From Amphiscolops sp. MND2022 (taxonomy: Eukaryota), in NCBI GenBank assembly GCA_964187785.1, contig OZ076413.1:63178001-63242000 (forward strand): DNA of 64,000 bases. The letters are read 5' to 3'. The notes under the pieces are model-generated. The model searched no databases. It saw nothing but the letters and a program-made list of their open reading frames with translations, and was not told the origin of the DNA. Positions within the stretch are counted from its first letter, which is position 1. Each line of letters starts with the position of its first letter. Both the position numbers and the translations under genes were made by a program. Below are positions 1-64,000 of this stretch, piece after piece.

Positions 1-1799
1 AATTTTTTTCACGTAATTCTCGAAAATTTCCAAAGATTTTACAGCATTTTTCGTTTTGCTGGCCAACGTGGTTTCCAATGAATGTTGCACTGGGAGTGGA
101 AAAAACAGCACGAATAACAACTACGGATTAATTGGATAACGAAATGGCCTCGAGTGTATAATAATTAAGTGGAGATTAAGCCGTAAGTGCTATTTTTTCT
201 AGACTTCTATCTTTCCACTTTCGTCGACAATTCTGGTAGCAGTGAAGCACCGCTTTTTCAAATGTTAACCAGTTTATTCAATCTTCGTAGCAGCGAAGCA
301 GCGCTTTCATTAAGGTGAAGCGAACGAGTGGTAATTTTTCATTCTCCGAGTGCTTTGAAATACTCCAAAAGTTTTCATATTCCAAAAATGCGAAACGTCA
401 TGTACGCTTAGTAGTTGTTTCTTTTGTTCAATTAAAAAAGCTTATAGTTCGAGAAGAATCACAGGCGGTTTAAACTGGTTTCAAAAATGAACTAACAGAG
501 TTCCAGTTATTTCAGATTTTTCTAATATTGAAGTTAATGTAGCCTAAAGCAGAAATATTACTGTGCCCTTTGGGGGCCTATTTTCCGAATAGAATCAAAC
601 GGTTTTTGTTGTAGTACCATATGAGTTTACTGTGTTACAGGAAGTGCCAAGTTTATGAGATGTCGTCCTGAGAACAGTAGCTCACCGTATTGCAAGCTGT
701 GGCACCTGAATTGTTTCAAAAACAAGCCCGCTGAGCGCAAACAGAAGAGATCTGATGCCATTGGAATGATTTAGCCAATAACCAATTAACACCGACAGAT
801 GACTCACTTTCTCTATTTTTATTGAATTTCATTAGCAGATATCCAATATTCAGTAGTTTGACCAGTGAAATTTTTCAGTGGTTTCACATTTTGAAATTAT
901 GTTCATTCCTATTAGCGCAATTCATCATTTCCAAAAAGGTGCTATTTCTTTTCTATATAATTCTCAGTTCAATAAATTACTTTTTTTCAGAGCAATAAAC
1001 ATTTGAAATGTGTGTTTCGTTTTTTATTTGCACCAAGTAAGAGTTCACAATTTTTTGTTGCATTATCAATTTCAATCCGATTTTATTTTTCCTTTTCTTT
1101 AGAGACGAAAAATCGTAGTTTTAGCATGGTATCGAAAAATCGTATTTCTGCCAATAGCTTTTAGAACCGCTTTTTGTGAGAGTTTTCGACTGCGCGTACC
1201 ACGTGGGTTGGAGTCTCGTGCTTGACCAGGTTTTTTTGATGCTGGCAAAGTTTGAAGGGAGACCAAAGGGGTTTTCCAGCCCTAACCGACGACTTTCTTC
1301 GAGAAAAATGTTTAAAATTTTGATTTTTCCAGTTGAGGAAAACCGTTTTCTAGTGTCAACTGTGATCTCTCCGGTTGTTTTTCCGTTGTGTGAAAATCAT
1401 GTCTTTATTATCATAAGTCTTGACTCATAAGTCTTTATTATTATTTCTTGAGCATATTCAGAAGACTTTGCTCTATTTGAGACAGTGTTTCTTCAATTTT
1501 TTCAAATGTGTTAAGTCCTAATTTTTGGGTCAGCCTAACTTCTATAGTGCATCCAGGTACGCTGAAGAGCTTCCTTTGATTCTCTTACTGCCTAACTTTA
1601 AAACAAGACGGGAATATCTAAAATCCACATTATCTGACGAAAAAAAACTAGCCACTGCGCTCATTTTCCTCTAAAATCTACCTACTAACTAGCCAATGTA
1701 ATAGTCGCGCTCATTTTCTACTGAAATGCGCAGAATAAAAAACTGAATGAGACCAAATCCCTCTCATCAGTGTCTTGGCTCTGTGCGACTTTTATATAG

Positions 1800-2315
1800 A
1801 CAAGCCGGGACCGGCCCAAGTCGGCGCCATATCCAAGGCTCAAAAATAGCAAAAGGACTTCCAAGTGTCAATTTACAGTACTCGAAAATCGAAAAGCCAA
1901 AAAATGGACCGAGTGGCGCGCCGGGGCCCGCTAGCGCGAGCCCCTGGCGCGCTAAAGAGAAAAAAATGTCTCACAATGCCGAAAAACTGAAAGGGGGACC
2001 CTTTGGGGTTTTTCAACATCCATTCTGTCGCAAAACATCAAAAAACATTGAAGGGAGGACCCTTTGGGAAAAAATTCAGAAAAAAAGTCGCAGTGCCGAA
2101 AAAAATTGAAAGGGGGTCTCGCCCGGTATGGTATGTTACGCGGGAAAACAGGAAAAACCTTTTTGGTTCAGTTCGCTAGGCCAAATGATTCAATTTGGTG
2201 CAATAATATTTTGTAGAACTTTTAAGAACTATTTTGGTCAGTTCGTGTGGATTGAAGAAAAAAAGAAAAGCCACTATAATAGTCGCGTTTCACTTCATGA
2301 AGCGCCGACTAAAAA
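1800..2315 (-). mobile_element. Helentron/DINE-like non-autonomous element, family 1
   Basis: Asymmetric inverted repeats AGTCGGCGC / GCGCCGACT; terminal stem-loop GCCGGGACCGGC; T-run end. Confidence 0.65.
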
Positions 2316-2576
2316 TCATACAGTTAATGGGTCTTACCTTCGGTTTTTGAAGCTTTGTCAGAAACGTCTTTTTAGCCCAAAAGGATCTGCACTTTTGGGT
2401 TTTTCCGGTATTGTTTCCTTTTTTGAATTTGTTTTTTTTGCCAATGAGTCATCCTCAAGTCGGGAGTTTTTATCTAGTCAAGTTCTGTAACCGAAATATA
2501 TTAGTTCCGCTTTACAATTTAACGCTTTTCTGATGAAAGTTATGCTTTAACTAAATTGATCACGTTGTATCCGTTC

Positions 2577-3040
2577 TTTTTTAGTCGGCGCATTTTAGTA
2601 GAAAATGTGCCCGACTATTACAATGGGTAGTTTTTTTAGACACGAAAGGTCCACTTTTTTGTTCACAACGTCCACAACCTCGAAAACACACTAAAGATCC
2701 CACCTTAGCCCCACTTTTTTTCGGCACTATGCGACTTTTTTGAAGTTTTTTGGATTGCACCAGAGGGTCCCCCCTTCATTTGTTTCGATATTTTGCAACA
2801 CAATGGATGTCAAAAAATCGCAAAAGGTCCCCCTTTTACATTTTTCGGCACTGTGACACTGTTCAAAAATCTCATTTAAAATTTTATTTGGGAAATTTTT
2901 TCATGTCTCCAAAGGGTCCCCCCCTTCAATTATTTTTAATTTTTTTGCAACCAGTTTGAGTTTCACAAAGCCCGAAGGGTCATACTTTTAAATTTTGAGC
3001 CTTAGATATGGCGCCGACTTTGGCCGTTCTCGGCTTGTTT
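2577..3040 (+). mobile_element. Helentron/DINE-like non-autonomous element, family 1 variant
   Basis: TTTTAGTCGGCGC...GCGCCGACTTTG GCCG-TTCT-CGGC TTGTT. Confidence 0.65.
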
Positions 3041-3679
3041 GAACTTAACCCGAATTGTCTCAAGTTTTTCACAAAGAGTGTAAGGATTGAATCTGACCAA
3101 TGTCGAACTTTGTATCGTTTCAATTTGAACGACAAACTTACCCTTTACTGGTAAAAAAGTGCTGATTTCGAACCTTTACGTCATATTCCAGGATTCCACT
3201 GTGATCAGGGTAGAAAGAAACTTTGTAGTTTTTTCAACTTACAATACAACCGTTTTCTGTTATAACAACGATAATAATGCCCTACATCCGAATTATTAAC
3301 CTTAATCTCGAATTATAATGGCTTTTGCGAGTCGGATAAAAGGCGAATACTTTTTTCAAGCTGCCATCTCGGAACTCTATATGTATAAGCGCATGAACTA
3401 GTTTTCAGATTAGTAGAGATTTTTTGGCCTACTAGTAATTTTCCGTATCCGGTCTGAAAATTGTGTTCTGAAGTGTGATTTTTTTCTAAAGGCATGTTGA
3501 CACTACACGAAATTTAAGGCATTGTCACTGCCCATTTTTTGATGTTCATTTTCAGAAAAAAATGTTCAACAATGGAAGCTTGAAGCGTTAAAATAATGAC
3601 TGTGATCAGTCGGACTGTAAGAACAATCGCGAATATTTAGCTACCTCGCTGGTTGGTTGCTGCATGAAAAACACCCGCC

Positions 3680-3790
3680 ATGCCTTTACTGCCAGCCTCC
3701 ACAACCTACGATCAGGTTCCCCTCAAAAGGAATGCTCGAGGGGCGCTGGGAACGCCAGATGTGTACCCCCAGCAAGTCAATCAGAAAGAG
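3680..3790 (+). CDS. MED12: MED12 exon 1 (start codon)
   Basis: gccATG; [37 protein letters not shown] then GTATGT donor, phase 0; matches MED12 N-terminus [25 protein letters not shown]. Confidence 0.93.
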
Positions 3791-6700
3791 GTATGTTTGT
3801 TTCGATCTCATTGGGCAGCGTAGTATTGATTGTTATCGTATATTCAGAGTTTCCATTTCAAGTTGAATGCAACATTCGCATTCCGAACAGTTAACTGCGT
3901 TTCAAATGTCGCTCACTTGATCCTATTGATGTAAGTTTTCATCCTATTCTGAGAAAATGAAACAAGCCGGGACCGGCCCAAGTCGGCGCCATATCCAAGG
4001 CTCAAAAATAACAAAAAGACTTCCAAGTGTCAAGTACTCTTTTACAGTACTCGAAAATCGAAATTTTTTGAAAAAAATTTTTCGAAAAAATTACATACTC
4101 AAAAAAATGGACCGAGTGGCGCGCCGGGGCTCGCTAGCGCGAGCCCCTGGCGCGCTAAAGTCTCACAATGCCGAAAAACTGAAAGGGTGGACCCTTTGAG
4201 GTTTTTCAACATCCATTCTGTCGCAAAACATGAAAAAATTGAAGAAAACAAAAATTTTCATTTTCGGGAAAAAATCTCACAATGCCGAAAAAAACTGAAA
4301 GGGGGGGACCCTTTGGGATTTTTTAACATCCATTCTGTCGCAAAACATCAAAAAAAATGCAGGGGGACCCTTTGGGGAAAAAATTTTTTCGAAAAAAAAG
4401 TCTCGCAGTGCCGAAAAAAATGAAAGGGGGGAGTCTTTGGTCTCGCCCGGTATGGTATGTTACGCGGAAAAACAGGAAAAACTTTTTTGGTTCAGTTCGC
4501 TAGACCAAATAGTGCATTTTGATGCAATAATATTTTGTAGAACTTGTAGAACTATTTTGGTCAGTTCGTGTGGATAGAAAAAAAAGAGTCACTATAATAG
4601 TCGCGTTTCACTTCATGAAGCGCCGACTAAAAAGGCTCTGATCAAAAATAGCTATGAAGTGTAAGAAATGTAGCCGAATTCAGATTAACTAGAAACCGGA
4701 TTAATTCGGTCTAAAAAACAACTGGATTCCAGATTTTGTATTTGTTAACGTTTATGGGAAATCGGAAATATTTATTGCCACCATCTTCCATGCCTGAACA
4801 AAATCGAATCACGTGGTGAAAGAGGAAATCTACCTGGAAATGAGCTTTCGGGAAAACTTGTTGTAATACACTATAACCTTGAACAAGTGTGATTTGATTC
4901 GATTCATGTTATACATTTTTGAGTCGTCTTCAATGTATTAAAATCCGGTACTTTCCAGCCGGATTCTGGAACCGGATTGGAGCTCAATCGATTTTTGCCT
5001 GATTTACCTGAACCCGGCTCATCTCTACAGAAGATGTGTTCAAAAAGTATGAGCAAAGGTCACGAAGGACTTTTGGAAAATTTTGAAATTAGTTTCGATC
5101 TGCAATAAATCAAAACTACAGCAGATTTTGTATGATACAAAGCGCAAAATCACCTATTTTTAGCAGGGATGTTAACCATCGCACAAAAACTTTGTTCTTC
5201 AACGGCTCTGATTCAATGCTCACTGGAATTGCATCTAACTGTATCGGATGAACTCCAACAGAAAAATTCTCAACAATGAACCCTTTTCAGTTTTGAAGGG
5301 AAAAACTGTTTCAATTGTCAAAATATTTTGAGGAGGGGCAGCCTATGAAAGTTTTGCAAGAAAATTTGAACCTTGCAAGATGACAAATCTTGCAAGAATC
5401 TTGCAAGATGACACAAATCTTGCAAGATTCTTGCAAGAAATCTGCCAGGTTAATGCATTCACTTGCAAGATCTTGCAAGAATGTCTGCCAGAATCTTGCA
5501 AGATGTGTGTTTTTTCCCAACCAGAGAATTATCTAATTTGGAGTCGTGATTTACAAGAATGACAGAATTTACAAATTTACTACGAAGCGTCGATGTGAAA
5601 ATAGCAACGAGGCGTTTCCCGCATGTACGAAACTGTCCTTTTACCCGTATTTCAATGGTATCTTTTTGAATGAAAGCTCTCAGTTTTTTGAGTGAAAGTC
5701 ACTTTTGGCGACCTAGTCACGTCTAGATTACACTGTCTTGAAACGTTTAAATTTCCCATATTCAGAATAAGCCCTTATTCCGATGAATTGAGTTTATTCT
5801 ATTCAACAGGATGGACGTTAATTGCATTTTGTGAAGTAAACATGAACCAATTAACAACCACCCTTGATTGTTTCAGGATCACTTCTACAGTCATGTCAAA
5901 CAGGGCTTCCAAAATCCTGCTCTTGATGATGAGGTGCGTTTTTATGGTCCTACCTGAAATATACCTGGTTTCTCTGTTGTGAGCCTATTGTAAAAAGTAT
6001 TCATTTCGTTTCAGCACAAATCTTCCAACAAAAAGCTCATTTTGGAGAACAAAGATAACGTAAGTTACATTATTTATTACCTGCAGTGTTATTCATTTCC
6101 AGAAAATGTCAAAGGAAGCAAATCTAATCGGGGTCGTATTGATTAATGTGGTCCGAATTATTTCAAGAAACTGTAAAATTAAATTATCTGTAATTTAGAA
6201 AAATATCTCTGGAGGAGCGCTCAACGGAAAATCGATAGCATATTGTCAAGTTGCCATTTTAAACTTTGAGGCAAAAGGTTCTTTTATTCCACTTTCAAAC
6301 TGATTTGAAACATAAATTCAATGATTTGAAACTGTCGTCTTTCAATACAACCCCGATCCCAATTTAAATAGGCAGTAAGAAACTAGCAGGTTGACATTCG
6401 TAGCTGTATTTGGCTTCAAAATTGTTGCTCTTTTTGTAGCGAATTCGGCTGAAAATATAAAAACGTTTTTTTAGTAGTTTTTTGTCTGCCTCTTATGTAT
6501 TAGCTTAGAACAGAGGCCTCGTTTTCTCTCTCGCGATTTTCCCCAAGTTTGTTCATACTTGAATTTTGTGCTCAAATTTCGTGAAATTCACGTCGCTGAG
6601 TCTAAAAACTTCAAAATTAGTTTGAGTTTCCTTTTTCAGGAAAAGTTATCTGAACCTTGATTTTCAGAAACCTGAATTCTTTGTCGAAGTATTTGTAGGT

Positions 6701-9700
6701 CAAAGTAAAAAGGAGAAAATAATAAAGCTGTTAGAATATTTCTGGGCGTATTAGATCCCTGAGTTCAGGGCGTCTTTTCATCTATAACTTGAGTGGGGAG
6801 AGATTGTTGAGAGTGTGTTTTGCTTGCAGTTGCTGAAGTGTATCGCGGACATCAAGGCCAAGCGAGAAGAGCAGCATGCGGCCTCAGTTTCCGTCTCCGA
6901 GAGCAAGAAGAAGTTGTTCCTCAGCAAAGAACGATTCTGGCCGGTACGTATTCTACACGACAGGGTTTTGACATCGCTAATACTCTGGTGTCTCTGCTTG
7001 CCGGGGGTACTAATTGCAGGGGTAGTTTGATTGAATAATTTGAGACAATACGTGGAGTCGATCTGTGTATTCAATGCGTTACGCTGACACCATTAGAATA
7101 ATTATTTTGAGGCATTGTCGAAGCCAGTTGCTTCCAATAAGCACTTTTCAACCAAGCTTTTTGGTTCGATATTCGATTGTTCAATGATTTGTCGGCTTAA
7201 TGCGCGGTTCCCAATCTGCTTATACGTTGTGACGTAACCCGTGGAAGTCTGATACGATTGTTAAGGGGGTCCTAATTTGAGGGGTCAATGATTTTGATCG
7301 TCATAGGTTAGGAAGCCCCCTTCAAAGGAACACCAGAGTATTAACTACTACTTGATAAACTGTTAATTTACTCACTATCATTGCTAATGATGCGACAAAC
7401 ATTTTTGCAACGTTTAATTGACCTTCAACAGCATTTTTTCAAGTGCGAAATTTTTTGGTTTCCAAAAAACGTTTGATCAATACAAAAATTTTTCCAGACA
7501 CGGATGGTTTTCCACAAAAACTTCGTTATGCACGTAAAGACAATCGCGGAAAAAGTTTCTTCCAATTATACTTGTACAATACTTTTTATGAAGTGTAATA
7601 TACTGGTTTTTCGTAACAAAAGTGTTTTGTAAGCCCTCTGCCTAAAAAGCGGCAGATCGACCCGCTGTTAACCTTAACTTGGCCAATGTGCCAAATTTGG
7701 CACATTTAGTTTCTGCAAATTCTTACCGCACCAGCTGATTGTATGGTAAAGCAAACCCTTTAATAAAAGTTTCAGACAATATTGCATAGCATTCGGCGCC
7801 TTTTCACGGAAAATTGATGTGATGTCTCCAAAATCCAGAAAATGAGGCGAAAAAATCCAAAGAAAAATAAGTGCAGATTTTCCGTTTTCCCAGTTTTCGT
7901 TTGTGCCCCTTTTATCCCACTGGTATCAACATTGGGTCAAAGCGGCCCCAGCATGTTTTGAAACATGCTGAAAAGCAAGCAGAGACACGACGCGTGCAAA
8001 GTTTTGGCGCAAAGTTCGGAGCCAGTGCGGCGAAGCCGCACGCCAGCGGGGAACTTCGCGTAAAAAATTTTGCGCGCAAGGGGCCCGCGGTAGCGGGCCC
8101 TAAGCCCAGCAGTTTAAAAATTGATTTGAAAGCCCCAATGCTCCTCTTTCGAACGCTGTATAAATCGTTTGTCGGACTTGTATAGTTCAGGAGATATTGC
8201 GGTTTAAAGTTGAAGCACCCGATTTTTGGATGGAACAAGATTTTTCCTGGCCAACTTAAGGTTAACCAGCTACGGTAGAGTTATCTATAAGTGCCTTCGG
8301 GGGCAAATAATTATGTAGCCCAGCCATTTCTGACGATCGATAAAATTGCGATACGACGACTTATTTGTATTTTGTGACTTCGAAAAAACTACAAAAGTTG
8401 ACTATTAATTTTTTCACATTGACAGTTTTATCTTTTTTAGTATCATTACAAAGTGAAACCTCAGCTGTCGAGCTGGATGAATGACTTGTCATCGAATAAA
8501 GACCTTTCTCACCTGGGCCGTAAAATTCCCTTCTTCCAGCGTCGTGAGGAACTGTTGTTTGCACTTGCCGAACACAAAGTGCCGCTCATCAAGGCAGTGT
8601 GGGTCATCAAACTGGATGCCTACCACAAAATGTCACAAGTGGACAACACTTCCAAAAAGGTCAGGTCACATCTTGAATCGATCGACTTGTTTCTCCGCTG
8701 TTTAGTGTAGTATCCATGATAGAATCTTTTAGATTCACCCCCTGTCTAAGTAATTAATAATGGTTCAGATTAATCAAGTTGATGACTTTGAGAAGCACAG
8801 ATTTAATAGCCATGTAGCAATTCACGAATTATTCAGTAATTAAATTCTATGAAATTCCACAGCGTCACATACCAAATTTTTAGGCGAGCATTAATGAGAG
8901 CAAAATTAGTCCTCCAACAATGTTGTTTTGATTTCTACTGCTGCATATCTCTCCGTCGTTAGCTGTATCTGTTAGGCTTCTCATAGGTTTTGTGTGCATG
9001 CCAATATGAGCCCATATTTAACGCTAGCATTGTGCGAAACTATCTGAACGCGACAAATGACACAATTGTCCCTATTAATGCTCAGCGTTTCTAGAGAAAA
9101 CCATTCCTTCTCGTGAACCTGTATCTAGAGCATTCAGATATTTAGTCATGACTCTAGATCATCAATTAATGGAATTTTCGAGTAGTTCAGATCTCAAAAT
9201 AACAGACGCTTTGGATATTTTAGATCTTTTTCACTTCACATTCTCTAGTCTGAAGCTTGGCCATTCGCAAGAAGAAACCCTGATTATCTCTAAAATCTCT
9301 CGATCTAAAACAGCTGTGGAAAAATGCAAATATATAAAACTTCGATTGCGATTGCGTCAAGCATATTATTTCACACATCCAAAAATATATAAATTTGATA
9401 TGTAGCAGAATGAAAAAGATGAAAGATTGGAGTAAGGAGAACATCGATGTTTGGAATATTTTCATATCAATCTAAATTACAGGCCGGCTTCTCGAAAATT
9501 TTTTAGTTGTCACTGGCAAACTGAGGAACACTCGGCGCTGACAGGTTCACCAAAGAGCAAAATCTGTTGAGAGCACAGTTGAAAAAGAAAGAATTCTAAT
9601 TTAATACTATAATAATTTGATGTGTTTTGAGATCCATCAAAAAACACGTCATTTCTTTAAGGAACTTTTTTGTGGATTCTGAGAAAAGTCGCAACTGAGG

Positions 9701-12700
9701 AACAGTCGAAGCTGGCCGGTCTTTCAACAAACACTTCCAGTGAAAAAAACACCGTCTGAAAGATGAACCACATTAAAAACAACATGAATGTTCACCCAGA
9801 ATCGAAATCCATGAAAAATAACACGCAGTTTATTCGAAAAACTTCCAAGCTTCCACTGACCAAATGAGGAACAGTCAAAACCAGCAGGTCCACCAGAGAT
9901 CAATAAAAAGCACCGTTGGAAAGATGGAATTCAAAGGAAACTGTCATGATTGTCCGATTTGTTGAGACCCATCAAGAAAAACATTTGTTCAAGAAGCATT
10001 CATTTTTGGGTCCTGCGAGGCATATGGCAGGTTTAATAACAAACAATTCCACCGTGAAAAGCATCGCCTGAAAGATGAAAGAAAACACAAACATGAATGT
10101 TCGATCACAATTGATATCCATGAAAAGAGGCAGTCGTTTTTTTCGAAAATCTTATCCAAACTTCTACTGACCAACTGAGAAACAGTCAAAACCAGCAGGT
10201 CCACCAAGGACAAAAGCCTCTAAAAAGACAATGCTCAGACCAAATAGAGACTATATTCTGCGGTAAACAGATCTGGAATAAACAAATTACAGATCCAATT
10301 GAGAATATTACCAACCGAGTGGATGCCTGAAGTGAATTTAACATGCATATGCTTGCTTCGCCCTCTGCTTCTTGTGGAATAATCACTGAAGAAGCAAGTT
10401 CCGATGACGTAAACGTTGATAATATACCTGAGTTGTTACAAATATCACAATTATCGTTCCGTTCTTAGTGGTAAAAAAGAGCAACGTACGAGTTTGTCTG
10501 AACACCAAGAAGCGTTTGAATTTTTCCTAACGACTGAATTCAAACTTTCTTCTCGAAAGCGATCACAGAATGTCATTCTAGTTGTACTCAAAACCCTCAG
10601 AGACAATACTGGCTGCATTCTTTCGTCTAGATTAGGTTTCTGAACACACTTTCCACAAATTTCTGATGCGCAAGTCGTTTCCATATCGCTGAGTTTTCCA
10701 AGGTTAACCAATTGACTCTCACGTAAAGTGTCCGCATGATAACTTGAAATGCTCACAGCCGATAGAAACAACAACAGCAGTTTTTCCGGCGGAGAAAGTG
10801 AACCTTTCTCTTCTGTTCAAAAACCTTTGTCCTTGGTTCTTACAACAGCATGGGCGAAGTTCTGTTCAATCGGCAATACAAAATTGAAAATTGAACCTTG
10901 ATTTTTCTAACGACCCATGACTTTGTTGTATTTCACGCGGGAACAAAATCTTTGACAAAGCTCAGACATTTTCGTCACGGAAGTGTTATTCTGCATTGTG
11001 CCCTGTGAAGCATCGCCCGCTCGCTTTCTAAATTTTGCAATAAGAGCTTCTGGTTTCTCAGAGAATTCCACTTTTAGCCCTGGCGGTTTCATGGTACCAC
11101 TGAACGTTCGGACAAGTGAATGGTTGGCGAACTCAAACGCAAAACCGGAGCTGTTCCAGAGACGATCGGTTCAATCGACTCGGTCAAAGGTGACGTATTG
11201 ACTGAAAACTATAACTCTGCATTTCTTTGTCAAAGAGCTCCTTGAATGTATCGAAGAACACGTCGTTCAAAGGCGACACTTTATTGATTTCTTCTTTATC
11301 GGCATTCTTGAGAGAGAAAGAGAAGTCGAATGGAATGGCTAATGAGAAGGTCCAAAAACGTTTTAGTTCGGCAGACACGGTGCATGTTTCTTGCGTGGCC
11401 AATGGGATTAAGTGTAAAAACAGCAATTGGAAGTGAGTGGCTTGCAGAAAATTCAATACTTGTGACGTTCTAGGTTTTGCAAAAAATTTTCGGTATCAGG
11501 CTCTAATCTAGGTGAATAATTAAAGTTCACTTTCTCTTAAATGAACAAGTTTTGCAAGAGAATTTTTGAACAGAAATTTCCTGGTCCCTAGAGAAAAGTG
11601 GTACATTGCATCGATTGGGGAACTGAGAAGAAAGGAAAAACATGAGCTGAAGTGCGAAATTCTCTTCATCCGACAACAGGCTCTCCTTTCGATAGGGCCT
11701 ACTTTTGTTTCTGGAATTTTCACTTTCGTAACTGTATTCCAGAATCACGTGGATAAAATAGAGATCCCATTTTTTCTCACATCAAACAATGCGTGCAACC
11801 AATGAATCCATTGAATTGCATCATATTCAATGCAGTAGCATTGACTGGCATATCGCAAACTTCAGTTTAAGAAATACATCATGCCATTTGAGCTTGCTGG
11901 TCCCGTGCCACAATGCCAAAAATGTGAGGTTGCGATAACTTGATTTCAATTTAGGGGTAATTTATGACATTGCAGCCAGAAAGGCCATACAGTAAGTATT
12001 CTGGATTTCAAACTTGGGGCGCCATCCATTTTCAAAATCAACTGCACTCCACTGTGTCCAAAAGGGCAGCCGGGAGACTCATAGTGTTTTCCATTCGACC
12101 AGGTGTTGCGGATATGTTGGTTTGTAGTGATTTTAAATCTGAAATCAGAGTTGATTGTTGAAACGAAACACCGCAAATGATGCTCAGTCTTTGACGTGAC
12201 CGTGAGGAAAGACTTGATTAGGTTGCGGAAGGAATTGTTGTGATTATTTCAATTTTTTTTTATTGTCTTTGAGCAAACGTGTTTCTCGAACCAAAATTCT
12301 CGAAATTTTCAGCTAATATTAGTGTGAGTGGCACCTTAGGACGGGGGTGAACTCGTCATCAACGTAGAGTTTTTATTAAAGTTAGAATTGGCTCTTTCGT
12401 GGCGACTGCGCCCAAGTTCGCCGAGAGTGTCCTCCAAGGGTACCATCTCCGTCTTATGTTGCCAGTAGTTGTGAACAGGGATGACGCTCTGGGAGATTGA
12501 TAATTTTACTGCGAATCCAATCTTACGAACTAGCCCAGAAGTATCCTCAGCCATCGTCGACAGGAAAAGTTCAGCCATTTACATCGAGCGAAAGTTGATT
12601 TTTCACACAGATTTCAATAGCATAGAAGCTAATCTCGAAAAATAGTTGAGCTGAGAGAACACTTAGATGATGAGCTATCATTTTAAACGGTGAAAAAAGG

Positions 12701-15700
12701 AATCAAATTGCTGAAAGTATCAAACGCAGGAATTTTAATATGATTTTTCAGTTGATTGCGTTTGCAAGTTGACGATAGTTCCGACGGAACTTCGATCAGC
12801 AGCGTCTGTCGACGATTTTTTTTGAAATCTCTGCCATCAATCGTTCCAAAAACAGTCTCAAAATCTAAGACACTCCCTGGGTCTGATTCCTGTGTTACCA
12901 TTTTCTCCATGTTTACGTAGCCGACGCGAAGCATGAAATCTGTCAACGGTAAATTGTTTCGTTCTATCTTGTGTGCGAGACTTTGCGTGCTCTCAATGGG
13001 CGCTGAAAAGTGTCTTGTTCGCTCTCTTCTCTTCGCGTTCGGAAGCTGGGGGAACGAGTTCCTATGTCACCGAAAAAAGTGTTTACGATTGAAAGCCGAT
13101 ACCTTTGTTAGTTCACTTCGAGATCCTTCTCCACGACTTCTTGAACTGCAAATCCCTCTCGAGAATATTCAATGTTAGCTTCAAAGGGTGCCCTAACGAA
13201 AGAAATAAACCGAGTGTTGACAGTGTTTGGTTCAGACGTGCACTTCTTTTGTCGGAAAAGTCGTTAACGCCCTCATGGATCTCTCTCGTTGACAATCCAG
13301 AGAAAAAACTTTGAGTCCAGCAGTAACGCAGCCGGGAAATGAAATAACTTCAATGAAGACAGCTGTCAGAGAAGGTGGTCAATGGAAGGTAATCAAACGC
13401 TTTGAAGACTGGAAACGAGTGGGACCTCGTAATCTCTGGCAAGTACATTTTTCGAAATCTCTGTTGTAAGTGAAAGGTCTCCAGTGAAAGGAAGTTTGTG
13501 ACTCCGCATTTCTCCAACATCGATGAATTTCTTGATAAATCGCGATCTCCTGTTGCCAGAAACTTCCAAGTGAAGTGAGTGCAGAAGCTCTTCTATTGGA
13601 TTCAGCAGATGCTTATTTCTGTTGTCTTAATAATATCTGAAAGTTTTTTCTGAGTGGGGAAAAGAAGAACGAATAAGTCTATTCAGGTGTGACGACTGTG
13701 TCGTTGAACTTTCTTACAATTGTCGCGTAGAACTTTCATAAGTGAAGGCGGACGCTGAATTTAGAGATTAAATTTTGAAAAGCTCGCTAACAGTGTAAAA
13801 AAGTTGGAAAAGTAGAGTGAAGAAATATTAAAAACGAAATATCATGCCAAATCATGATTCACAGTTTTGGTCGAGCTGAATGGCATAAGAAACTTGAATA
13901 ACAGCAATGAGTTTGTGATTGATTCACTAGTTTCAGTCGCCCTTCAAAAAGGGTGTATACTGTGAACCTGTACAGGAGAGGTTGGTCCTGTACTCGTCGG
14001 CAGGTCTCTAATCGGTGAATAGCGTTGTTTGAGGATTATTTACGAGAGAAGCATGTCCCCTGTGAGTAAACAAGGCTTCACTGTTTTTGGTGTTTCTTGC
14101 CGGGAAAGTCGCGATGTTATGGTCATTAAACATCACTTCTCCACTACCACGAATCCCCCGCGGTGACATCTGTTGCTGGGAGTAACTTAGGAGGCTGGTC
14201 GACTCTTCGAGAGCCCACCTCGTAAAGTTCATGCTCTCCGCCTGGATTTCTGTACTATTGCCGCCGCTCTGTTCTTGACATCAATTGTTCAAATTTGTCC
14301 CATGCCTCTTCCTATATGAAAAACTTGTTTCATTAGTCCTGGTTTCCCACTTCCGCAGATGAGTTATAATTTCCGCATGTCATTTTCGGTTTTTCCCCGG
14401 AATACATTCATCTTCCTCGTCACCGAAAACAAGTTCCTGGTATTCCTTTTATTACCACCTTCAAGTGATTTCGAGACTTCTTCAAGAGCCCAAGAAATGT
14501 TTAGTTTGCTCATTTCGTTTTTTTATCCTGCATCGTCCGTATATTTCTCGATTAGCTCCAAGTTAGACGTCATACTCTTGGACACGAAGATGTTTGGTGG
14601 CCTAATTTTGAAGCTGATTTCTTCCGCCACACTGTAGAGCAAGCTTTTTGGTATTGGAATTTTCATCTTTCCAATACTTGTCATCGTGCCTTATTCGCAT
14701 CAATGTGTTGTCGCTTCTCAAGTAACATATTGAAAATCATCGGGCAGCTTGAGTTCTTCGGCTTCTCGCTGACGCTGTTGACGGCTCCTTTCGAAAGTCT
14801 GAGCGCATCTAACTAACCTTTGAAGGCATTCTCCGTCACTATTTGGTACTGTTTCCTGGTTAGCTTCCTGATCTATTTCTCATCTTTCCTGGAATTCATC
14901 TGTTGAGTTTGTTACATGGTATATATCCATCCCAATTTTACTAACGTTTGTGATCTTAATGTGTCTAACCGAATTTTTTGCTCAGCCACTAATACAGAAG
15001 AAGCATCTCGTTCCGAAACCACACTTCAACATCGTCTCAGATATTCTTTCAAGCTTTCCAATCATGTGCTCACGTTTTTCAAGTAGGTTTCTTTGAACAT
15101 TATCTCTGGGAAAGTTTGGAATTTCAAATATTCGGAATACGTGATATTCCGAGGGAAAAGAGTTCCCAGTTTCATTTGAAACAGACGAAAACACTTGTTT
15201 TCGACTCCACCCAAAAATCTGAACATCCGTGGAAATAGCCTCTCTAAAAAACAGTTGCGCTTCCATTACTCCGCAATTTTAAAAACCTCCCGAATGAAAT
15301 TGGTTGACTCGGAAATTAGACAAGATTTTCACGTCATTGATGCCAACTTTTAATGACAGCTCAAAAGTAAATCAATATTTTGCTAATGGTTGACGTTGAA
15401 ACAGCAATATATTGAAACCCATCGGAGCAGAAGCGAGTTTGTAACAATGTCAACTCTTTGAGAGCTTCTCGCGTGAAGTTTCATGACTCCTCTTTAATTT
15501 TTGTAGAGTTGTCCAGCCGTTGCTCTATCTTCGATTTCATTCACGGAAGCTTGACACATTATTCCTGCTCTACAAAAAAACCTACCAATGTTTCATTTGT
15601 CTATAGTCTAGTATAATAAATGAACAAGTAAATAAGTCTGGTATCTATCTCTGAATAAGTGTGTCTTAATAATATCCGAAAGTTTTTTCTGAGTGGTGAA

Positions 15701-18700
15701 AAGAACAACGAATAAGTCTATTCAGGTGTGACGACTGTGTCTTTTAACATTCTTACGATTGCCCCGTGAAACTTTCATAAGAGAAGGCGGACGCTGAATT
15801 TAGAGATTAAATTTTCAAAAAAATCCCTAACGGTTGACACAAAGTGGGAAAAGTAAAGTGAAGAAATATTAAAAACGAAACATCATGCCAAAACATGATA
15901 ACAGTTTTGGTCGAGCTGAATGGCATAAGAAACTTGAATAACAGCAATGAGTTTGTCATTGATTCACTAGTTCCAGTGGCTCTTCACAAAGGGTGTATAC
16001 TGTGAACTTGTACAGCATAGGTTGGTCCTGTACTCGTCAGCAGGTCTCATATCGGTGAATAACGTTAATTGTGGACCAATTCCGAGAGAAGCAAGTTCCC
16101 TGTGAGTAAACAAGGCTTCAATCTTTTTGATAGTTCTTGCCGGCAAAGTCGCGATGTTGAGGTGATTAAACATCACTTCTCCTCTACCACGAATCCCCTG
16201 CGGTGACATCTGTTGCTGGGAGTAACTTAGGAGGCCTGTAAACTCTTTGAGACCCCGTAAACTTCATGCTCTTCTCCTGGATTTCTGTACTATTGCCGCC
16301 GCTCTGTTCTTGACATCAATTGTTCAACTTTGTCCCATGCCTCTTCCTATACGAAAAACTTGTTTCATTAGTCCTGGTTTCCCACTTCCGCAGATGAGTT
16401 ATAATTTCCGCATGTCATTTCCGGTTTTTCCCCGGAATAGCTTCTTCTTCTTCGTCACCGAAAACAAATTCCTGGTATTCCTTTATATTACCACCTTCAA
16501 GTGATTTCGAGACTTCTTCAAGAGCCAAAGAAATGTTCAGTTTGCTCATTTCGTTTTTTTTATTCTGCATCGTCCATATATTTCTCGATTAGCTCCAAGT
16601 GAGACGTCATACTCTTGGACATGAAGATGCTTGGTGGCACAATTTTGAAGCTGATTTCTTCGGCCACACCGTAGAGCAAGCTTTTTGGTATTGAAATTTT
16701 CATCTTTCCAATACTTGTCATCGTGCCTTATTCGCATCAATGTGTTGTCGCTTCTCAAGTAACATATTGAAAATCATCGGGCAACTTGAATTCTTCGGCT
16801 TCTCGCTGACGCTGTTGACGCCTCCTTTCGAAAGTCTGAGCGCATCTAACTAACCTTTGAAGACATTCTCCGTCACTATTTGGTACTTTTTCCTGGTTAG
16901 CTTTTGATCTATTTCTGATCTTTCCTGGAATTCATCGGTTGAGTTTTACATGGTATATATCCATCCCAATTTTACTAACGTTTGTGATCTTAATGTGTCT
17001 AACCGAATTTTTTGCTCAGCCACTAATACAGAAGAAGCATCTCGTTCCGAAACTACACTTCGACATAGTCTCAGATATTCTTCCAAGCTTTCCAATCATG
17101 TGCCCACGTTTTTCAAGTAGGTTTCTTTGAACATTATCTCTGGGAAAGTTTGAAATTTCAAATATGCGGAATACGTGATATTCCGAGGGAAGAGAGTGCC
17201 CAGTTTTATTTGAAACAGACGGGTTCGACTTCACCCAAAAATCTGAACATCCGTGGAAATAGCCTCTCTAAAAAACAGTTGCGCTTCTATTATTCCGCAA
17301 TTTTAAAAACCTCCCGAATGAAATTGGTTGACTTGGAAATTAGACAAGATTTTCACGTCATTGATGCCAAATTTTAATGACAGCTCAAGAGTAAATTAAT
17401 ATTTTGCTAATGGTTGACGTTAAAACAGCAATATTTTGAAACCCATCGGAGCAGAAGCGAGTTTATAACAATGTCAACTCTTTGAGAGCTTCTCGCGTGA
17501 AGTTTCATGACTCCTCTCTAATTTTTGTAGAGTTGTCCAGCCGTTGCTCTATCTTTGATTTCATTCACGGAAGCTTGACACATTATTCCTGCTCTACAAA
17601 AAGCCTACCAATGTTTCATTTGTCTGTAGTCTAGTATAATAAATGAATAAGTAAATAAGTCTGGTATCTATCTCTGAATAAGTGTGTCTTAATAATATCC
17701 GAAAGTTTTTTCTGAGTGGTGAAAAGAACAACGAATAAGTCTATTCAGGTGTGACGACTGTGTCTTTGAACATTCTTACAATTGCCCCGTAAAACTTTCA
17801 TAAGAGAAAGCGGACGCTGAATTTAGAGATTAAATTTTCAAAAAAATCCCTAACGGCTGACACAAGGTGGGAAAAGTAAAGTGAAGAAATATTAAAAACG
17901 AAATATCGTGCCAAAACATGATAACAGTTTTGGTCGAGCTGAATGGCATAAGAAACTTGAATAACAGCAATGAGTTTGTGATTGATTCACTAGTTTCAGT
18001 GGCTCTTCACAAAGGGTGTATACTGTGAACTTGTACAGCATAGGTTGGTCCTGTACTCGTCAGCAGGTCTCATATCGGTGAATAACGTTATTTGTGGACC
18101 AATTCCGAGAGAAGCAAATTCCCTGTGAGTAAACAAGGCTTCAATTTTTTGATAGTTCTTGCCGGCAAAGTCGCGATGTTGAGGTGATTAAACATCACTT
18201 CTCCTCTACCACGAATCCCCTGCGGTGACATCTGTTGCTGGGAGTAACTTAGGAGGCCTGTAAACTCTTTGAGACCCCACCTCGTAAACTTCATGCTCTT
18301 CTCCTGGATTTCTGTACTATTGCCGCCGCTCTGTTCTTGACATCAATTGTTCAAATTTGTCCCATGCCTCTTCCTATACTAAAAACTTGTTTCATTAGTC
18401 CTGGTTTCCCACTTCCGCAGATGAGTTATATTTTCCGCATGTCATTTTCGGTTTTTCCCCGGAATACATTCATCTTCCTCGTCACCGAAAACAAGTTCCT
18501 GGTATTCCTCTTATTACCACCTTCAAGTGATTTCGAGACTTCTTCAAGAGCCAAAGAAATGTTTAGTTTGCTCATTTCGTTTTTTTTATTCTGCATCGTT
18601 CATATATTTCTCGATTAGCTCCAAGTGAGACGTCATACTCTTGGACATGAAGATGCTTGGTGGCACAATTTTGAAGCTGATTTCTTCGGCAACACTGTAG

Positions 18701-21700
18701 AGCAAGCTTTTTGGTATTGGAATTTTCATCTTTCCAATACTTGTCATCGTGCCTTATTCGCATCAATGTGTTGTCGCTTCTTAAGTAACATATTGGAATT
18801 CATCGGGCAGCTTGAATTCTTCGGCTTCTCGCTGACGCTGTTGACGGCTCCTTTCGAAAGTCTGAGCACATCTAACTAACCTTTGAAGGCCTTCTCCGTC
18901 ACTATTTGGTACTGTTTCCTGGTTAGCTTCCTGATCTATTTCTGATCTTTCCTGGAATTCATCGGTTGAGTTTGTTACATGGTATATATCCATCCCAAGT
19001 CTACTAACGTTTGTGATCCTAATGTGTCTAACCGATTTTTTTGCTCAGCCACTAATACAGAAGAAGCCTCTCGTTCCGAAACCACACTTCGACGTCGTCT
19101 CAGATATTCTTCCAAGCTTTCCAATCATGTGCTCACGTTTTTCAAGTAGGTTTCTTTGAACATTTTCTCTGGGAAAGTTTTAAATTTCAAATATTCGGAA
19201 TACGTGATATTCCGAGGGAAGAGAGTGCCCAGTTTTATTCGAAACAGACGGGTTCGACTCCACCCAAAAATCTGAACATCCGTGGAAATAGCCTCTCTAA
19301 AAAACAGTTGCCCTTCCATTACTCCGCAATTTCAAAAACCTCCCGAATGAAATTGGTTGACTCGGAAATTAGACAAGATTTTCACGTCATTGATGCCAAA
19401 CTTTAATGACAGCTCAAGAGTAAATTAAAATTTTGCTAATGGTTGACGTTAAGACAGCAATATATTGAAACCCATCGGAGCAGAAGCGAGTTTGTAACAA
19501 TGTCAACTCTTCGAGAGCTTCTCGCGTGAAGTTTCATGACTCCTCTCTAATTTTTGTAGACTTGTCCAGCCGTTGCTCTATCTTTGATTTCATTCACGGC
19601 AGCTTGACACATTATTCCTGCTCTACAAAAAAACCTACCAATGTTTCATTTGTCTGTAGTCTAGTATAATAATTGAATAAGTAAATAAGTCTGGTATCTA
19701 TCTCTGAATAAGTGTGTCTTAATAATATCCGAAAGTTTTTTCTGAGTGGTGAAAAGAACAACGAATAAGTCTATTCAGGTGTGACGACTGTGTCTTTGAA
19801 CATTTTTACAATTGCCCCGTAAAACTTTCATAAGAGAAGGCGGACGCTGAATTTAGAGATTAAATTTTCAAAAAAAATCCCTAACGGTTGACACAAAGTG
19901 GGAAAAGTGAAGTGAAGAAATATTAAAAACGAAATATCATGCCAAAACATGATAACAGTTTTGGTCGAGCTGAATGGTATAAGAAACTTGAATAACAGCA
20001 ATGAGTTTGTGATTGATTCACTAGTTTCAGTGGCTCTTCACAAAGGGTGTATACTGTGAACTTGTACAGCATAGGTTGTTCCTGTATTCGTCAGCAGGTC
20101 TCATATCGGTGAATAACGTTATTTGTGGACCAATTCCGAGAGAAGCAAGTTCCCTGTGAGTAAACAAGGCTTCAATCTTTCTGATAGTTCTTGCCGGCAA
20201 AGTCGCGATGTTGAGGTGATTAAACATCACTTCTCCTCTATCACGAATCCCCTGCGGTGACATCTGTTGCTGGGAGTAACTTAGGAGGCCTGTAAACTCT
20301 TTGAGACCCCACCTCGTAAACTTCATGCTCTCCTCCTGGATTTCTGTACTATTGCCGCCGCTCTGTTCTTGACATCAAATGTTCAAATTTGTCCCATGCC
20401 TCTTCCTATACGAAAAACTTGTTTCATTAGTCCTGGTTTCCCACTTCCGCAGATGAGTTATAATTTCCGCATGTCATTTTCGGTTTTTGCCCGGGATAGC
20501 TTCATCTTCCTCGTCACCGAAAACAAGTTCCTGGTAATACTTTTATTACCACCTTCAAGTGATTTCGAGACTTCTTCAAGAGCCAAAGAAATGTTTAGTT
20601 TGCTCATTTCGTTTTTTTATTCTACATCGTCCATATATTTCTCGCTTAGCTCCAAGTGAGACGTCATACTCTTGGACATGAAGATGCTTGGTGGCACAAT
20701 TTTGAAGCTGATTTCTTCGGCAACACTGTAGAGCAAGCTTTTTGGTATTGGAATTTTCATCTTTCCAATACTTGTCATCGTGCCTTATTCGCATCAATGT
20801 GTTGTCGCTTCTTAAGTAACATATTGGAATTCATCGGGCAGCTTGAATTCTTCGGCTTCTCGCTGACGCTGTTGACGGCTCCTTTCGGAAGTCTGAGCAC
20901 ATCTAACTAACCTTTGAAGGCCTTCTCCGTCACTATTTGGTACTGTTTCCTGGTTAGCTTCCTGATCTATTTCTGATCTTTCCTGGAATTCATCGGTTGA
21001 GTTTGTTACCTTGTATATATCCATCCCAAGTCTACTAACGTTTGTGATCCTAATGTGTCTAACCGATTTTTTTGCTCAGCCACTAATACAGAAGAAGCCT
21101 CTCGTTCCGAAACCACATTTCGACGTCGTCTTAGATATTCTTCCAAGCTTTCCAATCATGTGCTCACGTTTTTCAAGTAGGTTTCTTTGAACATTTTCTC
21201 TGGGAAAGTTTGAAATTTCAAATAGTCGGAATACGTGATATTCCGAGGGAAGAGAGTGCCCAGTTTCATTTGAAACAGACGGGTTCGACTCCACCCAAAA
21301 ATTTGAACATCCGTGGAAATAGCCTCGCTAAAAAACAGTTGCGCTTCCATTATTCCGCAATTTTAAAAACCTCCCGAATGAAATTGGTTGACTTGGAAAT
21401 TAGACAAGATTTTCACGTCATTGATGCCAAATTTTAATGACAGCTCAAGAGTAAATGAATATTTTGCTAATGGTTGACGTTAAAACAGCAATATATTGAA
21501 ACCCATCGGAGCAGAGCGAGTTTGTAACAATGTCAACTCTTTGAGAGCTTCTCGTGTGAAGTTTCATGACTCCTCTCTAATTTTTGTAGACTTGTCCAGC
21601 CGTTGCTCTATCTTTGATTTCATTCACGGAAGCTTGACACATTGTTCCTGCTCTACAAAAAACCTACCAATGTTTCATTTGTCTGTAGTCTAGTATAATA

Positions 21701-24700
21701 AATGAATAAGTAAATAAGTCTGGTATCTATCTCTGAATAAGTGTGTCCTAATAATATCCGAAAGTTTTTTCTGAGTGGTGAAAAGAACAACGAATAAGTC
21801 TATTCAGGTGTGACGACTGTCTTTGAACATTCTTACAATTGCCCCGTAAAACTTTCATAAGAGAAGGCGGACGCTGAATTTAGAGATTAAATTTTCAAAA
21901 AAATCCCCAACGGTTGACACAAAGTGGGAAAAGTGAAGTGAAGAAATATTAAAAACGAAATATCATGCCAAAACATGATAACAGTTTTGGTCGAGCTGAA
22001 TGGCATAAGAAATTTGAATAACAGCAATGAGTTTGTGATTGATTCACTAGTTTCAGTGGCTCTTCACAAAGGGTGTATACTGTGAACTTGTACAGCATAG
22101 GTTGGTCCTGTACTCGTCAACAGGTCTCATATCGGTGAATAACGTTATTTGTGGACCAATTCCGAGAGAAGCAAATTCCCTGTGAGTAAACAAGGCTTCA
22201 ATCTTTTTGATAGTTCTTGCCGCAAAGTCGCGATGTTGAGGTGATAAACATCAACTCTCCACTACCACGAATCCCCTGCGATGACATCTGTTGCTGGGAG
22301 TGACTTAGGAGGCCTGTAAACTCTTTGAGACCCCACCTCGTATACTTCATGCTCTCCTCCTGGATTTCTGTACTATTGCCGCCGCTCTGTTCTTGACATC
22401 AAATGTTCAAATTTGTCACACGACTCATCCTATACGAAAAACTTGTTACATTAGTCCTGGTTTTCCACTTCCATAGATGAGTGATAATTTCCGCATGTCA
22501 TCTTCGGTTTTCCGCCGGAATAGCTTCATCTTCCTCGTCACCAGAAAACAAGTTCCTGATATTCCTTTTATTGCCACCTTCAAGTGATTCCGAGACTTCA
22601 AGAGCTGAAGAAATGTTTAGTTTGCTCATTTCGTTTTTCTTTCACTGCAGCGTCCAGATATTTATCGATTAGTTCCAAGTGAGACGTCATACTCTTGTAC
22701 ACGAAGAACCTTGGTGGCACAATTTTGAAGCTGATTTCTTTCTCCACACTCTAGAGCAAGCTTTTTGGTATTGGAATTTTCATCTTTCCAATACTTATCA
22801 TCGTGCCTTATTCGCATCAATGTGTTGTTACTTTTCAAGTATAAAAATTCAAAATCATCGCGCAGCTTTAAATCTTCGGCTTCTCGCTGACGCCGTTGAC
22901 GGCTCCTTTCGAAAGTCTGGGCGCATCTACCTAACCTTTGAAACGCCTCTCCGTCACTATTTGTTGCTTTTTTTTGGTTAGCTGCCTGATCTATTTCTGA
23001 TCTTTTCTGGAATTCATCTGTTGAGTTTGTTACATGGTATATATCCATCCCGATTTTACCAACGTTTGTGATTATAATTTGTCTAACCGAACCTTTTGCT
23101 TTGTCACTACTACAGAAGAAGCATTTCGTTCCGAAACCGCACTTCGACATCGTCTCAGATCTTTTTCCAAGCTTTCCAATCATATGCTGAAGTTTTTTCA
23201 AGTAGGTTTCTTCGAACCTTATCTCTGGGAAAGTTTGAAATTTAATATTTGAATTACGTGATATTCCGAGGGAAAACAGTGCCAAGTTTTATTTGAAACA
23301 AACGGGTTCAACTCCACCCAAAAATCTGAACATCCGTGGAAATAGCCTCTTTGAAAGCAGTTGCGCTTCCATTACTCTATATTTTTGAAAACCTCCCGAA
23401 TGAAAATGGTTGACTCGGAAATTAAACAAGGTTTTCACGTCCATTGATGCCAAGTTTTAATGACGTCTCAAGAGTAGAATAATATATTGCTAAAGAAGGT
23501 TGACGTTTAAACATTAACGTTACATTGAAACCCATCGGAGCAGAAGCGAGTTATCACGTAACCCTGTCAACTCTTTGAGAGATTCTCGCGTGAAGTTTCA
23601 GGACTCCTCTCTAATTTTTGTAGACTTGTCCAGCCGTTGCTCTATATTTAATTTTATTCACGGAAGCTTGACACATTAGTCCTGCTCTACAAAAAACCTA
23701 CCAATGTTTCATTTGTCTGTAGTCTAGTATAATAAATGAATAAGTAAATAAGTGTGGTATCTATCTCTGAATAAGTGTGTCTCAATAATATCCGAAAGTT
23801 TTTTCTGAGTGGTGAAAAGAACAACGAATAAGTCTATTCAGGTGTAGGTGTGACGACTGTGTCTTTGAACATTCTTACAATTGCCCCGTAAAACTTTCAT
23901 AAGAGAACGCGGACGCTGAATTTAGAGATTAAATTTTTAAAAAAAATCCCTAACGGTTGACACAAGGTGGGAAAAGTAAAGTGAAGAAAAATTAAAAACG
24001 AAATATCATGCCAAAAGATGATAACAGTTTTGGTCGAGCTGAATGGCATAAGAAACTTGAATAACAGCAATGAGTTTGTGATTGATTCACTAGTTTCAGT
24101 GGCTCTTCACAAAGGGTGTATACTGTGAACTTGTACAGCATAGGTTGGTCCTGTACTCGTCAGCAGGTCTCATATCGGTGAATAACGTTATTTGTGGGCC
24201 AATTCCGAGAGAAGCAAGTTCCCTGTGAGTAAACAAGGCTTCAATCTTTTTGATAGTTCTTGCCGGCAAAGTCGCGATGTTGAGGTGATTAAACATCACT
24301 TCTCCTCTACCACGAATCCCCTGCGGTGACATCTGTTGCTGGGAGTAACTTAGGAGGCCTGTAAACTCTTTGAGACCCCACCTCGTAAACTTCATGCTCT
24401 CCTCCTGGATTTCTGTACTATTGCCGCCGCTCTGTTCTTGACATCAAATGTTCAAATTTGTCCCATGCCTCTTCCTATACGAAAAACTTGTTTCATTAGT
24501 TCTGATTTCCCACTTCCGCAAATGAGTTATAATTTCCGCATGTCATTTTCGGTTTTTCCCCGGAATAGCTTCATCTTCCTCGTCACCGAAAACAACTTCC
24601 TGGTATTACTTTTATTACCACCTTCAAGTTATTTCGAGACTTCTTCAAGAGCCAAAGAAATGTTTAGTTTGCTCATTTCGTTTTTTTATTCTGCATCGTC

Positions 24701-27700
24701 CATATTTTTCCCGATTAGCTCCAAGTGAGATGTCATACTCTTGGACATGAAGATGCTTGGTGGCCTAATTTTGAAGCTGATTTCTTCGGCCACTGTAGAG
24801 CAAGCTTTTTGGTATTGGAATTTTCATCTTTCCAATACTTGTCATCGTGCCTTATTCGCATCAATGTGTTGTCGCTTCTTAAGTAACATATTGGAATTCA
24901 TCGGGCAGCTTGAATTCTTCGACTTCTCGCTGACGCCGTTGACGGCTCCTTTCGAAAGTCTGAGCACATCTAACTAACCTTTGAAGGCCTTCTCCGTCAC
25001 TATTTGGTACTGTTTCCTGGTTAGCTTCCTGATCTGTTTCTGATCTTTTCTGGAATTCGTCGGTTGAGTTTGTTACATGGTATATATCCATCCCAATTTT
25101 ACTAACGTTTGTGATCCTAATGTGTCTAACTGAATTTTTTGCTCAGCCACTAATACAGAAGCATCTCGTTCCGAAACCACACTTCGACGTCGTCTCAGAT
25201 ATTCTTCCAAGCTTTCCAATCATGTGCTCACGATTCCGAGGGAAGAGAGTGCCCAGTTTTATTTGAAACAGACGGGTTCGACTCCACCCAAAAAGCTGAA
25301 CATCAGTGGAAATAGCCTCTCTAAAAAACAGTTGCGCTTCCATTACTCCGCAATTTTAAAAACCTCCCGAATGAAATTGGTTGACTCGGAAATTAGCAAG
25401 ATTTTCACGTCATTGATGCCAAATTTTAATGACAGCTCAAGAGTAAATTAATATTTTGCTAATGGTTGACGTTAAAACAGCAATATATTCAAACCCATCG
25501 GAGCAGAAGCGAGTTTGTAACAATGTCAACTCTTTGAGAGCTTCTCGTGTCAAGTTTCATGGCTCCTCTCTAATTTTTGTAGACTTGTCCAGCTGTTGCT
25601 CTATCTTTGATTTCATTCACGGAAGCTTGACACATTATTCCTGCTCTACAAAAAAACCTACCAATGTTTCATTTGTCTGTAGTCTAGTATAATAAATGAA
25701 TATGTAAATAAGTCTGGTATCTATCTCTGAATAAGGGTGTCCTAATAATATCCGAAAGTTTTTTCTGAGTGGTGAAAAGAACAACGAATAAGTCTATTCA
25801 GGTGTTACGACTGTGTCTTTGAACATTCTTACAATTGCCCCGTAAAACTTTCATAAGAGAAGGCGGACGCTGAATTTAGAGTTTAAATTTTCAAAAAAAT
25901 CCCCAACGGTTGACACAAAGTGGGAAAAGTAAAGTGAAGAAATATTAAAAACAAAATATCATGCCAAAACATGATAACAGTTTTGGTCGAGCTGAATGGC
26001 ATAAGAAACTTGAATAACAGCAATGAGTTTGTGATTGATTCACTAGTTTCAGTGGCTCTTCACAAAGGGTGTATACTGTGAACTTGTACAGCATTGGTTG
26101 GTCCTGTACTCGTCAGCAGGTCTCATATCGGTGAATAACGTTAGTTGTGGACCAATTCCGAGAGAAGCAAGTTCCCTGTGAGTAAACAAGGCTTCAATCT
26201 TTTTGATAGTTCTTTCCGGCAAAGTCGCGATGTTGAGGTGATTAAACATCAACTCTCCACTACCACGAATCCCCTGCGGTGACATCTGTTGCTGGGAGTA
26301 ACTTAGGAGGCCTGTAAACTCTTTGAGACCCCACATCGTAAACTTCATGCTCTCCTCCTGGATTTCTGTACTATTGCCGCCGCTCTGTTCTTGACATCAA
26401 ATGTTCAAATTTGTCCCACGACTCTTCCTATACGAATACTTGTTACATTAGTCCTGGTTTTCCTCTTCCATAGATGAGTGATAATTTCCGCATGTCATCT
26501 TCGGTTTTTCGCCGGAATAGCTTCACCTTCCTCGTCACCGGAAAACAAGTTCCTGATATTCCTTTTATTTACAATGTGTTTACAATTGAAAGCCGATACT
26601 TTTGTTCGTTCACTTCGAGATCCTTCTCCACGACTTGCTGAACTGCAAATCCCTCTCGAGAATATTCGATGTTAGCTTCAAAGAATGCCCTAACGAAAGA
26701 AATAAACCCGAGTGTTGACAGTGTTTGGTTCAGACGTGCACTTCTTTTGACGGAAAAGTCGTTAACGCCCTCATGGATCTCTCCCTTTGACATTCCAGAG
26801 AAAAAACTTTGAGTCCAGCAATAACGCAGCCGGGAAAGGAAATAACTTCACTGAAGACAGCTGTCGGAGAAGGTGGTCAATGGAAGGTAATCAAACGCTT
26901 TGAAGATTGGAAACGAGTGGGACCTCGTAATCTCTGGCAAGTACATTTTTCGAAATCTGTTGTAAGTGAAAGGTCTCCAGTGAAAGTATGTTTGTGACTC
27001 CGTATTTCTCCAACATCGATGAATTTTTTGATAAATCGCCATCTACTGTTGCCAGAAACTTCCAAGTGAAATGCAGAAGCTCTTCTATTGGATTCAGCAG
27101 ATGCTTATTTCTATTGTCTTAATAATATCTGAAAGTTTTTCCTGAGTGGGGAAAAGAACAACGAATAAGTCTATTCAGTTGTGACGACTGTGTCGTTGAA
27201 CATTCTTACAATTGCCGCGTAAAAATTTCATAAGTGAAGGCGGACGCTGAATTTAGAGATTAAATTTTGAAAAGCTCCCTAACAGTGTAAAAAAAGTTGG
27301 AAAAGTAGAGTGAATAAATATTAAAAACGAAATATCATGCCAAAACATGATTCACAGTTTTGGTCGAGCTGAATGGCATAAGAAACTTGAATAACAGCAA
27401 TGAGTTTGTGATTGATTCACTAGTTTCAGTGGCCCTTCAAAAAGGGTGTGAACTGTGAACCTGTACAGTATAGGTTGGTCCTGTACTCGTCAGCAGGTCT
27501 CATATCGGAGAATAAGGTTATTTGAAGATCATTTCCGACAGAAGCAAGTTTCCTGTGAGTAAACAAGGCTTCAATGTTTTCGGTGGTTCTTGCCGGCAAA
27601 GTCGCGATGTTGAGGTCATTAAACATCACTTCTCCACTACCACGAATCCCCTTCGGTGACATCTGTTGCTGGGAGTAACTTAGGAGGCTGGTCGACTCTT

Positions 27701-30700
27701 CGAGAGCCCACCTCGTAAAGTTCATGCTCTCCTCCTGGATTTCTGTACTATTGCCGCCGCTCTGTTCTTGACATCAAATGTTCAAATTTGTCCCACGACT
27801 CTTCCTATACGAAAAACTTGTTACATTAGTCCTGGTTTTCCACTTCCATAGATGAGTGATAATTTCCGCATGTCATCTTCGGTTTTTCGCCGGAATAGCT
27901 TCACCTTCCTCGTCACCGAAAAACAAGTTCCTGATATTCCTTTTATTTACAATAATTTTACAATTGAAAGCCGATACTTTTGTTCGTTCACTTCGAGATC
28001 CTTCTCCACGACTTGTTGAACTGCAATTCCCTCTCGAGAATATTCAATGTTAGCTTCAAAGGGTGCCCTAAAGAAAGAAATAAACCCGAGTGTTGACAGT
28101 GTTTGGTTCAGACGTGCACTTCTTTTGACGGAAAAGTCGTTAACGCCCTCATGGATCTCTCCCGTTGACATTCCAGAGAAAAAACTTTGAGTCCAGCAAT
28201 AACGCAGCCGGGAAATGAAATAACTTCACTGAAGACAGCTGTCGGAGAAGGTGGTCAATGGAAGGTAATCAAACGCTTTGAAGATTGGAAACGAGTGGGA
28301 CCTCGTAATCTCTGGCAAGTACATTTTTCGAAATCTCTGTTGTAAGTGAAAGGTCTCCAGTGAAAGGAAGTTTGTGACTCCGTATTTCTCCAACATCGAT
28401 GAATTTTTTGATAAATCGCCATCTACTGTTGCCAGAAACTTCCAAGTGAAATGCAGAAGCTCTTCTATTGGATTCAGCAGATGCTTATTTCTATTGTCTT
28501 AATAATATCTGAAAGTTTTTTCTGAGTGGGGAAAAGAACAACGAATAAGTCTATTCAGTTGTGACGACTGTGTCGTTGAACATCCTTACAATTGCCGCGT
28601 AAAAATATCATAAGTGAAGGCGGACGTTGAATTTAGAGATTAAATTTTGAAAAGCTCCCTAACAGTGTAAAAAAGTTGGAAAAGTAGAGTGAATAAATAT
28701 TAAAAACGAAATATCATGCCAAAACATGATTCACAGTTTTGGTCGAGCTGAATGGCATAAGAAACTTAAATAACAGCAATGAGTTTGTGATTGATTCACT
28801 AGTTTCAGTGGCCCTTCAAAAAGGGTGTATACTGTGAACCTGTACAGTATAGGTTGGTCCTGTACTCGTCGGCAGGTCTCATATCGGTGAATAAGGTTAT
28901 TCGAAGATCATTTCCGAGAGAACCAAGTTTCCTGTGAGTAAAAAAGGCTTCAATGTTTTCGGTGGTTCTTGCCGGCAAAGTCGCGATGTTGAGGTCATTA
29001 AACATCACTTCTCCACTACCACGAATCCCCTTCGCTGACATCTGTTGCTGGGAGTAACTTAGGAGGCTGGTCGACTCTTCGAGAGCCCACCTCGTAAAGT
29101 TCATGCTCTCCTGGATTTCGGCACTATTGCCGCTGCTCTGTTTTTGACATCAGAAATTCGAATTTGTCTAATACCCCTTCGTGTACAGAAAACATGTTAC
29201 GTCAGTCCTTACTTACGTCATACCAAGAGGTTTCCGCAGATGAATGTCTCGAGGGAATGAACCGTCATGTAGTAAGAAACAGGTGTCATTAACAGTTGAA
29301 AAGTCCATATTGACGAAAAAATTTACCAATCTTCGGCGTTGGATATTTTCGAAGGTTATACTAACCAACATGTTTATCTGTCGGTCTTTCTCGCTTACTC
29401 GATATCACTGACAAAACGTTTTGAGTTTATCAACCTCAATTGACAGCATTTTGTGCGCGGTGTTGCCTGGTTTTCCACCTCCGTAGATGAGTGGTAATTT
29501 CCGCATGTCATCTTCGGTTTTTCCAGGAATAGCTTCATCTTGCTCCTCATTGGGAAACGAGTTCCTAATATTGCTTTTTTTGCCACCTTCAAGTGATTTC
29601 GAGGATTCTTCAAGAGCTAACAAAATTTTTAGTTTGCTCATTCCGTTTTGTTTCGACTGCATCATCCAGATTTTTCTCGATTAGCTCCAAATGAGACCTC
29701 ATACCCTTGTACACGAAGATGCTTGGTGGCAAAGTTTTAAAGCTATTTTCTTTGGCCATGCTGTAGAGCAAGTTTTTTGGTATCGGAAATTTCAGATTTC
29801 CAATACTTGTCATCGTGGCTTATTCGCATGAATGTGTTGTCGCTTTCGAAGTAGAAAATTCAAAATCATCTGGCAGTTTGATTTCTTCGTCTTCTCGTTG
29901 ACGTCGTTGACTGCTCCTTTCGAAACAAGAACCGAATGAAACAGAGTCCGCAAAAGAAATTTACTTTTCCAAGCTCATCTCAGGAAGAGCAACAGCTTGA
30001 TTTGTGTAAATTAGGTAATAGAAACGTAGAAACCTCAAAATTCAGGCTTCTAAATTTCATCATGATCAGCAAGAGTTTTTACCTTGCTGAGAAACCTATA
30101 CAGTGAACTCTCAGAAATCTGCCATGTGGAATTCTTGTAGATAGGTCGAGGACACTAAAACCTCAGAATCAGTTACAATGGTAATTTCATTCCCATCAAA
30201 ATTTGCAATCTAGCTTTGGTTTTAGTTCAAAAATGAAGACGTGAAAATGTTTTTAAACCAAAAAATCTCCAGCGGCCGCGACAATCATCAGACCATAATG
30301 AGATTTTTAGCTCCAAATTTATTCATGAAACGAGTTGTTACACAGATTTTAAAAAGAAACGGAAATGAGCGTAAATTGGAACGGAGACTTAGAAGAGCTC
30401 AAGGTCTCTGTATGCTTTATGCATTCTTCAGTATCATACTCCGCGACTGCCATTTTTTGATAGTTTTTTCCCATCGTCCAACTTGATTTGTAGCGTCGTT
30501 TGCTCTGTTAGGTGAGTCACACAAAAGACGAGTTACTGCCTCTGTAAACAGAAAGAAGCGGCTCACCGAGGGTTTTGAATAAACTGGAGTTTCGTAATGC
30601 TAAATATACCCAGAACAGGAATTCACTTTCATGTACAAAAGTCATGTGAGCTCAATGAGCTTGGGTGTTTGCAATTTCTGCGAAAAGTCTGAGCGCATCC

Positions 30701-33700
30701 ACTTAACCTTCGGAAAAACCTCTCCGTCACTATTTGGTGTTTTCTGGTTAGCTTCCTGATGTATTATAGTATTGCGAGTGAGAAACATATTGACTTCCGT
30801 CCCTCTTTCGTGTGGATTGCATTGGCCGGATAACGCCACACCTCTCCAAAGTTGCTTCGATTTTCAGCATACAGGAGCTACTCTTTCCGCTTAAAGAACA
30901 GAGTTGACTCGACAGGTTTCCGTAATGTCTCCAAGGCCGCTGATTTTTTTCTGGAAATCATCCGTTGAGTTTGTTATATGGTATATATCCATCCTAATTT
31001 TACCAATGTTTGTGTTATAAATTCATGTAATCGAAATTTTTGCTTAGCCACTAATACAGAAGAAGCATTTCGTTCCAAAACCTTTTCGACATCGTCTCAG
31101 ATTTTCTTCGAAGCTTTCCAATCTTATGCTCAGGTTTTTCAATTAGGTTTCTTGGAACATTATTTCTAGGAAGGTTTGAAATTTCGAATAATCGAAATAC
31201 GTGATATATCCAGAGAAAACAGTTTTATTTGAAACAGACGGGTTCGATTCCACTTAAATTCTGAACATCCGTGGAAATAATCTCTCTAGAAAACAATTGC
31301 ACTTTCACCACTCTACAATATTGGAAACCTCTCGAATGAAAATGGTTGATTAGAAAATTAAATAAGATTTTCACGTCCATTGATGCCAGATGAAATGACT
31401 CATCTCAATGTCGGACATCTCAAGATTAAATAACTTTTTTGTTCAAGAAGGTTGACGCTGAAATATTAACGATTAACTGAAACCCAGTGGAGCATCAAAT
31501 TGAAGCGAGTTTTCATGAAACTCGGTCAACTCTGAGAGTTTTTCGCGTGAAGTTTCGTAACTCCCCTCCAATTTCTGCAGAGTTGTCCAGCCACTGCTCT
31601 ATTCTTGATTTCATTCACGGAAGCTTGACTCATGATTCCTACAGAAAAAGTTACCGATGTTTCATTTGTCTTTTGTCTAGTATAATAATTGAATAAATAT
31701 GTGTCTGATATCTGTCTCCGAATATGTTTGTTATATATATCCGAAAGATTTTTCTGAAAGCTAAAAAAACGAATAAGTCTTATCAGATGTGAGGACTGTG
31801 TCTTTGAACATTCGCACAATTGATGAATAAAACGTTCATGAGAGAAGGCTGAGAAGGTTGACGCTGACTTTAGAAATTAAGTTATCAAAAGCTGCCTAAC
31901 AGAGCTTGAAGTTAGAAAAAGTTGAAAGTATTAAAAACCATATATCAAGCCAGATCATGATTCAAAACTTCCAAAATAATTTCCAACAAATCAAGCAAAA
32001 CGCCAATGACATTCTTCAGTCCATTCAAAACTTTTTTGAAAATGTTCGCCTAAAACAAACTGATTTTGGAACGGTGTCTCAACAGAGTTCCAAAATGAAG
32101 TTTCGAACGAAAGTGTTAAAAACAGCTCGATAAGTATGATTGCTGCCCCAGACATTTCGATTTTTTGCACCCCCTTTGACGCCAGTTTCTTTTCGAAGAG
32201 CGGTTCTTGCAAGCACTTCTATACTTGTTCGGCAAGAAGCACAAAGTATGCAACAAGTCAACTCCACGAACCAGTTGCACAGAGAACTGGTAATGAGATC
32301 ATGCAATATGATTGTTTGAAGGAGTGTTCTCAAAAGCTGTTGCCCGCAAAACACATGACATTTTTCTGGAGATTACCTTTGTTGAAGAATAATCCTGGAT
32401 TTGCTCCAAGTGAACGTGTTTCCCAAGTATTTTCTGGTAACTCCTTAGGGGACCGGCTCAAGGATGTCGCTGCAAGTATGTGGAACCTAATCGACTTTTT
32501 AGGTAACTTAAAAACAAGCTTCGCGGAACACAAAAACATTGCTCTGTCCCTCGGTCTACATGAGAACGAGGCCAGTGTAATCATTAAATAATTGTCGGGC
32601 TCTCATGAGGAAAGCGCCGATTAAAAACTGATGAATTGCCCCGAAAAAGAATGAACCTGTGATGACAGAACCCGAACTTGTTTCGCGAAACTAGTGGTCT
32701 CCAGTTTTCGAAGCCTTGGTATCTTTGCCAAGATCCATGCCAAATGCTTTGCGAGTCTTGCTATGATCTTGGCAAGAATACCATGGCCCTACAAGGTTCA
32801 CCATGATCTTTGCAAGTATTCAATGATTAACATGTCCATTTAGCATTGTCATGTGCAGGCCCAACCGAGAACGATTCATTCATCGTTGATCGCTTTGACG
32901 CCAGACACTCTTAAAAGTGTGTGTTTTAAAAAACGGTGTCTCTGAACATTTTTACAATTGCCGCGTAAAACTTTCATGAGAGAAGGCTGAATTTAGAGGT
33001 TAAATTTAGAGGTTAAATTTTCAAAAAAGCCTTTAACAGAGTTAAAAAGTTGGAAAATAAAGTGAAGACATATTAAAAACGAAATATCATGCCAAAACAT
33101 GATTCATAGTTTTGGTCGAGCTGAATGGCATAATAAACTTGAATAACAGCAATGATATCGTGTGCTTAGACGTCTCTCCAAGTTGTTGTAGCTTGCGTGG
33201 CTTTAAACGTGTCTTCGCATCGGTCACCAATAGGCTTGCTTTGGTTGTCAGTAGGGGTTTTTTGAGCCTGTTATGGACTTAAATTCCCTTCTGATTTATT
33301 AGTTTCAGTGGCTCTAAAAAGTGTGTCCACTGTGAACCTAGAGAGATCTACACCGCTTGTTTGTTTAGGTTGGTCCTGTACTCGTCAGCAGGTCTCATAT
33401 CGGTGAATAAGGCTGTTTGAGGATCATTCCCGGGAGAAGCAAGTTCCCTGAGTAAACAAGGCTTCAATGTTTTTGGTCGTTCTTGCCGGCAAAGTCGCGA
33501 TGTTAACGTCATTAGACATCACTTCTCCACTACCACGAATCCCCCGCGGTGACATCTGTTGCTGGGTGGAACTTAGGAGGCTGGTCGACTCTTCGAGAGC
33601 CCACTTCGTAAAGTTCATGCTCTCCTGGATTTCGGCACTATTGCCGCTGCTCTGTTTTTGACATCAGAAATTCAAATTTGTCTAATACCCCTTCGTGTAC

Positions 33701-36700
33701 AGAAAACATGTTACGTCAGTCCTTACTTACGTCATACCAAGAGGTTTCCGCAGATGAATGTCTCGAGGGAATGAACCGTCATGTAGAAAGAAACAAAGGT
33801 GTCATTAACAGTTGAAAACTCCATATTGACGAAAAAATTTACCAATCTTCGGCGTTGGATATTTTCAAAGGTTTTACTAACCAACATGTATATCTGTCGG
33901 TCTTTCTCGCTTACTTGATATCACTGACAAAACGTTTTGAGTTTATCAACCTCAATTGACAGCATTTTGTGCGCGGTGTTGCCTGGTTTTCCACCTCCGT
34001 AGATGAGTGGTAATTTCCGCATGTCATCTTCGGTTTTTCCAGGAATAGCTTCATCTTCCTCGTCACTGGGAAACGAGTTCCTAATTTTGCTTTTTTGCCA
34101 CCTTCAAGTGATTTCGAGGATTCTTCAAGAGCTAACAAAATTTTTAGTTTGCTCATTCCGTTTTGTTTCGACTGCATCGTCCAGATTTTTCTCGATTAGC
34201 TCCAAATGAGACCTCATACCCTTGTACACGAAGATGCTTGGTGGCAAAGTTTTGAAGCTATTTTCTTTGGCCATGCTGTATTGCAAGTTTTTTGGTATCG
34301 GAAGTTTCAGATTTCCAATACTTGTCATCGTGGCTTATTCGCATGAATGTGTTGTCGCTTTCGAAGCAGAAAATTCAAAATCATCTGGCAGTTTGATTTC
34401 TTCGTCTTCTCGTTGACGTCGTTGACTGCTCCTTTCGAAACAAGAACCGAATGAAACAGAGTCCGAAAAAGAAATTTACTTTTCCAAGCTCATCTCAGGA
34501 AGAGCAACAGCTTGATTTGTGTAAATTAGGTAATAGAAACGTACAAACCTCAAAATTTAGGCTTCTAAATTTCATGATCAGCAAAAGTTTTTACCTTTCT
34601 GAGAAACTTATACAGTGAACTCACAGAAATCTGCCATGTGGAATGCTTGTAAATAGGTCGAGGACACTAAAACCTCAGAATTAGTCATAATGGTAATTTC
34701 ATTCCCATCAAAATTTGCAATCTAGCTTTGGTTTTAGTTCAAAAATGAAGACGTGAAAATGTTTTTAAACCAAAAAATCTCCAGCGGCCGCGACAACCAT
34801 CAGACCATATTGAGACTTTTAGCTCCAATTTTATTCATGAAACGAGCTGTTACACAGATTTTAAAAAGAAACGGAAAGGACCGTAAATTGGAACGGAGAT
34901 TTAGAAAAGCTCAAGGTCTCTGTATGCTTTAGGCATTCTTCAGTATCATACTCCGCGACTGCCATTTTTTATCATGTTCTTTTCCCATCGTCCAACTTGA
35001 TTTGTAGCGTCGTTTCCTCTGTTAGGTGAGTCACACAAAAGACGAGTTACAGCCTCTGTAAACAGAAAGAAGCTGCTCACCGAGAGTTTTGAAGCAACTG
35101 GAGTTTCGTAATGCTAAATATACCCAGAACAGGAATTCACTTTCATGTACAAAAGTCACTTGAGCTCAATGAGCTTGGGTGTTTGCAATTTCTGCGAAAA
35201 GTCTGAGCGCATCTACTTAACCTTCGAAAAACCTCTCCGTCCCTATTTGGTGTTTTCTGGTTAGCTTCCTGATGTATTATAGTATTGCGAGTGAGAAACA
35301 TATTGACTTCCGTCCATCTTTCGTGTGGATTGCATTGGCCGGATAACGCCACACCTCTCCAAAGTTGCTTCGATTTTCAGCATACAGGAGCTACTCTTTC
35401 CGCTTAAAGAACAGAGTTGACTCGACAGGTTTCCGTAATGTCTCCAAGGCCGCTGATTTTTTCTGGAAATCATCCGTTGAGTTTGTTATATGGTATATAT
35501 CCATCCTAATTTTACCAATGTTTGTGTTATAAATTCATGTAATCGAAATTTTTGCTTAGCCACTAATACAGAAGAAGCATTTCGTTCCAAAACCTTTTCG
35601 ACATCGTCTCAGATTTTCTTCGAAGCTTTCCAATCTTATGCTCAGGTTTTTCAATTAGGTTTCTTGGAACATTATTTCTAGGAAGGTTTGAAATTTCGAA
35701 TAATCGAAATACGTGATATTTCGAGAGAAAACTGTTTTATTTGAAACAGACGGGTTCTATTCCTCCACTTAAATTCTGAACATCCATGGAAATAATCTCT
35801 CTAGAAAACAATTGCGCTTTCACCGCTCTACAATATTGGAAATCTCCCGAATGAAAATGGTTGATTAGAAAATTAAATAAGATTTTCACGTCCATTGATG
35901 CCGGATGTAATGACTCATCTCAATGTCGGACATCTCTAGAGTAATTAACTTTTTGTTCGAGAAGGTTGACGCTAAAATATTAACGATAAACTGAAACCCA
36001 GCGGAGCATCAAATTGAAGCGAGTTTTCATGAAACCCGGGCAACTGAGTTTTTCGCGTGAAGTTTCGCAACTCCTCTCCAATTTCTGCAGAGTTGTCCAG
36101 CCACTGCTCTATTCTTGATTTCATTCACGGAAGCTTGACTCGTGATTCCTACAAAAAAGTTACCGATGTTTCATTTGTCTTTTGTCTAGTATAATAATTG
36201 AATAAATGTGTCTGATATCTGTCTCCGAATGTTTGTTATATATATCCGAAAGATTTTTCTGAAAGCTAAAAAAACGAATAAGTTTTATCAGATTTGAGGA
36301 CTGTGTCTTTGAACATTCGTACAATTGCCGCATAAAACGTTCATGAGAGAAGGCTGAGAAGGTTGACGCTGACTTTAGAAATTAAGTTTTCAAAAGCTCC
36401 CTAACAGAGCTTGAAGTTAAAAAGTTGGAAGTTTTAAAAACCAAATATCAAGCCAGAACATGATTCAAAACTTCTAAAATCATTTCAAACAAACCAAGCA
36501 AAATGCCAATGACATTCTTCAGTCCATTCAAAACTTTTTTGAAAATGTTTGCCCAAAACAAACTGATTTTGGAACAGTGTCTCAACAGAGTTCCAAAATG
36601 AAGTTTCGGACGAAAGTGTTAAAAACAGCTCGGTAAGTATGATTGCTGCCCCAGACATTTCGATTTTTTGCACCCCCTTTGACGCCAGTTTCTTTTCGAA

Positions 36701-39700
36701 GAGCGGTTCTTGCAAGCACTTCTATACTTGTTCGGCAAGAAGCACAGAGTATGCAACAAGTCAACTCCACGAACCAGTTTCACAGAGAACTGGTAATGAG
36801 ATCATTGCAATGTGATTATTTGAAGGAATTCTCAAAAGCTGTTGCCCGCAAAACACATGACATTTTTTTGGCGGTTACCTTTGTTGAAGAATAATCCTGG
36901 ATTAGGGGACCAGCTTAGGGACTCCTTAGGGGACCAGCTCAAGGATGACGCTGCGAGTATGTGGAACCTAATCGACATTTTAGGTAACTTAAAAACAAGC
37001 TTCGCGGAACACAAAAACATTGCTCTGTCCCTCGGTCTACATGAGAACGAGGCCAGTGTAATCATTAAATAATTGTCGGGCTCTCATGAGGAAAGCGCCG
37101 AATAAAAACTGATGAATTGTCCCGAAAAAGAATGAACCTGTGATGACAGAACCCGAAATTATTCCGCGAAACTAGTGGTCTCCAGTTTTCGAAGCCTTTG
37201 TATCTTTGCCAAGATCCATGACAAATGCCTTGCGAGTCTTGCTATGATCTTGGCAAGGATACCATGGCCCTACAAGGTTCACCATGATCTTTGCAAGGAT
37301 TCAATGATTAACATGTCCATTTAGCATCGTCATGTGCAGGCCCAACCGAGAACGATTCATTCATCGGGGATCGCTTTGAGGCCAGACACTCTTAAAATTG
37401 TGTGTTTTAAAAAACGGTGTCTTTGAACATTTTTACAATTGCCGCGTGCAGCTTTCATGAGAGAAGGCGGACGCTGAAGAGTTAAAAAGTTGGAAAATAA
37501 AGTGAAGAAATATTAAAAACGAAATATCATGCCAAAACATGATTCATAGTTTTGGTCGAGCTGAATGGCAAAATAAACTTGAATAACAGCAATGATATCG
37601 TGTGCTTAGACGTCTCTCCAAGTTGTTGTAGCTTGCGTGGCTTTAAATGTCTTCGCATCGGTCACCATTAGGCTTGCTTTGGTTGTCAGTAGGTGTTTTT
37701 TGAGCCTGTTATGGACTCAAATTCCCTTCTGATTTATTAGTTTCAGTGGCTCTAAAAAGTGTGTATACTGTGAACCTAGAGAGATCTACACCGCTTGTTT
37801 GTTTAGGTTGGTCCTGTACTCGTCAGCAGGTCTCATATCGGTGAATAAGGTTGTTTGAGGATCATTCCCGAGAGAAGCAAGTTCCCTGTGAGTAAACAAG
37901 GCTTCAATGTTTTTGGTGGTTCTTGCCGGCAAAGTCGCGATGTTATGGTCATTAAACATCACTTCCCCACTACCACGAATCCCCGCGGTGACATCTGTTG
38001 CTGGGTGGAACTTAGGAGGCCTGTAAACTTTTTAAGAGTCCAACTGTACTTTTCATGCTCTCATGGATTTCTGTACTATTGCCGCTGCTCTGTTCTTGAC
38101 ATCAGAAGTTCAAATTTGTCTCATGCCTCTTCTTATACGAAAAACTTGTTTCATTTTTCCTGGTTTTCCACTTCCGCAGATGAGTTATAATTTCCACATG
38201 TCATTTTCGGTTTTCCCCGGAATAGCTTCATCTTCCTCGTCACCGAAAACAAGTTCCTGATATTGCTTTTATTACCACCTTCAAGTGATTTCGAGACTTC
38301 TTCAAGAGCCAAAGAAATGTTTAGTTTGCTCATTTCGTTTTTTTAATACTGCATCGTCCGTATGTTTCTCGATTAGCTCCAAGTTAGACGTCATACTCTT
38401 GGACACGAAGATGTTTGGTGGCCTAATTTTGAAGCTGATTTCTTCGGCCACTCTGTAGAGCAAGCTTTTTGGTATTGGAATTTTCATCTTTCCAATACTT
38501 GTCATCGTGCCTTATTCGCATCAATGTGTTGTCGCTTCTTAAGTTGCTGGGAGTAAATTAGGAGGCCGGTAAACTCTTTGAGAGCCCACCTGGTACACTT
38601 CTTGCTCTCCTGGATTTCTGCATTATAAATGATTAACAATTGAACTCGGAAAAGTAAATTGGTCGGTGCGCTTCAATTCACAAAAGGGTGGTTTTGGATT
38701 CAATTCGTTACAAAATACGCTAATCCAATGCTACTTCTAAAAGCAGAAATATCAGATCGAAAATTGTAACTTTGACATCAAATAATTTTATTATCAGGAA
38801 TGTTTTCGTAACTTCCCGGAAGCCTATATTTAGAGCATTCAGATGTTAAGTCATGGGAATGTTTTGGTGATTTTAGATCTTTAATTAGAACGGGATTTTT
38901 GGATGTTTAGATTAAATTTAATCGAATTTTTCGATTTTTTATATACGGGTACGAGAGCAACTCTTTTTTTGCAAGAATCTCGTAACAAATGTTGTGATAT
39001 GTGCCAATCTTGCAAGAATTGCGATTCTCCAGCCAACTTGTAAAATTGCGCAAAGTTGGGAAGAATTTAACTTATTATTAAGGATTTATTATTAAGGTTG
39101 TCTCTTTCGTCATTAGATGTAAATAGGCTATTTTCGTCAACCAATTAAATGGAAAAGTTCTAAAAACATCATTTGGCTGAAGAAAAGGTTTTTGTAAGTT
39201 TTTTACAACAAGGTGCAGTGTTGTTGTGGCAAAAGTTCTTGAAAAGTTCTTGTCTGTAAAAGTTCTTGAAAAGATCACATTATGAATCAGTGAGCATAAA
39301 ATACCGAAAATTTTTTCTCAGAAGTTCTTCTTCAACCCCTCGAGGAGGTGGCAATTCCTCAGTAACACCCGAACCCTACGAATACTTTTTAGAGGCACCT
39401 TTCCCGGACGGGATCCTAGGCAGATGTCTCCCACATACACGACCAACTTATAATATTTTTCATAGACTCATTTGAATGTGCCCCCTTTTTTGTATTTTTA
39501 TACCTCTGTAAATCCAAAATGTTGCCAATTCCAGAAACCCCGTGGAAGTGCCGCAGCTCAGATGCCAGACATGTGTTTCGAGTGGACCCAGAGTGTGTGC
39601 CAGTTCATGAAGAACCTGTACAAGAGGATCCTGGACCACGAACACCGGGTGTCCCCTCTGTCAGAGGAGAGCTACCCCCAGCAGTGCTCCGTGTGGGAGT

Positions 39701-42700
39701 ACACCACTCGACTAGTCAGCTTCATGTTCGAGGAGGGCCTACTGGACAAACACGAGTTCCTCTCCTGGCTGTTGCAGGCCATCCAAGTGGACTTGAAGCC
39801 CCCGGAGGACCCCTTCAATCGGCTCTTCATTCCACTCATTTACAGTGTATGTGTAATCACCCATTCTGTGCTTTCCACTCAAATGTCGCGACTTTCACAG
39901 AGGTGCGCTTCAGACTCAAAAATCAGTTTTATTAGAAAAAACACGGGGTTTACGCGTTCGTTAAAAATCACCTTTTTGCAGAAAAATTTGAACGAGAAAC
40001 CTTTTCACCTCATGGTGAACTTGCTCAGTTTCGACCGCGAAAAACCAAAGAAGAGAACCTGTTTTAGTTGGCGCTTTTTGTCAAACGCATCGACAGCCTC
40101 TAACATGAACTACAAAACTACTCCAAATACAGGGTTGGGAAAATATCCGATAATTATTTAAATATCGAAAATATCGGATATTTTTGATTTTTTTTCATTA
40201 ATATTTTTGATATTTTAAAGGGAAAAACTGATTGTTTGGGAACGAATTTAATTAATTCATATTTATTCAGAACTTTGAAACAAAATGACAATTTTGCAGC
40301 TTTCTCGTTGCCCATTCTGTTGCGGTGGTTGTCGTGAATCCACCCGTACGTCGAAAATATCCGTTCCAGTGAGGCAGTTGACGGGTTGCACGTTAGCAAT
40401 CCCTGTATGAGGTCTTTCAGATCTTTGTCCATGTCTGGAATGCTCCACCAACCTGTCGCCGTGACACTTTTAGCAGTGTCATAGAAGGGCTTGAGGAAAG
40501 GTGCTGATTGAGCACTATACTGGGCAATCACCACTAGCAGACTAGAGTTACTTTCGCTTGCATAATTGAGAGCGACACTTTGTTCGTTGTAATCTAATAT
40601 TTTTTTTTCGAACTACCTCGGATCAAGATAGAATGCCAAGAAGTGAGCCGGGGTAAGGTTCATTTTGCGCCTGTTGGCGACCATCTGCTGCTTCTCTACA
40701 GACAGCACCTCATTTTGCTTGGAACAAAACTCACTCCAGATGAAGACGGCGTTCTCCCGCTGGAAGGGGGTATTCGTTGCATAGAAGTACTCAGCCACTG
40801 CTTTTCGGTCTGTTTTGTCGAATAGACAAAGCTCTCGATGCTTACGGTCGTGGTTCTTGGCATTTTCGAGGGGCCGGGAGCATCAGAATCACATGAGTCA
40901 ACGTGCTTTTTCATCCGTTCTGGTATACCTTCCAAACCACTTCGGCATATTTTACAGGTTGCCCACCACCCGGTGTTGCCATCTTTTTTGACCGCTCGAA
41001 ACGGTCCCAAATGTCCGACGATTTTCTTCCAGGTGCCATACTTGTCTGAAACATCATAGATTTGAATTGCACTTTGAGACTAATGATTCCGGGAAAAGTA
41101 TCCTAAACTAAAAATATCGTGATAATAGTTCGAAAAATATCATATAATATATCAATATATATATAACTGTCCAAATAGAACTGAATGGATGTTGAAAAAG
41201 CCCAAAAGGTCCCCTTTTACAATTTTAAAAAACTCCCGCGCTTTTTGAGCCTTCAGATTTAGCGCTGAGTTCAGACGTTCTCGTCTTGTTCGTAATTTAC
41301 GTAGGATTGAAGTAAATGTACACTTTTTTAGCTTTTAGATATACTACTAGAAAGCATCTGATAAAAAAGGACGTTTCTGTACTGGGTTTGGAAAAATCTT
41401 AAAATAGAAATTAGTGGAATTCCCTTCGATGCGATTCCTAGAATCGATGTTTAAGGCAATGTGGTACCAACTTTTGTATGATTTTAGCTGATTTTGTTTA
41501 TTCAAATGGTTATTATTAAAAGTTAAAGTGATTTTATTTTTTATTTATAAATATTAATTCGATCCGAAGTTATTCAAGCAATTAAGAGGAGAACTGTTAT
41601 ATTGGCGATTTATCACGAATTTAATTGTTTCAAGTTGCCTAAATAATTTTGAAGTGAATGAATACAACCCTGATTACTTCGCTTTCATGGTAATACGATT
41701 GCCTGTCTGTTTAGTATCTGGATGAGATAGTGTTGAGTGAGACTCTATCGCGCAGACTGGCCTTTTTCTGTGCTCGCAACCTGACTCAGATGTACGACAA
41801 CAGTGTGGAAGCAGCTGCCATTGCCGCTCTTTCCCCCAACGCCACCAATACTGAGTAAGTAGAGTAGAATGCTACTTATTTTTGAAAGATACTTGATGTC
41901 AAACATTTTTAGCTGGGGGATTACCTTTTTTTCAGTAAAGAGATTTTTTAAATTAGCGGTTTAGCGATTAGCGGAAAAAATTAGCGATGTCAAAACACTG
42001 GTCATATCATCAACAAGGCTTAGGTCACTCAGTGATGTATTTTTGAGTTGTCGGGTTTCTAAACTGTTAGAGGTCCAATCAGGCTCTTGCCATGTCGATA
42101 ACTTGACAAAACCGCGAAATCTAAAATAGTCTAATTGATCTTCTCTCATTTCCCAAACTCCATTCTATTCTTAATTGCTGTAGTAAGTTCAGATTCTTGG
42201 AATTACGTTGAGGATGCAACCCCCCCCCCCCCTTTCACTCAGAAAATGTTTTGTGAATAATACGAATTCAGACCCCCTCAATTATATGTGTACCGCCCTG
42301 GCCTGGCCTTGTAACTCAGTGCCCCCCTAAAAAACCAATTCGTAGAAGAGAGTATCAAGCCGAAATTAAAGTAATTAGTTATTTATAGTTCATTCCCATC
42401 ATTGTCCGTTTTGTTAAACCATCTGAAACCTATTCGATTGGCAAATCGTGCAACCAGGGAGATGAAGTGATAATTACAAAAACGAAATCTGTTTGAAATC
42501 GAAATTTAGCCCTAAACGACTCAAGACCCTTGTAAAGATGCACACCCCAATGTATACCTTGCTAAGGTTCCTCGGAAAAGTGTTCACATGACCTGATTTT
42601 TAGTCGGCGTTTTCGAAGAAAATGCACGACTCTTCCAGTGGCTAGTTTTTTTTCGTCAGTTCAACGCGATCGGTCCACTTTTTTGTTCATTTGTTCAACA

Positions 42701-45700
42701 ACTTGATGAACTACGGAGGTTCAATACATTCAATACACTAAACCTCAGAACCTCGCCAATCCAAAAAGAAACTAAACCGACGTCCCTAACATCGAAAACA
42801 CTTTTTGACTATCTAGGTGTTTTTCACAGATTTTTTAGGCACAATGCGACTATTTTGAAGTTTTTTGGATTCCACCAAAGGGTCTCTCCTTCGTTTGTTT
42901 CGATATTTTGAAACACAGTGGATGTCAAAAAATCCCAAGGGGTCCCCCTTTTACATTTTCGGCACTGTGACACTGTTCAAAAATCTCATTTTAAAAATTT
43001 TTTCCCGAAATTTTTTAAAATCTCCCAAAGGTTCCCCTTTTAAAATTTTGAGCCTGAGACATAGCGCCGACTTTGGCCGTTCCCGTCTTGTTCCTAATCT
43101 CAATTTTCTTGAAAGCTATTTGGATATCTGCGTCTGTAGGAACCTTCAGAAGGAAATCAACAATATCTGTGTGTGAGATTACTACATGTATTCACAGCAT
43201 CGTTTTTTGTATCCTCCACAGTGATTTCGTCCTCAAATGAGGACAGCAATTTTTTCTCAATCAATAAAAAAATACGAAACGCAAAAAGAATATAGGAAAA
43301 CGAAAATTTGTCTTAATCGATAATTTGTTGGAGTATCTGGTGAGTTGTTATTTGTGTCAAGATAGCTTTTTTCCGAGCCACCGTCAAAAACATAACTGGA
43401 AAAAAGTGAAAATTTGCAAAATATTACATTTCAGAAAAATTGCCTTTTCTCAATACTCGAGCAACTGTTTGCTAACTTACTCTCCCACTCTAATAACACA
43501 GCAGGCCACCATTCAAAGCGCATATAGAAGTTTTTTCAATGAAGTTTCACACATGAGTTTGACCGGCATCTGAAAGTGGCGCCAACTCCCAGTCTAATTA
43601 CTGTGCATTTGAAAGCTTAGGTAAAGGGTTTCAAGCCCTCCTGAAAGTTTCAGGAGCAGAAAACTATATTGAGCTGCGGCTATGTTTCGTGGAGAAATGA
43701 AGCTTTGAAAAAATGCCAATTTTTGTCAATTTTTCGACTTTTCGGTGTACTGTCGAGATTACGATGGCATGATTGTGAAAAATGATTTTGACTAAAAAGT
43801 ACCGATATCTCCGCAAATAATAACCTCTGCCAAAAACTATACTTGTGAAAGATTGTAATTTTTCATGAAGAGTTTAATGGCGTGTGTGTTTAGTCCACGG
43901 TGGCTGCACCAGCAGCAGATCCACATCATGGCGTCGCTAAACCCGAAGAACGTGTGGGAGGACTACTTGCACTGTCCCCACCACAGGGGCATGGTCATGA
44001 GTCTGAGCTGTGCCCTGCAGGTCATCACCATGTGCTGTCCCTCCGCCCTAGTGTGGGTCATTCCCAGGTGTGTACACATGCAACACCATACATGTCGGTT
44101 ACTACCATACATCATGATGAGTTTGCATTTTGAACCTCCCATGTGTATCAAATGTCTTCAGTTCCACGAAAACGTTGTTACCTCCAGAACTCGAGTGTTC
44201 AAAATTCTCGATCGTTCTATCTATTCAATAGGTAATTGTTCTATGAAAAATGGAAACACGCTGATGATCGTTTTTATCAGACATTTTTGGGACTTGAGAA
44301 ACATCTTTGGGAATTTTTGATAACAAATTCTAGATGTACCTCGCCGCTATGAAGGTCAACAAGTAACGCATTCATGCTTGCATGGAGCACACGCGGCAAT
44401 TTGTTCTCTCTTTACAATTTCTGCTCCAGTATATCTTTTTTTGCAATACTACTGGCTCAAACTCAAGGCACCTGTCTGATTTCTCAATTACACTTGCTCA
44501 GTTGTATTTAAAAGCCCAGCTCTTGTCTGAAGCTACTTTTAAAACTTCTGTTTCGTTACCTTTTCCCCAGAAATTGGATTATTCATTACTATATTATTAC
44601 TAGTGGTATATTAATATATTACCTCTGCAGTCGCTCCAAAAACGAGCTTCTGTCTCCGACTGCACCCATGGATGACAGCATGGACGGTCCCTCCAACCAG
44701 CCGGAAGAGGGCTCCCCTCTGGACATACTGCCAGTGGCGCCCAGCGAACTGCCTCTTCCGTTCTCTGAGATGGACGGGAGCGAAATCGCTGCTGACACCA
44801 AAGACCAACTCGTCTACCTGGAAGAGATCATCAGAAACAGAAGCATGGCTGTCGAACAGAGGTGGTCTTCTGCCAAGTATCAAGAGTCTTCCTTCGGTTT
44901 GTGTATTTTCATTAAATATTTCAAGGAGGCATTTTTGATTCCTTGGAGACTTTTAAGGTCATAGTCTTGAACATTTTCATTTTGACTTTTTACATTTCCT
45001 AAATTAACGTGGTGGAAACGTAGATCATGTATGTTACGAACCCCCTAACTTCTGAAATTGTTTTAAAAAATAATAACGAGTGGGTATTGACCTCAAAAAG
45101 GCAGGTAGTGTATGAGAAAATCCAAACACGTTGGCCATTGAACTGTGAAACAGGTTGCGCAATTGAAAAGAAACTAAGGTTTGCAACCAAACTTTAACTA
45201 GCAAATATTTGAGAGTCGTTGGTGACTTCAGTTTTGGCTCTATTGTATTTGAAGGTAACGAAGTGCAGCGCGTTCTGGAAATCATTCAAGATCTGGACAC
45301 TTACAACTTCAACATGAACTCGGCTTTGAACAACATGAAAGTGCTCAGTGCCAAGATCTTCAAGCGGGGTGTCAACGATACTTATGTTGTGGGTTCGGGC
45401 TCTGGCAAAGAGGTCAGTGGCAGCGACTGGCTCGTGGTCAAGACTCTCTGTGACTGGGCAACCACTTCTCACAGACCTGGTTGTCACAGGGCGGCCGTAG
45501 TTGCGGCTGTTTTGGCCCATCAACAAGGTTGGGTTAATAAATCAAGAATACATACCAGTTTATTTCATCGGCAATTCCATCTGAAGTTCGAGACACTCTA
45601 AAATAGTGATTATTCCTTGGGAAATTTTCTAGAGAAATCAGATTTTCCAAACTAGCAGAAGACTCTGCTGTCTGTGAATAAATTGTAAACATATAGTGGA

Positions 45701-48700
45701 AAGGAATTTTCTGTACGTCATCTGCAAACTGACGATCCAAAAACCGACATTTTGACATTGTAGTGATAAAAGGACCTAAAACATGGGATCAAAATTGTAG
45801 TTGAATATTTGGATATATTACTGGACCTGTGTACAAAATAATGTTCAATTTGCGATTTGCTGACAGACGAAATTTGTAACGAAAGTTTTTGTTCACGATA
45901 TCGATAGAAGAACGAAATGTGAAATAGTGCAAATTTTATATAGCGACGTTTTTGAATTTTATTGAATTTTCTCACCGAATAGGTCTTTGAACTTATGAAT
46001 TATTCACACTGGAATTGAACCTTGACAACTTTGGTTTCTAAACAGATTTGCCCAACTTTGTCGTTTCAGTGGCCTGTCACCAAACCGAGGATGGCACCCC
46101 GAAGCCATATGCCCTACAAGCACACTTGGTGAAGTTCTTGGACGAGTTCGCACCCACTTTGAAACTGGCTCCGGGCAGCGATGAAAACACGTTTGAGGAA
46201 GAACGCATGTTCACTTCTCTCATCTTTCTCATGCACGAGTTGATCGATGCTGACGTATTCTCTCACGACCAGTATCTCCGACTTCTTATCTCTAGAGGCG
46301 ATCTCACTACAGGTCAGCAGTTGCCAGTCTTCTTGTATTGTACCCATTATTTTGACAGCTCTGGTTTCCAAGTTGTTGATCCTTTGATTGATATTAGGCC
46401 GATTGATTGATATTAGGTTTTAAAAATTGGTAAGAGTTTGGGCGTGGGTGTACTGTAGAGATGAAAGTTCAAGTGGAGTAGTATTCTCTTCCAGTTGACT
46501 TCCGTTCAAATGAAAATGGCCTCGTAACTTAGCCATGACCATTTAAAATGAATTTACTTCAATCTAGTGATTTGATCCCGCGGACAGGTATTTTGTAGTT
46601 GTGAGAACCAAAACACAAACCAAGCACTTCCTGAGCATCTTCCAGAGCTGGCACGTTTGTTTTAAATTGTTTCAAACAATAAAGAAAAAAAACATTGTTT
46701 TTTTTCACGTAGCTATGCCTCGCACCAAAGAAAAATCTTAAACCTGAAGAGTTCGGACAAGGCACGAGTTACATAGAAAAGTCTACTTTGGGCCTTACTT
46801 ATGGTTCTCTTCGAACAAGTTTGGGTGTTGAGAAAGCTGGCACGCTCGCATTTTTCTTCCGACAGCTGAACGCTGAATAATTGTACTCTTTCTGTGCACT
46901 GAAATTAAGCTTTCAACCTCACTTTTGCAACAAAACGAAAAAAAACATGTTTTTCTAAGAAAAACACGCTGTTTGTTTCATTCGGGTCAAAAACAGGTTT
47001 TTTCCCAAGCCCTGACATCATCTGATCTTCAGAGGTCAAGGCTTCGAGAGATAAACTTTCGTGACTCTGGAACGGACTTTGTTTTAGCTTTGTTCTGTTT
47101 ACTGTTTGTAGCTTCAAGAAAACCAGAAACATTGATGTGAGGCCTTTCGAACATCTAATCATGTTGAAAGGAGGAGTATTTAACCTCATGATTTTTATCC
47201 CTGGACAACCTGGCCATTCGGCGTAGAAAGTTAGTCCGTGCTGGATTATATAGTCCAGTGATGCCACACCTACAAACATTCGAAAATGGCTCAAGGACAA
47301 GTTATCTAAAGCCGGATGAATCGGTGAATTGCTGAGTGGAACATGAAAAAACAGTATCTCAAAGTTTTGTAATTTCTGTACACATAATGTAACAGTCAAC
47401 AAAATGTTTATCACAGGCTTAGCGGCTTCCACACGGCAAACATTTCCTCAACGAACACACCGGTCTCTGAGTATTTCGCTTCAAACCGCATGAATTATTC
47501 CCGGTACGGATTTTGCGTTCAATTCGCAGATCCACGGCTCTAGCGTGATTTCGACATTGCCAGGTCGTGGTAGCGACTACCGAGTGTATTGATATTGGTC
47601 TGAAGCGCAAAGTAAATTCTGAAGAGTGAGAGTTAGCTTTTTTGTTGTCCCAACAAGTAGTTGCGATCAACCACTGCTACCTTCGATTGTCCGTCGCCGA
47701 TCGACATTGTCTTCCGCGCTTCGATACAGCCCATGCAGTAGCAAGAAATCAATAATATCTGGCTCCTTGATATCAACTTTATTTAATTTTAAATTTCGTT
47801 CAGAATGAGCCGCCTCTACCAAAATACCCTACCAATGCAAGTCTTTGGCTAATGATGTGGGACTTCGGTCTTGTGTTGTAGCGGCGGTATTAGGGGACAT
47901 AATGGCAGACAAAATGAAAGGAAACAAAAATGAAAAGACGTTCATCATTTAACTAATTTGACAAAAAACATTATCGGATAGTAAGTTTTGATATTGGGGA
48001 GTTTCGAGATACTCGCCATCCCTTATCAAAAGTTAGGATTTTCAGGGGGTCTCAATAATGCGGGTGACCAGTTTAAGGCTGGGACGGTATATGGGGTATG
48101 CGAACAGTAACCCGCATCATTGAGAACCCCTGAAAGTCTTAACTTTTGATAGGAGAGGGCGAGTTTCTCGAAATTCTCCTTTATCGGTATAGAAATGGCA
48201 GAGTACTTCAGTGGAGTTTGAAAGATGTAAAGATGCATCACTACATTGTTTGATGCCTGAGTAGAACGTTATTCCTCAAAAAACCGTCCACAAAAATGGT
48301 AGAACATTATTCCACAAAAATCAGCCATTAGGGATCCCCTTTATGAAAGGATGAAGAGTAGAAGAATTGAATGTTCCTGTTGCAGGTGCTCTCTACCCGA
48401 CTCCCGACACTTCTGGCGAAGGTATGGACGAGAACTGTGTGGCTGATCAGCCCATCTCGAACTTCGCGGAGAAGAGACATCTCCTTTTCACCCTACAGTT
48501 TCCAGTCTCTCCCGACAGCGCCAACGACGTCAACCAAAGGTGTGTACTTCCACTAGCCACACTTACTGCATTTCCGATGTGATATAACTAACCTTTTCTT
48601 CTTTCTTTACCTCTCTGCCTTGCATGTGATCAAAAAACAATGAAGTATATCGCGAGCGTCGGAGGTAAAAAAAGGTGAAAGTTGAATGATTTGACCCATG

Positions 48701-51700
48701 CTAGAGAAGCTATATGAAATCCTTTAGCACCGAAAGTTGAAACGTTGGTTGTAATTTAGGTTGATGTCGATTTTCTCGTATGTGAAACCCCGCGTAAAGT
48801 GTGATTTGAAAAATTATCGTTTGTAAAAGCTATATTTTTGCTTGTATCGGTATTGTGTTGGTAATGCATTGGTATTGTGCGCTGCTCTCCAGTATTATTT
48901 GGGGGTTTTGTTACCGATTTTGTGGCATCTCGGTCGTTCATACCCCCCAAACAAAATAATCCCTAATATGAATGTTGCATGAAATCTTTGTGAAATGAAA
49001 TATGTAATTTTTTCAGTGCTACCAAAATATGGATAATTTGAAAAGTACAACGCAAGTTATAAGCAAGCTTTCTCTTGATCAATTGTTCTGTTTTTTCACT
49101 CCCTGAGTTTCGTTTTCGGAAAAAGTTTGTCATTTACCATTTTTACTCCGAAAAATTCAGCAACGAAAAAAATTAATTTCATATCTTAGTTTTTGTGAAG
49201 TAGTCTGAACTTTTGAAAAAGTGCCGAAAATATTTTAATTTCATTTTGAACGATTGTTTAATGTATGCTGTTTATATATTTCAGATCGGAAAATGTCTCG
49301 GTCCATAGCAAATGTCTTTTAAAAATTCGAATCAAGCCAAAATGTGCTGCTGTATTGCAGGTTGATGTTGCTGTATGGTTTTGGCTCCAACCGAGCACTG
49401 GGCATGGCTGAGCAGAAGTCGTTGTCTCAAGACTTGTCCAAACTCATCACTGCTTCGGCCATCACTGAAGAGGCTCAGAGTGATAACATTGAAGCCTTGC
49501 GGACCAGGTCAGTTAATTCACCCTTGAGATCGGAATAAAAATAAGTATTGTGAATTAATTATCGGTATAAAAATATACATAGTTGAATCAAAGGAATTGT
49601 AGAACTGCAGAAAAGGTGCATTTTTCTTTACAAGAGCGCATGTCCTGATATCCTACGCTTTTTTGTATATTTTATATGCATAGAGGATATGAAATGTTAA
49701 CATTATGACTTCTCTGTATTAGGTGAGAACAGTGATGTGTTGAATCTTTTTAACAGATTTTTTAACAATAACCAATTGAATTTTTTTCCGAATCTGTTAA
49801 ACCAAATTTTACCATGAATCTGAATTTAATCAATTTTTCAACTTTCAGTGCGTTAGGGTTTACTTTTGTGCCATTTCCTCAAAGTTCTTGGAAACGCAAT
49901 CGGATGAGTGGTTGGGAGTTCAGAAAAGGTGCGGAAACTAGGCATGACTGCCTGGCCTTACTTGTTTCTAAACTCCTAAACCATTTCTCAGGAGATTTCT
50001 CAAACAACACAGAAATGGAAAAATATAACAAATGGTTTTAATGTACATCACGGTAAGAATGGCCCTGCAAATCGAAACTTCAGTTGTGCATAATTCTTTT
50101 GAACAGTAACAATGGTATCGTGGCAACCATGATCGCATCATGTAATCCTCCCTTCCTCAAGTATTACTCCTAATGAAGATTCCGAGAAACGAGCAGTTTC
50201 CCGTATCTGGAAATCTCTAATGCAAATGCTATCGGAAGTGGTGTTGACATATTTATAGAAAGTGATGACCATTGACGTGACAATTATTTCGGAAGTACTT
50301 GGTATTTCCATCTGCCAGACAGCAACACTTGGTTTCGAAACTTTCCGTAGGTTTGAAATGTTTTGATATTTTTAAATTGAAGTAACTCGATATAAATCGA
50401 AGTATACCCTCGATATAACAGGGTATAAATTCGGGTATAAAGTTTTAGGTTTAGTTGAATTTTTTCACTGAGTTACGAAATTAAGAGATGTTGAAAGAGT
50501 TCCCTTTTGATGTTTTTTAGGAGTCGGAAAAAATTTTCGACTACTTATGCAATCGTGTTGTTTTTTTTTCGCCCGACCTTTTCATGAAAATTTCAAATTT
50601 CTCAAAAACTGTCCATACGATTTTTATAAAATTTTGCACAGTCATTCTACACCCAAAGGGGCCCCTGCGTGTGCAAAGGCATCAAAATCGTATGACTGGG
50701 ATGTGAGAAACATAGCCAAAATTAGCCCAAAAATGGCCAAAAAACAGCCATTTTTCGACTTTTTTCGATTTTCTCAAAAACTGTCCATACGATTCGAACG
50801 AAATTTTCTACAGTTATTCTACACCATATTAGAGTCCTATATGTGCAATGGCATCAAAATCGTATGGCTGGGATGTGAGAAACATAGCCAATTTTATCCC
50901 AAAAATGGCCAAAAAAACAGTCATTTTTCGATTTTCTCACAAACTGTTCATACGATTCGAACGAAAGCGAGTCAGAAGGAAAAAGACTTAAGCCGACTCC
51001 TTTACCGCATATGCGGCTCTGGTTCATTATTATTATTTCTGCCATAGCAGTAATAATTTAGAAATCTGAAGGATGCAACTTTTTTCGTGATCCGAGTAAG
51101 TTTGATATTTTGTTCGGCAGTGAGTGGTAAGCGTGAGAATTAAGTTTCTCAAGCTGCCGACAACAATTCGTTCCTCGTGCGATGGAACGAACGAGTGGTG
51201 TTTATATATTCGTGCGACGATTTCAGTGAAGCGAATGAGTTTTAATAATTCTTTCGCCGAGAGCTTTCCCTGCATTCAAATCCGAATGGAAATCTTCGTA
51301 TACGCTTAGTAATTATTTTTGCTTTCGTTCAAGAGGAATTAAAGGTGGTTTAAACTGATACCGTGATTAATTGTGCGCTATATAATGATTAAACTGGAGT
51401 GTTTAGTTATTCCAGATTGCTAGTTTTGAAAGCCCAAAGCAGAAATACTATGCTCCGCAGGGGCCTATTTCCACAAAGGGGTCCACATTCAGTAGTGTGG
51501 TATATTTTGGGTTAACGGACTGGAAACGGGAACGAATTAACGCTCTGATTTCTGTACCTTTTACGTAGGAAGATTTTTTGGATTTCGAATAAAAATTTCA
51601 CCTATTTTTTTGTTTCGCATTCATGTGACCATGGTATAATGACTGATTCACTGATGAGTGACTTGATGATGTTTCAGGTTTTTGAAGTTGTGTTTCCACG

Positions 51701-54700
51701 ACCGGCAACAGGTGGTGAAGCATTGTGTGGGGGTGGTGTCGCACCAGCTGGACTGTGTGGCTGAACTGGGTCTCCACTGTGGCATCGGAGGGGTGTCCTT
51801 GCCTCTTATTTCCACCATAGAGTTCGTCACCCAGCTGTGCGAGTCCGCCGCCTGTGTAGCTGCCATACTCGACATTGCTGAAAATGTGAGTCATCATTAA
51901 CGGTTTACCATCTAACCAATGCTTCAATTCAATACTCTGAAGGTTTGACAAATGCTTGTCAACAATACCCTTGATATGTGAATAACTTACCCTCACCACC
52001 AAAGGATTCCACTTTTTTTCAATTCAATCTTTTGCAATTACTTTAAAACACAATCGGGCATTAATTAATTTTATTTGGGTCGTAAAAAGGAAGGATTATA
52101 CCCGTTGGTAACTGCCAAATCGCAAAGGACGCCATTCGTTGTGAACCCTCCCATTCCCCATACTACGGAAGGCAGTGTATTAGTATCCCCTTAATTCGTA
52201 TTTCCCCCCTGTTCGTATTGTTTCTTTCGGTCCCTAACAATACGACTTAGGTGGATTACACTGTAGAATAATCCGATGGAGGCAGGAGTATGTTACTTCA
52301 GGCTCCATCTATCAGGATGTTTCAGCAAAAACTCTAGAGTTCGTTTTCATCAAAATCAATTGTTGAGCCAATACACAAAGTAGTTGAAAGTCATTTTTAT
52401 CTTTTGTCACTTGCATTGTGTTGTACGTGTTCCTCTCCTCCTCCAATCATTATTGAATCCATAATAATAGAATATCTCAAACCTTTCTTTGCCATGTTAG
52501 CTGTTTTCAAATTTTAACAATCCCAACGTTTTACGGCTTTGCGAGTTAACTCTAACTGTTAGTGACTGATTTTTTAGATTTTGTCGAACATGCCGCAGCT
52601 GTTGTCCATTGTGCCTGAAGAGTACAGCTCTTCTCTGATGATGGTAGCTGTCGCCAACATTCAGCTCTTCGTTCCTTATATCCTCATAACTGATGAAATA
52701 GCCGTTACCATCTTCGAGAGGTAACAAAACGAATTTATCCATAATCGCATGCACACGTTTAAGATGCATGAATAGTTTATAAAAACAAACAAGAGAAAGA
52801 ATGAACCGGGATTGGCACACAAGTCGACGTCCAGCTCAAGACTCAAACAGTAAAGTTTTTTAAATACTAAATATAGTTTTTGGGAAACTCAGCTCGTTTA
52901 ATGAAAAATTGCAAAAAAATCCAAGTGTCGGAGACATTTTCAAATGAGGGACCTTTTGGACTGACAAGAACTTTCCAACTGAAAACATCGAAAAGTCGTT
53001 CATTTTTGAAAAAAAACGAAGGGAGATCATAAATTTTTGTTATTCAAATGTTAGAAATCAAAGGGGCTCTTTGCACCCTTTTGGCCTTCTTTAGATCTTA
53101 GGTGTAAAGCTGAACTTTTCTAGACTTTTTTGGTCAGTTCGAGCGAAATGAAAAGATCGAAAAGCCACTATAATGGTCGTTTTTTATATCGTATAGTGCT
53201 GACTAAAACGTATCAACATTAATTTCTATGAAAAATTATTCATTCCAAGGCTTTTAAATTCATTGAGGTGTGTAGATTTTCTTTAGGAGCTTCTCATTGG
53301 AAAAAGTTACATGAGCTTGTTTTTCATCAAGTTCGTATTGATTGGATTAATCTTGAATTGCGACAAAATCTTATACTAAAACCCCTTCATACTTCTTTAC
53401 ACTATAGCCGAAGGTTTCAAGTTACTTGGTTTTGAGCTATTATTTTCTGTTGGATTGTATTACAAAGTCGATTAAGAGTACCCGGGTTGACCCTTCATGG
53501 ATATCTTAGTAAGATCTTGTCAAAATCTTAGAACAATCTTGGCTAAGATCTTGCCATGGTACTCATTTTGCCATGGTAAGATCTTATCAAAAAAGCCATG
53601 TTCCCAAGAAAAATTTTATTGTAAAATCCTATTTGGCTAGAAAAAAATCTGAAAGGAAGTCAACAAAAATCAACATTTTTCCAGGTTTACATTGTTAGAC
53701 ATGACAATTTTCTGTTCGTAAGGTACAAATTTGATTGAAGAGTCCTGATGATATTTAGGGAGGCACTGATTAAATTGTCCTATCAATTGCAAAACCGTCG
53801 CCAACAACGGCGTCAGATAAGCCTCGAGCTGAATCATAATCCAAACTGGGACTATGACCGCCGTTTCTAGCAGTAATAAAGGCTGCTGAAACAGGCTCAT
53901 AGAAAGTTGAAGATATAATTTTACAAAAAATTCGGGATTTTTAGGTGTTTCCTATGTAACTTTCCGATAGTGGCTCTGGACGTTTGGGACCATTTTTCTC
54001 CGTTTCTGGAATCGACAGGAATGATAAATTACAAGTTTTGAAAAGCCCTTGAAATTACTTTTCATTTGGTACATTGGGCATTTTTCAGTCTTAAACAGGT
54101 GAGGAGTTATTAGGATTCTCGTCAGAATTTCGGTTAGCCAGAATACGTTATTGTAATTTTTCGCACAATTTTGCATGGAAAAATTTTCAACAACATGAAG
54201 CATTTTGATTATGAAAACTAGTAGAAATAGTCGTTGTGGGGTGAAATGAGCCTTCAGATTAAGTCTCAGCTGCTTGTACTCAAGGTATAGTGTTTTTTAT
54301 AATCTTAGAATTTTGTCCATCGTGATTAGATACGATCTTGGAATAATGTATTATCTTAGTAAGATCTTAGTACGAATCTTGCCATGGGATCCATGGTTGC
54401 CAAGATGTAGTAAGAATTTGGCAAGATCTTGCCAAGGCAGCCAAGATGCTAGTAAGAGGGTTAACCCGGATACTCTAGAAGTTCATTACTTCGTATCTTT
54501 GCTCTTAGTGCTCTGGAACACTTTCCCAAAAAATAAATGCGCTCATGTTATGGTTGTTTAGAGCAATAAGCGCAAAAACGAAAGGAATAGGCGAAATCAT
54601 GGTAATAAATTGGTATATTGAATGGGAGTAGAAATTTTCAATCTTATGCAGCATTTGACAATTTAAATAACTCAGAAATTTTCATTGCACCATTGAAATT

Positions 54701-57700
54701 TGATGTTTTAATTTTTGTAAAACAGTATTTCCAAGTGTATAACCTGTAGATAACGTCTTTTGCGTTTGTGGTAAAATCGTGCTATACCAATGCATCTTTT
54801 TTGTAACATTCTTCAGTCCAATAGATGTTTCTTATAATTTTCACATTTTATTCCCTTCAAAAAAGCTGCAAGACCTCGCAAAAAATTGCTGATATTTTTC
54901 CAAGAAATGCAACTTGCTCTTTGGTGATTTTTCGTCGTTTTTCAGTGTTCAGACTGCAGTGAGTGCCATTGAAGACGGTCCGGAGTCGTGTTCTTCCTCA
55001 CAGAGGTGCTTGTTCCACCTGCTTGAACATCTCCTTGACTGTTCTGAGCTGTTGAAGCAGACTGTGAACCCCCCAGACAAGTACCAGCACATCCTCTCTG
55101 CTCTCAATCAGGCATGCCCAACAAGACTAACCCCCTCCCTGTAATAGATGAAAGTCCATTGATTTTTGAACCTATATTGCAAATATGGGATAGCGACGAG
55201 GTTTTCTCTAGGCCGCCTATTGTTATATTCTAATTCGTTGCTCCATAGAATTTAAGGATGACGATGTTTATTTCCCAAGCATTTCTTGACAAGTATCATC
55301 TTTAAAATGAAGTGTCACTAAGATAATTTTGAATTTTGAATTATTACCTAGAATCACCGAGATTACTGAAGATTACCTACAATTTAGAAAGTGCTAGCCT
55401 AATATTTCAAACTTTTTGTGCAAGTTTTGATCGATTTTTCAAATATTGTAAAATATGCTGTGCGGAAATTATCCCAATCCTTACCGGGCGCCTTGTTTTA
55501 ACACCATTTTCGCTGGGTGGGCGCCGCATAAACTTTTCTAAGTCAATTCCGTTTCGTATAGTATCTCCACATAAGCTAATGTTGCATCTTTTGAACCAAA
55601 AATTCAAGCGATGGTCGAATTGGAGCTGTAGTTTGGTCATCTACCGCTGGAGGCTAGTCCGTTACTGGCACCGTGGGAGAAGAGAAGTTGTATTTGATTG
55701 AAATGTTGTACTTTAGAAAAAAAAGAATTTTGCAAAATTGTACGCCGACTAAAAGTAAGGTGTTTTTTAGTCGGCGTTTTCGAAGAAAATCCCGACTCTT
55801 ACAGTGGCTAGTTTTTTTTCGTCAGTTCAACGCGTAACGTCCACTTTTTGTGCATTAATGCAATTAATGCACATTTACCAACTTTTACCATATGTACTTA
55901 GTACTTCATTTTCAACGCATCCAAAGCGTCTAACATGAGATAAAAAGCGTCCCCCCTTTTACATTTTTCGGCACTATGCGACTTACCGGAAACTTCGAAA
56001 AACAAATTTCAAAAAAAATTCGGAATTTTTTTTCTCAATTTTTAGTTTTTTGAGAGCTTTTGTTGTCTCCAGTTGTAGAAAAGTGGTTTTCGATTTTCGA
56101 GTCTTTTTGAGCCTTAGATATGGCGCCGACTTGGGCCGTTCCAGGCTTGTTTTAACTATCGGCCAAAATGATTTCTTTTCAATACGTTTGATCTTAATTC
56201 TAAGCCTATAATTTTCGAGCATGCCTGTTATGAACCAGCCGGTGCCCGTGCCAAAAATGACGTCAGAAAAGGTGACGTCATCGTCGGAAGACGCTGCAAT
56301 AGCCAAGAGCTTCCTGGAAAAACTCAGTGACGTGAACGAGGACGCGTTCTGTGAGATCATGTCTCGGTTGCAGACCAGAGACTCCTTCCGAGCTGTGTTC
56401 ATTTCGACAGCCTTGATCAAACTGTGCGACTTCAAGGATGTCGACAAAGTTCAGAAGTATGTCAGTTTGTCTTTAAGGTTTTTTTTTGTTCAAGACAAAT
56501 TTTAGAGGGGAAAGTTTTCTTAAGATGTTTCATATCTTGAATAAATGTCTCATATTTCAAAGCAACGTGTCGTTGTGTTCGTGGCAGAATTCAATGCCCA
56601 AGTGTTTGTCGGCTTTTTCGTTTCTCGGCAAAAACATTTGTCAACGCCGTAGCAACCTTGAAAAGTTATTCAACCTTAATTGGATGTGAGCTTCTTCTGT
56701 AAGATACTGTTGAACACGATTGAATCCCCAACAAAAACGGTTTTTATTTGAAAAGACCACTTTTGTTAAATTTTGTATCTTAAAATTGTCATTTTCTGTG
56801 TGTCGAACCTCTTCTTTATTTTCCAATGAGTTTTACGGGTCGTAACGTGATTGGCTGTTTCAGAGCTAACGAGTTATCTTTGCTGTGTGTGCAAGTGACG
56901 TCAGCAGTTCCCTTCCTCAAATCTGATTGGTTCACAGCTGTCAACATCATTTGCTCCCAAAAACCCTCTGGGGCCAATAAAGTACTTGACAGCTTGATAA
57001 AGAAAGTCAATGTGAGTTTTGTTTAACAGCAAGTTACTCAATGTTGAACCCTGGAGTCAGTGAAGTGTACGTGATAGAAGAAAGCGAAATTAGAATAGGA
57101 ATACACATTATACAAGAAAGTAATACCTCAATGAAGCTTATAAATTTTTGAATAACTGCTTGAAGTTTATGCAGTTTTTCATTTCTAACTCTATTTGACA
57201 AAATTGTGCAAGTTCTTTTAATTTTTCAAGCAAAAAACAAATTGGTCATCAAGTCAATGGCAATCACGTTTGATGAGTGCCCGAAACAGCATAAAAACGA
57301 CCCGAAACAGTCAGGCCCTGACTTGTTTTTCCGTGATTTATTTTTTCTTTAACCCCGGTGCTTCATTTTACTCTTTCATAGTTTTTTTAAAAATTGATTA
57401 CCAGTTTCATTTCACTCCCTCGGCGTCTTGGGGAATTTTGACATACCAAGGTTAAGAGTGTTTTCGCCGATATGTGTTCAAAATGTAACAATTTGTGTTG
57501 CAGATAGAGCACTCGCACGTGTTTGACAACGTGGTCGTCTTCATCTGCTACATGGTGGCCAGACACATGTTCAAGTTGGAGGAGGTCTTTGTCAAACTCA
57601 TCCACTTCATACTCGCCAGTCTGAACGAGAACTCGGACGCCTCGGGCCCTGGAGGTAGGCCACTATTGTTTGTTGTTTGTTTCTCACTTTCCGAGAAGAG

Positions 57701-58443
57701 AACACAATGTTTCATGTTTCTAGAATGGGTCCTCTCGCACGTAACAAAGCATCAAACAGCCGCCAGATAACCCCACGCACAAGAATTACTAATGTATACT
57801 AGTTCATGTACTAAGTCCTTGAGAATCGTTGGGTTCTTCTGCGGTAAAGATATTTCAAGCAGAGTTTCCAAACTCTGGTTTTCGCTATCAGTTCAACCGC
57901 TCATTTCAAAATCACAAATTCTCTAAAAAAGTTTATTGAATGTATGGCTTCAATTATGTTCAAATATGAAGTGATAGCTTAAATGGTGTCTGAAGTTGTT
58001 AACATTACTCTGCCGACTACAATTAATTTGAAGGGCTCACGCGCATTTCGAGCTTTGTGCGGAACGCCGATTTCTGCCACTCCTGGATATTTCTGTCAAT
58101 AGGACAATCGAAACGTAAGCATGGTGAATGCAATAAAAACTGAACCTACTCAGCTCACATCCCAATTTTCAGGTCAAATTAAATTGTTAATTAAATTAAT
58201 TTGACGTTAGTTATTTGATTTGAATGTGTTTATTCTATCTAGAGCGAGAGATCAACGCTTCGACGAGGTTGTCTATGTACGTGCTTCTGAAGCTGCTGTT
58301 CGCCAACCAGGAGCTGAACTGCATCCGCCTCAACGTGTTCGAGTTCCTCAACTCTCCCTCCGACAGACGTCTTCTAGAGGTCCACCTCAGACCTGTCAAC
58401 GTCGGGCTACTTGTCGCCATCTTGAAGGCCTTTGCCACTCATG
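3680..58443 (+). CDS. MED12: Mediator of RNA polymerase II transcription subunit 12, 5' portion (20 exons, ~1179 codons; 3' end outside window)
   Basis: Exons join in frame through GT-AG introns: 3680-3790, 5877-5933, 6015-6059, 6830-6943, 8441-8659, 39535-39846, 41715-41854, 43894-44067, 44631-44896, 45255-45527, 46070-46312, 48386-48539, 49361-49507, 51678-51885, 52578-52720, 54946-55140, 56220-56456, 56864-57011, 57504-57654, 58243-58443. Peptides are colinear with remembered human MED12: [45 protein letters not shown]...[27 protein letters not shown]...[28 protein letters not shown]....DVNQR, DRRLL...LKA. Confidence 0.95.
3960..4633 (-). mobile_element. Helentron/DINE-like non-autonomous element, family 1, with internal tandem repeats
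   Basis: Highly similar to 1800-2315, with an extra copy of the internal tctcacaatgccgaaaaa..gaccctttg..cattctgtcgcaaaacat unit. Confidence 0.65.
4690..5028. repeat. Possible hAT-type MITE fragment
   Basis: Multiple CCGGA/TCCGG motifs ending in GGCTCATCTCTA (reverse complement TAGAGATGAGCC, hAT-like terminus); partner end not found. Confidence 0.35.
5353..5503. repeat. Cluster of nine TTGCAAGA motifs, mostly within the TCTTGCAAGA palindrome
   Basis: Directly counted; probably the subterminal repeats of a decayed MITE. Confidence 0.85.
5877..5933 (+). CDS. MED12: MED12 exon 2 (57 nt)
   Basis: tttcag|[19 protein letters not shown]|gtgcgt; matches DELTALNVKQGFNNQP. Confidence 0.9.
6015..6059 (+). 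CDS. MED12: MED12 exon 3 (45 nt)
   Basis: tttcag|[15 protein letters not shown]|gtaagt; phase 0/0 with strong splice sites; weak protein similarity. Confidence 0.75.
6830..6943 (+). CDS. MED12: MED12 exon 4
   Basis: ttgcag|[14 protein letters not shown]...SKERFWP|gtacgt; FWP(V) matches DNFWLV. Confidence 0.88.
7664..8270. mobile_element. ~600 bp MITE-like element
   Basis: GCTGTTAACCTTAACTTGGCCA (7664-7685) is the inverted partner of TGGCCAACTTAAGGTTAACCAGC (8248-8270); no TSD recognised. Confidence 0.55.
8441..8659 (+). CDS. MED12: MED12 exon 5 (Med12 N-terminal domain)
   Basis: ttttag|[32 protein letters not shown]...[11 protein letters not shown]...TSKK|gtcagg; matches [21 protein letters not shown]...VPVMRAAWLIK. 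Confidence 0.93.
9520..10215. repeat. Degenerate ~155-175 bp tandem repeat, 4-4.5 units
   Basis: actgaggaacagtc-like motif near 9520, 9694, 9863, 10174; a(g)caccg..gaaagatg-like motif near 9570, 9748, 9908, 10060. Confidence 0.75.
13624..25738. repeat. Array block A: six ~2.03 kb units (A1-A6)
   Basis: Periods ~2039, 2023, 2030, 2029, 2034, 1960 bp. Confidence 0.95.
25739..28495. repeat. Array block B: two ~1.38 kb units
   Basis: Periods ~1377 and 1380 bp; their right halves match the array's left edge at ~13080-13620. Confidence 0.93.
28496..37420. repeat. Array block C/D: two ~4.4 kb higher-order units (long A-like unit plus ~1.1 kb unit)
   Basis: Anchor periods ~4366 and 4481 bp; a second diverged linker lies inside each, near 31805 and 36310. 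Confidence 0.92.
37421..38630. repeat. Terminal truncated array unit
   Basis: A-like sequence breaks after tgtcgcttcttaag (~38544) and is followed by a short re-copy of gttgctgggagta...ctcctggatttctg. Confidence 0.85.
39535..39846 (+). CDS. MED12: MED12 exon 6
   Basis: ttccag|[19 protein letters not shown]...[27 protein letters not shown]...LFIPLIYS|gtatgt. Confidence 0.94.
40130..41039 (-). mobile_element. Internally deleted, frameshifted hAT transposon (BED finger + dimerisation domain relic)
   Basis: [14 protein letters not shown]..(frameshift)..[18 protein letters not shown] (BED finger); [11 protein letters not shown]; [13 protein letters not shown]; [29 protein letters not shown] (hAT C-terminal); terminus CAGGGTTGGGAAAATATC at 40130. 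The opposite TIR was not found. Confidence 0.88.
41185..41290 (+). repeat. Fragment of family-1 element 3' end abutting the hAT relic
   Basis: aaaaggtcccc...tttgagccttcagatttagcgctgagttcagacgttctcgtcttgtt. Confidence 0.5.
41715..41854 (+). CDS. MED12: MED12 exon 7
   Basis: gtttag|[23 protein letters not shown]...|gtaagt; not in the ORF track. Confidence 0.92.
42597..43092 (+). mobile_element. Helentron/DINE-like non-autonomous element, family 1 variant
   Basis: TTTTAGTCGGCG...GCGCCGACTTTGGCCGTTCCCGTCTTGTT; interior matches 2577-3040. Confidence 0.62.
43894..44067 (+). CDS. MED12: MED12 exon 8
   Basis: [32 protein letters not shown]; phase 2/2. Confidence 0.94.
44631..44896 (+). CDS. MED12: MED12 exon 9
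   Basis: [15 protein letters not shown]...[16 protein letters not shown]; ctgcag acceptor, gtttgt donor. Confidence 0.93.
45255..45527 (+). CDS. MED12: MED12 exon 10
   Basis: G|[14 protein letters not shown]...[23 protein letters not shown]; the only phase-compatible acceptor is AAG at 45252-45254. Confidence 0.88.
46070..46312 (+). CDS. MED12: MED12 exon 11
   Basis: [14 protein letters not shown]...[23 protein letters not shown]. Confidence 0.94.
48386..48539 (+). CDS. MED12: MED12 exon 12
   Basis: [23 protein letters not shown] matches RHVQYATHFPIP...HECNQR. Confidence 0.9.
49361..49507 (+). CDS. MED12: MED12 exon 13
   Basis: R|[11 protein letters not shown]...; ttgcag/gtcagt, phase 2/2. 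Confidence 0.88.
50513..51024 (+). mobile_element. Helentron/DINE-like non-autonomous element, family 2
   Basis: 5' TTTTTTAGGAGTCGG; subterminal CCGACTCCT at ~50993; then palindrome CCGCATATGCGG and a GGTT end; interior ~175 bp tandem unit in ~2.3 copies. Confidence 0.62.
51678..51885 (+). CDS. MED12: MED12 exon 14
   Basis: [12 protein letters not shown]...[15 protein letters not shown]...ILDIAEN|gtgagt. Confidence 0.9.
52578..52720 (+). CDS. MED12: MED12 exon 15
   Basis: ILSNMPQLL...[14 protein letters not shown]...IFE; + strand exon hidden under a minus-strand shadow ORF. Confidence 0.88.
52800..53207 (-). mobile_element. Diverged family-1 Helentron/DINE-like copy
   Basis: aaccgggattggcacacaagtcgacg...ggtcagttcg...aagccactataat...gctgactaaaa aligns by eye to 1800-2315. 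Confidence 0.5.
53475..54476. mobile_element. ~1 kb MITE-like element with TA-flanked TIRs
   Basis: AGAGTACCCGGGTTGACCCT (53475-53494) versus AGGGTTAACCCGGATACTCT (54457-54476): inverted match 18/20; subterminal AAGATCTT-type palindromes on both sides. Confidence 0.7.
54946..55140 (+). CDS. MED12: MED12 exon 16 (3' boundary uncertain: 55080 or 55140)
   Basis: [24 protein letters not shown] matches [22 protein letters not shown]; both candidate donors are phase 2. Confidence 0.82.
55763..56152 (+). mobile_element. Helentron/DINE-like non-autonomous element, family 1 variant
   Basis: TTTTTTAGTCGGCG...GGCGCCGACTTGGGCCGTTCCAGGCTTGTT; preceded by an opposing end CGCCGACTAAAA at 55743. Confidence 0.62.
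56220..56456 (+). CDS. MED12: MED12 exon 17 (5' boundary uncertain)
   Basis: [14 protein letters not shown]...DKVQK|gtatgt matches RYSFVCNALMHVC...DRVND; the phase-2 acceptor is a weak GAG. Confidence 0.8.
56864..57011 (+). CDS. MED12: MED12 exon 18
   Basis: [30 protein letters not shown]...KKVN|gtgagt. Confidence 0.9.
57504..57654 (+). CDS. MED12: MED12 exon 19
   Basis: [24 protein letters not shown] matches [24 protein letters not shown]. Confidence 0.92.
58243..58443 (+). CDS. MED12: MED12 exon 20 (last exon visible)
   Basis: [13 protein letters not shown]...[10 protein letters not shown]...[11 protein letters not shown]|gtatgt; ends in a donor with no stop. Confidence 0.92.
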
Positions 58444-58527
58444 GTATGTGAGGAATTTATCTACTAGCCATCTTCATTTCACTCAACGTGCATACGGGTT
58501 TCATTCCCTGCAAAAAGCCAGATAAAT

Positions 58528-58530
<3 letters not shown>

Positions 58531-58575
<45 letters not shown>
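58531..58575. repeat. (AAT)15 microsatellite
   Basis: Perfect run counted directly. Confidence 0.97.
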
Positions 58576-58580
<5 letters not shown>

Positions 58581-58860
58581 TCAGGGACAAGTTGCATTTT
58601 AATTTCCAAAAATCATACCAACTTCCTCGATTTTGTTATTATCCAAAATGCCATGTTGCACCATTATTATTAGACTTAATAATAATAATGACATTATTAA
58701 CAAAAATGCAACTTGTGCTCATATTTGCAACATGTCCCTGATTTTTTCACACTTTTTACACTTTTACTAACAACTGTTACATTATTAACAGAAATGCAAC
58801 TTGTCCTCATATTTGCAACATGTCCCTGATTTTTCACACTTTTTACACTTTTACTTTTTC
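58576..58860. repeat. Inverted repeat plus ~88 bp direct duplication
   Basis: AAAATCAGGGACAAGTTGCA at 58577 is inverted against TGCAACATGTCCCTGATTTT at ~58725 and ~58813; unit 58691-58778 is duplicated at 58779-58860. Confidence 0.85.
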
Positions 58861-59046
58861 TACCAACAACTGTTCCAAGATTGTTACTTTGAGCGAACGT
58901 TATCTACAAGTTAGGCAAATGTCGATTTCAACTGAATGGTAACTCACCTGGTACTAGAAAAAAGGTAAAATTTTGTTAATGAAACATTCAATTGAAAATT
59001 TTAATTCTTTCGAATTTAAAACAAAAATAAAAAACAATATTTAATT

Positions 59047-59720
59047 TCAGCAGTTTTTCAGAAGAGACCATGCAGTCTTAATCTTTTGGTAGATTTTCTT
59101 GACAGCCTCTTGATTGAAGTTGAACTCCATCTGAATCAACATTTTCCGCACTTCCGTCATTTGTACTGATGATGTGACAGTCTCAGCGAGTAGGCTGCAT
59201 GCTCGTTTCTCCTCCTCTGTCCACCCAGTTTTCGTTTTTCTGAAAACAGACATGCTTTTGATGAAGCGCATTCGGGTTGGACTTCGTTGTCTGGGTTTGG
59301 GCGTTGGTTTGTTCCTCGTGGTTCCACGTGAACTTGGCCCAGGCGTGTAGGGTGGCTGATGGTTGTCTTCGTCATCAGCGTCGTCACCACAGGCTGGCTC
59401 TCTTCTCGTACGCTTTCGAACGGAGTGTTCTGGCGAAGGCAGGTTGTTGGCTTCGTCATTATCATCGTCATCGGAGGTCGACTCTCTTCTTCTTCGCTTT
59501 CGACCAGAGTGCAGATCCATCGTCGAATTCAGCGACGCTCTGTATGGTGCTCGCGGTTGAGGCTCCTCCTCTTCTGATACTGTATCAGAGTCAGAATCAG
59601 GGCAATGGTCGGCAGGCAATGGTTCAATTCCTGATTCATTGCCATCATCATCTTCATGAATTGTGTTAAGTTCTTTGCGGTACACATCAAGCACTTTATT
59701 TCTGTCAGCCTCTGTAACTC
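59047..59720 (-). CDS. Exon 4 of SET-recombinase gene: acidic/basic low-complexity tract and Myb/SANT-like tail
   Basis: D/E-rich and RKRRR-type segments followed by GWTEEEKRAC...KKIYQKIKTAW. Confidence 0.8.
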
Positions 59721-62700
59721 CTGAAACCACATTGTGAATAAATAAGTGATTGTAACAAAATTACAATCTGATATAAACATCAATGGAAAAAGTTGCATAA
59801 AAGATTTCAAATGTATCGGTAGTTTGGTATAAAATTATTTGCAAAGTTTGCTTACTTATGTAGTGTTTTTTCGCCGTTGATCTCGAGTGACCTGTCTGGG
59901 AGAAATGAGCTTCATCGTTGTCCTGCAGGTTCATCTTGTCAATATGCTCATCCCAGAACTTTCGAATTGACGTGGCATTGTACCTTGTCACTGTGGGATC
60001 GTCCCCAAACAACTCTGTGAAGCACTGGTTAATGTACCAGGCGATCTTCGTTTCCTGCCCATTTTGACTATTGGAGAAGACGTAGTCCGGAACGGTGCCA
60101 TACTCATCAAGCATCCGTTCCCGCATCTCTTGCACGAATTTGACTTGGTCCCCATCCATTTTCACGGCCACTGTGTAGTATTTTCCTGCAAACAATATAT
60201 TGTATTAAGTTAGAATAAAAACTTTTGTTGAACACTTTTTTATAGAAAAACCTTTATAATTTCTATAGAATAATACAATGTAGCGTTTTTTATAGTATTC
60301 ACTCTTTAAATTCTATAAAAAGTTACCTGTTTTGTGCTCGTTGGTTTCAATTGAGAATCCATGCCTCAAATGAGAATCAAATTGATCCCATTTTATGTTC
60401 AACAGTGGCCCAGGCCTCACATTGAGTCGAACTTGGAGCAGGAAAAAGTTGAGGGCCTTCAAGAAGTTTAGGCTCAACTTTTTGTCGTCGAGGTCGTTCG
60501 TCAGAGCTTCTATCACCTGCCGTTGTCGTTTGGTCACCTGTTGTTTTGTAGGCACTTGCGCGAACCTTTCTTTAGCTCCCTCGCGTTTTGACTTTGACAC
60601 ATCCACGCTGATTTTTCGTTTCACATCCCTGCAGGCCTTCTTCATAACTTCGATTTTGAAATCTTTCCTCACATTCGGTCTTTCGTAGCAGTTGCAATAC
60701 TCACAGAAGTTCTTGAAGTGAGTGAGGTAAATGTCAGTTGTTGTTGGCAGCCATCCCTTCCGCCGTTCTAAGTTTTCAATTGCTGGAGCCAGCGCTTTGG
60801 GCTGCGTTAGACCCAATGTTTGTCCATACAACAACGCAAGAACGTTCTTCAAGCCATCTTTCCCCTTCACTTCCTCATTTTCATCTGTATTTTTGCCTCT
60901 TTTGCGGAATTCCATGTTGACAAAGCTGGTGACAATGTCCAAGTGCTCCTCACGGGGAATACATCCATTCCTTAGTTTACATCTCAGTTCTACTGGCAAT
61001 GATCTAAACAGAAAAAGAACAAATTGTAGATTTTGCTTCCATTTTTCAATACCATAATTTAGGAAACACTACTTTATTCTTTGAGAGGTGATTTTTACTA
61101 TAACAAGTACTACAAATGTTTTAGTTCTAGTACTATTACTTTGCTTAAAGTTGTAACTTACGTTCTACTCTGATGATTAGCAACAACAGATATGTTGGAG
61201 TCATTGCACTTCATGCTCCTTTTGTGACTGGCCCTGTCTATGAATCTTCTGTTATGCTCAGAACAGAAGAACACTTTGGTGTTCGCATGAAGATGCTGAG
61301 TCCCGAAGAAGTCTTTCAGCATCACGATGTCAGATCTCGTCAGCTCTGGATGTTGTTGAGAGAGGTGCTTGTCGATCCGCTTCGAAGTCTTCTCGCAGAT
61401 AGGGCATTGGGTCACGTCGTCGTATTTGGTCTTCTTGGAGTACGATTTAGCTTTGCGCTGTTCAGTGCTATTGGAATCATCGGAACTATTACCCTTGCAA
61501 ACTTGGCACAAACATTGAACGTTATTCTGGCCAAAATAATTTCCCCCATAACTGACGAAAATTTCCTCATTCTCAGCAATCCCCCGAGTTGTTTCCACTC
61601 TCAACACAGTTTGATTTTTTGTTGGCCCTCCACAGACAAACACTGCATTGGGTTCACAGCTGTGGTTAATGAAGCTTGCTGGTCCTAGCATTATCCTCTC
61701 CTTTGAGTTGTTGTCTGTCGCCCCGAAGACAGAGAACGAAGGAGCGTTTTGTACTGCATCTGCGAAGTAGCCGTCGACACCACGAATTTTCAGTCCTTTC
61801 GGGAGCGCCTTGCGAGCTCTGACAGAAAACTCGATCCCGCCTTGGTATCCGGGAATGTCGACAGACTTGACACTTTCGAATGATGAAGAATAGGATTCCA
61901 TCATCTGACTGAAAAGCTTCTGGTGCTGGGGATTGTTGCTGATGATCGCAAAAAAATTTGTTGGTGGCTCAACGTACTTGTGGGAAGTACGTACGTCGGT
62001 ATCGATGAAGCTTTTTGTGCAGTATGCGTCAATAGCACCAAGTACCAAGTCTGGACGCATCTCGTCTTCCGTTTCAGGCAGTCTCAATAGTTGCGGCGAT
62101 ACAGTTTCTGGGAGAGCCTCGTCAGTGGATGTTGCAGTTTTTCTGTCAGAAGTTGACTCAGCTTTTTGCGGTGAATAGTCAGTTTGTGCTGGGGGTGAAT
62201 CGTCAGTGATGGCCAAAGTTCCAACATCAGGTGCTGACGCAGTTTGTGGAATTGGGTCGTCAGACGATTCTGGGGGTGAATCGTCAGTGAGGGCAAGAAT
62301 TTCAGCATCAGGTGAAACGGCCCTGGGTGCTGAAGTTTCACCATCAGGAGCTGACCTAGCTACTGGGGAGGAACCGTTACTTAGCGCTGAAGTTTGATCA
62401 TCAAGAGTTGACACAGCTTCTGATGGTAAATCGTTACTAGGTGCCGACGTTTCAGCATCAGGTGCTGACGCCGTTTGTGGAATTGGGTCGTCACACGATT
62501 CTGGGGGTGAATCGTCAGTGAGGGCAAAAATTTCAGCATCAGGTGAAACGGACCTGGGTGCTGAAGTTTCACCATCAGGAGCTGACATAGCTACTGGGGA
62601 GGCACCGTTAGTTAGCGCTGAAGTTTCATCATCAGGAGTTGACACGGCTTCTGGGGGTGAATCGTTAGTAGGTGCCAAAGTTTTAGCATCAGGAGCTGAC

Positions 62701-63014
62701 ACAGATTCTAGGGGTGACCCGCCAGTGGGTGACGAAGTCTCAGCATCGTGGGTGGGTTCAGAAATTTCAACGTGAGAAGCTGACGCAGGTTTTGTAAGTG
62801 GCTCTTCAGTGGGTACTGCAGTTCCATTGTTTATGGTGTTAAGTATAGGGGCATTAACCATGCTTGTTCCGTTTTCAATGTCACAGTTCGTCTTCTTTCC
62901 TCTCGTTTTCGGTTTTGGTTTCCCCTCGTATCCCTTCGGTTTTGCTGCAGGTGCAGTCTTGACTTGCTGCCGGGTGGCGCGGGTTAGAAGAGCTTGTGAT
63001 CGAAGGCTTGGCAT
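59047..63014 (-). CDS. 4-exon, 1177-aa fusion protein: Suv4-20-like SET domain + C2H2-like finger + tyrosine recombinase + Myb/SANT-like tail
   Basis: Exons 63014-61162, 61003-60327, 60185-59856, 59720-59047 total 3534 nt (1178 codons including stop). Introns AC|GTAAGT..TTTAG|A (158 bp), G|GTAACT..TGCAG|GA (141 bp) and A|GTAAGC..TTCAG|GA (135 bp) all preserve frame. SET: FSV...LGPASFINHSCEPN...EEIFVSYGGNYFGQNNVQCLCQVC. Recombinase: VRPG, HKTG, TSIRK, TGHSRSTAKKHY. Confidence 0.88.
59856..60185 (-). CDS. Exon 3 of SET-recombinase gene: C-terminal catalytic box
   Basis: YVF...NATSIRKF...QTGHSRSTAKKHY; His-to-Tyr spacing of 9 as in lambda Int and Cre. Confidence 0.87.
60327..61003 (-). CDS. Exon 2 of SET-recombinase gene: core-binding-like helices and first catalytic Arg/Lys
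   Basis: PTTTDIYLTHFKNFCEY; LQVRLNVRPGPLLNI; EHKTG. Confidence 0.85.
61162..63014 (-). CDS. Exon 1 of SET-recombinase gene: basic N-terminus, Pro/Ser/Thr/Asp repeats, SET + post-SET, CxxC..H...H finger
   Basis: 618-codon ORF; GPASFINHSC and CLCQVC motifs; CPICEKTSKRIDKHLSQQH; the ORF stop (TAA) lies inside a perfect GTAAGT donor. Confidence 0.9.
62225..62690 (-). repeat. 231 bp (77 aa) coding tandem duplication in the SET protein linker
   Basis: caggtgctgacgc at 62229 and 62460; peptide ...SAPDGETSAPR.VSPDAEI.ALTDDSPPES.DDPIPQTASAPD occurs twice. Confidence 0.9.
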
Positions 63015-64000
63015 TTTTAAGCAATTTGGCTATCAGTAGATTTTTTTACCGCTGTTAAGTTTCAACTTGTTTCCAAAGTGGAGCTGGGTTTAATGAAAAA
63101 TTTTTCAAAACTTGGAAGTCTAACAAATGTTAACTCACTCTGATGGACTCAATCACAAACGATGAGGCTCTATTAGACTCATTTTAAACGCAAACTGGTA
63201 TGCAACATGGTTGTTAAAGTTACACCTCTGATATTGAACTGGTTGTTAACATGAGTAATATGTTTACACCTGAGTTGTACGCTATGGTATTTTATGATTA
63301 GATAAACGAGGTCTTAAAACTAATATTGAATACGAAGGTATAAATATAAAAATGTTGGAAGTTTTACTGAATCTAGGAAAAGTGAACAAAAGATAAATAT
63401 ATGTTTGCAAAAGAAAAGTTTAGGAAGTTTGATCTTTGATGCAGAATGGGGCATGATTCAGTTTTTCAACAGCTTTCTTCTGGCAGTCAATATTTTTCTA
63501 TTGAGGGTTTGCCAGCTGGGCAGAGTCACATTGTTTGACATCATTTGTTGCTAAACACAAAAAAACTCTTATTAGTGTGTTTTTATAGTATACTGTATTG
63601 ATATATGGGGATAATAAGTTTTTAGAATACATATTTAAAGAAGAAAATTAATGTATGATATATGAAACTTTTTAATAGACATAACTTCATAACATTTAAA
63701 CAATAATACATTGTAGAATCTATGGGATTAACTCTATAATTTCTATAACAAAAGGTGCTTTGGAGAATATCTTATAGAATTCAAGATATAATTTCTATAG
63801 AAAAGTATTGTTGGGAATATCCTATGGAATTCGTCCTAGAACTTCTATAGAATAGTACTTTGGGAGATACTTTGGAAAAGTAATGTGATGTTAATAAGAA
63901 ATAAAACTGAGTATACCAGGTAAATTTGAGTTTCGTCTTGAGCATCTTTGTTCAGCAGGACATCTGCAACTCGAAGCATCTCGTTCGAAGGGTTTGAGTC

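Follow-up and report, generated by a model that had tools for sequence, protein, structure and literature searches.

The window, the whole 64,000-nucleotide stretch of Amphiscolops DNA that was analysed, carries on its minus strand four ORFs (63014-61162, 61003-60327, 60185-59856 and 59720-59047) separated by three GT-AG introns of phases 2, 1 and 1. Joined, they give 3534 nt encoding 1177 amino acids with the sole stop at the terminus. The intron donors are GTAAGT, GTAACT and GTAAGC, and the acceptors are rich in pyrimidine and end in AG. That the four ORFs join into a stop-free reading frame, as the initial annotation had proposed, is confirmed; splicing into one gene is predicted from splice-site rules and homologue comparison and is supported by unbroken homologues that cross each junction.

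Exon 1 (61162-63014) encodes amino acids 1-617 plus two nucleotides and comprises a disordered, repeat-rich N-terminus, a Suv4-20-like SET domain (amino acids ~319-512, 61479-62060) and a C2H2-like zinc-finger region (amino acids 537-603). Intron 1 (61004-61161; 158 nt, phase 2, GTAAGT...TTTAG) has an in-frame TAA within its donor, and an unspliced message would stop after the SET/zinc-finger part. The N-terminal core-binding (SAM-like) domain of a recombinase and the start of its catalytic domain, with R814 and K842, are specified by exon 2 (60327-61003), and the rest of the catalytic domain, with T915, R918, H943 and the nucleophile Y952, by exon 3 (59856-60185). Between them intron 2 (60186-60326; 141 nt, phase 1) has 50-bp repeats of the TTCTATAGAA type. 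Beyond intron 3 (59721-59855; 135 nt, phase 1), exon 4 (59047-59720) consists of an acidic/basic low-complexity tail, a conserved C-terminal stretch of ~70 amino acids (GWTEEE...) and the stop codon, with ATTAAA directly after it. The conserved stretch is possibly Myb/SANT-like; exon 4 has no Pfam match, and a Myb domain is found in one Atlas relative.

Junction 1 is crossed by the continuous homologous ORFs P0003, P0004 and P0005, which read through the equivalent point of intron 1 with no intron; there they have ...NHQS[KR]K-CLP.xLRxKL[KR]N, and the window protein ...NHQSRT followed, across the junction, by SLPVELRCKLRN. Junctions 2 and 3 are crossed by P0015, P0019 and P0025, and junction 2 only by P0014, while P0056 is a continuous homologue over the whole C-terminal part; P0015, P0025 and P0056 align out to amino acids ~1173-1175 of the window protein. 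Both its N-terminus (MP.LRS...) and its C-terminus are conserved among homologues. In P0050, a JGI metagenome protein, a single unbroken ORF of 895 amino acids covers both the SET domain and the recombinase region. Genomic DNA runs (n=4) gave contigs that span the introns and read depth that is even across the flanks. For database searches and folding, gene pieces and continuous homologues stood in for the spliced 1177-amino-acid protein.

A methyltransferase-like domain and a recombinase in one predicted protein

The motifs on which the initial annotation had based its reading, MLGPASFINHSC and SYGGNYFGQNNVQCLCQVC in the SET part and RPGP, HKTG, SIRK and GHSRSTAKKHY in the recombinase part, are all present in the protein, and the Suv4-20 (KMT5B/C) signature that it had recognized in the former is supported. 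Pfam identifies a SET domain (E 2.5e-9), and the ten best PDB sequence matches are all to KMT5B/C (E 5e-12). The predicted model (pLDDT 72) matches SUV420H1/H2 in Foldseek with E 9e-12, and in VIA it has Z scores of 18.4-12.3 across all 12 SUV4-20 entries, the next family, SET7/9, being at 9.8. Model residues 14-207 align to SUV420H1 63/72-334, a stretch that begins in the N-terminal helical part and extends over post-SET. The cofactor and zinc residues (NHxC, Tyr, CxCxxC), here N450, H451, C453, Y489, C501, C503 and C506, are all present, with little or no variation across 12 homologues. By sequence and predicted fold, then, the domain is Suv4-20/KMT5B/C-like. KMT5B and KMT5C (SUV420H1/H2) are the host H4K20 di/tri-methyltransferases, and the window domain, for which they are the best match in both sequence and structure, shares with them NH.C, the tyrosine of the catalytic region and the C.C..C zinc cluster of post-SET. 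Identity, however, is only about 25-28% over roughly 180 aligned residues, and in contrast to theirs this SET domain sits within a transposon protein, its H4K20 activity being a prediction.

The C-terminal half is, by alignment and structure prediction, a zinc finger followed by a two-domain (core-binding and catalytic) tyrosine recombinase. It was recognized only through the combination of a homologue collection, alignment and structure prediction: exons 2, 3 and 4 taken singly have no significant match in Pfam or PDB, ten long homologues have no integrase match in Pfam, and among 33 aligned sequences Pfam finds Phage_integrase in one (E 1.6e-5) and SAM-like models weakly in a few. For exon 2, the features of a protein language model suggest Phage_int_SAM domains. 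The model of P0014, a homologue 48% identical to amino acids 696-954 of the window protein, has pLDDT 89.7, and its top 46 Foldseek PDB matches are tyrosine recombinases throughout; VIA gives this homologue's model, which is not that of the window protein itself, Z scores of 13.5 to XerH and 12.7 to Cre over 186-245 residues. The structural top 30 in Swiss-Prot are Xer-type or related integrases only, with no DUF3504 proteins, and structural matches to XerC in the Atlas reach TM 0.75.

R814, K842, R918, H943 and Y952 represent five of the six catalytic residues that are classic for such enzymes, and nearly every aligned homologue conserves these five. K842 lies between two strands, in a beta hairpin. 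The spacing from H to Y is 9 in the window family, as it is also in XerD, lambda integrase and Cre. At the site of the HxxR histidine, three residues before R918, the window protein has T915 and most relatives have N. That histidine is not universal within the tyrosine recombinase superfamily, so membership stands, though the chemistry may differ. Site-specific cleavage and rejoining via a 3'-phosphotyrosine intermediate is the chemistry predicted from membership. The earlier assignment to the fold used by Cryptons thus holds for the tyrosine recombinase fold and for five of six catalytic residues; it does not demonstrably extend to the CryptonA/CryptonI type, as DUF3504 (CryptonA-derived) has no Pfam match at E<=1 among the 33 aligned sequences.

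Copies, ends and (ATT)n context

The suspicion that the gene belongs to a mobile element proved right: it lies inside a unit of ~10.5 kb present at six or more loci with 98-99.7% identity and unrelated flanks. Six copies (L001, L004-L007 and that in the window) were compared and have sharp shared boundaries, and 15 exon-1 variants of at least 90% identity are spread over at least 16 contigs. The spliced ORF is intact in four of the six copies; nonsense mutations are present in the other two, and one has a 54-nt deletion. Among-copy variants number 9 synonymous and 17 non-synonymous, a pattern that is expected for post-insertion drift and close to neutral. Because the copies share sharp boundaries and differ in their flanks, a host gene or a segmental duplication was rejected. 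The only ORFs of at least 70 amino acids in the unit are those of the SET-recombinase gene and of a JmjC gene, a scan that found no reverse transcriptase domain, and a DIRS/Ngaro retroelement is ruled out by this lack of an RT ORF in the unit.

The element is larger than the gene originally noted, with about 10.5 kb, a JmjC demethylase-like gene, terminal inverted repeats and an (ATT)n setting, and the window contains just its 3' 5.5 kb (from ~58582). The JmjC (PHF8/KDM2A-like) gene is upstream of the SET-recombinase gene and mostly beyond the window. The 3' end of its last coding ORF, on the minus strand at 63845-64000, is cut by the window edge, and the ORF at 63845-63979 equals L006:8916-9170; a further exon, L006:8236-8472, matches PHF8/KDM2A with E 2e-10. 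The spacer between the two genes has 50-bp repeats with the palindrome TTCTATAGAA (63721-63865).

At the other end an (AAT)19 microsatellite, that is (ATT)n, found by TRF at 58525-58581, abuts the 3' end of the element and is presumed to be the target or crossover sequence. The right terminal inverted repeat (58576-58596, minus strand), which reads ...GCAACTTGTCCCTGATTTTT along the gene strand, corresponds to ATCCGGGACAACTTGC, the left terminus of full copies, and similarity to other copies stops there. The terminal inverted repeats are imperfect and ~18 bp long, with GCAACTTG-type subterminal repeats at both ends of the element. In the window these form an 88-bp tandem repeat of 1.9 copies (58691-58855), each unit with the GCAACTTG motif and a terminus-like motif, TGTCCCTGATTTTT. 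In L006, nine of ten GCAASTTG matches lie no farther than about 250 bp from an element end, where 1.3 are expected, and the subterminal GCAACTTG repeats are candidate recombinase binding sites. (ATT)n is present on both sides in all six copies and also in the subfamilies represented by L002, L003 and L009. Comparison of L003 with L006 in a paralogous Maverick-like flank recovered no unoccupied target site; the paralogue is 75% identical with unrelated sequence at the insertion site, and is too diverged to serve as a pre-insertion site. Neither an excision product nor a circle was seen.

Those diverged subfamilies, in the same genome, are 36-55% identical in protein and keep the SET-recombinase layout, with the SET cofactor and zinc residues retained; the JmjC gene is found in three of the four subfamilies. 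With P0050, the combination of SET and recombinase occurs also in a distant metagenome protein, and its persistence across diverged subfamilies and metagenome argues for long-term selection on it. There are also many recombinase relatives with no SET domain, and in P0039, P0056, P0063, P0071 and P0078 the zinc-finger region is joined to the recombinase even so. As the initial annotation had guessed, unnamed predicted proteins of similar kind exist in other animals; relatives appear widespread there and go unrecognized because Pfam misses the recombinase. A word-based protein search with P0005 matched the same assembly only, with low-complexity words dominating the matches, and the literature search found no paper on a tyrosine recombinase fused to a SET or Suv4-20 domain.

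A probable transposon with putative chromatin enzymes

In the reading that we hold with considerable confidence, positions 59047-63014 of the window (minus strand) hold a four-exon gene for one 1177-amino-acid SET-recombinase, the recombinase of a DNA transposon of ~10.5 kb with recent activity. Most probably, this recombinase would bind the terminal and subterminal repeats and bring both element ends together. Recombination inside the flanking ATT repeats would then release a circle, whose junction would be an (ATT)n spacer between two inverted arms, and the recombinase would integrate this circle into another (ATT)n tract, the ATT repeat providing the short crossover-region identity that tyrosine recombinases require. 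Overall, the scheme would be the Crypton model with a microsatellite as target. The recombinase-tethered SET domain probably binds or methylates H4K20 on nucleosomes of the element or of the target, and the JmjC enzyme may be its counterpart.

It is very improbable that two independent head-to-tail genes, a SET/zinc-finger gene in exon 1 (618 amino acids) and a recombinase gene in exons 2-4, merely happen to join with no stop. The intron 1 donor with its in-frame TAA would allow a complete 618-amino-acid SET protein from an unspliced transcript, the splice pattern is predicted from sequence, and recombinase relatives with no SET domain are numerous; yet P0003, P0004 and P0005 run unbroken from SET through zinc finger into the recombinase N-terminal sequence and match the junction exactly, P0050 carries both domains in one ORF, exon 2 is without a plausible start, and the exon-1 zinc finger stays with the recombinase in the SET-less relatives named above. 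Less probable still is a host gene, single-copy or domesticated, that arose when a host chromatin regulator acquired a recombinase domain. For this speak an intact ORF with conserved catalytic residues and the repeated domestication of Cryptons in animals (PMC3212892), to which are opposed the six or more near-identical 10.5-kb copies with common sharp bounds and unrelated flanks, the nonsense mutations in some of them, near-neutral substitution among copies and the terminal inverted repeats at the ends.

A real but extinct element is unlikely too, though less so than either: the copies would date from a single old burst and either owe their movement to another agent or be immobile by now, and the SET fusion would be a chimeric dead end that takes no part in transposition. 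The disabled copies and the missing HxxR histidine fit this, and neither circles nor polymorphism were observed in this analysis; but 98-99.7% identity over 10.5 kb, four intact ORFs, the persistence of SET and recombinase at 36-55% protein identity (of JmjC too in three of four subfamilies) and their joint presence in a distant metagenome protein favor the recently active transposon.

For that transposon one may speculate, with doubt outweighing confidence, about an element-run chromatin program, in which the Suv4-20-like domain would write H4K20 methylation at the element, the circle or the new (ATT)n site and the PHF8/KDM2-like JmjC enzyme would remove a mark that competes with it. The initial annotation had proposed that the SET domain may mark the integration site or the excised circle. 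If so, replication or repair factors that read H4K20 methylation could be recruited, and the circle copied or the junction repaired; alternatively, the element might be kept transcribed. If intron 1 were retained, the SET part could be made alone, as a regulatory isoform. Such a writer/eraser pair within the transposition machinery would be without known precedent among transposons.

Little is known of the animal DNA transposons that use a tyrosine recombinase, and they have been described as minimal, recombinase-only and free of terminal repeats. New in the family are the fusion of an H4K20-type histone methyltransferase to the recombinase, a passenger gene of histone-demethylase-like type, and inverted termini with a strict microsatellite context. 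As the copies are young and largely intact, the system is directly testable, and how a recombinase handles chromatin, how microsatellites act as safe-harbor targets and whether mobile elements alter their hosts' histone marks from within all become approachable.

Relation to known systems

Crypton DNA transposons were reportedly described by Goodwin and colleagues in 2003, and the absence of RT and RNase H sets them apart from DIRS, Ngaro and PAT. Like them, the present element is a eukaryotic DNA element with a tyrosine recombinase as its sole recombination enzyme, no reverse transcriptase, and introns in its gene. No classical target-site duplication is seen in it; (ATT)n lies at both junctions, a pattern that may reflect recombination of a donor sequence with a target almost identical to it. 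Animal Cryptons differ from it in several respects: here the recombinase is fused to a SET domain and accompanied by a zinc finger, the JmjC gene stands separately, the ~18-bp termini are inverted but imperfect, subterminal repeats are present, and a microsatellite is the presumed target. The unit occurs in several copies, with defined ends, at loci unrelated to one another and has no RT or RNase H ORF, while the features of CryptonA and CryptonI (DUF3504 relationship, recombinase-only content, lack of terminal repeats) were not found in it. The name Crypton would fit only in this broad sense, the element being not demonstrably of those types, from which profile match, domain content and terminal repeats would separate it. 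Animal Cryptons have been reported to encode a recombinase alone and to be without terminal repeats (Kojima & Jurka 2011, PMC3212892), and Crypton activity has been demonstrated in Chlamydomonas (PMC9977147).

SETMAR likewise has a SET methyltransferase and a transposon enzyme in a single protein, but it is a host gene with a captured mariner DDE transposase, whereas in the present case a mobile element itself carries the fusion, which joins a tyrosine recombinase to an H4K20-type SET domain. The present fusion adds to the cases of transposons that have captured chromatin domains. Fusions between transposon and chromatin domains have been surveyed (bioRxiv 10.1101/2021.11.30.470311), and, with the recombinase undetected by Pfam, surveys by Pfam domain may miss such as this. 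Fungal DNA transposons reported to carry TET/JBP dioxygenases (PMC12730594) are similar in having an enzyme able to rewrite epigenetic marks; theirs, though, is an enzyme of DNA demethylation in another host kingdom, and its gene reportedly neighbors the transposase gene instead of being fused to a recombinase.

Endogenous nimaviruses have telomere-repeat-specific tyrosine recombinases with a C2H2 zinc-binding region and an N-terminal SAM-like domain (PMC10871703). Shared with the present case are residence in animal genomes, association with a microsatellite and key catalytic residues that are only partly recognizable. Compared by description, those are giant viral genomes that target (TAACC)n, in contrast to a 10.5-kb two-gene element with (ATT)n and a histone methyltransferase fused to its recombinase.

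A predicted spliced gene joining a SET domain to a recombinase

The four minus-strand ORFs that the initial annotation had read as a single gene (window 63014-61162, 61003-60327, 60185-59856 and 59720-59047) are present as it placed them, and join through three GT-AG introns into a 3534-nt frame of 1177 residues with a terminal stop only. The phases it had given were recovered: intron 1 is of 158 nt and phase 2 with donor GTAAGT, intron 2 of 141 nt and phase 1 with donor GTAACT, and intron 3 of 135 nt and phase 1 with donor GTAAGC, all three acceptors being pyrimidine-rich and ending in AG. Comparison with homologous proteins supports the three predicted joins. P0003, P0004 and P0005 continue without a break from the SET domain via the zinc-finger region into ...NHQS[KR]K-CLP.xLRxKL[KR]N, and in alignment the window sequence ...NHQSRT|SLPVELRCKLRN matches them exactly across junction 1. 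Junction 2 is uninterrupted in P0014, P0015, P0019 and P0025, and junction 3 in the last three of these; the alignment of a further homologue, P0056, to the window protein spans aa 536 to 1174. As the N-terminus (MP.LRSQ...) and the C-terminus are common to homologues, the ATG at 63014 is taken as the true start of the gene, and 59047-59049 as its true stop codon. The four sequencing runs that contain the sequence were judged to be of genomic DNA because their contigs cross the introns and depth carries on into the flanks.

The intron 1 donor (window 61156-61161) puts an in-frame TAA directly after exon 1, so that an mRNA retaining the intron would stop after the SET and zinc-finger part; the 618-aa product, lacking the recombinase, might serve as a regulatory isoform. 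At 59909 all five other copies, like the contigs of the four DNA runs, have three nucleotides (CTT) that the window copy lacks; the difference is in frame, giving 1177 rather than 1178 aa.

Identity of the two enzymatic halves

The first ~300 residues are encoded by tandem 57/231-nt repeats and are rich in S, P, D, E and T. The domain that follows matches Pfam SET (E 2.5e-9), and its attribution to the Suv4-20 (KMT5B/C) family in the initial annotation is borne out by sequence, structure and retained residues alike. In a PDB sequence search the ten best matches are all KMT5B/KMT5C (SUV420H1/H2; E 5e-12 to 1e-10), with non-Suv4-20 SET families starting only at E 4e-3. A model of window aa 306-618 (pLDDT 72) retrieves SUV420H1/H2 first with Foldseek (top 15 matches, E from 9e-12), and VIA-align places all 12 SUV4-20 entries at Z 18.4 to 12.3, over about 180 residues at an rmsd of ~3 Å and 24-30% identity, the next family being SET7/9 at Z 9.8. 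The VIA alignment covers SUV420H1 from residue 63/72 to 334, and the N-terminal helical region is therefore at least partly present. The cofactor and zinc residues N450, H451, C453, Y489, C501, C503 and C506 are all there, and are invariant or nearly so in 12 homologues whose identity to the window protein is only 27-51%. A zinc-finger region at aa 537-603, CPIC-x9-H-x4-H ... C-x2-H-x9-H-x5-C, separates the SET domain from the recombinase, to which it is also joined in SET-less relatives.

No single recombinase exon gave a significant Pfam or PDB sequence match. In its language-model features exon 2 points to the SAM-like N-terminal domains of phage integrases (scores 0.96-0.97), and an exhaustive HMMER search with the same exon found 75 relatives, in whose alignment the R of RxGP, HKxG, the R of SIRK, the H of QTGH and a Y nine residues past that H are near-invariant. 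The window equivalents of these catalytic positions are R814, K842, R918, H943 and Y952; the usual histidine of HxxR is replaced, by T915 in the window protein and by N in most relatives. An AlphaFold2 model of P0014, which is 48% identical to window aa 696-954 (pLDDT 89.7, pTM 0.81), has only tyrosine recombinases among its top 46 Foldseek matches in the PDB, and VIA-align gives it Z 13.5 with XerH, 13.2 with XerA, 12.7 with Cre, about 12 with Tn1549 integrase and about 11 with lambda integrase, type IB topoisomerases and Flp falling below the integrases. Among Swiss-Prot AlphaFold models, Xer-type or related integrases take every one of the top 30 places, and the Atlas model of P0056 compares with XerC at TM 0.75. 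In Cre a lysine lies between strands and the tyrosine at a helix end, and the P0014 model has its conserved lysine between two strands and its tyrosine at the end of a helix. Fold and residues together uphold the tyrosine recombinase assignment of the C-terminal half.

The C-terminal ~70 residues (window 59050-59260) are also conserved and start GWTEEE.... Their sequence looks like Myb/SANT; Pfam gave no match for them. One related Atlas cluster carries Myb_DNA-binding.

A 10.5-kb element in (ATT)n tracts with a second, JmjC gene

That the gene belongs to a mobile element had been proposed initially, with a search for further copies with different flanks as a check, and such copies exist. Five other loci (L001, L004-L007) have in common with the window a block that is about 10.5 kb long and 97.9-99.7% identical, beyond which the six sequences are unrelated. 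Its boundaries are sharp and identical in all copies, (ATT)n ATAAT-CCGGGACAACTTGC... on the left and ...GCAACTTGTCCCTGATTTTT (ATT)n on the right, and the termini form a pair of imperfect inverted repeats. In L006, nine GCAA[C/G]TTG motifs fall no more than about 250 bp from the ends, against an expectation of 1.3 for the whole locus. In the window the block occupies the interval between the edge (64000) and about 58582, at which point (AAT)19 starts; of the element, the window thus has the 3′ 5.5 kb alone.

The spliced ORF is intact in four of the six copies: the window (1177 aa), L001 and L006 (1178 aa each) and L004 (1160 aa, through an in-frame 54-nt deletion); L005 and L007 have one nonsense codon each. 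Distinct variants among the copies number 9 synonymous and 17 non-synonymous, as expected of copies drifting after insertion. Clustered at 90% identity, the 618-aa exon-1 product belongs to a set of 15 distinct sequences, which are spread over at least 16 contigs of a single ENA assembly. Summed contig depth of the element in the DNA runs is about 6-13 times that of unique flank, a measure that is not a copy count and that agrees with multiple copies.

Full copies have a second spliced gene upstream of the SET-recombinase gene (L006:~7400-9170). Its exons encode ...TPWHVDFSGTSVFY... and ...GGVPHMV...; the TPWHVDFSGTSVFY exon (L006:8236-8472) matches the JmjC domains of PHF8 and KDM2A (E 2e-10), and the HxD...H metal triad is visible. 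In the window the minus-strand end of this gene, at 63845-64000, is cut by the window edge, its last ORF stopping at 63845. Arrays of TTCTATAGAA-palindrome repeats with a period of ~50 bp lie upstream of the JmjC gene, and recur in the spacer that separates it from the SET-recombinase gene and within intron 2 of the latter (L006:6412-7060, 9158-9294 and 12693-12777; window 60238-60322 and 63721-63865). A 260-bp palindrome, perfect throughout (L006:6412-6671), adjoins the arrays upstream of the JmjC gene, as do tandem repeats of 99 bp. These repeats could be regulatory or an origin.

Several copies adjoin or sit inside Maverick/Polinton-like DNA with rve integrase and double-jelly-roll capsid ORFs (L006:1-3960, L007:1-4054, and L003:19140-22414 in a diverged subfamily). 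The left flank common to L006 and L007 is only 86% identical between them, against 99.5% for the elements, and their right flanks are different; this points to separate insertions at the same site of two diverged copies of Maverick, or to element copies having recombined with each other. A possible remnant or non-autonomous relative of the element lies about 3.7 kb past its end: a stretch of 27 nt (window 54890-54917) resembles the subterminal repeat unit at 78% identity, with the palindrome GCAACTTGC at its end.

Classification, probable mode of movement and relatives

In the broad sense, in which the name covers any DNA transposon mobilised by a tyrosine recombinase, the element is a Crypton, and to that extent the initial naming of a Crypton recombinase stands; membership of CryptonA/I is rejected. 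DUF3504 matched none of 33 aligned sequences, and while animal Cryptons are reported to be recombinase-only and without terminal repeats (PMC3212892), this element has terminal inverted repeats and its protein has domains beyond the recombinase. Fusions of transposon and chromatin domains, SET included, are generally known, SETMAR being one example (bioRxiv 10.1101/2021.11.30.470311). Full-text literature searches turned up no description of a SET or Suv4-20 domain joined to a tyrosine recombinase, nor of such a fusion carried together with a JmjC gene in a transposon. The window contributes an intact SET-recombinase ORF, the (ATT)n context, terminal repeats, the comparison among copies and structural support for both enzymatic halves.

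The fused gene, its two folds, residue conservation, copy structure and (ATT)n setting are established here. Transposition is envisaged to follow the Crypton scheme, for which model and activity have been described (PMC9977147). The recombinase would bind the terminal and subterminal repeats and synapse the ends, and strand exchange within the ATT repeats would release a circle. At the junction of this circle an (ATT)n spacer would be flanked by two inverted arms, an arrangement formally resembling lox or FRT sites in which the repeat serves as the spacer. Such a circle would recombine with any (ATT)n tract, because the repeat supplies the identity needed in the crossover region, and excision would leave the microsatellite only. 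A precedent for microsatellite-specific integration is that of endogenous nimaviruses, which have zinc-finger-bearing tyrosine recombinases, though their target is (TAACC)n rather than (ATT)n (PMC10871703).

L002, L003 and L009, which represent three diverged subfamilies of the same assembly (36-55% protein identity), all have the order SET then recombinase, (ATT)n on both sides and ends with CAAGTTGC/GCAACTTG motifs; L003 and L009 also have a JmjC homologue, in differing position and orientation. Across this deep divergence the SET cofactor and zinc residues stay intact, and three of the four subfamilies retain JmjC as well, which argues that SET and JmjC are both of importance to the element. 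Possible chromatin roles would be nucleosome tethering, an H4K20 methylation mark on the element, circle or target, or the opposing of host silencing.

The SET and recombinase regions, with recombinase motifs kept, are also found in a single 895-aa ORF, P0050, from an unrelated JGI metagenome. Best structural matches among AlphaFold-DB clusters are eukaryotic proteins (TM up to 0.75) without curated annotation, whose automatic names are uninformative or domain-only (‘Uncharacterized protein’, ‘C2H2-type domain-containing protein’, in some cases ‘Tyr recombinase domain-containing’ or ‘Core-binding domain-containing’), one 792-aa entry being named after the H4K20 monomethyltransferase SETD8. Related Atlas clusters occur in Chordata and Cnidaria, SET-bearing ones of 1162 aa and 969 aa among them, and so similar unstudied predicted proteins exist in several animal phyla, as the initial annotation had thought they might.
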